Of a stretch of DNA of 51,903 nucleotides, positions 1 through 51,903 are shown in pieces. The notes beneath the pieces are model-generated. The model did no database searches. It saw only the letters and a list, made by a program, of their open reading frames with translations, and was not told the DNA's origin. Both the position numbers and the translations under genes were made by a program. This stretch comes from an uncultured Candidatus Sericytochromatia bacterium. Its GTDB lineage: Bacteria > Cyanobacteriota > Sericytochromatia > UBA7694. Where the stretch lies: positions 1 to 51,903 of the forward strand of contig CAYFGW010000002.1 in NCBI GenBank assembly GCA_964342365.1, read 5' to 3'. Numbering within the stretch: position 1 is the first letter of the stretch; the number at the start of each line of letters is the position of its first letter.

Positions 1-190
1 ACTCCAGATTGTTTTCAGTGTAGCGGGCTTCTTTTTTTTCAACGGTAACCCCGGGCCAGTTGCCCACTTTTAAGCGACTGGCGCTAATGCGATTAATGAG
101 CGCTGTTTTGCCTACGTTTGGGTTGCCCGCAAAGGCCACCGTCAGGGTTTGAGTTTCAGAGGCCGGTGTATTCGGCACGGGAGCTGACAT
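1..190 (-). CDS. feoB: Ferrous iron transporter FeoB, N-terminal G-domain fragment (gene runs off the window edge)
   Basis: Not in the ORF track because it is edge-truncated. Reverse-strand translation from ATG 190..188 reads [63 protein letters not shown]. This contains the G1 motif GNPNVGKT and the [11 protein letters not shown] motif typical of FeoB. The gene starts 3 nt after the feoA stop. Confidence 0.85.
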
Positions 191-193
191 GAT

Positions 194-511
194 TTACCCC
201 TTGCAAGCCTCGGCTGCGATGGTAAAAGAGTTGGACAGTCGCAACCCCATGCACATATGACCGTGTTTGACCATGAGAGATTGGCCCTGTTTTCTCAGGA
301 TTTGTACCTCACGCCCGGGAAAAATGCCCATAGAGGCCAGACGATGGCAGTGGGCCGGATCGCCGTCGATAGCAGTAATGCGGACGCGGGTGCCGCCGGG
401 AAAGTTTTCAATAGCTTCAGACATGGGTTTGAGATGTGAAAGAGTTTGTTCCGTTGAGGTGCGAAAAAGAAAATTGCGTGTGGAGGTAAGCAAGGATTGA
501 GACACGGACAT
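194..511 (-). CDS. feoA: FeoA-domain protein
   Basis: 105-aa ORF. Its C-terminal ~75 aa (GTRVRITAIDGDPAHCHRLASMGIFPGREVQILRKQGQSLMVKHGHMCMGLRL) fit the FeoA SH3-like pattern, and it lies immediately upstream of feoB. An AGGT Shine-Dalgarno-like sequence sits ~6 nt before ATG 511. ATG at 424 is an alternative start. Confidence 0.75.
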   Translation of the reverse strand: MSVSQSLLTSTRNFLFRTSTEQTLSHLKPMSEAIENFPGGTRVRITAIDGDPAHCHRLASMGIFPGREVQILRKQGQSLMVKHGHMCMGLRLSNSFTIAAEACKG

Positions 512-773
512 TTTTTACCTACTTAATGGCTTTCAATTAGCGATTTAATAAAACAATAACCTAAACATAAATAAAATATCAATCCTCTGTCAATCAAGCA
601 AGTCCTAAATTTATGCCTAATACGTTCATTAATTATTCTTTTTACTTCTAAAAATTAGTTATTGAATGAAAAAATACTTTGAAACGTCTCTAAAATAAGT
701 ATTTTCAGGTTTCGCGCTCCTAAAACAAAGAAAAAACGATCGGCAACTCAATATTTTTCCGTTATTTTTTCAA

Positions 774-800
774 ATTAATTTCTTGTTTTTTGAAATTAAT
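774..800. promoter_or_regulatory. Perfect 9-bp inverted repeat ATTAATTTC-N9-GAAATTAAT in the feoA/flavodoxin divergent control region (candidate operator)
   Basis: Read directly: 774..782 ATTAATTTC and 792..800 GAAATTAAT are exact reverse complements. The very AT-rich context lowers the significance. Confidence 0.3.
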
Positions 801-932
801 CTTTATGCTTGTATATAACATTTTTAGAGATTAAAAAAAATCATTAGTTATTTATAAATAAAAAACAAAAAACAACTAATGAACGTAATAGACACTTAAA
901 TCATTGACACAGTCTATCAACCTCATTAAGAT

Positions 933-1298
933 ATGGGTACAGATTATGAACGAGGGAACTTCATGAAAGATTGTCAGGCCAAACATTTTGAAAGCCAACG
1001 CTACACCGCGTGCTGGTGCCCTGAATGTGATCAGGTAAAAGTCAAATGCGGCAACGTTTTACTGCCCTTTAAAACCAAACAGGTAGAACCTTTTTTAACG
1101 TTTTTAGAAGATATGTACAAGCGTCAAATCAGCGAGCAAAAAAAGAAAAGCGTTCAGTTTAAGTTTGCGGAACTGTCTTTTACCTTCATGGCCGACGAAC
1201 TGGAAGATCTGACTGATTTACTTCGCATGGTCAAAATAGAAATCCAGCGCGAACAACTTGAGGCGCTGTTTTATTCAGGAGAAAGACATATCGCATGA
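933..1298 (+). CDS. Hypothetical small Cys-rich protein, translationally coupled to flavodoxin
   Basis: 121-aa ORF (alternative ATG at 963). The N-terminus carries C-x13-CWCPEC-x7-C (MKDCQAKHFESQRYTACWCPECDQVKVKC). Its stop overlaps the flavodoxin start as ATGA at 1295..1298. I recognise no family. Confidence 0.5.
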   Translation: MGTDYERGNFMKDCQAKHFESQRYTACWCPECDQVKVKCGNVLLPFKTKQVEPFLTFLEDMYKRQISEQKKKSVQFKFAELSFTFMADELEDLTDLLRMVKIEIQREQLEALFYSGERHIA

Positions 1299-1798
1299 GC
1301 AAACTGGGCGTTTTTTATGGTTCAGAAACCGGCAATACTGAAGAAATTGCCGGAGAAATCGCAGAGTACTTTGATATTGAGGCACAGGACATTCGCAACG
1401 TTCCCGTTTCAAAGTGGCCCGAATATTCGCACCTGATTCTGGGGATTCCCACCTGGAATGACGGAGAGCTTCAGGGAGACTGGTACGATATTTTTGACGA
1501 TCTGGAAGAAGAAGATTTTTCCAATACCCAGGTCGCCCTGTTTGGCCTGGGCGATCAGTTTGGCTACCCCTACACGTTTCTGGATGCAGCGGGACTGCTG
1601 TATGAAAAATTACAGGAACAGGGCGCATCTTTTGCAGGCCTTATTAGCCCGGAAGGCTACGACTTTTCAGAATCTAAAGCATTAATTGACGGAAAGTTAG
1701 TGTGCTTAGGCCTTGATTATGAGAATCAGGAAGAACTCAACGAAGAACGCATCGAAAATTGGGTGGAACAAATTAAAAAAGAAGGTTTTGTTTTTTAA
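1295..1798 (+). CDS. fldA: Long-chain flavodoxin
   Basis: 167 aa. N-terminal FMN-phosphate loop MSKLGVFYGSETGNTEEIA. The motifs GIPTWNDGELQGDW and ALFGLGDQFGYP are typical of FldA/IsiB-type flavodoxins. Confidence 0.9.
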   Translation: MSKLGVFYGSETGNTEEIAGEIAEYFDIEAQDIRNVPVSKWPEYSHLILGIPTWNDGELQGDWYDIFDDLEEEDFSNTQVALFGLGDQFGYPYTFLDAAGLLYEKLQEQGASFAGLISPEGYDFSESKALIDGKLVCLGLDYENQEELNEERIENWVEQIKKEGFVF

Positions 1799-1833
1799 AT
1801 CGTTTTGCAACGATCGTATTTTTTCAAATGCTT

Positions 1834-1867
1834 ACCGGAAAACTCAAAAAGTTTTCCGGTTTTTTTC
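1834..1867 (+). terminator. Rho-independent terminator after flavodoxin
   Basis: Perfect 10-bp stem ACCGGAAAAC (1834..1843) / GTTTTCCGGT (1851..1860) with a 7-nt loop, followed by T7 (1861..1867). Confidence 0.8.
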
Positions 1868-1977
1868 TCTCAGTGTACCTTAGTAGCCTTCTTTACAAAA
1901 TCTATACAGTTTTAAAATATCTGTTTACATTCTGGTACATCACTTTTGCTATTCTGATGTATCGAAAGCAGGGTGTT

Positions 1978-3198
1978 ATGCTCATCAAATCCCATTTTTC
2001 TCAACCGCGTTGGCTCATTTTCTGTTCAGGACTTGTACTGACCGGCCTTTTGTTTTTTCAGTCTACCGCCGATTCACAGCAAAAACGCCCCAGAGGCCCC
2101 TCAGCTACCCTTGTGGAGGCAGAAGCTCCTTCCCGACGGACGCTGAAACAAGTACTGAGACTGGCAGGAACCGCCACGGCCGCATCCCGCTTTACCCTGA
2201 CTTCTCAAACTTCAGGCCGTCTCCTCTCTTTGCCGGTACAGGTGGGACAATACGTTAAAAAAGGTCAGCTCATTGCCCAGATGGAAGCTCAGACCTTTCA
2301 ACAAGATATGCGTCAAATTGAGGCAGATCTGGCAGTACTAAAAGCACAGAAAAAAGAAGCCCAGGCGACCCTCACGTTGGCAGAAAAAGAGTTTGACCGG
2401 GACGCCACGCTGTACACCAAAAAACTGGTATCAAAAACTGAACTGGACACTTCACGCACCACCCTGGAAACCCAGCGTTCACGCCTGAGCGTTTTAGAGG
2501 CCCAGCTACAACAAAAAAAAGTGGCCCTTCAGGGAGGAGCTCTGCGCCTCTCTGATACAAAAATTTACGCCCGCTGGCCCGGCCAGGCCGCTCACGTGGT
2601 GAGTAAACGCTTTGTGGATGCCGGCGCCATTATGTCCGCCAATACTCCCCTGGTGGAGTGTGTCAGTCTCGATCCCATTGTGGTACGCACCTCGGTATCT
2701 GAAAAAGAATTCACGCAGTTAAACACGGGGCAAAAAGTGAATTTGCGCAGCGATGCTTACCCGGGCAGAACCTTTGGAGGAGCCGTGGCGCGCATTGCCC
2801 CTGTTCTTGATCCCGAGACCCGCAATGGGGAAGTAGAAATTCAAGTTCCCAACCCCGAACACTTACTCAAACCCGGCATGTTTTTACAAGGCGAACTCAT
2901 TATCGCCACCCGTGTCAACGTACCCACACTCCCCCGTGCCGCCCTGGTAGAGAAAGAAGTTAATCAATCTAACGTGACGGGCGTCTTTTTACTGAAGTCA
3001 CAAGATGAAGGCCAAAAGGTCAGCTTTGTGCCCGTCAAAACGGGCTTTGAAGAAGCGGGTTTTGTAGAAATTATGTCGCCAGATATTCAGGGAAAGGTGG
3101 TCACGCTGGGCAACCATCTGTTACAGGACGGAAGTCTGGTGCGCTTACCTCAATCCCGTAAGCTCAAAACCCGTGCCTCCCGGAGCAAACGCCCCTGA
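1978..3198 (+). CDS. RND efflux periplasmic adaptor (membrane fusion protein, HlyD/AcrA family)
   Basis: The track ORF runs 1828..3198, but the first 50 codons span the flavodoxin terminator. ATG 1978 (preceded by AGGGTG) gives MLIKSHFSQPRWLIFCSGLVLTGLLFF, a membrane anchor. A lipoyl-like motif (GRLLSLPVQVGQYVKKGQLIAQME), a coiled-coil hairpin and a beta-barrel region follow. The stop overlaps the RND pump start. Confidence 0.85.
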   Translation: MLIKSHFSQPRWLIFCSGLVLTGLLFFQSTADSQQKRPRGPSATLVEAEAPSRRTLKQVLRLAGTATAASRFTLTSQTSGRLLSLPVQVGQYVKKGQLIAQMEAQTFQQDMRQIEADLAVLKAQKKEAQATLTLAEKEFDRDATLYTKKLVSKTELDTSRTTLETQRSRLSVLEAQLQQKKVALQGGALRLSDTKIYARWPGQAAHVVSKRFVDAGAIMSANTPLVECVSLDPIVVRTSVSEKEFTQLNTGQKVNLRSDAYPGRTFGGAVARIAPVLDPETRNGEVEIQVPNPEHLLKPGMFLQGELIIATRVNVPTLPRAALVEKEVNQSNVTGVFLLKSQDEGQKVSFVPVKTGFEEAGFVEIMSPDIQGKVVTLGNHLLQDGSLVRLPQSRKLKTRASRSKRP

Positions 3199-6100
3199 TG
3201 TCACGTTTTTTTATTCTACGTCCCGTATTTACCCTGATGAGTATTTTGATTGTCATAGTACTGGGTGCCGTTTGTATCAGCCGTCTGCCCGTGGATCTGG
3301 TGCCGGACGTTTCCTTTCCCACTTTGAGTATTTCCACCAATTATACCGGCGCGGGCCCCGCCGAAATTGAGGAACTTATTACGCGCCCCATTGAAGAAGC
3401 CGCGGGCTCCGTGCCCGGCGTCGAGGAAATCACTTCTGAATCCCGGGAAGGCAATAGCCGGGTGCGCGTCACGTTTAATTTTGGCAGCGACCTTTCTGAG
3501 GCGGCCAATGATTTAAGAGAACGCATTGATCGCATTGTCAGCCGTTTGCCTGAAGATGCGGAACGCCCTCAGCTGCTCAAATTTGATCTGGCCAGTTTTC
3601 CCATTGTTATTCTGGGCGTAGAAAGCGATCTTAACGACATTCAAACCGCTGAACTCATTGATAATGAGATCAAAAATCGCCTGGAGCGCATTGGGGGTGT
3701 GGCTTCCATGAGTGCTCTGGGGGGGCTGATCCGGGAAATTCACGTGGATTTGGACGTGAATCGTTTAGAGGCTTTAAAAATCCCTCTGAATCAGATTGAG
3801 AATCGTCTGGAAGCCGCAAATTTACAGGTGCCCGCCGGTTATCTGGATAAGGGCACCTCTCGCATGTTGCTGCGAACCCAGGAAGAATTTAAGAGTCTTG
3901 AAGAGATCAAAAACACAATTATTGCCGTTCGCAACACCACGCCCATCTATTTGTATCAGGTGGCCGCTGTTAAAGATACGTATCAGGAAATCACCAGCCG
4001 GGTCCGCGTCAACGGAAAAAACGGCATTCGCCTGGCCATTCAAAAACAGTCTGGCACCAACACGGTGGAAGTGGCCCGGAACGTGGTGGCAGCGGTAAAA
4101 ACGATTAACGAAGATCTCCCTCAGATCAGGCTCTCGGTGCTGGTGGACACCTCTACTTTTATTTTACGCTCCCTTACAAACGTGGCCATGTCCGTGCTCT
4201 TTGGCGGCCTGCTGGCGGTGGTGGTGCTGTACTTTTTTCTGGGCAGTTTTCGCACCACCCTGATTATGGGCACGGCCATCCCCATTTCTATTGTCTCCAC
4301 CTTTATTCTGATGTACTTTGCCGGATTTACCCTGAATGTAATTACCCTGGGCGGACTGGCCCTGGGGGTGGGACTGCTGGTAGACAATGCCATTGTGGTG
4401 TTAGAAAACATTGTGCGCAATCGCCAGGAGGGTGCAGTGCCTCTGGACGCCGCCATTCAGGGAACGCAGGAAGTAAGTGCTGCGATTCTGGCGTCAACAC
4501 TCACCACCATGGCGGTGTTTTTGCCCCTGGTGTTTGTGCGGGGCATTTCCGGCGTGACTTACCAGCGGCTGGGCATGGTGGTAAGTTTTGCGCTTATTTC
4601 ATCTTTGCTGATGGCCTTAACCCTGGTGCCCATGCTGACCGCACGCCTGCTGGGAGGCAAAAAGCCCATGCGCGTAAAAGCACATCGCCCCGTGCTGCAA
4701 AAACTGGATCGCCACTACCGGAGCGTGCTCAAAAAGGTGTTGCGGTGGCGTTGGGGTGTTTTAGGGGTGGCGCTCTGCTGCCTCGTAGGAAGTCTGTTGC
4801 TGGCCCGCACGCTGGGGGTGGAATTTATTCCCGAAAGCGACGAAGGCGAGGTGCGCATTAGCGGTGAAATGAAGGTGGGTACGCGACTGGAAGTGGTTTC
4901 AGAGCAATTCAGAGCCCTGGAACGGGTGGTCAGAGAACAAGTACCCGAAGCCACCGACGTGCTCACTGAACTGGGTGCCACGGGTTTTGGGGGAGCGGAC
5001 GCCGCTTACAAGGGCCAGATGCGTATTTACTTAAAACCCCAACGGGAGCGCAGTCGTTCCAGTGCGGACATTGCTAACGCCCTGCGCGAGCCCCTGTCTC
5101 AGTTTCCCGGCCTCTCTGTACGCACCCGACCGGGCTCCTCCTTTTTTGTGTTTCGTTTATTGAGCGGTGGAGGCAACAATGAACGGGTACAAATCGAAAT
5201 CAAAGGCTACGACACGGAAACGGCCTTTGCCCTGGCCGAACAGGTGCAGGCACAAATCAAAGATATTCCGGGCATTTCTGACAGTCAACTCAGTCGAGAT
5301 CTGGGCAGCCCCGAAACCAATATTGTGGTGGATCGCATCAAGGCCGAATCCCTGGGTTTGAGTGTTTCAGACATTGGCAGAACCTTGCAAACCCTGATGA
5401 CAGGGTCCATTGCCAATAGCTTCAGAGCGGGAGGCAACGAGTACAATATCCGCCTGAAAATTGCCGATGCCTCCAGTGAATCGCTGGAGCGTTTGCTGCG
5501 TTTGCCCGTTTATACTCCCGCCGGACAGCCTATTATGCTTAAAAACGTGGTGTCGGTCACCACCCGCACGGGCCCTGTAAGTATTGAACGTAAAGATCAG
5601 GAGCGTGTCCTCACGGTGCGGGCCAACGTGGTGGAGCGACCGCTAAATGAGGTGTTGGCAGATGTCCAGACCCAAATTCAGAGCCTGTCTCCCCCTCAGG
5701 GGTTCACGGTGCTGCTGGCCGGAGATATAGAAGAGCAGCAAAAATCCTTTCGCGATTTGCTGTTGGGACTTATTTTGTCTCTGGTGCTGGTGTATATGAT
5801 TATGGCAGCCCAGTACGAATCCCTGCTGGATCCACTGGTGGTCATGTTTTCGGTGCCGCTGGCAGCCATTGGGGTGGTGCTGGCCCTTCGTTTAACCAAC
5901 ACCACCTTTAACCTGCAGTCTTTTATTGGCTGTATTATGCTCGGGGGTATTGTGGTGAACAACGCCATTATTCTGGTGGACCAGATCAGCCAACTGCGCC
6001 GTGAAGGGATGGCGCTCAGGGCAGCCATCGAAGAAGCGGGCTACCGGCGGCTGCGTCCCATTTTAATGACCTCACTGACCACCGCCCTGGGACTGTTGCC

Positions 6101-6278
6101 TCTGGCGCTGGGTATTGGAGAGGGCTCAGAAACCCAGGCTCCCATGGCCCGTACGGTTATTGGCGGGCTTATGGTATCCACCTTTCTCACCCTGTTTGTG
6201 GTGCCGGTGATTTATCTGGTGCTCGAACGCTTTCGCCCCACACCGGCCCCGACCCTGGAGGACGCCGCTCATGTATAA
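3198..6278 (+). CDS. RND efflux pump inner-membrane permease (AcrB/AcrD/AcrF family)
   Basis: 1026 aa. The N-terminus MSRFFILRPVFTLMSILIVIVLGAVCISRLPVDLVPDVSFPTLSISTNYTGAGPAEIEE is canonical for the family. It has a 12-TM architecture with two large periplasmic loops, and the motif GLLVDNAIVVLENI is repeated as GIVVNNAIILVDQI. Confidence 0.95.
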   Translation: MSRFFILRPVFTLMSILIVIVLGAVCISRLPVDLVPDVSFPTLSISTNYTGAGPAEIEELITRPIEEAAGSVPGVEEITSESREGNSRVRVTFNFGSDLSEAANDLRERIDRIVSRLPEDAERPQLLKFDLASFPIVILGVESDLNDIQTAELIDNEIKNRLERIGGVASMSALGGLIREIHVDLDVNRLEALKIPLNQIENRLEAANLQVPAGYLDKGTSRMLLRTQEEFKSLEEIKNTIIAVRNTTPIYLYQVAAVKDTYQEITSRVRVNGKNGIRLAIQKQSGTNTVEVARNVVAAVKTINEDLPQIRLSVLVDTSTFILRSLTNVAMSVLFGGLLAVVVLYFFLGSFRTTLIMGTAIPISIVSTFILMYFAGFTLNVITLGGLALGVGLLVDNAIVVLENIVRNRQEGAVPLDAAIQGTQEVSAAILASTLTTMAVFLPLVFVRGISGVTYQRLGMVVSFALISSLLMALTLVPMLTARLLGGKKPMRVKAHRPVLQKLDRHYRSVLKKVLRWRWGVLGVALCCLVGSLLLARTLGVEFIPESDEGEVRISGEMKVGTRLEVVSEQFRALERVVREQVPEATDVLTELGATGFGGADAAYKGQMRIYLKPQRERSRSSADIANALREPLSQFPGLSVRTRPGSSFFVFRLLSGGGNNERVQIEIKGYDTETAFALAEQVQAQIKDIPGISDSQLSRDLGSPETNIVVDRIKAESLGLSVSDIGRTLQTLMTGSIANSFRAGGNEYNIRLKIADASSESLERLLRLPVYTPAGQPIMLKNVVSVTTRTGPVSIERKDQERVLTVRANVVERPLNEVLADVQTQIQSLSPPQGFTVLLAGDIEEQQKSFRDLLLGLILSLVLVYMIMAAQYESLLDPLVVMFSVPLAAIGVVLALRLTNTTFNLQSFIGCIMLGGIVVNNAIILVDQISQLRREGMALRAAIEEAGYRRLRPILMTSLTTALGLLPLALGIGEGSETQAPMARTVIGGLMVSTFLTLFVVPVIYLVLERFRPTPAPTLEDAAHV

Positions 6279-7779
6279 ACGCAACCTACTTCTGTTGAGC
6301 CTTGTTATTATCAGCTTTTGCCGGGGGCTGTGTTCACCGGTATTGGCCATTTCGCGAACGGATCAGACGCTAACCCTCACCCTACAAGAAGCGGTCTTAA
6401 TGGCCCTCGAAAACAATGAGAGCCTCAGGTTTGAACGTCAAACCCCTGCGATCGCCGCAGAGCGCCTGAAAGAGCAAGAGGCGGTGTTTGATCCCAATCT
6501 GGTGGTCGAAAGTCAAATAAGTGCCGAAAACGCGCAGCGTTTGTTGGGGGCTTCTACAGAGTTTCTGGATATTTTTTCCACGGCCCAGGATTACAGCCTG
6601 GGACTGGAAAAAACCTTTGCCACCGGTAGTCAGCTCAGTTTAAGTGTGGCCACTAACGCCATCAATCGCAGTCTGGCCAACGGCAGCAGCAATCAGCAGG
6701 TGTCTCGTCTGGGTTTGAGTTTTACCCAGGCCCTTTTACAGGGAAGAGACCCGGCGGTTAATACAGCCCTGATTCGCGAGGCGGAGCTAGAAACCCAGCT
6801 GGTGAGCCACAATCTGCGAGGATTCGCTGAAGCCCTGGTGGCCAGCACCGAAAACGCCTTCTGGGACTATTTACTGGCCGGACAACAGCTTAAAATGCGT
6901 GAACTGGCGTTACAACTCACCCAACAAGAATTAAAAAACACCCGTGAACGCATTGCGGTAGGGCGGGTTGCGGGTATTGAAGAAGTAACCTTACAAACCG
7001 AAGTGGGGCTTCGACAGCAAGAGGTGATCACCGCGCGAGGAAATCAGCGCCAGCGCGAACTGGAACTGCTGCGTTTGCTCAATCCGTCTTCTGAGCAGCA
7101 CAACTGGTCAGACTACACCCTACGCCTGACAGAACCTGTAGCCGTGCCTGAGGTGCAACTGGATGTGCTGCCCCAACATATCCGTCTGGCGCTTCAGCAG
7201 CGTCCTGAATTAAAAGAAGCTCAAACCCTGGCTGAGCAAAGAAAACTGACGGTCGTGAGAACTCGTGACGGTCTGCTGCCCGTCCTGGACGTGTTTTTGC
7301 TGCTGGGTAAAACCGGTTATGCTGAATCTTTTCTGGGGTCTATTGGCAACCTGACGGGCAACGGCTTTGATTTTGCCACAGGATTTCGCTTTGCCTATCC
7401 GCTGGGAGCCCGCGCCGAAGAAGCCCGTTACGCCACGGCACAATTACAGGCGGAACAGCAAACCGCCGCTATTGAAAACCTGAAGCAGCAAATTGCGCTG
7501 GATTTACACCGGGGATATTTACAGATCACCCTGGCCCGGGAACAAATCGCCGCCGTCAAGTCTACCCGGATTTTACAACAAACCCGCTTCAACGCGGAAC
7601 AGGAGCGTTACCGGGTAGGTCGCACGAGCGCGTTTCAGCTCGTGCTAGTTCAGCGCGATTTGTTAAATGCTCAGATTCAAGAAGCAGAAGCCCTGATCAA
7701 TTATCTCAAGGCCCTCACGAATTTTTACCGCTTTGAGGGCACTCTCTTAAAGCGACACGGCATTACCAGCATTCAATAA
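6271..7779 (+). CDS. TolC-family outer membrane efflux protein
   Basis: 502 aa with a signal peptide (LLLLSLVIISFCRGLCSPVLA). The LTLQEAVLMALENNESLR start is typical of OMF proteins, and the helical repeat is duplicated. It overlaps the pump gene by 8 nt. Confidence 0.85.
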   Translation: MYKRNLLLLSLVIISFCRGLCSPVLAISRTDQTLTLTLQEAVLMALENNESLRFERQTPAIAAERLKEQEAVFDPNLVVESQISAENAQRLLGASTEFLDIFSTAQDYSLGLEKTFATGSQLSLSVATNAINRSLANGSSNQQVSRLGLSFTQALLQGRDPAVNTALIREAELETQLVSHNLRGFAEALVASTENAFWDYLLAGQQLKMRELALQLTQQELKNTRERIAVGRVAGIEEVTLQTEVGLRQQEVITARGNQRQRELELLRLLNPSSEQHNWSDYTLRLTEPVAVPEVQLDVLPQHIRLALQQRPELKEAQTLAEQRKLTVVRTRDGLLPVLDVFLLLGKTGYAESFLGSIGNLTGNGFDFATGFRFAYPLGARAEEARYATAQLQAEQQTAAIENLKQQIALDLHRGYLQITLAREQIAAVKSTRILQQTRFNAEQERYRVGRTSAFQLVLVQRDLLNAQIQEAEALINYLKALTNFYRFEGTLLKRHGITSIQ

Positions 7780-7782
7780 CGC

Positions 7783-9501
7783 TTACTTCTGGCGAGGAAA
7801 CTCGCCGGCATCCAGCTTTTTGAAGTAATTGTCCATTTCACGAATGGCCAGATAGCCCATAATTAGCAGGATAGGCATATTGGCCCAGAGCATCCAGCCA
7901 GTACCAAAGTCCGCCAGAATTCCCAGTTCCTTATCGGTGGTAATGAGTACTGGTGCAGCCAGCGTACCCAGCAAGAAAATCGCTTTATACAACAATACGC
8001 CTTTGTTACCAAAAATGAAGACCACGCCCTGCTCGCCGTAATAGCTCCAGGAAATCATGGTAGACACCGCAAAGAGAATGGCAGCAATGGTAATCAACCA
8101 TTTGCCTAAACCCGGAAAGGCTCTGTCAAAGGCGTGACCGGTGAGACTGGCTCCCACAAAATTGCGGTAAATACGCTGATCGGCCTTGCCATCGGTCATG
8201 ATAAAGGTGGCTCCCGGCGGTACGTCTCCCCACTTCACATAGTTCTGAGACGCCACTTCACCGGCAGTAATCGTTCCGTAAATCTTTTCCCGTTTGGGTT
8301 GACCGTCTTCACCGGGAACGTTCACCATCATAAAGATTTGAGACCCCGGCTGCCATTGCTCCCAGGAGGCCAATTCCGGTAAATCAGACACTTTATTGGG
8401 GGCCTGTAGAGCAAGTTTGCTTTCGGTTTCCGCACTTTCTACAATCACGGCGGGTCCGCTCAATTCCCCAATGGGCTCACGGTTCCAGGTGCCCGTGCAT
8501 AAAATCACGAGGGCTGTCAGCGTACAAATTAAAATGGTGTCAATCAGGGGCTCCAGACCGGCCACAACGCCTTCACGGGTGGCTTCAGTGGTTTTGGCTG
8601 CTGAGTGAGCAATAGGTGCAGAACCCTGTCCCGCTTCATTAGAAAACAGGGCCCGCTGTAAACCGATTTCAAAGGTGGCGTACATGCCAACGCCCACGAA
8701 GGCACCACCAGCAGCCACGGGGCTAAAGGCACTTTTGACAATCAAAGCCAGCATGGCGGGAATCTGACCAATATTCATGGCCAGCACGGCCAGACCGGCC
8801 AGCACATACAGCGCACACATAAAGGGCACAATTTTGCCCGCCACGTCGCCAATGCGCTTAATTCCACCCACAATCACCATGCCCACCACAATGGAGAGCA
8901 CAATACCTGTGGCCAGCTGGGGCACGCCGAAATAAATATTGAGAATTTCACCCACGTTCCAGGACTGGAACATATTGCCCCCGGTCATGCTGGAAATAAG
9001 CAGAGTACAGCAAAAGAAGACCGCCAGCACGCGGGCCAGTCCCTTGCGCCAGTCTCCATGTTTGCCCAAGGTTTTATCAATCACCCACATGGCTCCCCCG
9101 TGAGGATTATTGGGATCATCGGTGTTCCGGTACATCAGGGCTAAGGTCACCTCAACGGTTTTGATGGCCATGCCTAAAAAGCCTACTACCCACATCCAGA
9201 ACAATGCGCCCGGGCCGCCCAGAGCAATGGCCATGGCTACCCCGCCAATATTGCCCAGCCCCACCGTAGCAGAGAGGGCCGCAGACAGGGCCTGAAAGTG
9301 ATTAATGGCTCCCGGATCGTCAGGGTCATCGTAAACCCCTCTGACCACGTCGATACCGTGGGATACGGCACGATACTGTACAAATTTGGTCCAGATCGTA
9401 AAGAGGATGCCGGAGCCCATGAGAACAAAGAAAGTCCAGGGGCCCCATAAAAAGCCAGAAATACTGCTCATCAGGTCTAAAATAATCAAGGTGATCTCCA
9501 A
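7783..9501 (-). CDS. Alanine/glycine:cation symporter (AGCS family) with an inserted extramembrane domain
   Basis: 572 aa with AGCS hallmarks: FQALSAALSATVGLGNIGGVAMAIALGGPGALFWMWVVGFLGMAIK, FSNEAGQGSAPIAHSAAKT and FAVSTMISWSYYGE. The track start at 9501 is a TTG codon, and ATG at 9471 is an alternative. An atypical ~110-aa segment occupies residues ~341-450. Confidence 0.85.
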   Translation of the reverse strand: MEITLIILDLMSSISGFLWGPWTFFVLMGSGILFTIWTKFVQYRAVSHGIDVVRGVYDDPDDPGAINHFQALSAALSATVGLGNIGGVAMAIALGGPGALFWMWVVGFLGMAIKTVEVTLALMYRNTDDPNNPHGGAMWVIDKTLGKHGDWRKGLARVLAVFFCCTLLISSMTGGNMFQSWNVGEILNIYFGVPQLATGIVLSIVVGMVIVGGIKRIGDVAGKIVPFMCALYVLAGLAVLAMNIGQIPAMLALIVKSAFSPVAAGGAFVGVGMYATFEIGLQRALFSNEAGQGSAPIAHSAAKTTEATREGVVAGLEPLIDTILICTLTALVILCTGTWNREPIGELSGPAVIVESAETESKLALQAPNKVSDLPELASWEQWQPGSQIFMMVNVPGEDGQPKREKIYGTITAGEVASQNYVKWGDVPPGATFIMTDGKADQRIYRNFVGASLTGHAFDRAFPGLGKWLITIAAILFAVSTMISWSYYGEQGVVFIFGNKGVLLYKAIFLLGTLAAPVLITTDKELGILADFGTGWMLWANMPILLIMGYLAIREMDNYFKKLDAGEFPRQK

Positions 9502-9643
9502 AGGGTGAAATAATTATTAATCACAGTTTAACACTTTGTATCATTTTCGTTGCGAGATCGTCTGTAATCAAAGAACAATCGTCAAACGCTCGAAAAATGA
9601 ACGGATCCTGTGCTAAGATTTGAAAAAACATCGGGCTTTCGCC

Positions 9644-10555
9644 ATGAAAATAGTAATTAAGCGCGGAAAAATTGTGCCCTTTGAGGAGTTGCCTCCTCAT
9701 TCGATTGCCTTAGACGGCTATGTGCAGGGTCCTGCCATTGATGTGGCTCAGCAAAAGTATAGCTTTGACCACCATGCAGGCTGTATTCGGCTGGTCACAA
9801 AGGCAACGTGTGCACAGGTTTTGGACGCACTCATTCTGGGACTTAAACCCGGAAATATGACGGTATATTTAAACGATATTGACGCAGACACGGTGCTGGC
9901 CACCTGGCTGCTGAAACATCCCACATGCATTAAAAATCCCCGGGTGCGCAATCTGGTGGAAGACGTGGCCAATGTGGATGCTCACGGGCCCTCTTACTTT
10001 TCCTATGTAAGAGATTCAGAACTCTGTCAGCGCTTTTTTAAAGGGGCCATGGAGCCGGAATGCCGCTGTCGCCGCGACAACGATTACGCCACGGCGGATC
10101 TTTATCAACTGTTGTTTGCCTGTTTAAAACGCACCGACAAGCTGATTTTTCACAATAAGCGCTACGCTATCCCCCAATACCCCCGCACCCGCACCTGTCG
10201 CTATGAGATCACCCATCAGGGCTCCGGATGGGTCATGACCTATAGCCCTGAACGGGTATTTGGTTCTCTTTACCGCGACGGTTATTCCAAAGTGGTTTCT
10301 TTTCATGAGTTGGAAGTGGTCAACGAAAACGGTGAAATGGAGCGTTCCTTTTCGTACACCATTGCCAAGCAATCCGACTTAATCAAAGACTTTAATATTC
10401 CCGCGATTTTGAAGCATCTGGATCATATTGAACCGGGCTGGGGTGGAGGAAGCAGCATTGGAGGGGCTCCCCGACGCCCCAACGGATCCCGCAGCTATTT
10501 GCCTCCGGATAAAGTCTTTGAAATTATTGAGAGCTTTTTGCAACGGCAACGCTGA
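9644..10555 (+). CDS. Hypothetical protein with His/Asp motifs (possible metal-dependent hydrolase)
   Basis: The track ORF starts at a TTG (9620), and the first ATG is at 9644. Motifs read by eye are SFDHHAG, NDIDADT, NVDAHGP and a C-terminal GWGGGSSIGGAPR. I recognise no family with confidence. Confidence 0.5.
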   Translation: MKIVIKRGKIVPFEELPPHSIALDGYVQGPAIDVAQQKYSFDHHAGCIRLVTKATCAQVLDALILGLKPGNMTVYLNDIDADTVLATWLLKHPTCIKNPRVRNLVEDVANVDAHGPSYFSYVRDSELCQRFFKGAMEPECRCRRDNDYATADLYQLLFACLKRTDKLIFHNKRYAIPQYPRTRTCRYEITHQGSGWVMTYSPERVFGSLYRDGYSKVVSFHELEVVNENGEMERSFSYTIAKQSDLIKDFNIPAILKHLDHIEPGWGGGSSIGGAPRRPNGSRSYLPPDKVFEIIESFLQRQR

Positions 10556-10634
10556 TTTGAAGGCTTTCACATTGTGGGCAGACCGCAAAGTGTGCTAGAT
10601 TATGTAAGCTTTCTAAGTATTCAGAAGGCATTCA

Positions 10635-10706
10635 GGCGATGTGGCCAAGTGGTAAGGCAGAGCTCTGCAAAAGCTTTATTCGCCGGTTCGAGTCCGGCCA
10701 TCGCCT
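10635..10706 (+). tRNA. tRNA-Cys (anticodon GCA)
   Basis: Cloverleaf folded by hand. Acceptor stem GGCGATG/CATCGCC; D arm GCC-AAGTGGTAA-GGC; anticodon stem GAGCT/AGCTT with loop CTGCAAA (GCA); T arm GCCGG-TTCGAGT-CCGGC. CCA is not encoded. Confidence 0.9.
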
Positions 10707-10721
10707 CTTTCTTTTGCTAAA

Positions 10722-12101
10722 ATGATTCCCATGTCAGCCTCTCTTTTAGCGCACTCCACCCGACAACTCCACCTCAGCGATCTTTTACAATTGCTCCCCT
10801 GGGTACCCGGTCACCAGGTGTGCGATATTGGAGCGGGCCGGGGCGAACTGGCCTTTCGTCTGGCAGAATATGGCTTTAGCGTGACCGCTCTGGACGTGGA
10901 TAAATCCGCCGTGGACACCGCACGCCAGCGTTTTGCCCATCTGGAATCTTTAAGTTTTCTACACCAGGATATTCGCGGGTTTCGCATGCAGCGAGAAAGC
11001 TACGGGCTTATTCTCTGCCTGAACGTGTTTCCTTTTATTCCCAACGGCGAGCGGGCCCGGATTATTGGCAGACTCAAAGCGGCTCTTAAACCGGGAGGAA
11101 TTTTCATTTGTTCAGGACTCCAGCAAAAGGACGCCTGGGCCAGCGAAAAAAAAGCCCGCACCAGCAATCAAATTTCAGCACGGCCCACGGGAACCTTTGG
11201 TGCGGACGAGTGGCAAAAACGCTTTCACGATTGGAACACCCTCTGGGCATTCGAAGGCCGAGTCAAGGTACGCAACCTGGATATGGAAGCCCCCCATGAT
11301 ATGACACAGCGCATTCTGCAAAAGCCCTTTGGCTCCCTTCCAAAGGCCGTGAAGTCTGCACAAAAAAGACTCGGCGTTCGCCCGGCGCTGGACATGCCCC
11401 GCGCGGTCTTTGAGGCCACGGACTTTTTGGAACTTTCTTCGGCCACCGTCAGAAACGTACAGCAGGATCATTTTCTGCTGCGCCTCCAGCAAGACACTCC
11501 TTTGCATGTGTATACCGAAGAAATATCACTGGCAGATGATGAAACGGACCCCGCACTGATCTCAGACTTAAAGCGGTTGTTGCAGCGTATTTCAGGACAG
11601 CGCCTGAAACTCAAACTGGGATTTTACGGTCACCAGCAGGGTTTCTTACAGGCCTTATTGCCCACGGAAGAGGCCCTGGAACACGTAAAAACCCGCATTC
11701 GTCGTTTAAAAAAAGAGCTTTTATGCCACCTGACGCTGGAACATCTGCCTTTTTTTGTGTCTCCGCCGGCCTGGGACATCACAGAACCGGTGTTTCTAAA
11801 ACACGTAGCAGAGGAAGCCGATTGCACGCTGGGACTGAGCCTGCAGGCTATTTACACCAACGCCACCGCTTTTGGCATGAGCCCCACAGAATACCTGTCT
11901 CATTTCCCTGAAGACCGCGTGGTGAGTTTGCACCTGGACCTGAGCACAGAACAATGGCAACAAAAACATATTCACCAGCTCATTCAGGAAATTTTTGCCC
12001 GCTTTGACCTGTCAGAGCTCACCTACGGCTCTCATATTTCTCAGGCCACCTATCAACAGTTTATGCTGCCTCTGGGCCAGCAATTGAAAGCCCTGCCATG
12101 A
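10722..12101 (+). CDS. Fusion protein: class I SAM-dependent methyltransferase (N-terminal) + degenerate DUF692/MNIO-like TIM-barrel domain (C-terminal)
   Basis: 459 aa. The N-terminal domain has motif I VCDIGAGRGELAFRLAEYGFSVTALDVD, plus LILCLNVFPFI and LKPGGIFICS. From ~residue 215 the sequence is collinear with the DUF692 consensus as I remember it: RLGVRPAL.., DFLEL, PLHV..ISL, LLPTEEALEHVKTRIRRLKKELLCHLTLEH, ITEPVFLKHVAEEADCTLGLSLQAIYTNATAFGMSPTEYLSHFPEDRVVSLHL. Several metal-ligand motifs appear to be substituted. Confidence 0.5.
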   Translation: MIPMSASLLAHSTRQLHLSDLLQLLPWVPGHQVCDIGAGRGELAFRLAEYGFSVTALDVDKSAVDTARQRFAHLESLSFLHQDIRGFRMQRESYGLILCLNVFPFIPNGERARIIGRLKAALKPGGIFICSGLQQKDAWASEKKARTSNQISARPTGTFGADEWQKRFHDWNTLWAFEGRVKVRNLDMEAPHDMTQRILQKPFGSLPKAVKSAQKRLGVRPALDMPRAVFEATDFLELSSATVRNVQQDHFLLRLQQDTPLHVYTEEISLADDETDPALISDLKRLLQRISGQRLKLKLGFYGHQQGFLQALLPTEEALEHVKTRIRRLKKELLCHLTLEHLPFFVSPPAWDITEPVFLKHVAEEADCTLGLSLQAIYTNATAFGMSPTEYLSHFPEDRVVSLHLDLSTEQWQQKHIHQLIQEIFARFDLSELTYGSHISQATYQQFMLPLGQQLKALP

Positions 12102-12111
12102 GTGAGTTGCC

Positions 12112-12846
12112 ATGAGTTTAAAACACTATCAACAGGCCTGGCGCAACGTCTTACAAAACGAACACCTGATTCCTGAGCAGCTTACGGAGACAGAACGCTT
12201 ACACCTGGAAAACTGGCAGGCCCACCTCCCCCAACAACAGCACGTGTTTAATACCATCAGAGAACATTTAATGACGCGCCTGCCCGTGAGTTTACGGAGC
12301 TTGCTACCCGACAGCTTTTTAAAACTTGTTTTGGCAGATTTTATTCGCCAAAATCATTCCTTTGAGCTGCTGCTGCACTTTGTGTCTCAGCGCCCCTCTC
12401 CGGTGCCTCACTTTGAAGACGTGTGTCGTTACGAAATCGCCTTGAAGAATTTGACCTTTTACCAACTGCCCACACCTTTTGCTCAGGCCGAAGGCCCCGT
12501 TCTGGCCAGATGGGCCCGGGTGCTTTCACTGGGTCCCCACTTCCCCCTTGTGCTCACCGCGCTACAACAGGGGCGAGCCGTGGAGGATTTACAGGAAACA
12601 CCGCTCCAAAACTATCTTTTGCTACGGGAGTTTAAAGGCCCCCGTTTATTGCCGTTGCCCCCTCTGGAGGCCCGCTGCCTGGAGGCGTGTACGGGAAAAA
12701 AAACCTGGGGAAATATTGTGGATAAAGTGCTTGCGGATCATCCTTCTCCGCACAGTGCCAGAGAAAATTTGCTGCGAGCAGAAACCCACTACTTACAAGA
12801 GGGCATTCTGTTAAAAAGCGCTTTGCCAGGAACGACTGCTTCTTAA
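12112..12846 (+). CDS. DUF2063-like protein (MbnC/BufC-type partner of DUF692 enzymes), tentative
   Basis: 244 aa, starting 10 nt after the previous gene. The N-terminal L.HYQQAW..VL pattern and the internal EDVCRYEIALKN resemble the DUF2063 N-terminal helical domain. DUF692-DUF2063 adjacency is a recurrent arrangement. Confidence 0.4.
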   Translation: MSLKHYQQAWRNVLQNEHLIPEQLTETERLHLENWQAHLPQQQHVFNTIREHLMTRLPVSLRSLLPDSFLKLVLADFIRQNHSFELLLHFVSQRPSPVPHFEDVCRYEIALKNLTFYQLPTPFAQAEGPVLARWARVLSLGPHFPLVLTALQQGRAVEDLQETPLQNYLLLREFKGPRLLPLPPLEARCLEACTGKKTWGNIVDKVLADHPSPHSARENLLRAETHYLQEGILLKSALPGTTAS

Positions 12847-13061
12847 GCTTCACGCAATTGAGACAAAAGCTGCCGAGAGGCTTCCGGCAATTCTGCCAGC
12901 AAATGCTCTACCTGAGAAATCATGTCCTCTGATTTGATGGCACGGGTCAGGGCCTCCACGTCTGCCCCTGATAACTGAAGCTGTGCGCGCAGGGCGTCAA
13001 AATCTTCAGTGGATAAAGAAGGAAGTGGAGAGACAGGGAGTTCAAGAGGACCAGTAACCAT
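12843..13061 (-). CDS. Hypothetical small acidic helical protein
   Basis: 72-aa ORF downstream of HMG-CoA lyase on the same strand. Its stop overlaps the convergent DUF2063-like stop within CTTAAG. I recognise no family. Confidence 0.35.
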   Translation of the reverse strand: MVTGPLELPVSPLPSLSTEDFDALRAQLQLSGADVEALTRAIKSEDMISQVEHLLAELPEASRQLLSQLREA

Positions 13062-13147
13062 AAGAGAACCTTTAAAAAGTAAGACTACTTTAATCTAAGC
13101 ACATCACTTTTTAAAAAAGCAACAAAAAAGTAAAAATTCTTTATACT

Positions 13148-14041
13148 CTAACCTGGACGGGTCAGGGCATATTTGCTCATGAGCTGACGCTGAAAACGCT
13201 CGGACAAATAATGGTTCACGCTCACCAGACGATCCAGATTCACACCGGTCTCAATGCCCATCCCGTCTAACATATAGATCAGATCTTCGGTGGACATATT
13301 TCCCGCTGCACCGGGGGCATAGGGACATCCGCCCAGCCCGCCTACAGAAGCATCATAGGTGGTAATTCCCATTTCAAGTCCCGCCAGAATATTGGCCAGA
13401 GCGGTGCCCCGGGTATCGTGAAAATGGAGGGCCAGTTGCTCGGCACTCAGAGTTTCTAACAAAAAGCTCAGCATGGTTTTTACGCCCAGCGGATTGGCCA
13501 CACCAATGGTATCTCCCAGAGACACCTGATACACGCCCATATCTAAGAGCGCATGAACCAGCGGGCGCACAGCTTCAGGCGCCACGTCCCCTTCGTAAGG
13601 GCAGCCAAACACCGTGGATAAGTAGGCCCGCACTTTAAGCCCCGAATTTACCGCCTGCTTCACCAATTCCGGATACATGCCCAGAGCTTCTGCGGTGGTA
13701 CGGTTGGTGTTTTTCAAATTATGAGAGTTGGTGGCGGACATAAAAATGGCAATTTCGTCCAGATTGGCCTCGATGGCCCGCTCAAGGCCCTTTTGATTGG
13801 GCACCAGTGCCGCATAGGTCACACCGTCATAGCGGGTAATGCCCGCGGCCACGCGATCGGTATCAGCCAGAGGGGGAATACGGTCCGGGCGTACAAAAGA
13901 CCCGATTTCAATGTATTTCACGCCGCTTTCGGACAGCTGATTGATCATATTGATTTTGTCCTGGGTGGGCAAAATATGAGATTCGTTTTGCAGGCCGTCA
14001 CGGGGACCTACTTCTACCAATTTAACAGCCTCAGGCCACAT
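13148..14041 (-). CDS. Hydroxymethylglutaryl-CoA lyase
   Basis: 297 aa. VKLVEVGPRDGLQNE, EIGSFV, FHDTRGTALANILAGLEMG and GGLGGCPYAPGAAGN are canonical HMGL/DRE-TIM motifs. Confidence 0.9.
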   Translation of the reverse strand: MWPEAVKLVEVGPRDGLQNESHILPTQDKINMINQLSESGVKYIEIGSFVRPDRIPPLADTDRVAAGITRYDGVTYAALVPNQKGLERAIEANLDEIAIFMSATNSHNLKNTNRTTAEALGMYPELVKQAVNSGLKVRAYLSTVFGCPYEGDVAPEAVRPLVHALLDMGVYQVSLGDTIGVANPLGVKTMLSFLLETLSAEQLALHFHDTRGTALANILAGLEMGITTYDASVGGLGGCPYAPGAAGNMSTEDLIYMLDGMGIETGVNLDRLVSVNHYLSERFQRQLMSKYALTRPG

Positions 14042-14448
14042 TATTTAAGCTCCTTCAGGGCGTCGCCTCCGCGTTGGAGGGCTTTTTCAGCATCCGCCAG
14101 CCGTTGATTCACCATTACAAGCCCCTTGTCCTGTTTCCAGAGATGATCCGCCATAACGTAGTGCTCAAAAGATTTTTTCAGGTGTCGGTAAGCGGGCTCA
14201 GCGGCCTGGGGCGAGTTTTGATACTTTTTGAGTTCTTGTTGCGCCACAGGAATCATACGATTGACCCGCTCTGTGTAACGCACCTTGGCAAATTTAGAGG
14301 ATTTCACCAGACTTTGCACGTCGGCCAGCGCCGTTTGTGCTTTGACCATATCCGCATAAAACGCATTCTGAGTGCGATCTGCCTGGCTACTACAGCTCCA
14401 CAACAGAAATGGGACGCAAACCCAGAGCAAAAACCTTTTCATATGCAC
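14041..14448 (-). CDS. Hypothetical lipoprotein
   Basis: 135 aa with a signal peptide and lipobox (MKRFLLWVCVPFLLWSC). Its stop overlaps the HMG-CoA lyase start (TAATG). Confidence 0.55.
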   Translation of the reverse strand: MHMKRFLLWVCVPFLLWSCSSQADRTQNAFYADMVKAQTALADVQSLVKSSKFAKVRYTERVNRMIPVAQQELKKYQNSPQAAEPAYRHLKKSFEHYVMADHLWKQDKGLVMVNQRLADAEKALQRGGDALKELK

Positions 14449-14498
14449 CTCCGTTTGCAGTCATCATAACATACGGAGATACGGTGCTTAAGAGGTAT

Positions 14499-15098
14499 TC
14501 AGGAGGCTGCTTCCGCAGATTTTCTTTCCTTTAAAACGGCCGCAGGGGGCGTAAATGTCACCGGCTGCTTGAAAAAGGGATCGCGGTTCCAGAGAGCCAT
14601 ACACACAGACGTCACACTGGCCAGCGCCAGCCAGGGAATAAGAGTCATATGCAGCCATGCGGCTTTTCTATCGCCGGATTTAAGGGCCAGGGTTAACGAG
14701 GTGAGATTCACGCCGAGATCCGCCACGGTTAGCATGGCAGCCCCAATGGGAGAACGCAGCCCAAAATATACGGCACCAAAACTACAGTAAATCAGGGTGG
14801 CCAGGGTTTTACACCCCAAATACGCAGTGCGATAAGCGCTCGGCTTTTGTTTTGACACATGCAGCATGCCCACAATATCCAGTACGATGTTGATCAACCA
14901 TACGGGGCCAAACACATATCCCGGGGGTGCAAAGCGAGGTTGCTTTAGACGCTTGTAAAAGGCCCGGTCTTTTTGAGACACCTCTTGCTGTTTTTTCACG
15001 GATTCTGTGGCCACCGCACTCACAATTTGCATGCCCAGAAAAAGTAAGACCCCGTGATACCATTTCCATCGGGGAGAGGTGTTCCCTATTTTCATCAC
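14499..15098 (-). CDS. TspO/MBR-family membrane protein (tentative)
   Basis: 199 aa and multi-TM. LKQPRFAPPGYVFGPVWLINIVL matches the TspO P-x-PP-x-FGPVW signature, and the C-terminal LIPWLALASV...LWN resembles the last TspO helix. Confidence 0.55.
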   Translation of the reverse strand: MMKIGNTSPRWKWYHGVLLFLGMQIVSAVATESVKKQQEVSQKDRAFYKRLKQPRFAPPGYVFGPVWLINIVLDIVGMLHVSKQKPSAYRTAYLGCKTLATLIYCSFGAVYFGLRSPIGAAMLTVADLGVNLTSLTLALKSGDRKAAWLHMTLIPWLALASVTSVCMALWNRDPFFKQPVTFTPPAAVLKERKSAEAAS

Positions 15099-15155
15099 CG
15101 TTGCTCCTTCTTTTCGCCTACGTGCTTTTTACGTACGTGTTCAGCATAAAAGAAA

Positions 15156-16400
15156 TCAGGCGTTGACCACAGGTGACGACGGGGCTTTTTTATGAGATTT
15201 TAAGTCCCTGTAGGTCTTGTGAAACAGAGCCAGACCCAGACCCGCAGCAAAAGAAAGCACCGTAGAAACCCCCAGCCACAGGGGCTTAACGGGACGGTGA
15301 GGCTCTAGAGGCACCACCGCATGATCCAGTACCCGAAACAATTTGAACTGCCGCTGCTGGTCCAATTCCGCAGCGGTAGTTTGCTGCTGTAGGAGCAAAT
15401 AGAGCTGATTCTTGAGGGTCACCTGACGCTGCAAACGGGCCAGGGTCAACCCCTGCTGAGGCAGCTTTTTCAGTCGATTTGTATAGCGCTGCTGCTCGCG
15501 CTGCAAGCTAAGCTTGCGCTGTTTTAAGCCCGCCAACTCCATTTCCAGCGCGTTGCGCTGGGAAGCACTTTCGGGTGCCAGTTCCGCGCTGGAATTGCGC
15601 AGGGTTTGCTGACGGGCCAGCGTTTCTTTGTACGCGGCATCTGCAGTAATCACCTCGGCTTCCAGCTCCGCCAATGCTTTAATGCGCTGTTTGACTTCAT
15701 CATCCAGAGACACCGTATCATAGCGCTGCTGAAACACAAGCAGATCATTTTCAGCGGCGGCCAACTCTTTTTTGAGGGTATCCCTCTGATTCTTCAGATA
15801 CGCCAGCTGCTGGTTTTCGTCGGCGTTTAACACCTTTTCCATAAACGCGCGCAGACGGCTGACATAGGCTTCTGCCAGCTGAACCGACAGGGCAGGAGAT
15901 GACACTTCCGCCTGCACCCGCAGCGTGTGATTGCGAGTCCCCGGGGGCAACACCGTCACCTGCTCTTGCAGAAACTCGTAAATCACCTGCTCTCGAAAAC
16001 GCAGCCGTTCTGCCTCAGAAAAACGGTTTTCCTGCCGCGGAGACAGCGTGAGTTCCTCTTGCAATTCAGGCAGACTTTCCAGAGGGACAACTTCTGACAC
16101 TTCCAGGGCCAGCTGGCGACTTTTGAGCACGCTAAGCATGTCCTCTTTTAGAGAACGATTGGCCTCAATGCCTAAATTTTGCAAAGACCCCAGCATGTCC
16201 AGACTGCCCTCCAACTGGTTCAGCAGGGCCCCCACTCCCGCGGGCTGCTGCTTCAATAAAAGTACGCTGGTTTCTGCTAAGTAGGTGGGCCGCACCACAA
16301 AAAAGAGAGCGTATAGCGTTATGCCCATGCCCGTCAGGGTTATGACTAGCAAAAAAAGGGCGTAACGCTCCAGAAAATCCACGTATTCTCTCAGAGACAT
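15156..16400 (-). CDS. Polysaccharide chain-length determinant / co-polymerase (Wzz/GumC-like, no kinase domain)
   Basis: 414 aa. It has an N-terminal TM and Wzz-type motif (YALFFVVRPTYLAETSVLL), a long coiled-coil periplasmic region and a C-terminal TM (PVKPLWLGVSTVLSFAAGLGLALF). Confidence 0.75.
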   Translation of the reverse strand: MSLREYVDFLERYALFLLVITLTGMGITLYALFFVVRPTYLAETSVLLLKQQPAGVGALLNQLEGSLDMLGSLQNLGIEANRSLKEDMLSVLKSRQLALEVSEVVPLESLPELQEELTLSPRQENRFSEAERLRFREQVIYEFLQEQVTVLPPGTRNHTLRVQAEVSSPALSVQLAEAYVSRLRAFMEKVLNADENQQLAYLKNQRDTLKKELAAAENDLLVFQQRYDTVSLDDEVKQRIKALAELEAEVITADAAYKETLARQQTLRNSSAELAPESASQRNALEMELAGLKQRKLSLQREQQRYTNRLKKLPQQGLTLARLQRQVTLKNQLYLLLQQQTTAAELDQQRQFKLFRVLDHAVVPLEPHRPVKPLWLGVSTVLSFAAGLGLALFHKTYRDLKSHKKAPSSPVVNA

Positions 16401-17692
16401 CAGGGCGTTCCCCGGGCAAAGTTGAGCACCACAGAGACTACACCCAGCGTACTCAGCAGGAGCGTGGTGAATTCACTAATATTGCGAATATTAAAAAAGC
16501 TCTCCGGCAGGGTAATGACATCGCCTGCTTCTAATAAGGGGTTGTTCAGGGCATCATTTTGCCCCTGTAAATAGCCCGCCACGTTCAAAATACGCTGCTG
16601 ACGTTCTCCGGTTTCAGGGTTGATGCGGCTCAGTTGCACCTGAGATAAGTCGGCATTGGGCTGAGCCCCTCCCGCGGCGGCCAGTACGTCCATTAAACGC
16701 ATGCCGCGCTGCCAGTTTTGCGGGCCGGGCTGTTTGATCAATCCCTGCACCAGCACCGTTTGATTCCGCAATTGTTGGGTGGGTACGTACAGCGTTTCTC
16801 CAGCGGAGAGGGTTTCTGGCAATTTCAGGGGCACAAGTTCTGGCCAGCGCAGCGGAGCATCCGCATCGGGCAAAGCACCGTCCGCCTGCCTGAGCAGTTC
16901 CTGTACAGAAACGGTTCCCGCCACCTCATAAATCCCCGGTTGCCTGACGGCCCCGGCCACCAGCACCTGCTGTGTTAAACGGGGCACGTGAATATGGTCC
17001 AGGGGTTTGAGAGTGGGATTTTGTTGAGTTTCACCTTCCAGATAAAAGCGCATCAGATTCACGGGAAGCACCTGCTGCTCACGGCGAAGCTCTACCCGGA
17101 ACACCGTGCCCTCGTTGCCAACACCTCCCGCTGCGCGGATGGCCTGTAGCAGCGCCGTTCCGTAAGGCAAACGATACACGCCGGGATTGATCACCTGCCC
17201 GGTGATTTTTACAGTCATGGGACGGGGCTGTTCTAAAAAGAGCTGAAACCGTAAGTTTTCCGCCCGGTTCAGGGCCCTGGCCGCCTCATATAGCTCTTGC
17301 TTGAGCTGCTCAGCGGTTTTTTGGCGGGCCGTAAACACGCCCAGTCGCGGCACCCGGATCTGCCCTCTGGCATTCACCACCAGTGGATAAGACTGAGAGA
17401 GCCGGGGGCTTTGTAGATCCAGCGTCAGGCGATCTTCAGTATCTAAAAAATAGGGGGTGGGCAATTGCGGGGGCAATAGCTGAGGCGCCGTGCGGGTGAA
17501 AGCCACCTGCGAAAGCGCACGCTGTGCCGCCTGATTTAAAGCCTGTTGCGGAATTTTTGCCTGCGCAAACGCGCCCAGTGTCCACTGAAAGCAAAAAAGT
17601 AAAACCAGGCTAGCCTTCAAAAATATGCTGACGTTCAAGTTCAACTCCGCAATACATACAGGCTTTTTTGGTGGAATTGCTGTTGCGTCCAC
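16400..17692 (-). CDS. Polysaccharide export protein (Wza-like; Poly_export + three SLBB repeats)
   Basis: Three SLBB-like repeats are present: VKITGQVINPGVYRLPYGTALLQAIRAAGG, VLVAGAVRQPGIYEV..., VLVQGLIKQPGPQNWQRGMRLMDVLAAAGG. ATGA overlap with the wzz-like gene. The track start at 17692 overlaps the upstream gene by 83 nt. A TTG at 17620 would give a clean signal peptide (M)KASLVLLFCFQWTLGAFAQA. Confidence 0.8.
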   Translation of the reverse strand: MDATAIPPKKPVCIAELNLNVSIFLKASLVLLFCFQWTLGAFAQAKIPQQALNQAAQRALSQVAFTRTAPQLLPPQLPTPYFLDTEDRLTLDLQSPRLSQSYPLVVNARGQIRVPRLGVFTARQKTAEQLKQELYEAARALNRAENLRFQLFLEQPRPMTVKITGQVINPGVYRLPYGTALLQAIRAAGGVGNEGTVFRVELRREQQVLPVNLMRFYLEGETQQNPTLKPLDHIHVPRLTQQVLVAGAVRQPGIYEVAGTVSVQELLRQADGALPDADAPLRWPELVPLKLPETLSAGETLYVPTQQLRNQTVLVQGLIKQPGPQNWQRGMRLMDVLAAAGGAQPNADLSQVQLSRINPETGERQQRILNVAGYLQGQNDALNNPLLEAGDVITLPESFFNIRNISEFTTLLLSTLGVVSVVLNFARGTP

Positions 17693-17972
17693 AGGAAGGG
17701 CAGCTCACCACGCTGACCCCGATTTTACCATCGGCTTTGCCGTCTCGCTCATCAATTTCTCTGGCTTTGTTTAGCAGGTCCTGTTCCTCTAAGCGGGTGT
17801 TTTCACGGATCAGTTCCCACATGGCCTGACAGTAAAGGGTGAGATGATCCAGACGCTGGTGTAATTCCTTGACACGATCCTCAGCCTGTTTGGCTTTATT
17901 CCCCGCTGAAGCAGCCGCAGAATCCGCAGCACGAATTTTAGAATCTTGCCGCATATTGTAAAACATTCCCAT
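17610..17972 (-). CDS. Hypothetical coiled-coil protein with C-terminal zinc ribbon
   Basis: 120 aa with CPSCG-x11-CMYCG near the C-terminus. I recognise no family. Confidence 0.5.
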   Translation of the reverse strand: MGMFYNMRQDSKIRAADSAAASAGNKAKQAEDRVKELHQRLDHLTLYCQAMWELIRENTRLEEQDLLNKAREIDERDGKADGKIGVSVVSCPSCGRNSNSTKKACMYCGVELERQHIFEG

Positions 17973-18040
17973 ACAATCACCTCTGCCTGTAGTTTATCAG
18001 GTCAGAGTTTCGCTGAAAAACTTCGCTGAAAAACAAGGCA

Positions 18041-18070
18041 CAAAAAAAGAAGGCCGTTTAAGGCCTTCTT
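18041..18070 (-). terminator. Rho-independent terminator (minus strand) after the lipocalin-like gene
   Basis: 9-bp stem AAGAAGGCC (18047..18055) / GGCCTTCTT (18062..18070) with a 6-nt loop. The plus-strand A-run 18042..18048 becomes a U-tract on the minus strand. Confidence 0.75.
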
Positions 18071-18105
18071 CCTCATATTTCAGGCGGGTGATTTACCCTG
18101 GGTAT

Positions 18106-18972
18106 TTACTCACCCATGTCCTGTTTTTTTTCTACCTGCTGCTGGTGCTGAGGGTTGTCCAACACGCGCTTTTTTTCTTCCAGCTTCTTTTTGAGGTGAA
18201 TATGTAAAGGCACTTCAGCATGGTCATCCTGGGTCACTTCAATAAGTGAATCCACGTCATAGCCCTGCTTTTTCATGCGCTTTACAATACCTTCGTATTG
18301 CTTGGGTTCCATGGTGGGCGTGCGGCTCATGATCCAGAGGTGCTTCTTATTGGGTGAACCGAGCACCACATGGTCATAATCATCACCTTTTTCGAGGATC
18401 ACGTAGTCCACTTCCAGCGGTCCAAAGAGCTTCAGGCGCATGTGGGTGTTGTTGTCATCCAGGATACGAGCGACCCCTTCTTTTTTGACGCTTTTGCCGT
18501 CAAGAGAACCCACGGCGGCCTCATACTCTACTTTATAGCGATCTTTTTCTTCAAGGGTAAAGGTTTTGCGGCTACCCACATGATTCTTTTCTGCGTGATA
18601 GGGCAGATGGGCAATTTCAAACCAGCGGCCCGCAAAGCGCTCCTGACTCACAGAAGGTGCCGTGCGCAGATCCGCAATCTGCTTTTTCACCTTTTTCTCA
18701 CGCAGCTTTACAGCGGCAAAAATACCGATGCCCGCCAGCACCAGACCGCCCAGGGTGGCTACAGCAGGTAGCACCACACTGCGTTCAATGCGTGTAGGAG
18801 CTTTAGACTTGATTTGACTCAAATCGGGGAACTGCAGGTTTTGCAGCTGCTTTTGCTGGGCTTTAATGGTTTTCTGAGCGCGTTTCTGCAAACGGCCCAG
18901 GTTTTTTTCAATGTCTTTTTCAATACTTTTAACGTGCTTGATGGCTTCATCAAGGGATTTATAGGTTTTCAT
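18106..18972 (-). CDS. Membrane-anchored lipocalin-domain protein (Blc-like core)
   Basis: 288 aa. Architecture is an N-terminal coiled coil, a TM helix (VVLPAVATLGGLVLAGIGIFAAV), a lipocalin signature (FAGRWFEIAHLPY) and a charged C-terminal tail. Confidence 0.65.
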   Translation of the reverse strand: MKTYKSLDEAIKHVKSIEKDIEKNLGRLQKRAQKTIKAQQKQLQNLQFPDLSQIKSKAPTRIERSVVLPAVATLGGLVLAGIGIFAAVKLREKKVKKQIADLRTAPSVSQERFAGRWFEIAHLPYHAEKNHVGSRKTFTLEEKDRYKVEYEAAVGSLDGKSVKKEGVARILDDNNTHMRLKLFGPLEVDYVILEKGDDYDHVVLGSPNKKHLWIMSRTPTMEPKQYEGIVKRMKKQGYDVDSLIEVTQDDHAEVPLHIHLKKKLEEKKRVLDNPQHQQQVEKKQDMGE

Positions 18973-19117
18973 GCAATATTCTCCAATATCTTGTGTTTAC
19001 TGAATTATGGCAAAAAAAACGTGCCTTTTGTATAGAGGCCCCGTTAAAATCCCGTCAAACTTCGCTTTCAATACGTTGAACATTTCTGTACTCTTATACT
19101 CACCAGCCACGGTGGCT

Positions 19118-19702
19118 TTAATTTCCCCTGGCAAGTGCCATGCGAACAAGCATATCGATTTGATACTCAAGACCCCCGTAAATATTAGCGGTGTAATCTT
19201 CAAATTCACCAGGATTAATTTTTTGATCACCATCGTAATCGAACTTCATCATGGATTGACTTTGAACTTCGTCGAGAGAGATAAACCCATCTTTGTTTCG
19301 ATCATCGCGATTGAAAAAAGTTCTGAATTCTTTTTGAAATCGCTCGGCAGAAAGATGCTCCCCCAACACCAGATCTTTTTGCTCCATGAAAGAGTTTCGA
19401 TCAACGCTTCCATCACTGATAGTGCTTTTCAATTGGGGATAATGAGCCTGATATTCGGAAGTCTCCAAATAGGTATTTCTGCTAACATCAAGACGGACAA
19501 AAACGGCTTTAGCTATGTCTCTACGTAGATTTTCAATGCTGTAAATACGTTGACTTTGTGGTCTTTGCTGGTTTTGGGAGAACAAAGCTGAAGCCCGTTG
19601 AGGCATGCGCGTCATTTGTGGAGAAATGGGGGTGTTGGTACGACATGCCCCTAAAACGAGTAGTGAGGCAGAGAAGATAATAGCTTGTAAGTGTTTTTTC
19701 AT
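19118..19702 (-). CDS. EF-hand calcium-binding lipoprotein
   Basis: ATG 19702 gives MKKHLQAIIFSASLLVLGAC, a signal peptide with lipobox. Two EF-hand loops are present: DRNKDGFISLDE and DYDGDQKINPGE. Confidence 0.65.
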   Translation of the reverse strand: MKKHLQAIIFSASLLVLGACRTNTPISPQMTRMPQRASALFSQNQQRPQSQRIYSIENLRRDIAKAVFVRLDVSRNTYLETSEYQAHYPQLKSTISDGSVDRNSFMEQKDLVLGEHLSAERFQKEFRTFFNRDDRNKDGFISLDEVQSQSMMKFDYDGDQKINPGEFEDYTANIYGGLEYQIDMLVRMALARGN

Positions 19703-19743
19703 AGTTTTACTTTCATTATATATTAACAACGGGTCGGAAGAGT

Positions 19744-20541
19744 TTATTCTTCCATATTCAAAACGGCAATACCTGCGCCAAGAGCTGCACCGAGACCTGC
19801 AGCCACAGGAGAAAAGCTTTGCAAACGATCGGAAATCATGGTGCTGGCCATGGCACTTGCAATTGCCATACCTCCTCCACCCAGAAGGGCGGCACCTGCA
19901 ACATTTTTAACGTTGTTGAGTTCTTTGTCTTCAAAGTCACTTGAAATGAGAGCGACACCAGCACCTACGGCGGCTCCCATGATGGTACCTTTGGCAGAAG
20001 GCCCGTGGATATAATTGGTAAGCATCGTGCTACTGATGGATTGTGCTGCAGCGGTCACACCACCACCAATGAGTGTACCAGCAGCCATATTTTTAAGAGA
20101 ATTTGTTGTTTCACTGCCAGTCTCTATGCCGAGTAATCCAACACCTGCACCAATGGCTGCTCCAATGCCCACACTCGTCATTCCGGGGCCAACACCGCGT
20201 TCCAGAAACATGCTCTTGCTTAAAGAAGCAGCCAGTGCAGAAGCTGATCCGCCAATTAAAGTACCACCCGCTATTTTTTTGATAACTCCCGTGCCCGAAG
20301 TTAGTTGAGAACCCTGGTATACGTCACTTGAGAGACTTGAAGCTTTTTGAGGCGTTGAAATGGGAGCAGATGATTGGGGAGCAGATGATTGGGGAGAAGG
20401 TTTAGTGGAAAAGGCTGGTCCGGTAATTACCACGCCACTCATGCTGTCGTTATATGTGCCTAATTTCATATTTTTAACTCTCTTTGTTACTCTGTTATTT
20501 TTGTTATAGGTATCCATTATGGGAAACACGGTTAAGGGCAA
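19744..20541 (-). CDS. Gly/Ala-rich membrane protein with three ~60-aa tandem glycine-zipper repeats
   Basis: 265-aa ORF whose start is uncertain (alternative MKLGTYN). It has a Ser/Pro-rich linker with PQSSAPQSSAP. Three repeats follow, of the form (I/L/V)K(K/N)(I/M/V)AG(G/A)(T/A)L(I/L)GG...(I/L)G(A)A(I/V/L)GAG(V/I)(G/A)(L/V)L. Confidence 0.55.
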   Translation of the reverse strand: MPLTVFPIMDTYNKNNRVTKRVKNMKLGTYNDSMSGVVITGPAFSTKPSPQSSAPQSSAPISTPQKASSLSSDVYQGSQLTSGTGVIKKIAGGTLIGGSASALAASLSKSMFLERGVGPGMTSVGIGAAIGAGVGLLGIETGSETTNSLKNMAAGTLIGGGVTAAAQSISSTMLTNYIHGPSAKGTIMGAAVGAGVALISSDFEDKELNNVKNVAGAALLGGGGMAIASAMASTMISDRLQSFSPVAAGLGAALGAGIAVLNMEE

Positions 20542-20623
20542 GATAATTTTAAGTAAAAGCTATCTCAAACCAGTTTTCGAACTATCTGACGCAAAAAGCT
20601 TATTTTTAACTGTCAAAACGTTA

Positions 20624-21097
20624 TCAAACCCAGCTGTATTCTAATTCGAATAGCTTTTTATTTTGATAGTTTGTATAACTGTCCGGCGACAGCCTGAAAT
20701 TCAGAGATGGGAACAAAATGTCTTCCGGCTCAATTATTTGAATTTCAAAGTATTGAGAGTGTGGTTCTTTTACCAAAAAAACTTTTTCTATTTCACAACC
20801 TAGAAGCGGTTGATTATCTGGCTCCAACCAAGAAGTAAATACTTTTGAATCATCGGGCACAAAAAAATGATTAACACAAAAATTTATTTGAATCTCATAA
20901 GACTCTTTCCTGCGTGAATTCATAACTCTTAAGTACTTCAAAGATAAAGAAGCTGAATTATCAAATCGATCAACTAAATCGAATATCATAGTTTCTGTTT
21001 CTAAGTCTGATTCAGAAGCTAATAAATATTGCTTTTGCACGGTCATACCCTGAAAGTTTCGCAAAATATTATTGAAGAAACTCACTTTCATATCCAC
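20624..21097 (-). CDS. Hypothetical protein (AT-rich islet; paralogue of 21142..21669)
   Basis: 157 aa in markedly AT-rich DNA. It shares a collinear pattern with its neighbour: ..ASLSLKYLRVMNSRRKESYEIQINF..F.P and LFELEYSW. Confidence 0.5.
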   Translation of the reverse strand: MDMKVSFFNNILRNFQGMTVQKQYLLASESDLETETMIFDLVDRFDNSASLSLKYLRVMNSRRKESYEIQINFCVNHFFVPDDSKVFTSWLEPDNQPLLGCEIEKVFLVKEPHSQYFEIQIIEPEDILFPSLNFRLSPDSYTNYQNKKLFELEYSWV

Positions 21098-21141
21098 CTC
21101 GTAGCCCCCTTAAAACTCAGCCATTGAAAGAAAAATAAGGA

Positions 21142-21669
21142 TTAATCATCGCGATCCAAATACCAATCATAATCTAAACTGGGAAAAGCTGAGCTAGGCT
21201 CGTTTTTTCCAAAGTCTGACAAATCCAATTCAAACAAAATAGAGTTATAACCTGGTGGAATTTTATCAGTCCCATCAGTACTCAAATCTATTCCTACAAT
21301 TAAAGAATCAACCTTACCAAAGTGTGTATCTGTTTCTAAAAAGGTAAAATACTCAAAAGTAAAACCCTCTAGCATATTATCCTGTAAAACCGGGATAAGG
21401 TTTGATTTCTCTGGCTTAAAGATATGAATATTTCCAAAAACAGTTATTTCATATTCGTAACCATGTTTGGTCTTTCCCTTATTATTTGACATTCTGATGT
21501 TTAGGGACGCAATGTCGCCATTATCACGAACAACATTAAAAACATGTTCTTCTGTTTGATTTTCAGTTATAGAATGAAAAATATAATAGCTTTTTATTTT
21601 CATTCCAACACAAGTCTCCAAAAGAGAAGCTAATATACTTGGTTGATTCACTTCATCAAGCCTCAGCAA
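21142..21669 (-). CDS. Hypothetical protein (AT-rich islet; paralogue of 20624..21097)
   Basis: 175 aa. IASLNIRMSNNKGKTKHGYEYEITVF..IFKP and LFELDLSD...LDYDWY align with the neighbouring ORF. Confidence 0.5.
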   Translation of the reverse strand: MLRLDEVNQPSILASLLETCVGMKIKSYYIFHSITENQTEEHVFNVVRDNGDIASLNIRMSNNKGKTKHGYEYEITVFGNIHIFKPEKSNLIPVLQDNMLEGFTFEYFTFLETDTHFGKVDSLIVGIDLSTDGTDKIPPGYNSILFELDLSDFGKNEPSSAFPSLDYDWYLDRDD

Positions 21670-22039
21670 AATCTGGATGTTGCCTTAATTTATTCACAGC
21701 GCAATCAGCAGCCCGCTGAATCAGCGGCAATAACTCCTCAAAGCTAAAACACTCACGCTCATAGATATCTTCATCCATTCCTACAACTCTCACAACAAAA
21801 CGCCCTGATGCCAGCAAGCTTTCCAACGAATGATGATCGGGATATTCGTTTTTGTAGCGATACCAATCCACCCATAATTGTATATCACCATAATATTCAA
21901 CCATGAGCATATCCTCTCCCAAAGTGATTTCCAAATTTCTCATGGATATAGACGGAATTTTTTTCAATGAATGTCGAAGAAGCCAGTTAATATGTGACAC
22001 CTTTCCAGGATAAAAATTTACTTTCGCTACAAATGACAT
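21656..22039 (-). CDS. Hypothetical protein (AT-rich islet)
   Basis: ATG 22039 (MSFVAKVNFYPGK...) is preceded by GAGGTGAG. The longer track ORF (to 22126) would read through the GC-rich hairpin element. Confidence 0.45.
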   Translation of the reverse strand: MSFVAKVNFYPGKVSHINWLLRHSLKKIPSISMRNLEITLGEDMLMVEYYGDIQLWVDWYRYKNEYPDHHSLESLLASGRFVVRVVGMDEDIYERECFSFEELLPLIQRAADCAVNKLRQHPDFAEA

Positions 22040-22089
22040 AAAACTCACCTCAGAATTAAAGAGCAGCGTGAAAAGTCGTTCATGAATAA

Positions 22090-22185
22090 GGGGGAATCCG
22101 CAAAGGGCCGCGCGCAGGACGCGCATCGGTGGCCCTTTGTGTCTTAGCGACAGAGCCTCACGGATGAGGCGGCGGAGCGTCCCCC
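22090..22185 (-). other. GC-rich multi-hairpin intergenic element (possible 3' UTR structure, REP/MITE-like element or small RNA)
   Basis: Outer pairing GGGGGA (22090..22095) / TCCCCC (22180..22185). Hairpin AAAGGGCC (22102..22109) / GGCCCTTT (22131..22138) contains a nested GCGCG/CGCGC stem. Hairpin GCCTCA (22155..22160) / TGAGGC (22165..22170). The element is flanked by direct ATGAAT repeats at 22082..22087 and 22191..22196. Confidence 0.4.
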
Positions 22186-22220
22186 GTTTTATGAATGACT
22201 TTGCCCCCCTCGCACTTCAA

Positions 22221-24038
22221 TCAAATAAAATCATCCGCATCCCGCCGCACCTCTTTACGGGCCAGCAAATGAAACTTCTGAATCCGCTGCAACACCCGCC
22301 GCGACACACTGGACAGCGGCAAATGATACAGTCTTTTATCATACTTATGAGCCAATTCAAACAAATAAGCCTCAGGCTTCTGACGGGCAAAGTAAAGAAT
22401 GTCCGGCCGCGGACTCAAATAAATCGCCTGACGAATCATATGCTCTTTGCGCAAATCCTCATCCACGTCCAGATCGTCAATATCCAGTTTGTGCTCCGGT
22501 GGCAAAGCGGGCTTAAAAGCCATGAGTGCGCCGTACTTGGCCTGAATAATTTCATGACTCACCGGATGCATCAGCGGATTGGAGGCATAAAAAGCAATGT
22601 CTGACTCGTTATGGTGCTCCGCCGACAGCGACAGCGCCCAGGGATACTTTTCCTGAGCGAGGTCTTCATCAAACATCAAAATCCAGCAGCCAATGGCCAG
22701 TTGTTCTTTTTTAAACTCTTTCACATAGAGCTTGTTTAGATGGCGATTGCGCAGGGTTTCACGCATGTCCAGACCGTCTAAAAGACTGCCGGTAAATTCG
22801 TGGGTGTACACCTTTTGAAAATGAGGATCGTCCGCCAGTTTATCGCCCAGACGATCAATGAAGTTTTCTAAGACAATATCTTCAGGAATATGAGAAAAAA
22901 AGCCAAAGTAAAACCACAGCGGCTGATACCCGTCGGGCAAATCTTCTTTTTTCTTTCGCACAATCAGCTGCTGCCAGTCCCGCTGTCCCTGAAGCATGGG
23001 CACGGGCAAGCGTCGCATCAGCTCAATCACGCGACCGTCCAGCGCAAAGCGTTTGTCGTGGGGGTCAAATTCAATTTCGGGCAAATCGTCTTCGTCTTCA
23101 TAATGGTACGCCCGGGCCAGATCCAGCAGTTCCAGGGCATAGTCATCGCCCAGCGTCTGCTTGGCCGCCAGCACCAGATTAAACAAGTCCGGAGACACCC
23201 GTTTGTCCGTGACCGACAGCTTATAAGCGTACTGCAGAAAATTACGCACCTCACGGGGAGAAAAGTCCGCTTCCTTTAAGGATTCCGCATTGCGAGCGGA
23301 CTGGGCCAGCTGCCGCAGCAGAGTATCACGGTGATAGCCCGTATTAAAGCGTCGTCCCAGCTCATAATGAAATACAAAATAGGGAATTTCTTCCAGGAGC
23401 GCTTCACGGGCCTTGGGGCCCACCTTGGCCAGAAAGGGTGCGTCCACATGCTCCGTTTCGTGCTCAAAAATCTGCTCTGAGCCCGCTTCCAAATGGGATT
23501 TAATCGACTCCCAGTGGCCCATACCGCATACAAAAAGCACCCGCTCATAACGCGCGCTGAGTTCTTTTAAACGGGCCGCCATGTGCCGCTCACGCCGATC
23601 GTCTTTTTTGGCATTGCCCGGTGCGGGTTTCAAGTGAGGGTGTACCGTCTCATAAAAGGCCGCAAGCCCTACACTTTCAATGGCTTCATCATCAGGAATG
23701 GCAAAGGCTTCTTCCTGTAAATTGTAATTTTCCACCGCCAGGTCAATCAGGGCCGCCGGAATCTGATTCTCTCTGGCCAGGCGCAATCCCTCAATCATGG
23801 GGTCAGAGGGAAAAACGGGCAAATAGGTGAGCCGCTGATCGGGCTGTCGCAGACAGAGTAAGCTCAACCGGGGCAAGCGCGCAATGCCCTGCAAAAGGTC
23901 TGAGTAGTAAATATCCGGCAGTTCCAGCGCCACCACATCCGGCGTTAACTCACCAAAAGCTTCACGCACCTGGCGGGCAAACTGGATGCGATTATGAAAC
24001 GCAGGGATGCAGTGAATATTTTTGTAGCGCAGGGCCAT
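22221..24038 (-). CDS. Large uncharacterised protein with an N-terminal TraB/PrgY/GumN (TIKI-superfamily)-like domain; possibly DUF5682-related
   Basis: 605 aa. The N-terminal ~185 aa carry the TraB-like motif order: IHCIPAFHNR (GTxH position), VVALELPD (Glu), RRERHMAARL, and RVLFVCGMGHWESI (GxGH). The remaining ~420 aa are unrecognised. The start overlaps the AAA gene stop (ATGA). Confidence 0.55.
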   Translation of the reverse strand: MALRYKNIHCIPAFHNRIQFARQVREAFGELTPDVVALELPDIYYSDLLQGIARLPRLSLLCLRQPDQRLTYLPVFPSDPMIEGLRLARENQIPAALIDLAVENYNLQEEAFAIPDDEAIESVGLAAFYETVHPHLKPAPGNAKKDDRRERHMAARLKELSARYERVLFVCGMGHWESIKSHLEAGSEQIFEHETEHVDAPFLAKVGPKAREALLEEIPYFVFHYELGRRFNTGYHRDTLLRQLAQSARNAESLKEADFSPREVRNFLQYAYKLSVTDKRVSPDLFNLVLAAKQTLGDDYALELLDLARAYHYEDEDDLPEIEFDPHDKRFALDGRVIELMRRLPVPMLQGQRDWQQLIVRKKKEDLPDGYQPLWFYFGFFSHIPEDIVLENFIDRLGDKLADDPHFQKVYTHEFTGSLLDGLDMRETLRNRHLNKLYVKEFKKEQLAIGCWILMFDEDLAQEKYPWALSLSAEHHNESDIAFYASNPLMHPVSHEIIQAKYGALMAFKPALPPEHKLDIDDLDVDEDLRKEHMIRQAIYLSPRPDILYFARQKPEAYLFELAHKYDKRLYHLPLSSVSRRVLQRIQKFHLLARKEVRRDADDFI

Positions 24039-25309
24039 CAGGCTTGATCGTCAGCAGCGTCGGAATCTTCATCCAGGACGTCATCCTCTAAGCGACTGTC
24101 TTCTGCTTCACTGGCTTTGCGACGCTTCTCCCATTCGGCAATATTTAAGCTGTCGGGAATATCTTTAGCACTCAAATCAGGCAAAGATTTACCGTCGTCC
24201 TTTGCTTTTTCGGTCTGGGCGGCTTCAAAAGCCTCTAATTCTTCGGGGGTGATTTCAATAAACTCAATCTCAAACCCCTGGGCCCGCAGCGCGTCTGCGA
24301 GCTTGCTGTCTAAGGTAAAGTCCACGTCATCTACATCAAAATCTTCCAGATCCAACTCAATTTCTAACTCCTCTTCCGTGTCCGCCTCCTCAGAAGCAGA
24401 CGTCTCCTCAGAAACAGGAGTAGGATTGCCGCCCAACAAAAGCACGTTGGGAAGTTTCAGAGTGGGAGGTTTGGGCTTATTCACACACTTTTTCAGGAAG
24501 AGTTGCTCCGCTTCCTTGCCCAGAATCTGAACCAGAGACCGGGAAATGGCTTCTAAGGTGGGCGTCTGATTCAGGTGAATATGTTTAATGGCGTAGCGGG
24601 CAACGTTCACGCCATCACGGGTGCTATAGGCTTTTTTGTCCGCGTGACTTTGCTGTAAGAACTCGCCCACCCACTTTAAAATATCTTCAGGGGCCTCAGG
24701 CAAGTTCACCCGCAAAATTTCCATTTCTTCTTCCGCAGGGGGAAAACCCACTTCAATTTGAGGCTGTAAACGAGATTGGATATAGTCAGGCACGTCAAAG
24801 GTACTGGCGTCGTCATTCATGGTCACCGCCAGACGGAAATCGGGGTGCGCGGGAATTTTAATACCCGCAATCAGACTTTCCACGTAGCGCCGGGTATCCA
24901 TTAAGGGAGCCAACGAAGCCCAGGATTTTTCGCCCATACGATTGCCCTCATCCAGAATACAAATGCCTCCCTTGAGCATGGCGGTCACAAGGGGACTGGC
25001 GTGGTAGCGAATATTCTGCGTTTCTCCGATCACCGGTGTGACCAGTAAATCCTCAGGACGAGTATCCACGGTACATTGCAAAATGTAGACCTGCTCGGTG
25101 TAGTCTCTGGCCACGGCGTAAGCCAGGGTGGTTTTACCAATACCGGGCTTGCCAATAATGCGCGGGCTCATGGGCAAATCTTCGTTAGAAAGAATGAGCC
25201 AGGCCGCCTGCAGCTGACGTTTGACTTCCTGATGACCAATCCAGCGTACGTCCATCCGTGTGGGTTCTGCCATCACCAGATCAACGCCTTTGACTTTCAT
25301 AATTTCCAT
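24038..25309 (-). CDS. AAA+ ATPase, AAA_5 / MoxR-CbbQ-NorQ-like, with a hyper-acidic C-terminal tail
   Basis: 423 aa. Walker A is IIGKPGIGKTTLAYAVA and Walker B is GICILDEGNRM. DFRLAVTMND and QSRLQPQIEVGFPP match the sensor/Arg-finger region pattern of the AAA_5 family. By my count, 46 of the last 129 residues are Asp/Glu. Confidence 0.85.
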   Translation of the reverse strand: MEIMKVKGVDLVMAEPTRMDVRWIGHQEVKRQLQAAWLILSNEDLPMSPRIIGKPGIGKTTLAYAVARDYTEQVYILQCTVDTRPEDLLVTPVIGETQNIRYHASPLVTAMLKGGICILDEGNRMGEKSWASLAPLMDTRRYVESLIAGIKIPAHPDFRLAVTMNDDASTFDVPDYIQSRLQPQIEVGFPPAEEEMEILRVNLPEAPEDILKWVGEFLQQSHADKKAYSTRDGVNVARYAIKHIHLNQTPTLEAISRSLVQILGKEAEQLFLKKCVNKPKPPTLKLPNVLLLGGNPTPVSEETSASEEADTEEELEIELDLEDFDVDDVDFTLDSKLADALRAQGFEIEFIEITPEELEAFEAAQTEKAKDDGKSLPDLSAKDIPDSLNIAEWEKRRKASEAEDSRLEDDVLDEDSDAADDQA

Positions 25310-25417
25310 GAACTCTGCCTCCGGCTTTTGGGGTCATTTTAACACGTGCTCACCATTCGATTGTATTGAGCGCTTTTTTCAGCGTATGCTAATTAAAAAC
25401 CCTCGAAAGGTATCCTT

Positions 25418-25972
25418 ATGTTTCGTTCAGGTCTTACCCTTCTCCTTCTTTTGATCTTAATCCCCGTCATGTCTTGTGCGCCCGCCCGCTCAGAAAAAGC
25501 CCAGCAGGGACATGCCAGTCAACATCACCATGAAGCCCATCACGACCACGATGAGTTTCCCGTGCAACGCACAGAGGCTCAGTGGCAGGAAATCTTGCCC
25601 CCCAAAACCTTTGAGGTGATGCGTCATGAGGCTACCGAACGAGCCTTTTCTCACCCTTACGACAAAAATAAAGAAGACGGCGTTTACTACTGCGCCAGCT
25701 GTGGACAGCCCCTGTTTGACAGTAAACACAAGTATAACTCGGGCACCGGATGGCCCAGTTTTTACCAGCCCATCAAGCCTGAAAATGTGGGAACCCGCCA
25801 GGATACGCAGTTCTTTATGGTGCGTACAGAAGTGCATTGCAGTCGCTGCGGTGGACACCTCGGTCACGTCTTTGATGACGGTCCGCGCCCCACAAATTTA
25901 CGCTATTGCATGAACGGTGCGGCGCTAAACTTTAAGCGGCGCGGACTTGAGGCCCCAACGTTACTTAAGTAA
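25418..25972 (+). CDS. msrB: Peptide-methionine (R)-S-oxide reductase MsrB, exported lipoprotein form with His-rich linker
   Basis: 184 aa. The signal peptide and lipobox read LLLLILIPVMSC, followed by a His-rich segment HASQHHHEAHHDHDE. The MsrB core shows YYCASCGQPLF, GWPSF, HCSRCGGHLGHVFDDGP and RYCMNG. Confidence 0.9.
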   Translation: MFRSGLTLLLLLILIPVMSCAPARSEKAQQGHASQHHHEAHHDHDEFPVQRTEAQWQEILPPKTFEVMRHEATERAFSHPYDKNKEDGVYYCASCGQPLFDSKHKYNSGTGWPSFYQPIKPENVGTRQDTQFFMVRTEVHCSRCGGHLGHVFDDGPRPTNLRYCMNGAALNFKRRGLEAPTLLK

Positions 25973-26137
25973 CAGTACATAAGCCATAAAGGAAGTATTA
26001 ATATAACGCGAAAGCCGTAAAAGACCCGTTAAAACCCCTTTTTAATCATTGTATTTCCTCAGACAATGGAGCTATAGTCAGGACATAAAGTCACATGACG
26101 CAAGTCAACTGACACGGTTCTTAAGGAGGACTACATT

Positions 26138-26746
26138 ATGAATATCAAAACTACTTTAATCGCTTTTGCAAGTTCCGCGCTTCTGGTGAGCGCTCCCGCT
26201 TTTGCCGGTGGAAACTATCACATGGATGACTCCAATGACAAAGAAACCACCGTATCTGCAGGCGTGGTCAACAACGAAGTCACCAACATCAAGACCGAAG
26301 CCGATTTATTTATGAATCACCTGAACACAGGTGTTACCAAGCTGAAAACCTCAGACTACAATACCGCCTATCAGCAATTGAACGACGCCCGGTACTGGTT
26401 CCTCGCATTTTCTGATTCTTTAGCCACCGAATCCGGCACCTACAACTACACCTGGGACGACGCCCGGGCCATGGAAGCCAAGCTTCTGAAAGCCTACCTG
26501 GACTTAGGGCAAACCCAGCACATTGCCGGTAATTACCAGGATGCGGTAAGCACCCTGAGTGTGGCTCTGGCTTTGAACCCCATGCAGCCTGAAGCCAACT
26601 ATCAGCGCGAATTGGCTTATGAAGCCATTGTGGACGCCAACGACGCGGACATGGATGATGCGGATATGATGGTGGGCGACGATGCCAAAATCATGCCCAG
26701 TGATAACGACGACATGGACATCATGGGAAGTGGCACCAGCTACTAA
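26138..26746 (+). CDS. Secreted hypothetical protein with a TPR-like helix pair and an Asp/Met-rich tail
   Basis: 202 aa with AAGGAGG 8 nt upstream. The signal peptide reads ...LLVSAPAFA. There is a TPR-like segment GNYQDAVSTLSVALALNPMQPEANY. The tail reads DANDADMDDADMMVGDDAKIMPSDNDDMDIM. Confidence 0.5.
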   Translation: MNIKTTLIAFASSALLVSAPAFAGGNYHMDDSNDKETTVSAGVVNNEVTNIKTEADLFMNHLNTGVTKLKTSDYNTAYQQLNDARYWFLAFSDSLATESGTYNYTWDDARAMEAKLLKAYLDLGQTQHIAGNYQDAVSTLSVALALNPMQPEANYQRELAYEAIVDANDADMDDADMMVGDDAKIMPSDNDDMDIMGSGTSY

Positions 26747-26791
26747 ACACCCCATCTAGACCCTATTTCTAGAGAAGACTAGAAAAAAGAT

Positions 26792-26840
26792 AGCCGCTCT
26801 GAAAATAGCCTGACCGCTTTTTCGGAGCGGCTTCTTTATT
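26792..26840 (+). terminator. Probable terminator hairpin
   Basis: AGCCGCTC (26792..26799) pairs with GAGCGGCT (26825..26832). Alternatively, CCGCT (26814..26818) pairs with AGCGG (26826..26830). The hairpin is followed by TCTTTATT, a weak T-tract. Confidence 0.45.
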
Positions 26841-26942
26841 AGGGAGGCTTGTGCCTTACTGACAAAGTCTTTACAATTTGATCAAAGTTTATCTATATCT
26901 CTCTGTCAGAATAGAAGTATTCACTTACAAGAGGAGTTCTTT

Positions 26943-27827
26943 ATGTTTAAATTACGTTTTATGGCCCTTTCGGCTGCACTGATGATGGGATTAAGCAGTT
27001 GCGCGGGCAATTTACCCGGTAGTGAGGCCCCCAACGACGCGTTTTCGCTCCTGGCTAACGAGCAGGTTGACCAGAAACAGCATCGTCGTGGCAAGCACCA
27101 CAAGCGGGGGCATCACGGCATGATGTTCGGTTTTCTGGCACGAGATCTGAATCTGACCGATGCTCAAAAAGCTGAGTTCAAAAGTCTGATGCAGGCAGGT
27201 CGCGAAGAGCATAAGGCCATGGGCACACAAATGAAAGCTTTCAAGCAAAGTGTAAAAACCGCTTTTCTCTCTGACAGCTTTGACGCCAATGCTCTGCAAG
27301 CAGAATGGGCCCAAATCAAAGCCCAGAACACAAATCCCCACCAAAAAATGGCTGAAAAAATGGTGCAGGCCTGGAATATTCTGACCCCCGCACAACAAGC
27401 CAAAGTGGAAGAACGCATGAATAAGCTAGAAGAACGCATGGCCAGGTGGGAAGGTAAAAAGGGGGAAGGCCAAAGAGAAGGCAAACACGGTAAAAAGCTG
27501 GCTCGCCTGACCCAGGCTCTGGATTTAACCCCTGAGCAACAGGCCACCTTAAAAACCCGCTGGGAATCGAATCAGGCAGAGCGCCAGGATCGCCGGGCAC
27601 GCATGAAATCCGTTAAAAATGCGGTATTTGCTCAGCTAAAAGCCGGTGGTAGTGCCGCCGATGTGGCACAGGCCATGGCGCCCATGATGGACAGTATGGA
27701 AGGCAAATCCTCGAAGTACCTGAATCGTCTGGCAGGTTTTCACGATGTGCTCACCGCCGAACAACGCCAGAAGCTGGTGACTTTAATGGAACAGCATAAA
27801 CACAAGCGTCACCACGGACGTCGCTAA
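26943..27827 (+). CDS. Spy/CpxP/ZraP-family periplasmic protein, duplicated (four LTxxQ motifs), lipoprotein with His-rich termini
   Basis: 294 aa with lipobox MMGLSSC. The LTxxQ motifs are LTDAQKAEF, LTPAQQAKV, LTPEQQATL and LTAEQRQKL. The His-rich segments are HRRGKHHKRGHHG and HKHKRHHGRR. The stop overlaps the response regulator start. Confidence 0.7.
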   Translation: MFKLRFMALSAALMMGLSSCAGNLPGSEAPNDAFSLLANEQVDQKQHRRGKHHKRGHHGMMFGFLARDLNLTDAQKAEFKSLMQAGREEHKAMGTQMKAFKQSVKTAFLSDSFDANALQAEWAQIKAQNTNPHQKMAEKMVQAWNILTPAQQAKVEERMNKLEERMARWEGKKGEGQREGKHGKKLARLTQALDLTPEQQATLKTRWESNQAERQDRRARMKSVKNAVFAQLKAGGSAADVAQAMAPMMDSMEGKSSKYLNRLAGFHDVLTAEQRQKLVTLMEQHKHKRHHGRR

Positions 27828-28546
27828 TGCCTCACATTCACCTCATTGACGATGATGCCGCTTTACACGATTTGTTGGGCACCTACTTTAAGGACAGTGA
27901 CTGGACCCTGAGCGGCAGTGAAACGCCATCAGCGGCCTTTGCATACCTCAACGACAATGCGGTGGATCTGGTGATTCTGGACGTGATGCTACCCGAAATG
28001 GACGGGTTTGCCGTCTGTCGCGAGTTGCGGCAGCGGCAGGCCCATTTGCCCATTTTAATGCTCACCGCCCGGGGTGACGATATGAACACCATTCTGGGGT
28101 TGGAAATGGGAGCCGACGACTATATGTCCAAGCCCTTTAACCCCCGGGAATTAGAAGCCCGTATCAAAACCATTTTAAGACGCATTGAACGCTACGAAGA
28201 TCGTGAACCCGCCACCGTTCATGAAGTGTATACCTCACCCGGCTGGGATCTCAGCCTCAACGTGGATACCCGCAAGGTCAGCCTGAAAGGTGAAGACATT
28301 GAGCTGACGGCCACGGAATTCGATTTGCTCAAAATTTTAATGGCCAATCCGGGACGTGTCCTCAGCCGGGATGCGCTGATGCAGAAACTGCGGGGGTACG
28401 ACTGGGAAGTCACCGATCGCAGCGTGGATATGCACGTGAGCAAACTGCGTCAGAAGCTGGGGGATCCATCCCGCAAACCCCTCATGTTGAAAACCGTCTG
28501 GGGCGTGGGCTATGTGTTTTCTGAACCCCGCAGTAAAAAATCCTGA
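27827..28546 (+). CDS. OmpR/PhoB-family response regulator
   Basis: 239 aa. The receiver domain shows IDDD...DLVILDVMLPEMDG...KP. The winged-helix output shows LTATEFDLLKILMANPGRVLSRDAL...VDMHVSKLRQKL...WGVGYVF. Confidence 0.9.
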   Translation: MPHIHLIDDDAALHDLLGTYFKDSDWTLSGSETPSAAFAYLNDNAVDLVILDVMLPEMDGFAVCRELRQRQAHLPILMLTARGDDMNTILGLEMGADDYMSKPFNPRELEARIKTILRRIERYEDREPATVHEVYTSPGWDLSLNVDTRKVSLKGEDIELTATEFDLLKILMANPGRVLSRDALMQKLRGYDWEVTDRSVDMHVSKLRQKLGDPSRKPLMLKTVWGVGYVFSEPRSKKS

Positions 28547-29899
28547 ATGCAGCGGCTTTACCGTCAGGTCTATTTGTATACCGTGGCCGTGGTTATGATG
28601 AGCATGTTGCTGGCTACCGGTGTGGCTGGACTGGTGTTCAACCGCAGAGAACAGGGACTCATTAAGCAGATTATTCGCAGTCAGGTGGTGTTTATTCGCC
28701 AGGAAGTTCAGAAGGTCCAGCGTACGGATCCCCGGCGTTTGCCCCAGCGTCTGGCGGAATTATCAAAACAATTGAGCTGGGATATGGCGTACTGGTACGA
28801 CGGTCAGCTCCTCTACAGCTCTGTGGCTAACCCACCACCGGTACAAGAGCTCAGAACCACCCGTCAACTGCGCAGTCGCACCTTCTGGTGGACCCACAGA
28901 AACGGTCACCAGACCGCCATTGCCCTGCGGGTCTTTCCCCGCTCCCGCAAAGGGCTTCTCTGGCTGGAACCCCGTTGGGGAGCTGTAGGCAAGGGGCTTC
29001 TCAAAGGACCCTTACTGGGGCTTACTCTTCTGCTGGTCTTTCTGGGGCTTTTACTGATTCCCTTGACCCGTTTTTTACTGCGCCCCTACCGGGAGCTGCA
29101 ATGGTCTATTGAGCGGCTGTCCGGGGGCAATTTTCATGAGGAAATTGAGCCGGAAAAATACAAAGCCTTTGCTCCCTTACTCATGTCCTTTAACCAGATG
29201 CAGCAGCATGTTCAGGGCATGATTCAGCAAAAACAGCGTTTAGTGGCCGATGTCTCCCACGAATTGCGTTCTCCTCTTACCCGCATGCGGGTGGCTCTTG
29301 AAATTTTACGCACCAAAAACGATCCCAAACTGATTGAGCAGGCCATTCAGGAAATTGAAGAACTCGACCATATTATTGAAGATGTGTTAGAGGTGTCGCG
29401 CCTGCAGTTAAAGGGCCTACAACTGGCTTATGAGCCGGTGGATCTCACGCTCTTCTTTTTTGAACTGCTTGAAGATTACGAACTGAGTTTTGAAAAGCAT
29501 GACTTTTCGCTGGAGGTTCAGATGCCCGAAGAAAGCCTCTGGCTCCATGCGGACCCCCGCTTACTGAAGCGTCTGTTTAGCAATCTGCTTAGCAACGCCC
29601 TCAAATACGTGCCCGGGCCAGCCACCCTGTCTCTGAGCCTCTCAAAGCAAAGTGAGCAGGTGTACATTCAGCTTCAGGACACGGGGCCGGGGATTGCCCC
29701 CGATCACTTAAAACACATCTTTACGCCTTTTTACCGTTTAGAAGATTCTCGCCACCGCAACAAGGGCGGCGTGGGACTGGGACTGGCCATTGCCTACGAA
29801 ATTGTACAGGCCCACGGAGGGCACATTCGCCTGACCAATAAAACGGCTCCCCATACGGGACTGATTTACGATATTGAATTGCCCATCGACCGTCCTTAG
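28547..29899 (+). CDS. Sensor histidine kinase (two TM, HAMP, HisKA, HATPase_c)
   Basis: 450 aa. The H-box is VSHELRSPLT, the N-box is LLSNALKY, G1 is DTGPGI and G2 is GGVGLGLAI. Confidence 0.9.
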   Translation: MQRLYRQVYLYTVAVVMMSMLLATGVAGLVFNRREQGLIKQIIRSQVVFIRQEVQKVQRTDPRRLPQRLAELSKQLSWDMAYWYDGQLLYSSVANPPPVQELRTTRQLRSRTFWWTHRNGHQTAIALRVFPRSRKGLLWLEPRWGAVGKGLLKGPLLGLTLLLVFLGLLLIPLTRFLLRPYRELQWSIERLSGGNFHEEIEPEKYKAFAPLLMSFNQMQQHVQGMIQQKQRLVADVSHELRSPLTRMRVALEILRTKNDPKLIEQAIQEIEELDHIIEDVLEVSRLQLKGLQLAYEPVDLTLFFFELLEDYELSFEKHDFSLEVQMPEESLWLHADPRLLKRLFSNLLSNALKYVPGPATLSLSLSKQSEQVYIQLQDTGPGIAPDHLKHIFTPFYRLEDSRHRNKGGVGLGLAIAYEIVQAHGGHIRLTNKTAPHTGLIYDIELPIDRP

Positions 29900-30076
29900 C
29901 ACAAGGTTTAAAATAAGTCGCTCAGCCCTTTTATACAATTTTTATGCAAAATATTTAGCCCTTTGCGATATTTTTATGAGTCATTGGGTATAACACTAAT
30001 AAGCAAACAAACTTCTCCAAATTTGCCTCTTGTTTGCCAACGTTAACATAGTTAACGGATTATCAACGGGTGATAC

Positions 30077-30113
30077 GGACAGAAGAAAAAGGTCATTCTT
30101 CTGTCCTTTTTTT
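30077..30113 (+). terminator. Rho-independent terminator (ends the two-component operon; lies 31 nt before the speH-speE start)
   Basis: Perfect 10-bp stem GGACAGAAGA (30077..30086) / TCTTCTGTCC (30097..30106), followed by T7 (30107..30113). Confidence 0.8.
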
Positions 30114-30143
30114 CATGGCAACAACCCGTGCTATGCTGAAGTT

Positions 30144-31211
30144 ATGAAAGCCTTTGGAAGCCAAATCATTGCGGAGTTTGTTCACTGCTCGGCCCCCCTG
30201 CTGCACCGTCAAAAAGACATAGAAGCCCTGCTGACTGAGGGCATTCAAAAATTTAAGCTGGAACTCAAATCTATAAATAGTTACCAGTTTGAACCCGCTG
30301 GCGTCACCGCCATTGCCATTATTGGCGCTTCTCACGTGGCGGTACACACCTATCCCGAAGCGGGGCATTTGTCTCTGGATATTTTCACCTGTTCTCCGGG
30401 GGCACCGGGACCCATGCAATTGATGCATTTTTTAAAAGAGCGCCTGCAACCGGAATACGTACGTCACAAGGTGCTTTCCCGGGGACGCAGCGTGCACGTG
30501 GATCACAAAGACTATATTACCGATCTTACCCACAGCGGTTTTAATACCCAATACCAGATTGAAAAGGAACGCATCAATAAGCGTACCGCCTATCAACATC
30601 TGATGATTATTGAAAATAAAACCTTTGGGGCCATGATGTTTCTGGACAACCAGCTTCAGATCGCTGAATCTGATGCCCACCTGTATAATCAGGCCCTGGT
30701 AGCCCCCCTGAAAAACCGCCGTCGAGTGTTGATCTTAGGCGGCGGAGACGGAGGCGTTTTGAACCATTTGTTGGCCACAGGCGCACAAGAAGTGGTGATG
30801 GTAGATATTGACGCTGAAGTGGTGGCTGCCGCTCAAAAACACTTGCCCGAGGTGTGCGGCACCGCTTTTGCAGATTCCCGAAGCGAGATCGTTATTGAAG
30901 AAGCGAGATCGTACCTGAAAGCCTGTGATTCGCAGTGTTTTGACAGCGTCATTTACGATCTCACCATGGAGCCTGAAGCCGTGGCCAGAGAAAATGGCGA
31001 ACAGTTTTTTGAAGACCTCTTTGACGGCATTGAGTACGTGTTACGTCCCGGAGGTTTCATTTCACTTCAGGTGGGTTCCCATTTTGATACCCGTGCACAG
31101 CAGCGGGCCCACCGTTTGCTCAACAGTCGCTTTAAAGTACCCCACTTTGAAACTGTGTTTATTCCATCCTTTTGTGAAGGCTGGGTGTTTGGTCACGCCC
31201 TGAAAACTTAA
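30144..31211 (+). CDS. Bifunctional fusion: pyruvoyl S-adenosylmethionine decarboxylase (SpeH/SpeD-type) + spermidine synthase-like aminopropyltransferase
   Basis: The track ORF begins at a TTG (30030) upstream of the terminator, so ATG 30144 (MKAFGSQIIAEF) is preferred. The N-terminal part has GVTAIAIIGASHVAVHTYPEAGHLSLDIFTC, the AdoMetDC proenzyme motif. The C-terminal part has FGAMMFLDNQLQIAESDAHLYNQALV, VLILGGGDGGVLNHLL and VVMVDIDAEVV, matching spermidine synthase. Confidence 0.8.
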   Translation: MKAFGSQIIAEFVHCSAPLLHRQKDIEALLTEGIQKFKLELKSINSYQFEPAGVTAIAIIGASHVAVHTYPEAGHLSLDIFTCSPGAPGPMQLMHFLKERLQPEYVRHKVLSRGRSVHVDHKDYITDLTHSGFNTQYQIEKERINKRTAYQHLMIIENKTFGAMMFLDNQLQIAESDAHLYNQALVAPLKNRRRVLILGGGDGGVLNHLLATGAQEVVMVDIDAEVVAAAQKHLPEVCGTAFADSRSEIVIEEARSYLKACDSQCFDSVIYDLTMEPEAVARENGEQFFEDLFDGIEYVLRPGGFISLQVGSHFDTRAQQRAHRLLNSRFKVPHFETVFIPSFCEGWVFGHALKT

Positions 31212-31219
31212 AAAGAATT

Positions 31220-32950
31220 TTAAAGGGGGGTATAGGGGTGTCTGTTGTCAAATAAGAAAGGGGTATTGATGCTGCAAAAAGGTAGCACCTTTTGTTTGAA
31301 ATCGAAGGCTTCGCGGTAAAAATCAGTTTTGATATCCAACTGTTCACGATATGTGTCCACGTCATTCAAATGGGTAAAGTCATGCCAGAGACGGGCATAG
31401 CTGGTGTCAAACAGCATTTTAATCAGTTGCTGAACGGGCTGTACGGGAAAGTCCTCTTCAAACAGCTCTACGTATTTTTGTACCACTTCCTGCACCATAA
31501 TAAGCCAGACAGAACTAATGTCCTGCTGCATAAATGCACTGCTATCATCCAGAGTAACCGACGATAAAATTTCGTTTGTACAAGCCACCTCATATAGTGA
31601 AATCGCAAAAATATGTGAAAGGGTATCGTGCAAACCGTATACGGCATCGGCGGGTAAATAGGGATCGGTGCTTCCCAGGGCCTTAAAAACGGCTTTGCGC
31701 GCTACAAAATGAGGAGTGGCAGAACGCATGGGGATGATGCGTTGTAGTTCCGTTTTGGGGTCAATAATCTGCGCCTCTTTATAAAAGGGTCCTACGTCTC
31801 GCGGTGGGCTGTCCGTATTAGAAACCACCTGCTTGCCACTATACACCATGCTAATCCAGGGGTATTTTTCAAAAAGCTCCAGTGAGCGTTTGGCGTGATC
31901 TTCCCACACATAATCATCATCTGCACAAAAACACACCAATTCCGTGGGCGCCTCATGAATGACTTTTTGCAGATGTTTAAAAATGGCCTGTACTCCCGTA
32001 TTCACATCTTCACGGTGTACGCGAATACGATCGGGACGCTGTTGCTGGATTTCGGCAATACACGCCTGCATTTCAGGGCCAGAACCATGATCAAAAATAG
32101 TGAAATACCAGTTATCACTACTTTGATCCAGAATATGCTGGGCAGCCCGCTTGAATTTTTCGATACGCTGATAGGTGGTCAAAATATAAGTGAGGGCGTA
32201 TTCCTCCAGAGGCGGTTGAATCCGCAAATACCCCACGTGTTGCTCTTGCCAGAACCGCAACCGCTCAGCAATGGTCTCGGGGAAGCTGTCAAAATACCGC
32301 TTAAACAGAGACAAACACAAATGCGCGCCCTCATGGCCAGGTTGAGACATCAAAAGCTGTAAAGCTGGCTCCTGCACTGCTTTACGCCAGGCAAAATGAA
32401 AACCATGCTTGTAAAGGGCTGCGTGTTGCAATACTTCAAACACCTCAAGCTGTTTGGCGGTGGCTTGCTCTGCCTCAAGTAACTCAAGCAGCTCACTCTT
32501 GACTTCTTTTTCCCAGACGCTGCGTGGCACCCAGGATGTGGCTATCTTGGTGTCCACAATTTGCTGAATACAGGCCTCATCCAGAGCGATTCCTGCTTCA
32601 TCCAGAGCCTCAATTTTATCGATATGGGCATCGGAAAACTCTAACAAGGTTTCATTGGATTCCAAAGAAAAGGTATCGGGAATGGGAATAAACAAAGTGT
32701 CTGATGAAATCTCAGGCTCTGTGCTGTGATACCAGGTAATGTTTAAGGTGATGTCTTCTGAAGTGGTTTTTTCAAAATAGTGGCCTTCCCGAAAAACACG
32801 CACCAGATTCATTTGAATATCTGCGCGCTGTCTGAGGGTATAAGGTGCGTAAAAATGAAGGTGCATGGGCTTAGACAGCTCTGCCAGATAGCGGAAGCAC
32901 TGCAAGAGAAAAGTCCGATCGTCTCCCATATAAATCACAATATGCTGCAT
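31220..32950 (-). CDS. Large protein with an internal GT-A (family 2-like) glycosyltransferase domain, tentative
   Basis: 576 aa. The central region FTIFDHGSGPEMQACIAEI...VNTGVQAIFKHL...LVCFCADDDYVWED resembles a GT2 nucleotide-binding/DxD core. It is the last gene of the sugar operon. Confidence 0.45.
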   Translation of the reverse strand: MQHIVIYMGDDRTFLLQCFRYLAELSKPMHLHFYAPYTLRQRADIQMNLVRVFREGHYFEKTTSEDITLNITWYHSTEPEISSDTLFIPIPDTFSLESNETLLEFSDAHIDKIEALDEAGIALDEACIQQIVDTKIATSWVPRSVWEKEVKSELLELLEAEQATAKQLEVFEVLQHAALYKHGFHFAWRKAVQEPALQLLMSQPGHEGAHLCLSLFKRYFDSFPETIAERLRFWQEQHVGYLRIQPPLEEYALTYILTTYQRIEKFKRAAQHILDQSSDNWYFTIFDHGSGPEMQACIAEIQQQRPDRIRVHREDVNTGVQAIFKHLQKVIHEAPTELVCFCADDDYVWEDHAKRSLELFEKYPWISMVYSGKQVVSNTDSPPRDVGPFYKEAQIIDPKTELQRIIPMRSATPHFVARKAVFKALGSTDPYLPADAVYGLHDTLSHIFAISLYEVACTNEILSSVTLDDSSAFMQQDISSVWLIMVQEVVQKYVELFEEDFPVQPVQQLIKMLFDTSYARLWHDFTHLNDVDTYREQLDIKTDFYREAFDFKQKVLPFCSINTPFLFDNRHPYTPL

Positions 32951-32952
32951 GG

Positions 32953-34089
32953 TTAACCTCTTATAACGTGTTGAATACGATCACAAACGTACGCCAACTC
33001 AGCGTCGGATAAAGAAAGAGCGCTGGGCAGATTGATCCCCCGGGGAGATAAATCATAACTGACGGTATTTTCTTCGCGGGCCCGCTCCTGATCACGTGCC
33101 TCTGCGTAGGCCGGTAAACTGCTCAGAGGGTAAAACATGGGACGCGTGTCAATCTGATATGACCGCAAAGCTTGCTGAAAGGCTTCCTTATCCAGGGGCA
33201 CATCCGCGTCCAGGAGCAGTGTACTCATCCAATAGGAATTCAGGGTTTCCGGAGGCTCCGGGTTCAGCTGCACCGGCAAATGTTGCAGACTCTGCTGGTA
33301 ATGGTCAAAAATGGCGCGTTTTTTTTGCACAAGGGCATCGGCTCGCTCCACCTGCGCCAGTCCAAGGGCCGCCTGTAAACTGCTCATTTTATATTTATAA
33401 GCCACTTCCTGATTCCAGAAGCTTTTATCGCCAGGATGGCGTCCGTGGTCCCGTAAAATGAGCACGCGCTGGTAAAAATCCGGATCGTCGGTCACCAGCA
33501 TGCCGCCCTCTCCGGTGGTCATGGTTTTAGAACCGTGAAAGCTGAACGTGGCCGCCAACCCAAAACTACCCGCTTTTTTTCCCTTGTATTCTGAACCAAA
33601 GGCTTCCGCGGCATCTTCAATCAGGGGAATACGGTGTGCTTCACACAAAGAGAGCAGTGCATCGTAATGGGGCATATTGCCATAAAGATCTACCGCAATA
33701 ATCGCGCGGGTTTTTGGCGTGATCAGACGGGCTACAGATTCAGCACTGAGACACCAGGTTTCTGCATCCACATCGGCAAAGACCGGCGTGGCCCCCAGAT
33801 AGCGAATGGGGGCACTGGAGGCAATCCAGGTCAAATCGGGCACAATCACCTCATCACCGGGAGCCAGATCCAGAGCTGCCAGAGACAGGTGCAGAGCCGA
33901 GGTGCAGGAGGGCAAGCTCACGGCATAGCGTCTGTTCACATAGGCCGCAAAACGTTCCTCAAAACGCTGGTTGTAAAGATTTGCGTTCTGATACCAGGCG
34001 TTTTCAAGAGCGTCCTGCACGTACTTTTGTTCCAAATCCGTAATCCAGGGACCGGCAATGGGAACCGGTAGATTCAAGGTTTCTGACAT
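32953..34089 (-). CDS. DegT/DnrJ/EryC1/StrS-family PLP-dependent sugar aminotransferase
   Basis: 378 aa with FEERFAAYVNRRYAVSLPSCTSALHL, IIAVDLYG and FSFHGSKTMTTGEGGML. The catalytic Lys is retained, which indicates a transaminase rather than an E1-type dehydratase. Confidence 0.9.
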   Translation of the reverse strand: MSETLNLPVPIAGPWITDLEQKYVQDALENAWYQNANLYNQRFEERFAAYVNRRYAVSLPSCTSALHLSLAALDLAPGDEVIVPDLTWIASSAPIRYLGATPVFADVDAETWCLSAESVARLITPKTRAIIAVDLYGNMPHYDALLSLCEAHRIPLIEDAAEAFGSEYKGKKAGSFGLAATFSFHGSKTMTTGEGGMLVTDDPDFYQRVLILRDHGRHPGDKSFWNQEVAYKYKMSSLQAALGLAQVERADALVQKKRAIFDHYQQSLQHLPVQLNPEPPETLNSYWMSTLLLDADVPLDKEAFQQALRSYQIDTRPMFYPLSSLPAYAEARDQERAREENTVSYDLSPRGINLPSALSLSDAELAYVCDRIQHVIRG

Positions 34090-34823
34090 TTTAAATACCC
34101 CCCCGGCGCCGCCGAAATCAGAAGCTTATGGTCAATACGCCTGTCCACAGAAAAGTGAGGATTTTCCTCCAGATAGGCATTCACCGCCGTCTGGGGATTG
34201 TTCCCGATTCCCCAGGTGCTATTCTCAAAAAAGTCTGCGGGCATGTGCTCAATCAGCGTGTCCATGACGATACAATAACTGCCGTCTGTCACCAGCGGAG
34301 CATAGGCCTGCAGCTCTTGCAATACGTGTTCATGGGTGTGATTGGAATCCAGAATCACCATAATCCGCTGTTTATTTGCGGCGTGTTCATGCACCTGTTC
34401 AATCGTATCGGCACTCACAGAAGACCCTTCAAGCAAACGCACCCGATGGAAATAAGGATGGTTTTCGATTTCTGTGCGATTGTGCGCCCGGATATCGATA
34501 TCAATCCCCAGTACATAAGCTTCTTCTCCAGGATGAATCAGCTCCAATAGCGATGCATAAAAGAGAATGGATCCCCCATGGGCCACACCGGTTTCAATAA
34601 TCAAATCGGGCTTGATTTGCCAGATCAATTCCTGGGTGGCAATCATGTCCTGAGGGAACTGAATGGCCGGACGTCCCAGCCAGGTAAAATGATAGGCGTA
34701 CTTATGACGGGTAATTTCCCGTAACCAGATCCGAGACAACCCCTGAACATCGGCGTCTTTGCCCATGTTTTCTATTTCTGCGTCGCCCTCTTCAAAAAAG
34801 CGCTGAATGTTAGGATGCATCAA
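34074..34823 (-). CDS. CmcI (cephalosporin hydroxylase)-family class I methyltransferase
   Basis: 249 aa. HFTWLGRPAIQFPQDMIATQELIWQIKPDLIIETGVAHGGSILFYA matches the CmcI-family signature. Confidence 0.75.
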   Translation of the reverse strand: MMHPNIQRFFEEGDAEIENMGKDADVQGLSRIWLREITRHKYAYHFTWLGRPAIQFPQDMIATQELIWQIKPDLIIETGVAHGGSILFYASLLELIHPGEEAYVLGIDIDIRAHNRTEIENHPYFHRVRLLEGSSVSADTIEQVHEHAANKQRIMVILDSNHTHEHVLQELQAYAPLVTDGSYCIVMDTLIEHMPADFFENSTWGIGNNPQTAVNAYLEENPHFSVDRRIDHKLLISAAPGGYLKCQKP

Positions 34824-35535
34824 TCATTTTCCAATCTATTGTTTTGGGTGCAAAAAAGGCTTTGCCCTCTGGCCCCACGTTGGCTATCAGGTCGAGAATA
34901 GACACATAGGGGTTAAAGGTATCTGTGGTGAGCTGGGGGTACGCTTTTTTTGCGTAGTCCATATAGCGTACCTGAATCTGTTGCTCTTCAAAGCGCTGAT
35001 GATCCAGATAGTTCAGCGCCCCGCTACCCGTAATGTAGACGGTTCCCTTGCAAGCTTGCACCATCTGCAGTACCTTGCCGCTTTTGTCCGCGACGGTTTC
35101 TAAAAGCAGTTCTGAAGCGTACAGGGGCTGAAAGGCCAGATCATAATAATCGCAAACCACCTGCATGCTTTTGAGAATCAACGGCATGGCAAACGCTGTG
35201 GATTGCGCATAAACCTCTTGCACCAGCGCCAGCATATCCTTTTTAAAGGGGGCTTTTTGATACACCTGCTCTAAAAAAGCCTGGTGCCTGGGCATCCATT
35301 CTACTTCCGGTCGCAGTTGCAGGGACTGAATCGGTGTTCCCAGAGGAAACTTGACCAGTGGCAGCGTCAGCCATTTGCAGGTTTCGCCCACAACGGGAAT
35401 CTGTACCCGATTGGTAAAGCTTCCTTTTGAAAAGGCCGCCGTATCATAAATTACGTAACGATCTGCCAGCTGAAGCTGTTCAAAAAAACCCACCCACGGA
35501 AAAAACATGGGTTGTGAAATCACCACCCGGGTCAC
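34810..35535 (-). CDS. WbqC-family protein
   Basis: 241 aa. The N-terminus VVISQPMFFPWVGFFEQLQLADRYVIYDTAAFSKGSFTNRVQI matches the WbqC pattern. Confidence 0.75.
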   Translation of the reverse strand: MTRVVISQPMFFPWVGFFEQLQLADRYVIYDTAAFSKGSFTNRVQIPVVGETCKWLTLPLVKFPLGTPIQSLQLRPEVEWMPRHQAFLEQVYQKAPFKKDMLALVQEVYAQSTAFAMPLILKSMQVVCDYYDLAFQPLYASELLLETVADKSGKVLQMVQACKGTVYITGSGALNYLDHQRFEEQQIQVRYMDYAKKAYPQLTTDTFNPYVSILDLIANVGPEGKAFFAPKTIDWKMIDAS

Positions 35536-36050
35536 AGAAATTTCTCCATGATCACCACATCAAAATACTGCTGCTGAAAATAAAAATGCGCCCGTAAAGT
35601 GCCCACCTGGCGGTATTTCAGTTTTTCGTAAAAGCCAATGGCCTGTGCGTTATCCCCTCTCACCTGGAGGGTGAGTTTGCGCAGGTTAAAAACATCGCGC
35701 AAATAATGTTCCAGCAGGTAACAGGCGTTGCCTCCGTGCCCCTGTTGCTGCACGTCGGGAGCCAGGCAAATCCCCAACTCGGCGTGACCGTGTACAGCGT
35801 GAATCTGCTGCGCCTGAATAAACCCCAGCGGTCGGAGTTCGGTATCGGCCACCACAAAAAACACGCCCGGGTCTGCGTTTTTACGCTGGGCCCACTGCTC
35901 CACATCGGCCAGGGTATTGGCTCGCGGCAAGCTGAGCAAATTCGCCTGCACATCGAAGTCATTGCGCAACGTTGAAAAAAAGCGGGCGTCCTCCTGCTGA
36001 AAGGGACGCAGCACGGTGTTTTTATAGTTCAGACCCATCAGAGAAAACAA
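35532..36050 (-). CDS. GNAT-family N-acetyltransferase (RimJ/RimL-like)
   Basis: 172 aa with VLRPFQQEDARFF and the acetyl-CoA loop QQQGHGGNA. ATGA overlap with wbqC. Alternative ATG at 36038. Confidence 0.75.
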   Translation of the reverse strand: MFSLMGLNYKNTVLRPFQQEDARFFSTLRNDFDVQANLLSLPRANTLADVEQWAQRKNADPGVFFVVADTELRPLGFIQAQQIHAVHGHAELGICLAPDVQQQGHGGNACYLLEHYLRDVFNLRKLTLQVRGDNAQAIGFYEKLKYRQVGTLRAHFYFQQQYFDVVIMEKFL

Positions 36051-37180
36051 AACTCCACTTCTTTGGTTTCCCAGAGTGACATGGCCGCCATAGCCTTTCT
36101 TCCGATCTGTGGATTGAGTCCCACATAAACCACTTCCGCCGCTTCAGGAATTTGCTCCGGAGCCAGAATGGGTTTATTCATCAGGGTTTCTTCTTGCTGA
36201 CGATGCGGATTTTGGTCCAAAAAGCACATCACGTGGCTTACATCTCGAAGACAACTGGCAATATACGACCCGTAAAACCCGGACCCGTAAATCACTGCGG
36301 GACGCCCCCGATGCTCAGCCTCAAAATTCAGTAGTCGAGTATCCAGGTTACGCCAGTAGTGAGCAATATTTTCTATAGCATTGGACAGTTCGCTGTCTTT
36401 CGGCGCAGGCAGAGGAAGAGTCTCCCCGCGTTTTTTACCCACCGCAATCAGTCCCCCGTAATGACTTTCTGTATCTATGTCCACCAGTTCAAATCCGGCC
36501 GCAGCAAACAAATACGCCACGGAATCTGCCGTAAAGTGATTCACGTGATCCACCACCACAAAGTCAGCAGAATTGACCAGAAAATCAGGCACCAGAATAT
36601 ACAGCAGCCCCTCATCGTGGAGCACCTGAGCAATATTTTGCATGGCGGTCTGTAAATCAGAAATATGCTCAAAAGCATAAAAAGAAGTCACCAGGTCAAA
36701 ACGTTCTTTCCAGTGCGAAGGTAGCTCAAAAGTGGCCTGACGCGTGGCGTCACGGGTGAGTTTGGACCAGAAAGGCGTGTAATTGTCGCTGACGTCGAAA
36801 AGGTGTAAATCCACATGGGGCTGCGTCGCTTTGAGAATGCGCCAGGTAGAACTTTTGGCACAGCCATAATCCAGCACCTGTTTGTGTAGATTCAAATCTA
36901 CTTTCTGAGCAAGGGTTCTGGCCTGGTGTTCAAAACGAAAAATTTTCTGGCCTGCTTCCACCGCGTAAATCTGGTCTTCTTCTTCGCTATTGATCAAAAT
37001 ATTATACTCGTGAGCATAATAAGCTTCAATATCGGGAATCTCACGGGTTTGTACATGGTGACAAACGGAGCAGAAAAACACGTGGGTAGGGGCGGGATGA
37101 GGTTTGCACAGGGTGGTCATGGATTTTTCAGAAGTGTAGACCTCCCGAGTGTCTTCTGATTGACAAACATAGCAATTCAT
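36038..37180 (-). CDS. Zinc-ribbon SAM-dependent methyltransferase, TylCIII-like architecture (second copy)
   Basis: 380 aa. It has an N-terminal CYVCQS...FCSVCHH, motif I VLDYGCAKSS, and a C-terminal Rossmann-like region PAVIYGSGFYGSYIASCL...CFLDQNPHRQ. That region parallels the C-terminal domain of the 38564..39787 enzyme. Confidence 0.65.
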   Translation of the reverse strand: MNCYVCQSEDTREVYTSEKSMTTLCKPHPAPTHVFFCSVCHHVQTREIPDIEAYYAHEYNILINSEEEDQIYAVEAGQKIFRFEHQARTLAQKVDLNLHKQVLDYGCAKSSTWRILKATQPHVDLHLFDVSDNYTPFWSKLTRDATRQATFELPSHWKERFDLVTSFYAFEHISDLQTAMQNIAQVLHDEGLLYILVPDFLVNSADFVVVDHVNHFTADSVAYLFAAAGFELVDIDTESHYGGLIAVGKKRGETLPLPAPKDSELSNAIENIAHYWRNLDTRLLNFEAEHRGRPAVIYGSGFYGSYIASCLRDVSHVMCFLDQNPHRQQEETLMNKPILAPEQIPEAAEVVYVGLNPQIGRKAMAAMSLWETKEVEFCFL

Positions 37181-38025
37181 TAATGACGCTCCGCCTCTTC
37201 AAGGATTAATTCAGGACAATAATCTTGCAGCTTTTTGCCCTCGCCAAACAGACCGGGCCAGCCCATAGCAACGCCAGAGGGATGCTTAAAATTAAAATAA
37301 CGAATCTGAAGGCTCCAGCGAGACCTGTTACTCTGATTGGCCCCCGAACGGTGAAGGGTTAAGAAATCAATCACGATCAGATCGCCCACCGCACTCAGAG
37401 GGGCTTCTCTGGCGTAACGGTTCAGGCGTTCGGTTTCCTCATGCAAACGCAAAGCATAGGCTCCTGACTGCCCTCCGGTAGTGTCAGAGTAAACGGGTAC
37501 CGGACCTTCTGCCTGAGAGCCCACAGAAAACTCCACGGGCCCCATTTCAGGGGTGACCGAAACCAGTGGACTCCAGAAGACCAGGCCGTCCGGGCTTTTG
37601 AGCTGAGCCAGATAATCCTGATGCCAGGGTGCCTGATAACGGGTTTCTCCGGGATTATCGATGCGAATCCCGGAGCCTCTGGCAGCAAGGCCGGGCAGAC
37701 TGTCAGGACGCAGGGCCCGAAACAGCTCTGCATACCCCGGATGCGCTGTCAGACGAATAAATGCCGGAATTTGCTTCACCGCGTCATACACCACCCCTCC
37801 CAGTCGTCGATCTTTGGCAATCAATGTCTGATAACCTGCATCAAAGTGCGCGGGGGAAAACGTCGTACAGTGCTCTTCTAACTGATGTTCTTTTAAAAGA
37901 AGCTGCAAAATAGAGTGAATGCCCTGCTGGATAGGCTCCAGCTCCTCCGGCTGATAAAATCCCGGAATTTTTAAATAGCCCTGCTCATGAAACTGCGCTC
38001 GCAGGGTGGCGGTTATTAGAGTCAT
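37180..38025 (-). CDS. Phytanoyl-CoA dioxygenase (PhyH)-family Fe(II)/2-oxoglutarate oxygenase
   Basis: ATG 38025 forms an ATGA overlap with the epimerase stop. Motifs are FHEQGYLKIPGF, APWHQDY (HxD) and FLTLHRSGAN (distal His and Arg). Confidence 0.7.
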   Translation of the reverse strand: MTLITATLRAQFHEQGYLKIPGFYQPEELEPIQQGIHSILQLLLKEHQLEEHCTTFSPAHFDAGYQTLIAKDRRLGGVVYDAVKQIPAFIRLTAHPGYAELFRALRPDSLPGLAARGSGIRIDNPGETRYQAPWHQDYLAQLKSPDGLVFWSPLVSVTPEMGPVEFSVGSQAEGPVPVYSDTTGGQSGAYALRLHEETERLNRYAREAPLSAVGDLIVIDFLTLHRSGANQSNRSRWSLQIRYFNFKHPSGVAMGWPGLFGEGKKLQDYCPELILEEAERH

Positions 38026-38567
38026 AAAAGAGCTCCTTGCCCCAAAAATTTCCACTGCCGATCTCGCTCACTCATCACCTGGGGCTTTGCAGGCCAGTCA
38101 AGACTAAGCACAGGGTCATCCCAGCGAAGTCCCCGTGCAGCCTCCGGCGTATAGACCGCATCCGCCATATAGTAGGTTAACAATACATGATCGCTGAGGG
38201 TTAAAAAACCGTGAGCAAAGCCTTTGGGAATATACAAAAGCTGTGGGGTTTCATCTGTTAACGTGACGCTCACATGCTGTAAGTAGGTGTCAGACTCCGG
38301 TCGCAAATCCACAATGACGTCAAAAATGCTCCCCTGAACGCATTGCAGCATTTTGGTTTCAGCAAAGGGTTCCACCTGATAATGCAGTCCCCGCAGGGTG
38401 TGTTTGTGTCGATTGAAGGAGGTATTAAACTGCGTAAAATCTGCCACAAGCCCGTGTTTACCAAAGGTTTCCCTGCACCAGTTGCGCAAAAAATAGCCTC
38501 GCTCATCGGCGATTTTTTCGAGCGTAATGATATAAGCGCCGGAGAGAGCCAGAGGGGTAAACTTCAA
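38022..38567 (-). CDS. NDP-4-keto-6-deoxyhexose 3,5-epimerase (RmlC/RfbC-type cupin)
   Basis: 181 aa with DERGYFLRNW, LRGLHYQ, QCVQGSIFDVIVDLR and PKGFAHGF. Confidence 0.85.
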   Translation of the reverse strand: MKFTPLALSGAYIITLEKIADERGYFLRNWCRETFGKHGLVADFTQFNTSFNRHKHTLRGLHYQVEPFAETKMLQCVQGSIFDVIVDLRPESDTYLQHVSVTLTDETPQLLYIPKGFAHGFLTLSDHVLLTYYMADAVYTPEAARGLRWDDPVLSLDWPAKPQVMSERDRQWKFLGQGALL

Positions 38568-39787
38568 GGCAACACCCTCAATTCAGGAATGGCGGTCACA
38601 AACTGTGCACCCCAGTCCCGGCAGTCCTTAAGCTGCGCTGTGATTTCAGAGGTCAGGTTCCAGGGCAAAATCAAAATATAGTCGGGTTTGTCTTCATACA
38701 ATTTTTCAGGAGGATGAATGGGAATACGACTGCCCGGCAAAAAGAGGCCCTGCTTATGGGGGTTTTTGTCCACACAAAAAGGCAACATTTCGGGCTTGAT
38801 GCCGCAATAATTCAAAAAGGTATTGCCTTTGGCGGGCGCACCGTAGGCGGCAATGCTCTTCTTCTTGCCCTGTAATTCCAAAAAAAACTGCCAGGTGTTG
38901 AGCTTGAGGTTTTTAATGCGCTCCGCAAAGTCCAGATAGGTGTCTAACTGATCAAGACCCAGCGCTTTTTCCTGTTGGAGGGTGGCTTCCACTCGTTCAT
39001 GGATCTCTTGATCTCCGTTGGATTCGGGAGTAATAAACAGCCGCAGAGAGCCACCGTGGGTGCTTAAAGCCTCTACATCGTAAATCGTGAGCTGATGGGC
39101 CTGAAAAATTTGGTGTAAAGCCAGCAGCGAAAAATAGGAGTAGTGTTCGTGATAAATGGTATCAAATTGATTCTGTTGGTACAAATGCAGCAGATGGGGG
39201 ACTTCAATGGTGATGGTGCCGTCTGCTGCGACCAACAGCGCCAGCCCTTTCACAAAATCATTGAGATCGGGCACGTGAGCCAGCACGTTATTGGCCACAA
39301 TGAGATCCGCCTGAATCCCTTCGCTCCGCAGCATTCCGGCAGTGTCTGTGCCAAAAAACAGGGAGCGCGTCGGGATCCCTTTCTGACGGGCCACCTCCGC
39401 CACATTGTCTGCAGGCTCGATACCCAGACGCTGAAAATTTTCGGGAAAATACTGGAGTAAGTAGCCATCATTACTGGCAATTTCCACCACGTGAGAGTCA
39501 GGGGTCAAGGCCAATCGGGGAATGATCTCCTGCACATAGGTTTCGGCATGGGCCAGCCACGAGGTAGAAAAAGAAGAAAAGTAGGCGTAGTCTTTAAAAA
39601 TATGCTCAGGAGCAGAGAAAGCGGGAATTTGCACCAGTAAACAGGACTCACACACCCGCGCATGCAGAGGGTAAAAAATCTCCTCAGCACCGGGATCACG
39701 CACATAAGCATTGGACAGCGGAGACATGCCCAGATCTACAAAACTGTGCTTCAGCGGCGTCTGACAAAAACGGCAGCAAAGACTCAT
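38564..39787 (-). CDS. NDP-hexose C-methyltransferase (TylCIII-like: zinc-binding domain + class I MTase + C-terminal domain)
   Basis: ATG 39787 forms an ATGA overlap with the rfbG stop. Motifs are MSLCCRFCQTPLKHSFVDLGMSPLSNAY...CESCLLVQ, VVEIASNDG, and KSIAAYGAPAKGNTFLNYCGI...CVDKNPHKQGLFLPGSRIPI. Confidence 0.8.
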   Translation of the reverse strand: MSLCCRFCQTPLKHSFVDLGMSPLSNAYVRDPGAEEIFYPLHARVCESCLLVQIPAFSAPEHIFKDYAYFSSFSTSWLAHAETYVQEIIPRLALTPDSHVVEIASNDGYLLQYFPENFQRLGIEPADNVAEVARQKGIPTRSLFFGTDTAGMLRSEGIQADLIVANNVLAHVPDLNDFVKGLALLVAADGTITIEVPHLLHLYQQNQFDTIYHEHYSYFSLLALHQIFQAHQLTIYDVEALSTHGGSLRLFITPESNGDQEIHERVEATLQQEKALGLDQLDTYLDFAERIKNLKLNTWQFFLELQGKKKSIAAYGAPAKGNTFLNYCGIKPEMLPFCVDKNPHKQGLFLPGSRIPIHPPEKLYEDKPDYILILPWNLTSEITAQLKDCRDWGAQFVTAIPELRVLP

Positions 39788-40848
39788 GTGATTTTCTCCA
39801 GGTAGCGTTGAATTTGTGATTGTACCAGTGCTGGCAGATCCTGAGCCAGATATCCCGCCACGGTCCACTGCAATGTGTCTGCCAGATTGAGCTGAGGCTG
39901 CCAGTGCAAGTGTTCGTGAGCACGGCCAGCGTCAATCTGTAAAAAGCCGGATTCGTGGGGCTTTTCGGCGGTGTCGTAACGCCATTGTAGCGCGTTCGTC
40001 TCCCCCTGTGCCACGATATGCGCCCGAATGTGCTGACACAGCGATTCCACGGTAATGGCCGCTTCCGCGGGCGGACCAAAGTTAAAGGCCCCTGCCAGGG
40101 ATGGGGTGGTGGCAGAATGCTCGGCCAGCAGCAGATAACCATAAAGAGCATCCAGTATGTGCTGCCAGGGACGAGTGGCTTCCGGATAACGTAAAACGAG
40201 GGTTTCTCTCTGTTCATAGGCTCTAAAAATATCCGGTACCAGCCGGTTTTGAGAGCAATCACCAGCTCCAATCACGTTGCCCGCCCGGGCCGTGGACACC
40301 TGATGTCCCTGTGCTTGCAAAAAAGACTGGCGGTAGGCTGCTGTTACAATCTCGGCCATGGCCTTGCTGGCCGAATAAGGGTCATGCCCCCCGAGAGGGT
40401 CTGACTCTACAAAAGCATGGGGCGTTTCAGGATTGAGGTAGCATTTATCGCTGGTGACCACAACCACTGTAGCAGGATCTTTGAGGTGCTGACGCACGCT
40501 TTCCAGTAAGTACATTGTGCCGTCCACGTTGGTGTGAAACGTGTCCACAGGGCTGGCATACCCCTCGCTCACCAGAGACTGAGCCGCCAGATGAAAAATC
40601 ACCTCCGGCTGAAAGTCCGTCACGGCGCTATTCAGCGTTTCCGGTTGCCGAATGTCTCCCAGCGCGTGTGTCATTTGCTCAGCGAGACCTGCTTGCACAA
40701 ATAAAGGGGCGTCGGCCTCTACCTGTAAAGACAAACCGCCCACGCGTGCTCCCAGTGCCTTTAGCAACAGGCAAAGCCAGCCGCCCTTAAATCCCGTGTG
40801 GCCCGTCACCAGAACGCGCTTATTTTGCCAGAAGTTCGTGTTTACCAT
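39784..40848 (-). CDS. rfbG: CDP-glucose 4,6-dehydratase
   Basis: 354 aa with KRVLVTGHTGFKGGWLCLLLKALGA, YSASK and the overall SDR-extended pattern typical of RfbG. It lies immediately downstream of rfbF. Confidence 0.9.
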   Translation of the reverse strand: MVNTNFWQNKRVLVTGHTGFKGGWLCLLLKALGARVGGLSLQVEADAPLFVQAGLAEQMTHALGDIRQPETLNSAVTDFQPEVIFHLAAQSLVSEGYASPVDTFHTNVDGTMYLLESVRQHLKDPATVVVVTSDKCYLNPETPHAFVESDPLGGHDPYSASKAMAEIVTAAYRQSFLQAQGHQVSTARAGNVIGAGDCSQNRLVPDIFRAYEQRETLVLRYPEATRPWQHILDALYGYLLLAEHSATTPSLAGAFNFGPPAEAAITVESLCQHIRAHIVAQGETNALQWRYDTAEKPHESGFLQIDAGRAHEHLHWQPQLNLADTLQWTVAGYLAQDLPALVQSQIQRYLEKIT

Positions 40849-41612
40849 TGTTTCCAGGGGGCCTCACGATTGCTCCAGAGGGTTTCTAGCTGATTTTTGT
40901 CTCTGAGGGTATCCATGGCCTTCCAGAAACCCGTATGCTTATAAGCTGCCAACTGATCTTCGCTGGCAATTCGGTTGAGGGGGCCCTGTTCCCAACTGGT
41001 CAGGTCTCCGTCAATATAGGAGAACACCTTCGGCGATAGCACAAAAAAGCCGCCGTTAATCCAGCCGCCGTCCCCCTGGGGCTTTTCCTGGAAATTAATA
41101 ATTTGATCGCCGTCCAGTTGCAGAGCGCCGAAACGCCCGGGAGGCTGGACCGCAGTGAGCGTGGCCAATTTACCGTGAGTATTGTGAAACGCAATGAGTG
41201 CCTGAATGTCTACATCAGCCACCCCATCGCCATAGGTGAAGCAAAAAGCATCTTCATCCACCAGGTAAGGGGCCACCCGCTTCAAACGTCCGCCGGTCAG
41301 GGTTTCCGCGCCGGTGTCTACCAGGGTCACTTTCCAGGGTTCCGAATGCCGTTGATGCACCTGCATTTCATTGGTACGCATGTCAAAGGTGACGTCGGAC
41401 ATGTGTAGGAAATAATTGGCGAAATATTCTTTGATCACGTAACCCTTGTAGCCACAACAAATAATGAAATCATTCACGCCGTAATGGGAGTAAATTTTCA
41501 TAATGTGCCAGAGAATGGGTTTATTACCCACCTCAATCATTGGTTTGGGTTTTAAATGGGTTTCTTCGCTCAGTCGGGTGCCCAGTCCACCCGCCAGTAT
41601 TACTGCTTTCAT
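40842..41612 (-). CDS. rfbF: Glucose-1-phosphate cytidylyltransferase
   Basis: 256 aa. MKAVILAGGLGTRLSEETHLKPKPMIEVGNKPILWHIMKIYSHYGVNDFIICCGYKGYVIKEYF is near-canonical for RfbF. Confidence 0.95.
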   Translation of the reverse strand: MKAVILAGGLGTRLSEETHLKPKPMIEVGNKPILWHIMKIYSHYGVNDFIICCGYKGYVIKEYFANYFLHMSDVTFDMRTNEMQVHQRHSEPWKVTLVDTGAETLTGGRLKRVAPYLVDEDAFCFTYGDGVADVDIQALIAFHNTHGKLATLTAVQPPGRFGALQLDGDQIINFQEKPQGDGGWINGGFFVLSPKVFSYIDGDLTSWEQGPLNRIASEDQLAAYKHTGFWKAMDTLRDKNQLETLWSNREAPWKQW

Positions 41613-41671
41613 GACGACAAACCTTTCATGATCGCGAACTTCGTATTTTCACATCTTAACATAGGCCCTGT

Positions 41672-42511
41672 TCACCCGAAAAAGGTCTGATAATGAGATA
41701 CAAAAATCACCTGATGTTCATGGGCCAGATCGCCCAGTTCCTGATACATATCCCGCAGTAACTCCACTTCCGCAAAATAGCGTTTGGGAAGCAGTGGAGC
41801 CAATACCATCACCCTTTTATGAAAGGCGCTGCGAATATACAAATAACGAAGGTAACCCTGTTCTGAAGTGATGGGTTCTCTGCCCAGATACGCTGTCAAA
41901 AACTGGCGATAGTTCGCCAGACGCTCCGACCAGTCTTTGAGTTGATACAGCTCGGGAAGACGGGCTTCCAAATTGGGGGGCAATCGCTCAATATTTTCAA
42001 AATGATACACAGAATGTTGCAAATTTTGTTGCGCCAAAAACGTATTAACAGGCGTCGGGTCTCCCCCATAACGCAAAAATGTGTTGGGAGCAAAACGAAC
42101 ATAGCCCAGGCGTGCCAGACGGTCTTTGAGTAGATGACGCTGCGCGTTTTCCTCCCGGGAAAACTGCGCCACAATGAGAGAAAATGACCGGGTATCAAGA
42201 CGGTCTTTAAGGAAATAAGAAACGTAGTCTCTGATCACAGCACCAGGCTGCGCCCGCTCATTATTTTGAATCAAATCCTGACGTTGACGAGCACGAGACA
42301 ACGCCGTACGCACCGCACCCGCGTTATGTCCAAAAAGTAAAGCGAACGCTTTTATAGATTTCACCGTAGGCCAGGGGACATCATGTCCCAGATATTGAAA
42401 AACACAGGCGTCAATCGCTGGAGCCAGCAGAGTGTCCTTCAAATTCATAGCATAGGTTTCAGGAATTAACCACATGTCTTTAGCGTAGCGGAAAATGTTT
42501 GAATCGCGCAT
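41672..42511 (-). CDS. PaaX-like transcriptional regulator (tentative)
   Basis: 279 aa. SIKAFALLFGHNAGAVRTALSRARQRQDLI resembles the PaaX winged-helix segment, and the C-terminal helical domain is the size of PaaX_C. Confidence 0.45.
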   Translation of the reverse strand: MRDSNIFRYAKDMWLIPETYAMNLKDTLLAPAIDACVFQYLGHDVPWPTVKSIKAFALLFGHNAGAVRTALSRARQRQDLIQNNERAQPGAVIRDYVSYFLKDRLDTRSFSLIVAQFSREENAQRHLLKDRLARLGYVRFAPNTFLRYGGDPTPVNTFLAQQNLQHSVYHFENIERLPPNLEARLPELYQLKDWSERLANYRQFLTAYLGREPITSEQGYLRYLYIRSAFHKRVMVLAPLLPKRYFAEVELLRDMYQELGDLAHEHQVIFVSHYQTFFG

Positions 42512-42563
42512 ATGTTACAATAAATTTTAACATACAAAAAAAACGTAACAACAGGAGTTTGTC

Positions 42564-43721
42564 ATGAACAACATCACAAAAGTGTGGGGACTGACGATGT
42601 ACGTCATGACCCTGAGTGCTTGTAGTCTGGGATGGTTACTGTCACCGCAGGTGAAATTTGCGAGTTCCCCTGCGGTAGAAGCGCCAGATTATCACTCTGC
42701 CGAAGCCTGGGCTGCTTTACCAGAAACCCCTGGCAAAACGATTTTTTCACCCGCTAAGATATCTGATTACCCGCTTTCAGAAGCACATCGCGCCGACGTA
42801 TTTTTTGTGCACCCCACGGCATGGTTCAGCAGAAAACAGTGGAACGCAGATTTTTCGCCGGGAGCTTCCCGGGAGGTCGTGGACCACATATCCATGGCCA
42901 GTCAGGCTAGCGTTTTTAATGCCTGCTGTCGTATTTTTGCCCCTCGACATCGTCAGGCAACACTGGGCGCATTTTATGCAGAGATAGCCGAAGCAGAACC
43001 GGCCTTTGACATCGCTTATCAGGATCTCAGAAACGCATTTATTTACTTTCTGCAGCGCAATGGTGAGCGACCGTTTTTTCTGGCAGGTCACAGTCAGGGA
43101 AGTTTACATTTGATGCGTTTATTAGAAAACGAAGTGAATCCCTATCCAGAAATTCGACAACGTATGGTAGCAGCTTATCTTCCGGGAGCAGCTATTCCTG
43201 TATCCTGGTATAGCTCGTCACAGGCTAATGTTCCCTGTGAAACCCCTGAACAAACAGGATGTGTGGCCGCATGGGATACCTATGAAATAAACGCAAAGGT
43301 TCAGGGTCATGAACCTGTATATCACTGGCAGAACAACCGTCTCGTACGCTACCCAGTTCAGGCAGCACGACAATGCACCAATCCGTTGAACTGGTCTACA
43401 GATTTTGAAAAAGCGCCGCAAAGTCAGCATCTTGGAGCAGTCCAGATGATTAACAGGGGTAAGGACTTCAATTTTTCTCAACTCATCTTTTCGGAGCGCC
43501 CGCTTGAGGTAAATATCACAGGATTAGCTGCCCCGCGTGTAAATCTGACGTCAGCAACGTGTGATACACAGGCGCTGCGTGTGGAAAATCTGAAGCAATA
43601 TAACTATCCGGTGATGGAAACCCAACCCGGCAATTACCATCTTCTGGACTACGAGTTATTCTGGATGAATCTGCGCCACAATAGCCTTGTACGCCTGAGG
43701 CACTGGTGGCAGAAACATTAA
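42564..43721 (+). CDS. DUF3089-family alpha/beta hydrolase (lipase-like)
   Basis: 385 aa with ADVFFVHPTAW, RIFAPRHRQATL, IAYQDLRNAFIYFL and the nucleophile elbow FFLAGHSQGSLHLMRLL. Confidence 0.8.
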   Translation: MNNITKVWGLTMYVMTLSACSLGWLLSPQVKFASSPAVEAPDYHSAEAWAALPETPGKTIFSPAKISDYPLSEAHRADVFFVHPTAWFSRKQWNADFSPGASREVVDHISMASQASVFNACCRIFAPRHRQATLGAFYAEIAEAEPAFDIAYQDLRNAFIYFLQRNGERPFFLAGHSQGSLHLMRLLENEVNPYPEIRQRMVAAYLPGAAIPVSWYSSSQANVPCETPEQTGCVAAWDTYEINAKVQGHEPVYHWQNNRLVRYPVQAARQCTNPLNWSTDFEKAPQSQHLGAVQMINRGKDFNFSQLIFSERPLEVNITGLAAPRVNLTSATCDTQALRVENLKQYNYPVMETQPGNYHLLDYELFWMNLRHNSLVRLRHWWQKH

Positions 43722-43778
43722 CGGCTTTTTTATGATGTGACGGGAAGAATCTGAAAGACACCGTGATATATATGGACT

Positions 43779-45323
43779 ATGCATCATGAAATCACGACCC
43801 TCCTCACACTCTTAATGATCGCCACTTCTGTGGCCATGCTCGTTCGCTATATTAATTTGCCATACACCGTTATGCTGGTACTGGGCGGCTTATTATTGGG
43901 ACTCCTGCACTACTTACCCGAGGTGCAAATGTCCCCGGAAGTGGTCATGACCATCTTCTTACCGATCTTACTTTTCGAAGCGGCTATTAACCTTGAATAC
44001 AGTCACTTACGATCAGACTTGAAGCCCATTCTAACCTTTGCAGTGCCCGGGGTACTCATTAGTCTATTGATTACCGGAGCCTGTATGCATTATGGCGCAG
44101 GCTTTCCCTGGGCTATTGCCCTTTTGTTTGGCTCGCTCATTGTGGCCACAGACCCCGTATCCGTGCTGGCCATTTTTAAGAAGCTGGGGGTTCCCCCTCG
44201 TTTGACCGCCCTGGTAGAGGGAGAAAGTCTATTCAATGACGGCACGGCAGTAGTGGCTTTTCAGATTGTACTGGCCATGGTGGTCACAGGTAACTTCAGT
44301 GTTATGGCTAGCGTACAGAAGTTTTTATTTGTGTGCTTTGGGGGTCTGGCCACCGGGCTTATTCTGAGTTATGCCGCCATTGTGCTGCTCGAAAAATTTG
44401 ACGATCATTTACTGGAACTTATGATTACCACCGTTTTGGCCTATAGCGCTTATCTGGTGGCTGAGCATTTTCACGTTTCCGGCGTTATTGCAGTAGTGAG
44501 TGCTGGCATTATGATGGGCAATCTGGGCTGGGCCAAAGCTATGACTCCCACGACGCGAGTGGCCATTTCTACGTTCTGGGAATTTGCGGCCTTTATCATC
44601 AATTCGCTGATCTTTCTGCTCATCGGTCTACAAATTCACCTGGAGTACTTAGTGGAGTTTTTGCCCACGATTGGTATAGGCATTGTGGCACTGTTTGCAG
44701 GCCGCATGTTGTCCATATACCCGCTGGCAGGCCTACTCAATGTGATGAACGCCAAAATCCCCTTTAAGTGGACCCATATTTTAGTCTGGGGTAACCTCAA
44801 GGGCGCGTTGTCCATGGCACTGGTCATGAGTCTGCCAGAAAATGTGCCCTATCGCCGTGAGTTGTTAATCACTATTTTTGGTGTGGTGCTTTTTTCTCTA
44901 CTGGTACAGGGCGTCACCATGGGCCGCTTTCTGGGTTTCCTGGGTATTGGTAAAAAGAATGAAATAGTAGAAGCTTTTGAAGCACAGCGCGGCACTTTGC
45001 TGGGACTCCGGTCTGGCTTAAGTTCTCTGGAACAGATGTATGCCCAGGGCAAGGTGGGAGCCACGTTGTATCAGGAGAAAAAATCCACTTATGCAGCGAG
45101 CATCGAGGCCGCAGAAAATACCATTACTGCAATGATGAACAGCCACAAAGAACTGGCCACCTTACAAAGTAATTCGGTGCGTCGCCATTTGTTGATCGCG
45201 CAAAAAAGCAGCTACCGCGAAGCCTTTCGCAGCGGACTACTTTCGGAAAGTACGGCCCACGACCTTATTCGCAATGTCAACAACGAATTAGAGGCCATGG
45301 AGCAGTCTGAAGAAGGACATTAA
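43779..45323 (+). CDS. Na+/H+ (cation:proton) antiporter, CPA1/NhaP type, with a cytoplasmic C-terminal tail
   Basis: 514 aa and multi-TM. It has the ATDPVSV motif and ESLFNDG. Confidence 0.85.
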   Translation: MHHEITTLLTLLMIATSVAMLVRYINLPYTVMLVLGGLLLGLLHYLPEVQMSPEVVMTIFLPILLFEAAINLEYSHLRSDLKPILTFAVPGVLISLLITGACMHYGAGFPWAIALLFGSLIVATDPVSVLAIFKKLGVPPRLTALVEGESLFNDGTAVVAFQIVLAMVVTGNFSVMASVQKFLFVCFGGLATGLILSYAAIVLLEKFDDHLLELMITTVLAYSAYLVAEHFHVSGVIAVVSAGIMMGNLGWAKAMTPTTRVAISTFWEFAAFIINSLIFLLIGLQIHLEYLVEFLPTIGIGIVALFAGRMLSIYPLAGLLNVMNAKIPFKWTHILVWGNLKGALSMALVMSLPENVPYRRELLITIFGVVLFSLLVQGVTMGRFLGFLGIGKKNEIVEAFEAQRGTLLGLRSGLSSLEQMYAQGKVGATLYQEKKSTYAASIEAAENTITAMMNSHKELATLQSNSVRRHLLIAQKSSYREAFRSGLLSESTAHDLIRNVNNELEAMEQSEEGH

Positions 45324-45402
45324 CTCCCGGTGAATTGTCCTGATCCCCCTGCGGATAAAGGTTAAGATCCCGTACAATGGTAAAACCATTGACCACCGGG
45401 AG
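45324..45402 (+). promoter_or_regulatory. Structured leader: a 9-bp long-range stem that sequesters the Shine-Dalgarno of the NIF3-like gene
   Basis: CTCCCGGTG (45324..45332) pairs perfectly with CACCGGGAG (45394..45402). An inner hairpin is formed by CAATGG (45375..45380) / CCATTG (45386..45391). GGGAG (45398..45402) lies 8 nt before ATG 45411. Confidence 0.35.
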
Positions 45403-45410
45403 CTGACCAC

Positions 45411-46379
45411 ATGCGTATCTGGGACTTGTACAAATTAGCCATTGATATGGGAATCAAAACGGATCCCCGCGGGCGCGAAGCCGTCTTAAAATTACTTGAA
45501 GACAAGCAAAACGATTATTACGAAGCACCGGATGCCCATCCCGGTAACCAAAAAAACCTCTTAGACAAAGAACTCTTACACAACCCCTACCCCGACACAC
45601 GCCTGCTTGGGGGCCAGCCAGACACCGAAATCAAACATATGTTTGTAGGCATAGACGTGGGTACAGCAGAACTGATGCTGGTGGACCGCCTCAATCAAAA
45701 GGGGGCAGAAATCGATCTGGTGATGGCCCATCACCCGGAAGGCATTGCTCTCACCACCCTGGCGGAAGCCATGGGACTGCAAGCCGATATGTTCTCCTGC
45801 TGCGGTGTTCCCATTAATGCCGCCGAACATATTTTAGAAGGCGAAGCCGAAAAAACCACCATTGATTTGATCACGGGCAATTATAACCGCACCGTGGACG
45901 CCGCCCGTTTACTGGATTTACCCTTTATGTGTGTGCATACGCCCGCAGACAATCTCGTGCAGCACTACTGGGAAGAGCGCTTTCACAATGAAGCCCCTGC
46001 CACCCTTGGGGATATTATGGATATGCTGAATGGCGAACCGGAATACATAGAAGCCAGCAAGTTTGCTGCAGGCCCCCAACTGCTTTCCGGCAGTCGTGAC
46101 AAGCGTCCGGGCAAAATCATGGTGGACATGACCGGCGGCACCGATGCCGGTCCCAAACTCTATCAAAAGTTGGGAGCCGCCGGTGTAGGTACATTGGTGG
46201 CCATGCATATGTCCAACGGCACCCTGGAAATTCTTCAGGAAAACCACATTAACGTCATTTTGGCGGGCCATATGTCCAGCGATTCTCTGGGACTCAATCT
46301 GTATCTGGATCAGGTGGAAGCCAAAGGTGTTAAGGTCACCGCCGGAGCGGGGCTGACTCGCTTTAGCCGCAACCCATGA
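45411..46379 (+). CDS. NIF3 (YbgI/DUF34)-superfamily dinuclear-metal protein, tentative
   Basis: 322 aa. IDLVMAHHPEG, FMCVHTPADN and VILAGHMSSD sit in the order of the NIF3 metal-ligand motifs. The stop overlaps the dnaX start (ATGA). Confidence 0.5.
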   Translation: MRIWDLYKLAIDMGIKTDPRGREAVLKLLEDKQNDYYEAPDAHPGNQKNLLDKELLHNPYPDTRLLGGQPDTEIKHMFVGIDVGTAELMLVDRLNQKGAEIDLVMAHHPEGIALTTLAEAMGLQADMFSCCGVPINAAEHILEGEAEKTTIDLITGNYNRTVDAARLLDLPFMCVHTPADNLVQHYWEERFHNEAPATLGDIMDMLNGEPEYIEASKFAAGPQLLSGSRDKRPGKIMVDMTGGTDAGPKLYQKLGAAGVGTLVAMHMSNGTLEILQENHINVILAGHMSSDSLGLNLYLDQVEAKGVKVTAGAGLTRFSRNP

Positions 46380-48487
46380 AACACTTAGCGCTCTATCGTA
46401 AATGGCGTCCTCAGCGCTTTTCAGACGTGGTGGGTCAGGAGCACGTTTCACGTACTCTCTTAAACGCTATCCGACTGGACCGCCTGGCGCACGCCTATTT
46501 GTTCTGCGGCCCACGCGGGACGGGCAAAACCAGTTCCGCACGCCTGCTGGCAAAAGCCCTCAACTGCGAAAACCCTCAAAACGAAGAGCCCTGTAACGTG
46601 TGTCAGAGCTGCGAAGAAATTACCGCCGGCCGTTCTCTGGACGTGATTGAAATTGACGCGGCCTCCAATCGCGGTATTGACGCGGCCAGAGATTTGCGAG
46701 AACAGGTGCGTTTTTCTGCCAGCGCGGGACGCTACCGGGTGTTTATTATTGACGAGTTTCATATGCTCACCAAAGAGGCGTTCAACGCCCTTTTGAAAAC
46801 CCTTGAAGAACCCCCTGAAAAAGTGATTTTCGTACTGGCCACCACAGAACCTCACGAGGTACTGGCCACCATTGTTTCTCGCTGCCAACGCTTTGATTTT
46901 CAGCGCATCGGGGTTCCCGATATGCGCACGTACTTACGCAAAATCGCCGATCAGGAAAATATTGGCATTTCCGATACCGCCTTAGACGCCCTTTCTCGTA
47001 AGGCCAACGGCGGTTTGCGAGACGGCATGAGTCTACTGGATCAGGTACAGGCCATTGGTGAACCCGGCGAAGCCCTGCCCGACCCACTGGTGTATGTCAC
47101 CCTGGGGTTGGTGCAGGAAGATGCATTGATCGACTTACTGTCCTCCGCATTTCGAGGGGATCCAGAAACCCTGATTCAAAATACCCGCACCCTGCTGGAA
47201 CAGGGACACGACGCCATGCAGCTGGTACAGGAACTGATTCAGCTGCTGCGCCATTTGAGCCTGGCTCATCTGCCCGAAGATACCCTGGCAAATCTCAGCG
47301 TACCGGGACATCTTATAGCGCCTCTAAAAGCGCTCCATCGCGACGTTTCCAGAGGAGATCAGGTGCGCGCGCTGGACCTGCTGCTTCGCACCGGAGATCG
47401 GTTACACCGCTGCTCACAGCCGGACATCTGGCTGGAAGCAGACTTACTCTGTCTTTGCCTTCAGAGCGAAAATGCCCTGCTCAAACGGGTAGAAACCCTG
47501 GAGTCCCGGCTCAGGGAGGGGGGCGTGCCTTCTGTACCGCAACACAGCGTCTCTCGCGCCCCCAAGGTTCCCGTGACGGCTCCCCCGGAACCTCAGGCTC
47601 CCGCAGCACCTCCTGCACCTGCCGTTGTGGCCTCACCACCACCGCCTCCGGCAGACAACGAACCCAACGTTTCTCTGGAAAATATGCCGGCTCCCATTGA
47701 AAAAGCCAGCAATCCGGAAGATCTTCCCGCCCTGTGGGACGCCTTCTTAGAAGCGGTAAAAACCCACCAAAAGCCTGTCATTGGTTTTTTGATGAACGGC
47801 GAACTCCAGCGGGTGGATGCCGAGAACCAGCTCTGGTTTCTGGCCTTCAAGGGACGTTTTCAGCGGGACCGTATTCAGAAAAAGTTAAGCGATCGCACCC
47901 TGCAAGATCTCGTCTCTCAGATTATGGGCATGCCTTATAATATTGAAGTATTTTTGGCTGGAGAGTCTCCCTCTTCACCACCAGCGAGCCCGGTCGCAGA
48001 AACCGCCACAGCAACCGCCACAAGCACAACAGAAAAAAAAAAGCCTGAAGTCGCCCCCCCCGCACCTCCCGTAAAGAGAGAGCCTGTACCCGAAGATTCC
48101 CTTAACGAGCAGCCCTTCGATGCGCCTTCCTTTGACGAGGAGGGCGACATGGTAGATATGTCTTACTTACCAGAGGCCTCTGTAGCAGAACCACCACCGG
48201 TGAGCCCGTCAATGATTGATGCCCTGCCCGTGCCTTCTAAAGAAATTGCTCCTTTGCCTCCCCCCGTAGCCCCCGCTTCCTCCCTTGCGCCCACCTCAAT
48301 ACCTACGCCCACGCCGGAAAAATCGCCTTCTGAGCAAACATCGTCCCCTGAACAAAAATCACCTCACGAGCAGGGCGCTGAAGATACCTTGCCCATCGAA
48401 AGTCTTCAGGAAGTGGCGGATTTATTCAAAGGTAAAATCGTGGCCCGGCGCAATCCCGCCTCAGAATCTTCTCCCTCAAAAACATAG
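46376..48487 (+). CDS. dnaX: DNA polymerase III subunit gamma/tau
   Basis: 703 aa with YRKWRPQRFSDVVGQEHV, Walker A GPRGTGKTS, the zinc module CNVCQSCEEI, IIDEFHML and SRCQRFDF. A Pro/Ala-rich linker and C-terminal domains follow. Confidence 0.95.
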   Translation: MKHLALYRKWRPQRFSDVVGQEHVSRTLLNAIRLDRLAHAYLFCGPRGTGKTSSARLLAKALNCENPQNEEPCNVCQSCEEITAGRSLDVIEIDAASNRGIDAARDLREQVRFSASAGRYRVFIIDEFHMLTKEAFNALLKTLEEPPEKVIFVLATTEPHEVLATIVSRCQRFDFQRIGVPDMRTYLRKIADQENIGISDTALDALSRKANGGLRDGMSLLDQVQAIGEPGEALPDPLVYVTLGLVQEDALIDLLSSAFRGDPETLIQNTRTLLEQGHDAMQLVQELIQLLRHLSLAHLPEDTLANLSVPGHLIAPLKALHRDVSRGDQVRALDLLLRTGDRLHRCSQPDIWLEADLLCLCLQSENALLKRVETLESRLREGGVPSVPQHSVSRAPKVPVTAPPEPQAPAAPPAPAVVASPPPPPADNEPNVSLENMPAPIEKASNPEDLPALWDAFLEAVKTHQKPVIGFLMNGELQRVDAENQLWFLAFKGRFQRDRIQKKLSDRTLQDLVSQIMGMPYNIEVFLAGESPSSPPASPVAETATATATSTTEKKKPEVAPPAPPVKREPVPEDSLNEQPFDAPSFDEEGDMVDMSYLPEASVAEPPPVSPSMIDALPVPSKEIAPLPPPVAPASSLAPTSIPTPTPEKSPSEQTSSPEQKSPHEQGAEDTLPIESLQEVADLFKGKIVARRNPASESSPSKT
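48033..48048 (+). other. Candidate programmed -1 frameshift / transcriptional slippage site in dnaX (A10 run containing A AAA AAG, with a -1 frame TGA two codons later)
   Basis: A-run at 48033..48042. The zero frame reads GAA AAA AAA AAG CCT GAA. After a -1 slip the next codons are GCC TGA (48043..48048). The +1 frame also terminates, at TAA 48072..48074. Confidence 0.4.
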
Positions 48488-49533
48488 GCAGCCAGAATCA
48501 GGCACGTTATGCCCATGACCCGGAAATCCAGAATCAGCGCATCCGCCAGAGAAAGCAGCAGAAGCGCCAGCACACTCTGCCCATAAAGACTCTTGTAAAT
48601 CCGCCGGTGCCCCTGCTTGCGCCACAACGCATAAATAAGGAGCGTAAAAAAAGCGAGGGCCGCGGGCACACCGCTTTCGGCAGCCACCTGCAAGCCCCAG
48701 TTATGCAAATGCGCTGCTCGGGGCCAGCCGCTGTGCACATGCTGATAAGCAGATTCCACAGATAAAATACCCACACCGGTGATGGGGAATTGCGCAATCA
48801 TTTGCAGGGCTACCTCGAAAATAACCCTTCGCCCGGTGGCGTGAGTAAAATCGAAACCGCGCAAGGACAGAGCCCCCGTAAATTTTAGTAGCAGCGTACC
48901 CATCAGCACCAGTAATAAAGCCATCAACCCTTTACGGAAGTAGGGCGTCGACCGGGCGTTCCAGAGTTGAATACCTATAATCAGCCCCAGGCCCAACAGC
49001 GCGTTGCGAGAACCGCTCCCCAGCACAACCATTATTAACAAACCGTGCAGCAGACTCTGCAGCAGCCCGTGTGGCAACAGCGCCTGGCGTGACGAAAAAT
49101 ACAGGGGCCAGAGTATGACCAGCAGGCCCGACAAAATATTGGGGTTGATCCCCATGTTTAAACCCCATACCTGTGAGCAATACAAACTCACAGCTCCCCA
49201 GAGCGACAGACCCAGAGCTGCACCCAGAAGCGCCCTGTGCAAAAGCATCAGGCGGTTTTTTTCTGCCTGAAGCCACTGGTAAGCACTCCACGTCAACAGA
49301 GCCGGCACCATATAGCGAGCCAAAAAACCCGCCACGTGGAGCCCCGGCTGAGCGGTCGTTGTAAGAGGCATCAACAGCAATAAAAGGGCCGGAAGCGCCA
49401 GCATTTTCCAGGGAAATGACGCAGGTTTAAGGGTTTTTACGCCGGGAAATACGATGAGAGGTGCCCCCAGAGCGCTTACAATGGGAAACAGCACGACCCC
49501 CAATAAAAACAGTCTCTCGCTTGTCATTCTCAT
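48406..49533 (-). CDS. O-antigen ligase / O-antigen polymerase family membrane protein (Wzy_C domain)
   Basis: 375 aa and multi-TM. The periplasmic loop motif AAHLHNWGLQVAAESGVPAALAF is typical of the family. The 3' end overlaps the dnaX 3' end by 82 nt, convergently. Confidence 0.8.
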   Translation of the reverse strand: MRMTSERLFLLGVVLFPIVSALGAPLIVFPGVKTLKPASFPWKMLALPALLLLLMPLTTTAQPGLHVAGFLARYMVPALLTWSAYQWLQAEKNRLMLLHRALLGAALGLSLWGAVSLYCSQVWGLNMGINPNILSGLLVILWPLYFSSRQALLPHGLLQSLLHGLLIMVVLGSGSRNALLGLGLIIGIQLWNARSTPYFRKGLMALLLVLMGTLLLKFTGALSLRGFDFTHATGRRVIFEVALQMIAQFPITGVGILSVESAYQHVHSGWPRAAHLHNWGLQVAAESGVPAALAFFTLLIYALWRKQGHRRIYKSLYGQSVLALLLLSLADALILDFRVMGITCLILAAYVFEGEDSEAGLRRATILPLNKSATS

Positions 49534-50420
49534 GATGGTGTATATTTGTCCCAGCGGTTATAGCTCCAGAGCCAGTTTTCAGGGTATTTGCGGATCATCT
49601 TTTCAATGTCATCATAGAGAGCCTGCGTAAAGGACAGGTCCGTATCTTGCTGTTCATAAAAACGAGCGGGCAAATACTCAATGATCTGTTGATTGCCCCA
49701 CCAGCGCGCAAAAACAGGCACCACCGCAGCTCCCGTTCGACGGGCCAGGGCTCCCGGTCCCGCCGGTAAGGACACAGTTTTTCCCATCAACGACCCGATC
49801 AACTGCTCACTTTCACCGTGCTGATCAATGACCAACCCCACCACTTCCTGGCGTCGCAACGCCCTGAGCAAAGTTCCCATGCCCTTATAGCTGTCGTTAT
49901 TGACGGTGTTAACTCCCGCAAAGCCGCGAAAGGTGGTGAACAAACGCTCAAAATAGGGTTCAGCGGGTTTTTGTACTAGCACCGTGGTGGGATGCCCCTG
50001 AAGGGCACTCAGAGCCGGAATATACTCCCAGCAGCCAAAATGGGCCGACACGAGAATAACTCCCTTCCCACGCCCGTAAGCCGCCTGGTAATGATTGTCC
50101 CCCACCAACAAGACGTGACGCGGCAGTTGATGGGAGCGTAAATCAACTGCCCCCTCATGCCGCTGTCGCCACTGCCAAAATCGTAAAAAATCCACAATGG
50201 CCCAGAGAAAGGTTTTCACATGCTGCCGGGCGATTCTATCTTGCTCTTTTTTAGAGAGGGAGGGAAAGGATTGATGGATATGCCCTTGCAAAAGCCGACG
50301 CCAGGGCGTCAAGCGGTACACGCCATACAAAAGGCCCGCAAACGTACTGCCAAGATGCAGGGCTTGCGGGCGCGATAGATAGCTAAAAAAGCGAGCCAGA
50401 GCACATAGAAAAGCGTACAT
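49530..50420 (-). CDS. Lipid A biosynthesis (Kdo)2-lipid IVA acyltransferase (LpxL/HtrB family)
   Basis: 296 aa with an N-terminal membrane anchor. It has the HX4E acyltransferase motif SAHFGCWEY, and YPENWLWSYNRWK-like end. ATGA-type 4-nt overlap with the downstream ligase gene. Confidence 0.8.
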   Translation of the reverse strand: MYAFLCALARFFSYLSRPQALHLGSTFAGLLYGVYRLTPWRRLLQGHIHQSFPSLSKKEQDRIARQHVKTFLWAIVDFLRFWQWRQRHEGAVDLRSHQLPRHVLLVGDNHYQAAYGRGKGVILVSAHFGCWEYIPALSALQGHPTTVLVQKPAEPYFERLFTTFRGFAGVNTVNNDSYKGMGTLLRALRRQEVVGLVIDQHGESEQLIGSLMGKTVSLPAGPGALARRTGAAVVPVFARWWGNQQIIEYLPARFYEQQDTDLSFTQALYDDIEKMIRKYPENWLWSYNRWDKYTPS

Positions 50421-50432
50421 GCTCTGACATAC

Positions 50433-51785
50433 TTAAGCTTCTACAGCTTCTTCTGCAGGAGCTTCCTCTTTAGCTTCTTCTACTTCGTCGGTGATATTGA
50501 TATTGTTATTATCCATCACCCAGTCAATAATTTTGTAACTCAGCAGCTCATCCATGAGGGCCACCATGCGGTTATTTTCTTGCAACTGAGCACGCACCTG
50601 AGCTTCTTCCACACCGTGGGTTTCTGCCAGTTCCTTGATTTCTTCATTCACCTCTTCATCGGTGAGCTGAAGCTCTTCTTCACGAGCAATGGCGCCCAGA
50701 ACGAGAGTAGTTTTAATACGCTGTTCAGCGGTTTCTTTCATGTCTTCACGCTGCATCCAGTGGATCCAGGAAGCCTGTAAGGTTTTTTCGTTGACCTTGG
50801 CCTGGCTTAACTGTTGACCTTCCGACATTTGCCACATAGCAAACAGCTCACGGTTCATCATGGATTCGGGGATTTCCACCTCTGCATTGGCCACGACTTT
50901 GTCCAGAACGTTTTGTTGCTTTTGCACTTCAAACTGCTCTTCAGAATCTTCAGCCAGCTCTTCTTTGATGCGTTCTTTTAACTCATCCAGAGAATTCAGT
51001 TCACTGTCCACGGTGGAAGCCAGGTCGTCATCCAACTCGGCCAGTTCCACTTCTTTAAGCTCCAGCAGGTTCACGTTAAAAGTAATGGGCTTTTCACGCA
51101 GGTCCTGTACGTAGTAGTCATCGGGGAAGGTGAGGGTAAATTCTTTATCGCTGTCCACTTCCATGCCCACAATATGATCGGAGAAGCCTTTCACAAAGCT
51201 GTCTTCGTTCAGTTCAAAGGTCATTTCCTTAGATTCGCCCAGGTCAATGGCTTCGCCTTCAATGCTGCCCTCGATACGCAGGGTGGCAAGATCGCCCATT
51301 TGCGCCGCGCGGTCATCCACAGGAATGAGTACAGCATGCTCCCGCTGAAGATGCTCTAACTGTTCGTTGATGCGTTCGTCGGTGACTTCTTCCTGAGGAG
51401 GGGTGTTTACGTCAATGTCTTTGTATTGACCCAGCTTCACTTCAGGACGCACTTCTACAACGGCCTTGTATACGAAGGGCTGACCGATTTCCACCTGTAC
51501 GGGCTCAATTTGAGGCTCCGCAATGGCTTCAATATTTTGCTCAGTGAGAGCCTGCTGGTAAGAAGTGGACATGGCGTTTTGAAACAGCTCTTGCTTGAGA
51601 CGGTCTGCATCAATATGCTTTTCTACAAGGTGCTTGGGAACTTTGCCCTTGCGGAAGCCTTTGATTTTGAGATCGCGGCTGTACATTCTGATGGTGTTGT
51701 TATATTCTTTGGCAATGCTATCGCCTTCAACTTCAACCTGAAGATGAATTTTATTGCTTTCTTGCTTTTCGACGGTAACTTTCAT
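50433..51785 (-). CDS. tig: Trigger factor
   Basis: 450 aa. The N-terminal ribosome-binding signature is KIKGFRKGKVP, with an FKBP-like middle domain and an acidic C-terminus. Confidence 0.95.
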   Translation of the reverse strand: MKVTVEKQESNKIHLQVEVEGDSIAKEYNNTIRMYSRDLKIKGFRKGKVPKHLVEKHIDADRLKQELFQNAMSTSYQQALTEQNIEAIAEPQIEPVQVEIGQPFVYKAVVEVRPEVKLGQYKDIDVNTPPQEEVTDERINEQLEHLQREHAVLIPVDDRAAQMGDLATLRIEGSIEGEAIDLGESKEMTFELNEDSFVKGFSDHIVGMEVDSDKEFTLTFPDDYYVQDLREKPITFNVNLLELKEVELAELDDDLASTVDSELNSLDELKERIKEELAEDSEEQFEVQKQQNVLDKVVANAEVEIPESMMNRELFAMWQMSEGQQLSQAKVNEKTLQASWIHWMQREDMKETAEQRIKTTLVLGAIAREEELQLTDEEVNEEIKELAETHGVEEAQVRAQLQENNRMVALMDELLSYKIIDWVMDNNNINITDEVEEAKEEAPAEEAVEA

Positions 51786-51903
51786 AATCGAATCCTCCGG
51801 TGGATGGTTGCGTGTTGTGTGAGGGTATCTGGCGTCAAAATGCGCGCGAGGTAAGCAACGATACGCCCAACAATACGGTTTTGCACTACTCAGTGTACTA
51901 CCA

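Follow-up and report, generated by a model that had tools for sequence, protein, structure and literature searches.

A methyltransferase fused to a ligand-poor MNIO barrel beside a tRNA-Cys gene in Sericytochromatia

What role is left for an MNIO barrel when most of its iron ligands are gone and a methyltransferase is fused to its N-terminus? The multinuclear non-haem iron oxidases (MNIOs, DUF692) form an enzyme family that is young and expanding quickly. All characterised members in the literature searched are active iron oxidases that operate, together with a partner protein, on a RiPP precursor. The locus described here lies in a 51,903-nt stretch of contig CAYFGW010000002.1 (assembly GCA_964342365.1) from an uncultured Candidatus Sericytochromatia bacterium, hereafter the window. 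The MNIO literature searched contains no report of a methyltransferase-MNIO fusion, of a series of barrels under selection that runs from liganded to nearly ligand-free, or of an invariant link between an MNIO and a tRNA-Cys gene. A barrel that is almost ligand-free yet selected would constitute a pseudo-MNIO. The module also flags an unexplored conserved system in Sericytochromatia, the non-photosynthetic cyanobacteria that form a poorly known sister lineage of the photosynthetic ones.

The fusion protein and its iron site

The central gene encodes a protein of 459 aa when read from ATG 10722 (10722..12101, plus strand), in which a methyltransferase domain precedes a ligand-poor MNIO/DUF692 barrel. 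Translation likely starts at ATG 10731, giving 456 aa, because the database copy of the protein (P0001) has this length and homologues start at the same position. An upstream ORF of 311 aa is confined to one clade and has no Pfam, NCBIfam or PDB match.

The N-terminal domain (residues ~1-205, 10722..11336) is the clean class I SAM methyltransferase that a first-pass annotation had recognised from its DIGAGRG motif I (residues 35-41). Pfam matches include Methyltransf_25, 11, 12 and 31, with Methyltransf_25 covering residues 33-126 (E 1.4e-16, 61.3 bits against a threshold of 27). Both the GxGxG of motif I and the acidic residue D83 expected of the class are present. Across the fusion family, this half holds the invariant residues G37, G39, G41, D83, R85, R91, C99, P107, E110, R113, G116, R117 and K119, among others. 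Almost every invariant column of the family, GxGxG included, falls within it, and mean pairwise identity is 0.56 in the methyltransferase half versus 0.36 in the barrel.

The C-terminal domain (residues ~215-459, 11364..12098) had been read as DUF692-like, and both profile and fold searches bear this out. PF05114 (MbnB_TglH_ChrH) aligns with residues 232-425 over profile positions 20-222 of 263 (E 7.6e-23), and its 81.5 bits clear the gathering score of 25. In the AlphaFold2 model of the fusion (pLDDT 90.7, pTM 0.89), a seven-stranded methyltransferase fold leads into a complete beta/alpha barrel of eight strands. Foldseek ranks TglH (8hci_B) first among PDB structures (E 2.7e-13, TM 0.70 on target), and the DUF692 protein 3bww is also among the best fold matches (TM 0.77). 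Against the NCBIfam equivalogs of BufB (NF050167) and HvfB (NF003818), the window fusion scores 75 and 72.5 bits, below the respective cut-offs of 310 and 360.

TglH binds iron through nine ligands: H71, H107, E151, D184, N187, H216, D229, H231 and E258 (PMC10880893). At the corresponding positions, the window barrel carries Y264, K298, E340, S373, A376 and H404, the loop with D229 and H231 is deleted, and the last position is G436. An independently made HMMER alignment to 3bww agrees with these assignments. With two of the nine ligands left (E340 and H404), the metal site is substituted, as had been proposed, and the protein does not carry the intact ligand set of a canonical MNIO. At the level of individual motifs, the changes of EN to EH, DVNN to SLQA and HxAG to HLDL had been read correctly, whereas that of HG to HV was off by two residues: the canonical His of the HG motif aligns with Y264. 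A new histidine, H341, stands beside the retained E340 in the window clade.

Recurrence, ligand loss and selection

A survey for the same architecture in other genomes recovered the methyltransferase-MNIO fusion in 28 other protein clusters, with full-length, intact ORFs and with the partner gene alongside. All fusion loci and source names seen belong to Sericytochromatia-type MAGs. Nine of nine ligands occur in only two of these homologues, P0017 and P0029, and the other 26 hold between zero and five. Of the 28 full-length members, 24 lack the Fe3 loop; most ligand-poor members have R at the position of H216, and several have R, T, D or Q in place of E151. The two intact homologues, P0017 and P0029, outscore the rest of the family against BufB (193 and 208 bits, below the equivalog cut-off) and HvfB (178 and 190 bits). 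In a neighbour-joining tree of the family, which carries no support values, these ligand-intact members are nested among the others, and their placement therefore suggests several independent ligand losses.

Purifying selection acts on both the ligand-poor barrel and the partner in the clade of loci L009-L013, the only one in which dN/dS was measurable, as dS is saturated in the window's own clade. Values there are 0.04-0.10 for the methyltransferase, 0.08-0.13 for the barrel and 0.09-0.17 for the partner. Within the window clade, barrel and partner diverge at an equal rate, with identities of 38-42% and 41%, respectively; the methyltransferase retains 67-75%. Invariant barrel residues comprise E237, D249, R285, R289 and a TEEALE motif, none of them at a canonical ligand position. 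The family alignment revealed no substitute set of conserved polar residues in the barrel.

We lean, with modest confidence, towards a reading in which barrel and partner form a recognition scaffold and the only reaction catalysed is methyl transfer. The module would represent a lineage-specific descendant of a BufB/HvfB-type peptide-maturase pair, MNIO plus partner, whose MNIO acquired a class I SAM methyltransferase at its N-terminus. In the nine-ligand relatives, the barrel would presumably oxidise a residue and the fused methyltransferase would then methylate the product, by analogy with the order of steps in TmoHI/TmoS (PMC9303977) and ApyHI/ApyS (PMC11117315). In the window and most relatives, the multinuclear iron site would have disappeared while barrel and partner were kept. 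These non-catalytic components may hold the substrate, a peptide or small protein, in place for the methyltransferase domain, which would leave SAM-dependent methyl transfer as the sole remaining chemistry. The first-pass annotation had offered a substrate-binding pseudo-enzyme directing methylation as one of its options, and this option fits best with the invariants of the methyltransferase half, the 26 ligand-poor homologues out of 28, the lack of a substitute polar set in the barrel and the dN/dS of 0.08-0.17 across barrel and partner. Since intact and degenerate forms share their genomic context, the non-catalytic contribution of barrel and partner is directly testable.

The same barrel could still be catalytic, through a metal site that is altered and smaller or with no metal at all, so that the module would carry out a new two-step chemistry. 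Its completeness, confident model and purifying selection are compatible with this possibility, as are the retained E340 and H404 and the new H341 of the window clade. We nevertheless consider it unlikely. Ligand-poor members as a group do not conserve these three residues: their H216 position is mostly R and their E151 position varies. The invariant residues lie away from the ligand positions, and most full-length members (24 of 28) have no Fe3 loop.

The partner protein and the upstream tRNA-Cys gene

The partner gene (12112..12846, plus strand, 244 aa) begins 10 nt downstream of the fusion gene in the window, and it lies directly behind the fusion in every locus, frequently with overlapping stop and start codons. 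Its position had been described correctly, but the label DUF2063-like holds only in the sense of remote homology. The window partner matches neither DUF2063 (PF09836) nor any other Pfam or NCBIfam model at E<=1, and 16 orthologues give no DUF2063 or other Pfam match at E<=10, whereas control BufC proteins match PF09836 at E<=1e-16. A profile search against PDB and Pfam returned chance-level ETS and ALR matches only. Direct hhalign comparison of the partner family with BufC yields only 21.5%. An intermediate family connects the two: it reaches 99.7% with the partner family and 96.4% with the BufC profile, and the merged profile aligns with BufC at 94.3% (E 1e-7, 232 columns, full length). Stand-alone MNIO genes precede both checked members of this intermediate family. 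As judged from these profiles, the partner is homologous to BufC-type DUF2063 partners over its full length, though remotely.

Sequence profiles and weak PqqD/NGO1945_C matches point to a putative RRE-like domain, and the C-terminus closes with a winged-helix-like 'YLxxGIL' end. At E<=1e-10, a search of 1.84 billion representatives places 35 clusters in the partner subfamily. It resembles the PME-type 2 proteins, which are defined by HHpred/AlphaFold similarity to 3dee (NGO1945) and TglI (Microb Genom 2025, PMC12452194). Shared traits include a length of ~250 aa, a position right behind the MNIO gene, the lack of a DUF2063 signature and remote DUF2063-RRE kin. In contrast to PME-type 2, the likeness drawn here comes from sequence profiles only, and the subfamily is confined to fusion-bearing loci.

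Upstream of the fusion lies a tRNA-Cys gene (anticodon GCA; 10635..10707, plus strand; ARAGORN; Rfam tRNA 67.7 bits), which ends 14 nt before ATG 10722 and 23 nt before ATG 10731. All 15 informative loci, namely the window and the 14 related ones having upstream sequence, carry a same-strand tRNA-Cys(GCA) gene at this place, 14-78 nt ahead of the fusion. The outer flanks differ between loci despite this constancy, and stand-alone MNIO/partner relatives have no adjoining tRNA. No terminator-like site occurs between tRNA-Cys and the fusion ORF. The tRNA is probably co-transcribed with both protein genes, which would then form one unit read from the tRNA promoter. The gene itself is an ordinary tRNA-Cys with a U73 discriminator. 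An integrated island at the tRNA was rejected, as the tRNA 3' end is not repeated and no integrase was found. The literature searched for Sericytochromatia and tRNA-Cys held nothing relevant, and the first-pass annotation had missed both this gene and a conserved convergent small ORF.

Such a linkage could also mean that the module acts on tRNA-Cys itself or on the cysteine of Cys-tRNA(Cys), for example by methylation. The 15 same-strand neighbours amid differing outer flanks and the tRNA-free stand-alone relatives speak in its favour; moreover, cysteine is the target of most characterised MNIOs, and pearlins begin from Cys-tRNA (PMC9303977). This proposal appears quite improbable to us given that both the fusion and its partner have neutral to acidic pI values (5-7.8) and carry no RNA-binding domain, that their ancestry is peptide-modifying and that the tRNA is ordinary. 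The adjacency counts as a single ancestral event, and it may persist simply because the protein genes depend on the tRNA promoter. Dependence of a protein gene on a tRNA promoter is familiar from the tRNA-tufB operon of E. coli.

The methyltransferase half, for its part, has fold matches to TehB, Slr1183, PMT and similar proteins, and its nearest matches overall, among them TehB, UbiG, PMT, Slr1183 and the heterocyclic toxin methyltransferase of M. tuberculosis, are enzymes that act on small molecules. These would suit a TehB/UbiG-like enzyme acting on a small molecule, with barrel and partner as structural or regulatory appendages. The matches are, however, generic for the fold and far under family cut-offs. 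We give this explanation a low probability, as it accounts neither for a strictly conserved, translationally coupled homologue of peptide-binding partners nor for the equal evolutionary rate of partner and barrel.

Known MNIO systems and candidate substrates

The bufferin/HvfB maturases combine the MNIO BufB with BufC, a DUF2063-RRE partner, alongside a DUF2282 precursor and DoxX. The present module has the same MNIO-then-partner gene order, the BufB and HvfB models give their highest scores to its ligand-intact fusions, and its partner superfamily aligns full length to BufC (hhalign 94%). A DoxX_2 gene adjoins the pair in clade L009-L013, although its orientation is convergent and an Rrf2 regulator pairs with it. 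Further differences concern the fused N-terminal methyltransferase, the loss of seven of nine iron ligands, a partner devoid of PF09836 and a fusion far under the equivalog cut-offs (75 vs 310 bits). Unlike bufferin loci, the module lacks a Cys-rich precursor with a signal peptide, whether of the DUF2282 type or another.

Pearlin pathways (tgl, tmo), which make 3-thia-amino acids, rely on a carrier peptide, a PEARL (a LanB-like peptide aminoacyl-tRNA ligase that uses Cys-tRNA), the MNIO TglH/TmoH, its partner TglI/TmoI and the methyltransferase TmoS. Both systems bring together an MNIO, a partner of the RRE type and a SAM methyltransferase (PMC9303977), and TglH is the best structural match to the barrel described here. 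The Cys-tRNA link recurs as a tRNA-Cys gene, and a nearby small Cys-free peptide is a possible carrier. On the other hand, the methyltransferase is fused here and separate there, and most members here have lost the MNIO site. The Pfam lists of six loci and the scanned window ORFs contain no PEARL/LanB-like gene, protease or transporter. A methyltransferase-domain search of plasmids for a TmoS-like relative beside DUF692 gave generic methyltransferases only. Were the tRNA-Cys linkage functional, a pared-down, PEARL-independent, pearlin-like module might hold a cysteine, either from Cys-tRNA(Cys) or on the small acidic carrier-like peptide, in the former Cys-binding pocket of the ligand-poor barrel for S-methylation by the fused methyltransferase. 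This idea is improbable; if true, it would provide the first MNIO scaffold repurposed for non-oxidative modification of amino acids or aminoacyl-tRNA.

The aminopyruvatide system, ApyHI with ApyS, and ChrHI, a SAM-using MNIO complex (PMC10214503), link the MNIO reaction to a methylation of its product that depends on SAM. ApyS, an MppJ-like C-methyltransferase, is a separate protein, unlike the fused domain here, and ChrH has no methyltransferase domain yet uses SAM. ApyH and ChrH further differ in that both are active iron enzymes with adjacent precursors.

The notion that the barrel half is a decaying remnant without function, as the loss of seven of nine catalytic ligands and the deleted Fe3 loop could imply, is scarcely credible against intact full-length ORFs in 28 clusters, a barrel dN/dS of ~0.1, a complete and confident barrel model and a partner kept everywhere.

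The scaffold reading calls for a peptide or small protein as substrate. No Cys-rich or DUF2282-like precursor ORF flanks the pair in the window or across the 15 loci, in line with what had been noted for the window at first pass; the gaps hold the tRNA-Cys gene upstream and an ORF of 72 aa downstream. This ORF (12843..13061, minus strand, pI 4.3) is convergent with the partner gene and overlaps its stop codon. It has no Pfam match, and homologues lie tail-to-tail with the partner gene in L001, L004, L005, L007 and L018; the independent L018 copy is recovered by a five-seed HMM at E 3.8e-13. The family is acidic and Cys-free, spans 64-107 aa and shares a conserved C-terminal motif, LLxxLPxASxxLLxxLxE. 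It adjoins the pair in four of ten clades and is not adjacent in the other six. Around the 15 loci, it is the sole conserved small ORF that is not a shadow of another gene, and its own upstream neighbours on the minus strand vary between clades. The small protein is a candidate fourth component, whether as substrate, carrier peptide or regulator, and the best local candidate for a substrate, as the only adjacent peptide candidate.

Other small ORFs were discarded. Those in the upstream gap (48, 28 and 26 aa) are translations across the tRNA gene, and so are the apparently conserved families from all-vs-all BLAST. A Cys-rich ORF at 933..1298 (weak DUF6686) is not linked to the module, as it lies ~9.4 kb away by a flavodoxin and occurs in one clade only. 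A scan of metagenome contigs contributed a single further locus of the fusion, in truncated form.

Architecture and divergence of the fusion protein

The fusion gene (10722..12101, +) encodes 459 aa; a second ATG at 10731 corresponds to the start in homologues and in the database copy (456 aa). Pfam assigns a class I SAM methyltransferase domain (Methyltransf_25) to residues 33-126 (E 1.4e-16) and the MNIO family PF05114 to residues 232-425 (E 7.6e-23; 81.5 bits versus a gathering score of 25). Scores against NCBIfam BufB (75 bits) and HvfB (72.5 bits) fall far under the equivalog cut-offs. AlphaFold2, run on 29 family sequences, gives a confident model (pLDDT 90.7, pTM 0.89) in which a seven-stranded methyltransferase fold precedes a full eight-stranded barrel. 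The model's top fold matches in a Foldseek search of the PDB are TglH (8hci_B, E 2.7e-13) and the DUF692 structure 3bww, with generic small methyltransferases ranking after both.

The iron ligands of TglH are H71, H107, E151, D184, N187, H216, D229, H231, and E258 (PMC10880893). All nine are present in the fusion homologue P0017 when aligned to TglH and 3bww. The window fusion, with positions transferred via the family alignment, keeps two of nine: the corresponding residues are Y264, K298, E340, S373, A376, H404, and G436, and the D229/H231 loop is deleted. An independent HMMER alignment to 3bww matches this assignment. The domains, fold, and ligand count bear out the first-pass annotation, which had described a methyltransferase fused to a degenerate DUF692-like barrel. 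Its listed ligand substitutions are correct, except that the first His was placed two residues out of register.

The fusion recurs in 28 additional protein clusters at 33-53% identity, with lengths of 447-488 aa bar one partial sequence of 361 aa. Ten genome loci all have source titles naming Sericytochromatia or Blackallbacteria MAGs. Complete ligand sets occur only in P0017 and P0029, and the other 26 of the 28 homologues hold 0-5 ligands. These two proteins are also the best scorers against BufB (193 and 208 bits) and against HvfB, which points to a bufferin/HvfB-like ancestor for the family. In a neighbour-joining tree without support values, both are nested amid degenerate members, a placement that suggests several separate ligand losses.

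The methyltransferase half contains almost every invariant column and has a mean pairwise identity of 0.56, versus 0.36 in the barrel. The loci L009-L013 are closely related, and their barrels also keep two of nine ligands; among them, dN/dS is 0.04-0.10 for the methyltransferase, 0.08-0.13 for the barrel, and 0.09-0.17 for the partner. By this measure, the ligand-poor barrel is not decaying. Together with the ligand loss in the window, such constraint supports the earlier suggestion of a pseudo-enzyme. Within the window clade, barrel and partner are equally diverged (38-42% identity), compared with 67-75% for the methyltransferase.

The partner protein and its convergent neighbours

The partner gene (12112..12846, +; 244 aa) directly follows the fusion in every locus, and the stop and start codons mostly overlap. 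It has no Pfam or NCBIfam match, 16 orthologues likewise have none at E<=10, and profile searches of the PDB return chance-level matches only. When 1.84 billion representatives are searched with the partner profile, 35 clusters score at E<=1e-10, a small family comparable in size to that of the fusion, and P0073-P0081 appear as more distant matches. By hhalign, these distant matches are homologues of the partner (99.7%, E 3e-25), and some carry weak NGO1945_C, PqqD, or DUF2063 signals. A stand-alone canonical MNIO gene immediately precedes such a relative in both cases examined.

As reference we used four genuine BufC proteins encoded in bufferin operons on plasmids; each matches PF09836 at E<=1e-16. 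Against their alignment, hhalign gives 96.4% for the intermediate family, 94.3% (E 1e-7, 232 collinear columns) for the merged partner and intermediate profile, and only 21.5% for the partner family alone. Because the intermediates bridge partner and BufC, the partner is, by profile comparison, a remote DUF2063-RRE-type protein. The original label "DUF2063-like" thus holds as remote homology, but not as a Pfam match. The partner resembles the PME-type 2 class named in PMC12452194.

A small acidic, Cys-free ORF of 72 aa (12843..13061, -), overlooked initially, overlaps the partner stop codon. Homologues are likewise tail-to-tail with the partner gene in L001, L004, L005, L007, and L018, the last found independently (E 3.8e-13). 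Their upstream neighbours vary between loci, and the partner gene is therefore the constant neighbour of this family. An all-vs-all search around 15 loci yielded no other conserved small ORFs besides frame shadows and tRNA translations.

At the ligand-intact locus L003, a 101-aa ORF with one Cys (10259..10564, -) also converges on the partner. Its similarity to the acidic family is limited to the first helix (PxIK..SxQEIxxxLDxL), and it ends early; it may belong to that family as a truncated or divergent copy. A Cys-rich protein of 111-129 aa occurs in the window (933..1298, +), L001 (4629..4964), and L004 (2058..2447), with a weak DUF6686 match just under threshold (E 7.6e-5). It adjoins flavodoxin in the window and FeoAB in L001. 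We do not treat it as a precursor, because it occurs in a single clade and, in the window, ~9.4 kb separates it from the pair.

tRNA-Cys linkage and proposed function

A tRNA-Cys(GCA) gene (10635..10707, +), missed in the first-pass annotation, sits in the 166-nt gap upstream of the fusion. In the window, and likewise in 14 of 14 related loci with upstream sequence, it shares the fusion's strand, with the fusion starting 14-78 nt further on. Beyond it, genes vary by clade (311-aa protein, DapF, DUF4336, or others). No terminator-like site separates tRNA-Cys from the fusion ORF, and no tRNA lies beside the stand-alone MNIO relatives. A candidate promoter identified by eye (10572..10600, +; TTGTGG, 18-nt spacer, TAGATT), ~35 nt 5' of the tRNA, would serve a tRNA-fusion-partner unit; a consensus scan did not flag it.

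The most economical reading, which we hold to be slightly better than an even bet, is that the methyltransferase would be the module's sole catalyst, the barrel and partner would persist as a scaffold that recognises a peptide or small protein, and the tRNA-Cys promoter would drive the fusion-partner unit. RNA as the substrate is argued against by the neutral to acidic character of fusion and partner, so the link to tRNA-Cys may be no more than transcriptional. The link is still notable because cysteine is the target of most characterised MNIOs. It is also notable because pearlin pathways start from Cys-tRNA (PMC9303977); no PEARL was found in the gene lists of six loci or the window ORFs scanned. 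An integrated island at tRNA-Cys was rejected, as no att-like repeat or integrase lies nearby.

TmoHI/TmoS (PMC9303977) and ApyHI/ApyS (PMC11117315) are separate MNIO-then-methyltransferase pairs, whereas both components are fused in the window. ChrHI itself uses SAM (PMC10214503). A literature search returned no report of a methyltransferase-MNIO fusion, a ligand-poor MNIO, or a tRNA-linked MNIO.

Other neighbourhood features

For the 311-aa ORF immediately 5' of tRNA-Cys (9620..10555, +), searches of Pfam, NCBIfam, and the PDB gave no match. It is conserved, along with an adjacent Na/Ala symporter, in the window clade alone (L001, L004). Bufferin clusters commonly contain DoxX genes. In L009, two genes (6760..7203, - and 7284..7772, -) run towards the partner, coding for a membrane protein of the DoxX_2 family and an Rrf2 regulator, likewise in L010-L013; DoxX_2 could be a relic of an ancestral cluster or a coincidence. 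A second tRNA-rich feature, a tRNA-Leu(GAG)-tRNA-Phe(GAA) pair accompanied by epimerase and acyltransferase genes, lies downstream of the fusion and partner in three clades (L003 11748..12059; L005 3660..3876; L015 8215..8440).

Further along the window, a TspO/MBR family protein (14499..15098, -; E 7.6e-16) sits amid polysaccharide-export genes (GNVR, Poly_export). GC content falls to 0.38-0.46 at 18000..22000, against ~0.51. Next to this stretch, 22221..25309 (-) encodes an AAA_5 ATPase (24038..25309) together with a protein of 604 aa that lacks any Pfam match (22221..24038). The region may have been acquired as an island, or the two genes may form a McrBC-like pair. One 393-aa protein (30030..31211, +) carries both an S-adenosylmethionine decarboxylase domain and a spermidine synthase domain.

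Follow-up and report, generated by a model that had tools for sequence, protein, structure and literature searches.

What does a MoxR-type AAA+ ATPase work with when the large protein encoded directly behind it is not a vWA protein? The question is raised by two genes in a window of 51,903 nucleotides, the whole stretch of Candidatus Sericytochromatia DNA that we analysed, which encode an ATPase and a partner protein. To our knowledge, MoxR-clade ATPases are understood almost entirely via their vWA/MIDAS partners, namely CbbO, NorD, ViaA, CoxE, the midasin MIDAS and the chelatase D subunits. Both reading frames lie on the minus strand (Table 1), at the coordinates that a preliminary description of the window had given. 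That description gave their junction as a four-base ATGA overlap, which is wrong; the sequence reads TGATG, with one base common to the TGA stop of the ATPase gene and the ATG start of the partner gene (...GCC TGA TGG CC...). The two genes remain tightly coupled. Orthologous junctions overlap in 21 of 54 cases and are on the same strand in all 54, with overlaps or gaps of a few bases being common. The ATPase gene diverges from msrB, an arrangement also present at loci L090 and L091. From this gene layout, the promoter of the two-gene operon is presumed to lie in the intergenic region between them, where a scan for the sigma-70 consensus returned no match.

Table 1. Positions of the two genes, their domains and motifs, and the adjoining intergenic region in the window.
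Feature	Position	Strand	Basis
ATPase gene, 423-aa MoxR-clade AAA+	24038..25309	-	ORF, Pfam AAA_5; stop codon counted in
Partner gene, 605 aa	22221..24038	-	ORF; stop codon counted in
AAA+ core, ATPase residues 1-285	24455..25309	-	Alignment of 55 ATPases; tblastn
Walker A, ATPase residues 53-60	25130..25153	-	GKPGIGKT
Walker B, ATPase residues 116-121	24947..24964	-	CILDE, last residue E121
Acidic low-complexity C-terminal tail, ATPase residues 286-423	24041..24454	-	Composition
TGATG junction	24036..24040	-	Direct sequence reading
Partner N-domain, residues 1-200, TraB/TIKI-like alpha/beta	23439..24038	-	hhalign, Foldseek, motifs
Partner middle domain, residues 208-310, helical bundle	23109..23417	-	AF2 secondary structure
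Partner variable linker and beta-hairpin, residues 311-374	22917..23108	-	AF2 pLDDT, alignment
Partner C-terminal domain, residues 375-605, alpha/beta	22224..22916	-	Conservation, domain-only AF2
Divergent intergenic region, ATPase gene/msrB; presumed operon promoter region	25310..25417	.	Gene layout

By sequence, the ATPase belongs to the AAA_5 proteins of the MoxR clade, which bears out its first description as AAA_5/MoxR-like. It matches Pfam AAA_5 with an E-value of 6.2e-16 (59.1 bits against a cut-off of 22), and all catalytic motifs are intact, so that Walker A and B as well as the sensor 1 and sensor 2/Arg residues are present; TMN is at residues 163-165 and RDGxN..RYA at 231-240. When 55 orthologues drawn from several phyla were aligned, conservation reached at least 97% at 94 positions and in the GKPGxGKT, hhhhDE, TMN and RDGxN..RYA motifs; a TxDTRPEDL motif following Walker A (residues 80-88) is conserved as well. 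The nearest solved proteins by sequence are the midasin AAA domain (E 7e-13), CbbQ (5c3c, E 7e-8) and NorQ (9qhd, E 5.5e-6), with the CbbQ/NorQ alignment confined to residues 43-200 of the AAA core, and a Pfam search found no CbbQ_C domain. The C-terminal tail, 33% of which is Asp and Glu, is specific to the window's lineage; orthologues beyond close Sericytochromatia relatives are tail-less proteins of 272-297 residues. Residues 1-267 are 52-60% identical to Geobacter, Chlamydiota and Acidobacteria orthologues by tblastn. Across phyla, the ATPase has a median identity of 54% to the window sequence, and the partner is about 30% identical.

The adjacency of the two genes, which the preliminary description had singled out for checking, proved to be conserved across phyla, in at least eight of them. 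Of the 80 best partner loci, 61 have the ATPase gene immediately upstream in the same orientation, and these 61 span Cyanobacteriota (Sericytochromatia), Desulfobacterota, Chlamydiota, Acidobacteriota, Myxococcota and Sumerlaeota. In a reverse search from ATPase homologues, a true partner homologue was found immediately downstream in five of six loci (hmmsearch E 1e-176 to 1e-182). About 16 of the 80 partner loci showed no upstream ATPase gene, a few of them with too little sequence on that side to tell, and at locus L089 the gene behind an ATPase orthologue encodes an unrelated DUF4153 membrane protein and not the partner. Thus, the linkage is strong, but not obligatory. Clustering of the ORFs from the fetched loci gave no third gene family conserved with the pair beyond lineage-level synteny. 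The early observation that the pair has no VWA or SWIM partner gene extends to the fetched loci: no such gene turned up in any of more than 80, and no vWA domain was detected in the conserved neighbours there or, by sequence or fold, in the partner itself. The Desulfobacterota loci with the pair include those of cultured Geobacter and Geomonas.

At least 579 species genomes encode relatives of the partner. At 50% identity the family comprises 2093 clusters at E ≤ 1e-3, or 710 at E ≤ 1e-30; the architecture is constant over the 2093, and neither Pfam nor NCBIfam holds a model of the family's own. The partner is soluble and lacks any hydrophobic segment (maximum 19-residue Kyte-Doolittle hydropathy 0.88), and its AF2 model has a pLDDT of 88.7 and a pTM of 0.80. 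In this model the middle domain consists of six helices (block pLDDT 84-96) and is followed by a linker and beta-hairpin of lower confidence (block pLDDT 64-83); insertions and length variation among relatives fall in this linker (alignment columns ~440-560). The C-terminal domain, modelled alone with a pLDDT of 88.2 and a pTM of 0.82, carries a conserved cluster made up of S382, E386, D387, E391, D421, G422, E427, T428, R430, E474, H475, E478, S479, D480, Y484, H590 and R598. Most of these residues are invariant in all 78 aligned partners and the others are kept in at least 74; among 134 family representatives all are nearly invariant. The last ~420 residues had been left unassigned at the outset, and so they stay: the 400-420 or so residues beyond the N-terminal 185-200 have no match in Pfam, NCBIfam, PADLOC, PDB sequences or PDB folds, and the comparison of the partner with characterised families, proposed at the same time, matched none. 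Foldseek found no PDB fold neighbour of the C-terminal domain (best E 0.19, TM ≤ 0.21), which by profile comparison also resembles neither the YehM C-terminus nor the partner's own N-domain.

As the best explanation of these data we tentatively favour a MoxR-type remodeller whose non-VWA partner is a dedicated adaptor or effector, encoded by a chromosomal operon of two genes, conserved by vertical descent within its lineage. The ATPase would form the usual hexameric ring, and the partner would take the place of the VWA co-chaperones as a one-to-one cognate adaptor/effector, gripped by the ring in a physical complex and remodelled with ATP. The C-terminal alpha/beta domain, which is retained family-wide together with its near-invariant Glu/Asp/His/Arg cluster, is the proposed business end. 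The cluster could bind a metal or ligand, or hold the client, and might, speculatively, be a functional stand-in for the MIDAS site. The TraB/TIKI-like N-domain may contribute hydrolysis, a peptidase- or esterase-like step gated by the ATPase.

Hydrolysis could also be the purpose of the pair, with the AAA+ ring opening or loading a TraB/TIKI-type metalloprotease/esterase site in the N-domain. The N-terminal ~200 residues of the partner are, on sequence grounds, TraB/TIKI-like. We tested the motif order of the superfamily, namely a His near the N-terminus, a Glu after the second strand, an Arg-Glu helix and a GxxH at the domain end, a definition that reportedly goes back to Sanchez-Pulido and Ponting in 2013 and Bazan et al. 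in the same year. The partner contains, in order, AFH (H15), LELP (E39), RERHMA (R149/E150) and GMGHWESI (H175), exactly the TraB/PrgY/GumN motifs listed in the preliminary description; they are not due to chance, since 76 of 78 aligned close relatives keep all four. Sub-threshold matches to Pfam DUF5682 (E 2e-4, 20.3 bits, cut-off 26), TIGR00261 TraB (E 6e-4, 18.8 bits against a threshold of 178) and PF01963 TraB (E 0.029, 14.7 bits against 26.8) all fall within residues 139-188, the last two at 147-184, and are consistent with such a domain. In Foldseek against BFVD the full-length model has a single significant fold match, a Marseillevirus member of the TraB family (E 1.8e-5, probability 1.00, TM on target 0.40), a match that probably belongs to the N-domain. 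These features, together with the homology to the DUF5682 N-domain described below, speak for a catalytic role, whereas Foldseek against the PDB recovered no solved TIKI-superfamily structure and the constellation itself is not stable. H15, E39 and H175 are intact in 88 of 134 family representatives and lost in the other 46, as well as in all five partners reached via ATPase homologues; where they are lost, the ATPase and the C-terminal cluster remain conserved. Since a third of the family no longer has these residues, hydrolysis by the N-domain cannot be the universal function, and the initial suggestion of an ATPase-gated hydrolase is not supported family-wide. We therefore consider it rather unlikely that hydrolysis is what the pair is for.

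We likewise regard as unlikely a classical MoxR maturation factor, in which the pair would insert a metal or cofactor into, or activate, one unlinked client enzyme. In favour of this, the closest proteins to the ATPase include CbbQ and NorQ, the partner matches NorD and CbbO in size and the invariant acidic/His cluster would be compatible with metal handling; against this, no client gene is conserved beside the pair in any lineage, the VWA/MIDAS and CbbQ_C domains are missing, and the hosts (aerobic Sericytochromatia, anaerobic Geobacter and intracellular Parachlamydiaceae) have no obvious metabolic trait in common.

The preliminary description had likened the pair to the yehL-yehM core, a reading that is not supported beyond the N-domain of the partner. 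E. coli YehL-YehM-YehP-YehQ (AAA_5/DUF5682/VWA/SWIM), itself uncharacterised, also has an AAA_5 ATPase gene followed by a gene for a large protein. The sliced N-domains of the partner and YehM/DUF5682 align in hhalign at 93.3% (E 2.8e-7) and the full profiles at 70% (E 4.2e-5), with a weak extension into YehM to about residue 332. Partner H15, E39, R149-E150 and G172-x-x-H175 align with YehM H11/H12, E35, R175-E176 and G199-x-x-H202, so that the H/E/RE/GxxH order is shared. The N-terminal ~200 residues of the partner are homologous to the YehM N-domain and to nothing else, and the C-terminal ~400 are unrelated to the C-terminal 400-530 residues of YehM (hhalign of the C-terminal halves, probability <1%). 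Of 38 family members, 17 give weak DUF5682 matches (best E 1.2e-6), but the window's partner covers only positions 164-214 of the ~727-position PF18934 profile and scores under its gathering threshold. The ATPase is not YehL-like, with no similarity outside the P-loop, and the two ATPases are not specifically related. It is thus very improbable that the pair is a reduced Yeh system, with a true DUF5682 protein that lost its VWA and SWIM partners: gene order, weak profile matches and N-domain homology would agree with it, but the alignment is limited to the first ~200-300 residues and more than 80 loci hold neither a VWA nor a SWIM gene.

The genomic setting favours housekeeping over defence as the remodeller's role, for instance in quality control or in maturing proteins or complexes. 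Within Sericytochromatia the order msrB-ATPase-partner-...-Poly_export-GNVR-HMGL is syntenic, and across phyla the pair's neighbours are housekeeping genes, among them those for DNA polymerase I, IF3, SerRS, TyrRS, ScpAB and enolase. The preliminary description had instead seen a conflict- or defence-island setting in a 3.2-kb AT-rich islet of orphan genes that adjoins the module. This islet is a window-specific insertion, because in the closest relative, L090, a lipocalin gene follows 100 bp after the partner and the islet is absent; none of its genes is present in any fetched locus. The islet has neither a tRNA gene (the window's single one lies at 10635-10707) nor convincing repeats at its flanks. 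In PADLOC-DB 2.0 no defence model rose above noise and the partner had no match, while the P-loop region of the ATPase gave weak, sub-threshold matches to TRIP13, AbiO and Nhi (E ≥ 1.6e-4). An anti-phage defence or conflict module, akin to the MoxR-vWA ternary systems or AAA+ defence ATPases, is therefore barely credible despite the islet and the P-loop matches, as the pair has neither a vWA nor an effector domain and the ~54% identity of the ATPase across phyla is opposite to the fast diversification that conflict systems typically show. Since it is conserved in at least eight phyla among housekeeping genes, the pair looks like a core-cell machine and not a defence system, and one that is undescribed as judged from databases.

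It is possible, though doubtful enough to be put forward with reserve, that the pair is the first of a widespread class of AAA+ systems of MoxR type (at least eight phyla, ~700-2000 clusters at 50% identity) in which the universal vWA co-chaperone gives way to a partner that combines a TraB/TIKI-like domain with a C-terminal domain whose fold is without precedent among solved structures, for housekeeping remodelling or processing so far unrecognised. If true, this would be a second way of coupling a MoxR motor to its clients, via a non-vWA partner, and would give a function to a family of that size for which Pfam and NCBIfam have no dedicated model, and which reaches cultured Geobacter and Geomonas, environmental chlamydiae and the non-photosynthetic kin of cyanobacteria. 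With its partly decayed TraB-like site, the family is a natural experiment in the transition from enzyme to scaffold.

Among known systems, CbbO, NorD, ViaA and CoxE are the VWA co-chaperones of other MoxR ATPases; CbbQO matures Rubisco, NorQD NO reductase and CoxDE CO dehydrogenase. CbbQ and NorQ (the MoxR 'CGN' subgroup) are, among solved bacterial proteins, closest to the ~275-residue AAA_5 core of the ATPase, which shares their intact catalytic motifs, and CbbQ-CbbO and NorQ-NorD are likewise two-gene units with a large cognate partner, a ~600-770-residue adaptor, immediately downstream. The pair differs from them in lacking VWA/MIDAS, CbbQ_C and a linked Rubisco or NOR client gene, and in having a TraB-like N-domain in place of the CbbO/NorD N-terminal region. 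The TraB/PrgY/GumN/TIKI superfamily (PF01963) comprises putative metallo-hydrolases and shares with the partner the ordered His, Glu, Arg-Glu and Gly-x-x-His motifs, the last two of which carry the weak TIGR00261/PF01963 matches; the partner's predicted fold also matches the Marseillevirus TraB protein. In contrast, the partner scores far under the family thresholds, is fused to ~400 extra residues not known in TraB proteins, is paired with an AAA+ ATPase, and belongs to a family of which about a third has lost the catalytic-type residues. MoxR-clade ATPases operate with a cognate co-chaperone that is nearly always a vWA protein (PMC7159879). The pair described here has no vWA, VMAP/iSTAND third component or effector domains and is slowly evolving in a core-genome context, unlike the MoxR-vWA ternary conflict systems (Kaur et al. 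2020, PMC7159879), with which it nevertheless shares a MoxR-clade ATPase as the presumed ATP-driven partner switch.

The two-gene module is real, widely conserved and uncharacterised. Both ORFs were recovered on the minus strand with exactly the positions and lengths first described. At their junction, GCC-TGA-TGG, the ATPase stop codon and the partner ATG have one base in common; this one-base TGATG overlap takes the place of the ATGA overlap originally reported. Promoter and terminator scans returned nothing informative. In database records, members of the two families are named only 'hypothetical protein', 'AAA family ATPase' or 'MoxR-like ATPase'.

Coordinates of the module, the regions of its proteins and neighbouring features of the window
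Feature	Position	Strand	Description	Basis
ATPase gene	24038..25309	-	423 aa	ORF
ATPase acidic tail	24041-24454	-	low-complexity C-terminal tail, 138 residues, 33% Asp+Glu	
Partner gene	22221..24038	-	605 aa	ORF
Partner N-domain	residues 1-200		alpha/beta	AlphaFold2 model
Partner middle domain	residues 208-310		six-helix bundle	AlphaFold2 model
Partner variable hairpin region	residues 311-374		lower model confidence	AlphaFold2 model
Partner C-terminal domain	residues 375-605		alpha/beta	AlphaFold2 model
AT-rich islet	18973-22220	-	3.2 kb, five ORFs, between partner and lipocalin genes relative to the closest relative (L090)	
Islet 157-aa ORF	20624-21097	-		
Islet 175-aa ORF	21142-21669	-		
Lipocalin_2 (Blc-like) gene	18106-18972			
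CpxP-like/regulator/kinase trio	26943-29899			
tRNA gene	10635-10707		sole tRNA gene of the window	

The ATPase is an AAA_5 protein, as initially called, scoring 59 bits in Pfam (E 6.2e-16; cut-off 22). Walker A reads GKPGIGKT and Walker B CILDE, and of 55 orthologues at least 97% keep the sensor motifs. Its nearest AAA domains by sequence are those of midasin (E 7e-13), CbbQ (7e-8) and NorQ (5.5e-6). The family comprises at least 8000 matches at E<1e-10, typically 272-297 aa in length. Constraint is high across Cyanobacteriota, Desulfobacterota, Chlamydiota and Acidobacteriota, with a median identity of 54% to the window protein and 94 positions at least 97% conserved. The acidic tail is confined to close Sericytochromatia relatives, in which total protein length varies from about 320 to 444 aa; orthologues of other phyla, at 272-297 aa, lack it.

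At least 579 species-representative genomes encode partner relatives, according to a genome scan with an 8-sequence alignment. The best 80 of these include Sericytochromatia/Blackallbacteria, cultured strains of Geobacter and Geomonas, Desulfobacca, Syntrophobacterales, Parachlamydiaceae/Protochlamydia, Sumerlaeia, Acidobacteria and Myxococcales; Planctomycetota and Acidimicrobiia members came from other searches. An exhaustive HMM search yielded 2093 clusters at 50% identity (E<=1e-3), 710 of them with E<=1e-30, all with one full-length architecture, and none of the 150 best partner representatives was fused to the ATPase. Conservation of the two genes as neighbours, which the preliminary description had put up for checking, was borne out: in 61 of the best 80 loci (of at least 579) the ATPase gene immediately precedes that of the partner on the same strand, and in three more it is 1-5 kb away, a few of the remaining loci having too little upstream sequence to be scored. 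Overlapping junctions were found in 21 of 54 measurable cases. Sampling in reverse, from six ATPase homologues at about 60% identity, recovered a true partner immediately downstream of five (hmmsearch E 1e-176 to 1e-182). The sixth (L089 6001-8661; Sericytochromatia MAG JAXLXH010000001.1), 59% identical to the window ATPase, has downstream of it instead a DUF4153 membrane protein of 609 aa, near the partner in length and unrelated to it. Transposase (DDE_3) and PDDEXK_2 genes lie just upstream of this ATPase. The DUF4153 gene and these adjoining genes suggest that the locus was rearranged and that the partner is unlinked in that genome.

The AlphaFold2 model of the partner, with 38 homologues as input (pLDDT 88.7, pTM 0.80), has the domain layout listed in the table. 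Lacking any hydrophobic segment, the protein is probably cytoplasmic. The ordered TraB-type motifs already noted from the sequence (H15, E39, R149-E150 and G172-x-x-H175) are all present. Database matches were weak and confined to the last two of them: DUF5682 at E 2e-4, which is below the Pfam threshold, TIGR00261 TraB at E 6e-4 and PF01963 at E 0.029. By hhalign, the N-domain aligned with that of E. coli YehM, a DUF5682 protein represented by a 23-sequence alignment, at 93.3% probability and E 2.8e-7, the motif residues falling on YehM H11/H12, E35, R175-E176 and H202. The only significant Foldseek match of the full-length model in the viral structure library was a Marseillevirus 'TraB family protein' (E 1.8e-5, probability 1.00), which we infer belongs to the N-domain. 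The YehM profile match and the Marseillevirus fold match support a probable TraB/TIKI-like assignment of the N-domain at both the sequence-profile and the fold level.

The remaining ~420 residues, which the preliminary description could not assign, likewise found no match in Pfam, NCBIfam, PADLOC or PDB sequences; the partner had no PDB sequence match either as a single sequence or as a profile. The C-terminal domain could be modelled alone (pLDDT 88.2, pTM 0.82). Foldseek found no structural neighbour in the PDB, either for the full model (best E 0.02) or for the domain-only one (best E 0.19), at TM-scores of 0.13-0.21; no VWA fold, nor any other known one, was detected in the C-terminal ~400 residues. 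Scattered matches to PTP, AAA, Clp-N, restriction endonuclease and RNase HII structures were at noise level. The C-terminal half showed no similarity to the partner's own N-domain (hhalign probability <1%), and a second TraB lobe arising from internal duplication was rejected (hhalign probability 0.1%). The top PDB match of the full-length model, a Tetrahymena mitochondrial complex IV subunit returned three times (7w5z_E, 8b6h_DQ and 8bqs_DQ; E 0.02, probability 0.63 and 323 aligned columns, yet TM 0.13), might itself be a TraB-domain protein.

The two ends of the partner differ in conservation. H15, E39, R149, E150 and H175 are retained in 76 of 78 close relatives. Of 134 full-length 50%-identity representatives, 88 (66%) have an intact H15+E39+H175 triad. 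All five partners found via ATPase homologues (Acidimicrobiia, Acidobacteria and others) read P-E-x-x-x at the TraB-like positions, and the planctomycete-like clade of the partner-family alignment is without E39 and H175. Seventeen C-terminal markers are invariant or near-invariant in each of these sets: S382, E386, D387, E391, D421, G422, E427, T428, R430, E474, H475, E478, S479, D480, Y484, H590 and R598. In the Acidimicrobiia/Acidobacteria-type and planctomycete-like clades (that alignment and fetched loci L087, L088 and L092-L094), the TraB-type His/Arg/His residues are replaced and all C-terminal markers are kept. This pattern points to an apparent enzyme-to-pseudoenzyme transition inside one orthologous family. 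As the C-terminal markers are near-invariant while the triad is often lost, the family-wide function would appear to lie with the ATPase and the C-terminal domain, with the TraB-like site intact here and seemingly dispensable across the family.

MoxR-clade ATPases have vWA proteins as near-constant partners (PMC7159879). The composition of the present module is more unusual than first proposed, combining a vWA-less MoxR partner, a C-terminal domain without a detectable structural neighbour and a partly decayed TraB-like site. The best-supported reading, still a tentative one, is a MoxR-type remodeller whose dedicated adaptor or effector is not a vWA protein. The ATPase would form a hexameric remodelling ring, and the partner would fill the slot of the vWA proteins in CbbQO, NorQD, RavA-ViaA and CoxDE. 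The invariant acidic/His C-terminal cluster is the likeliest putative ligand-, metal- or client-binding centre, and in the window's lineage the TraB-like site could contribute ATPase-gated hydrolysis. A pure ATPase-gated hydrolase, acting through a site that is intact in the window and replaced in whole clades, is unlikely. Somewhat less likely again is a classical maturation factor for a single client; ORF clustering across 86 loci revealed no third conserved gene beyond lineage-level synteny and no candidate client, nor any VWA or SWIM gene, just as the preliminary description had seen in the window. The one apparent cluster, of 14 loci, was an antisense ORF artefact.

A defence function, suggested earlier from the adjoining islet, is very improbable, and the module sits in a more ordinary context than a conflict island, namely the core genome. 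The best homologues of the window point to a Sericytochromatia-type genome. L090, the closest relative, has a partner 78% identical and the gene order msrB (reverse), ATPase, partner and lipocalin (all forward), with Poly_export, GNVR and HMGL further on; its lipocalin gene starts 100 bp past the partner. The window's lipocalin orthologue (66% identity) lies 3.2 kb from the partner across DNA of 36-43% GC, with ~50% GC around. The intervening ORFs encode orphans of 156, 175 and 157 aa, a 265-aa Gly/Ala-rich protein and a 203-aa EF-hand protein, and none of the five has a counterpart among the fetched loci. Because of this spacing in L090 and the unmatched genes, the islet is a lineage-specific insertion adjoining the module and not a component of it; it contains no tRNA and no convincing flanking repeat. 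In other phyla the pair lies beside housekeeping genes (DNA polymerase I, IF3, SerRS, TyrRS, ScpAB, enolase/iPGM). No PADLOC model matched the partner, and the matches to the ATPase were P-loop-level noise. Within the islet, the 157-aa and 175-aa ORFs are weak paralogues (27% identity over 82 residues, BLASTP E 3e-6) without a Pfam, NCBIfam or PADLOC match. The lipocalin, conserved and syntenic in L090, has an N-terminal extension of ~100 residues with a hydrophobic stretch. Next to the module on its other side lie genes for an LTXXQ/CpxP-like His-rich periplasmic protein and, after it, for an OmpR-type response regulator and a histidine kinase; this trio also adjoins msrB in L090, which suggests a conserved unit for envelope or metal stress.

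The resemblance to yehL-yehM proposed at the outset holds for the homologous N-domains and fails elsewhere: the partner's C-terminal half is unrelated to the C-terminal 530 residues of YehM (hhalign probability <1%), and the ATPase has no similarity to YehL outside the P-loop. With the N-domain alone aligning, the partner is not a full DUF5682/YehM member, and a reduced Yeh system is highly improbable. Compared with DUF5682/YehM proteins, the partner has one domain in common and misses the family threshold, the YehM C-terminal half and YehM's neighbour genes. Its N-domain is similar to TraB/TIKI proteins, scoring far under their thresholds. Set against the MoxR-adaptor pairs, the module departs from them in having no vWA partner but would presumably work in a like manner.
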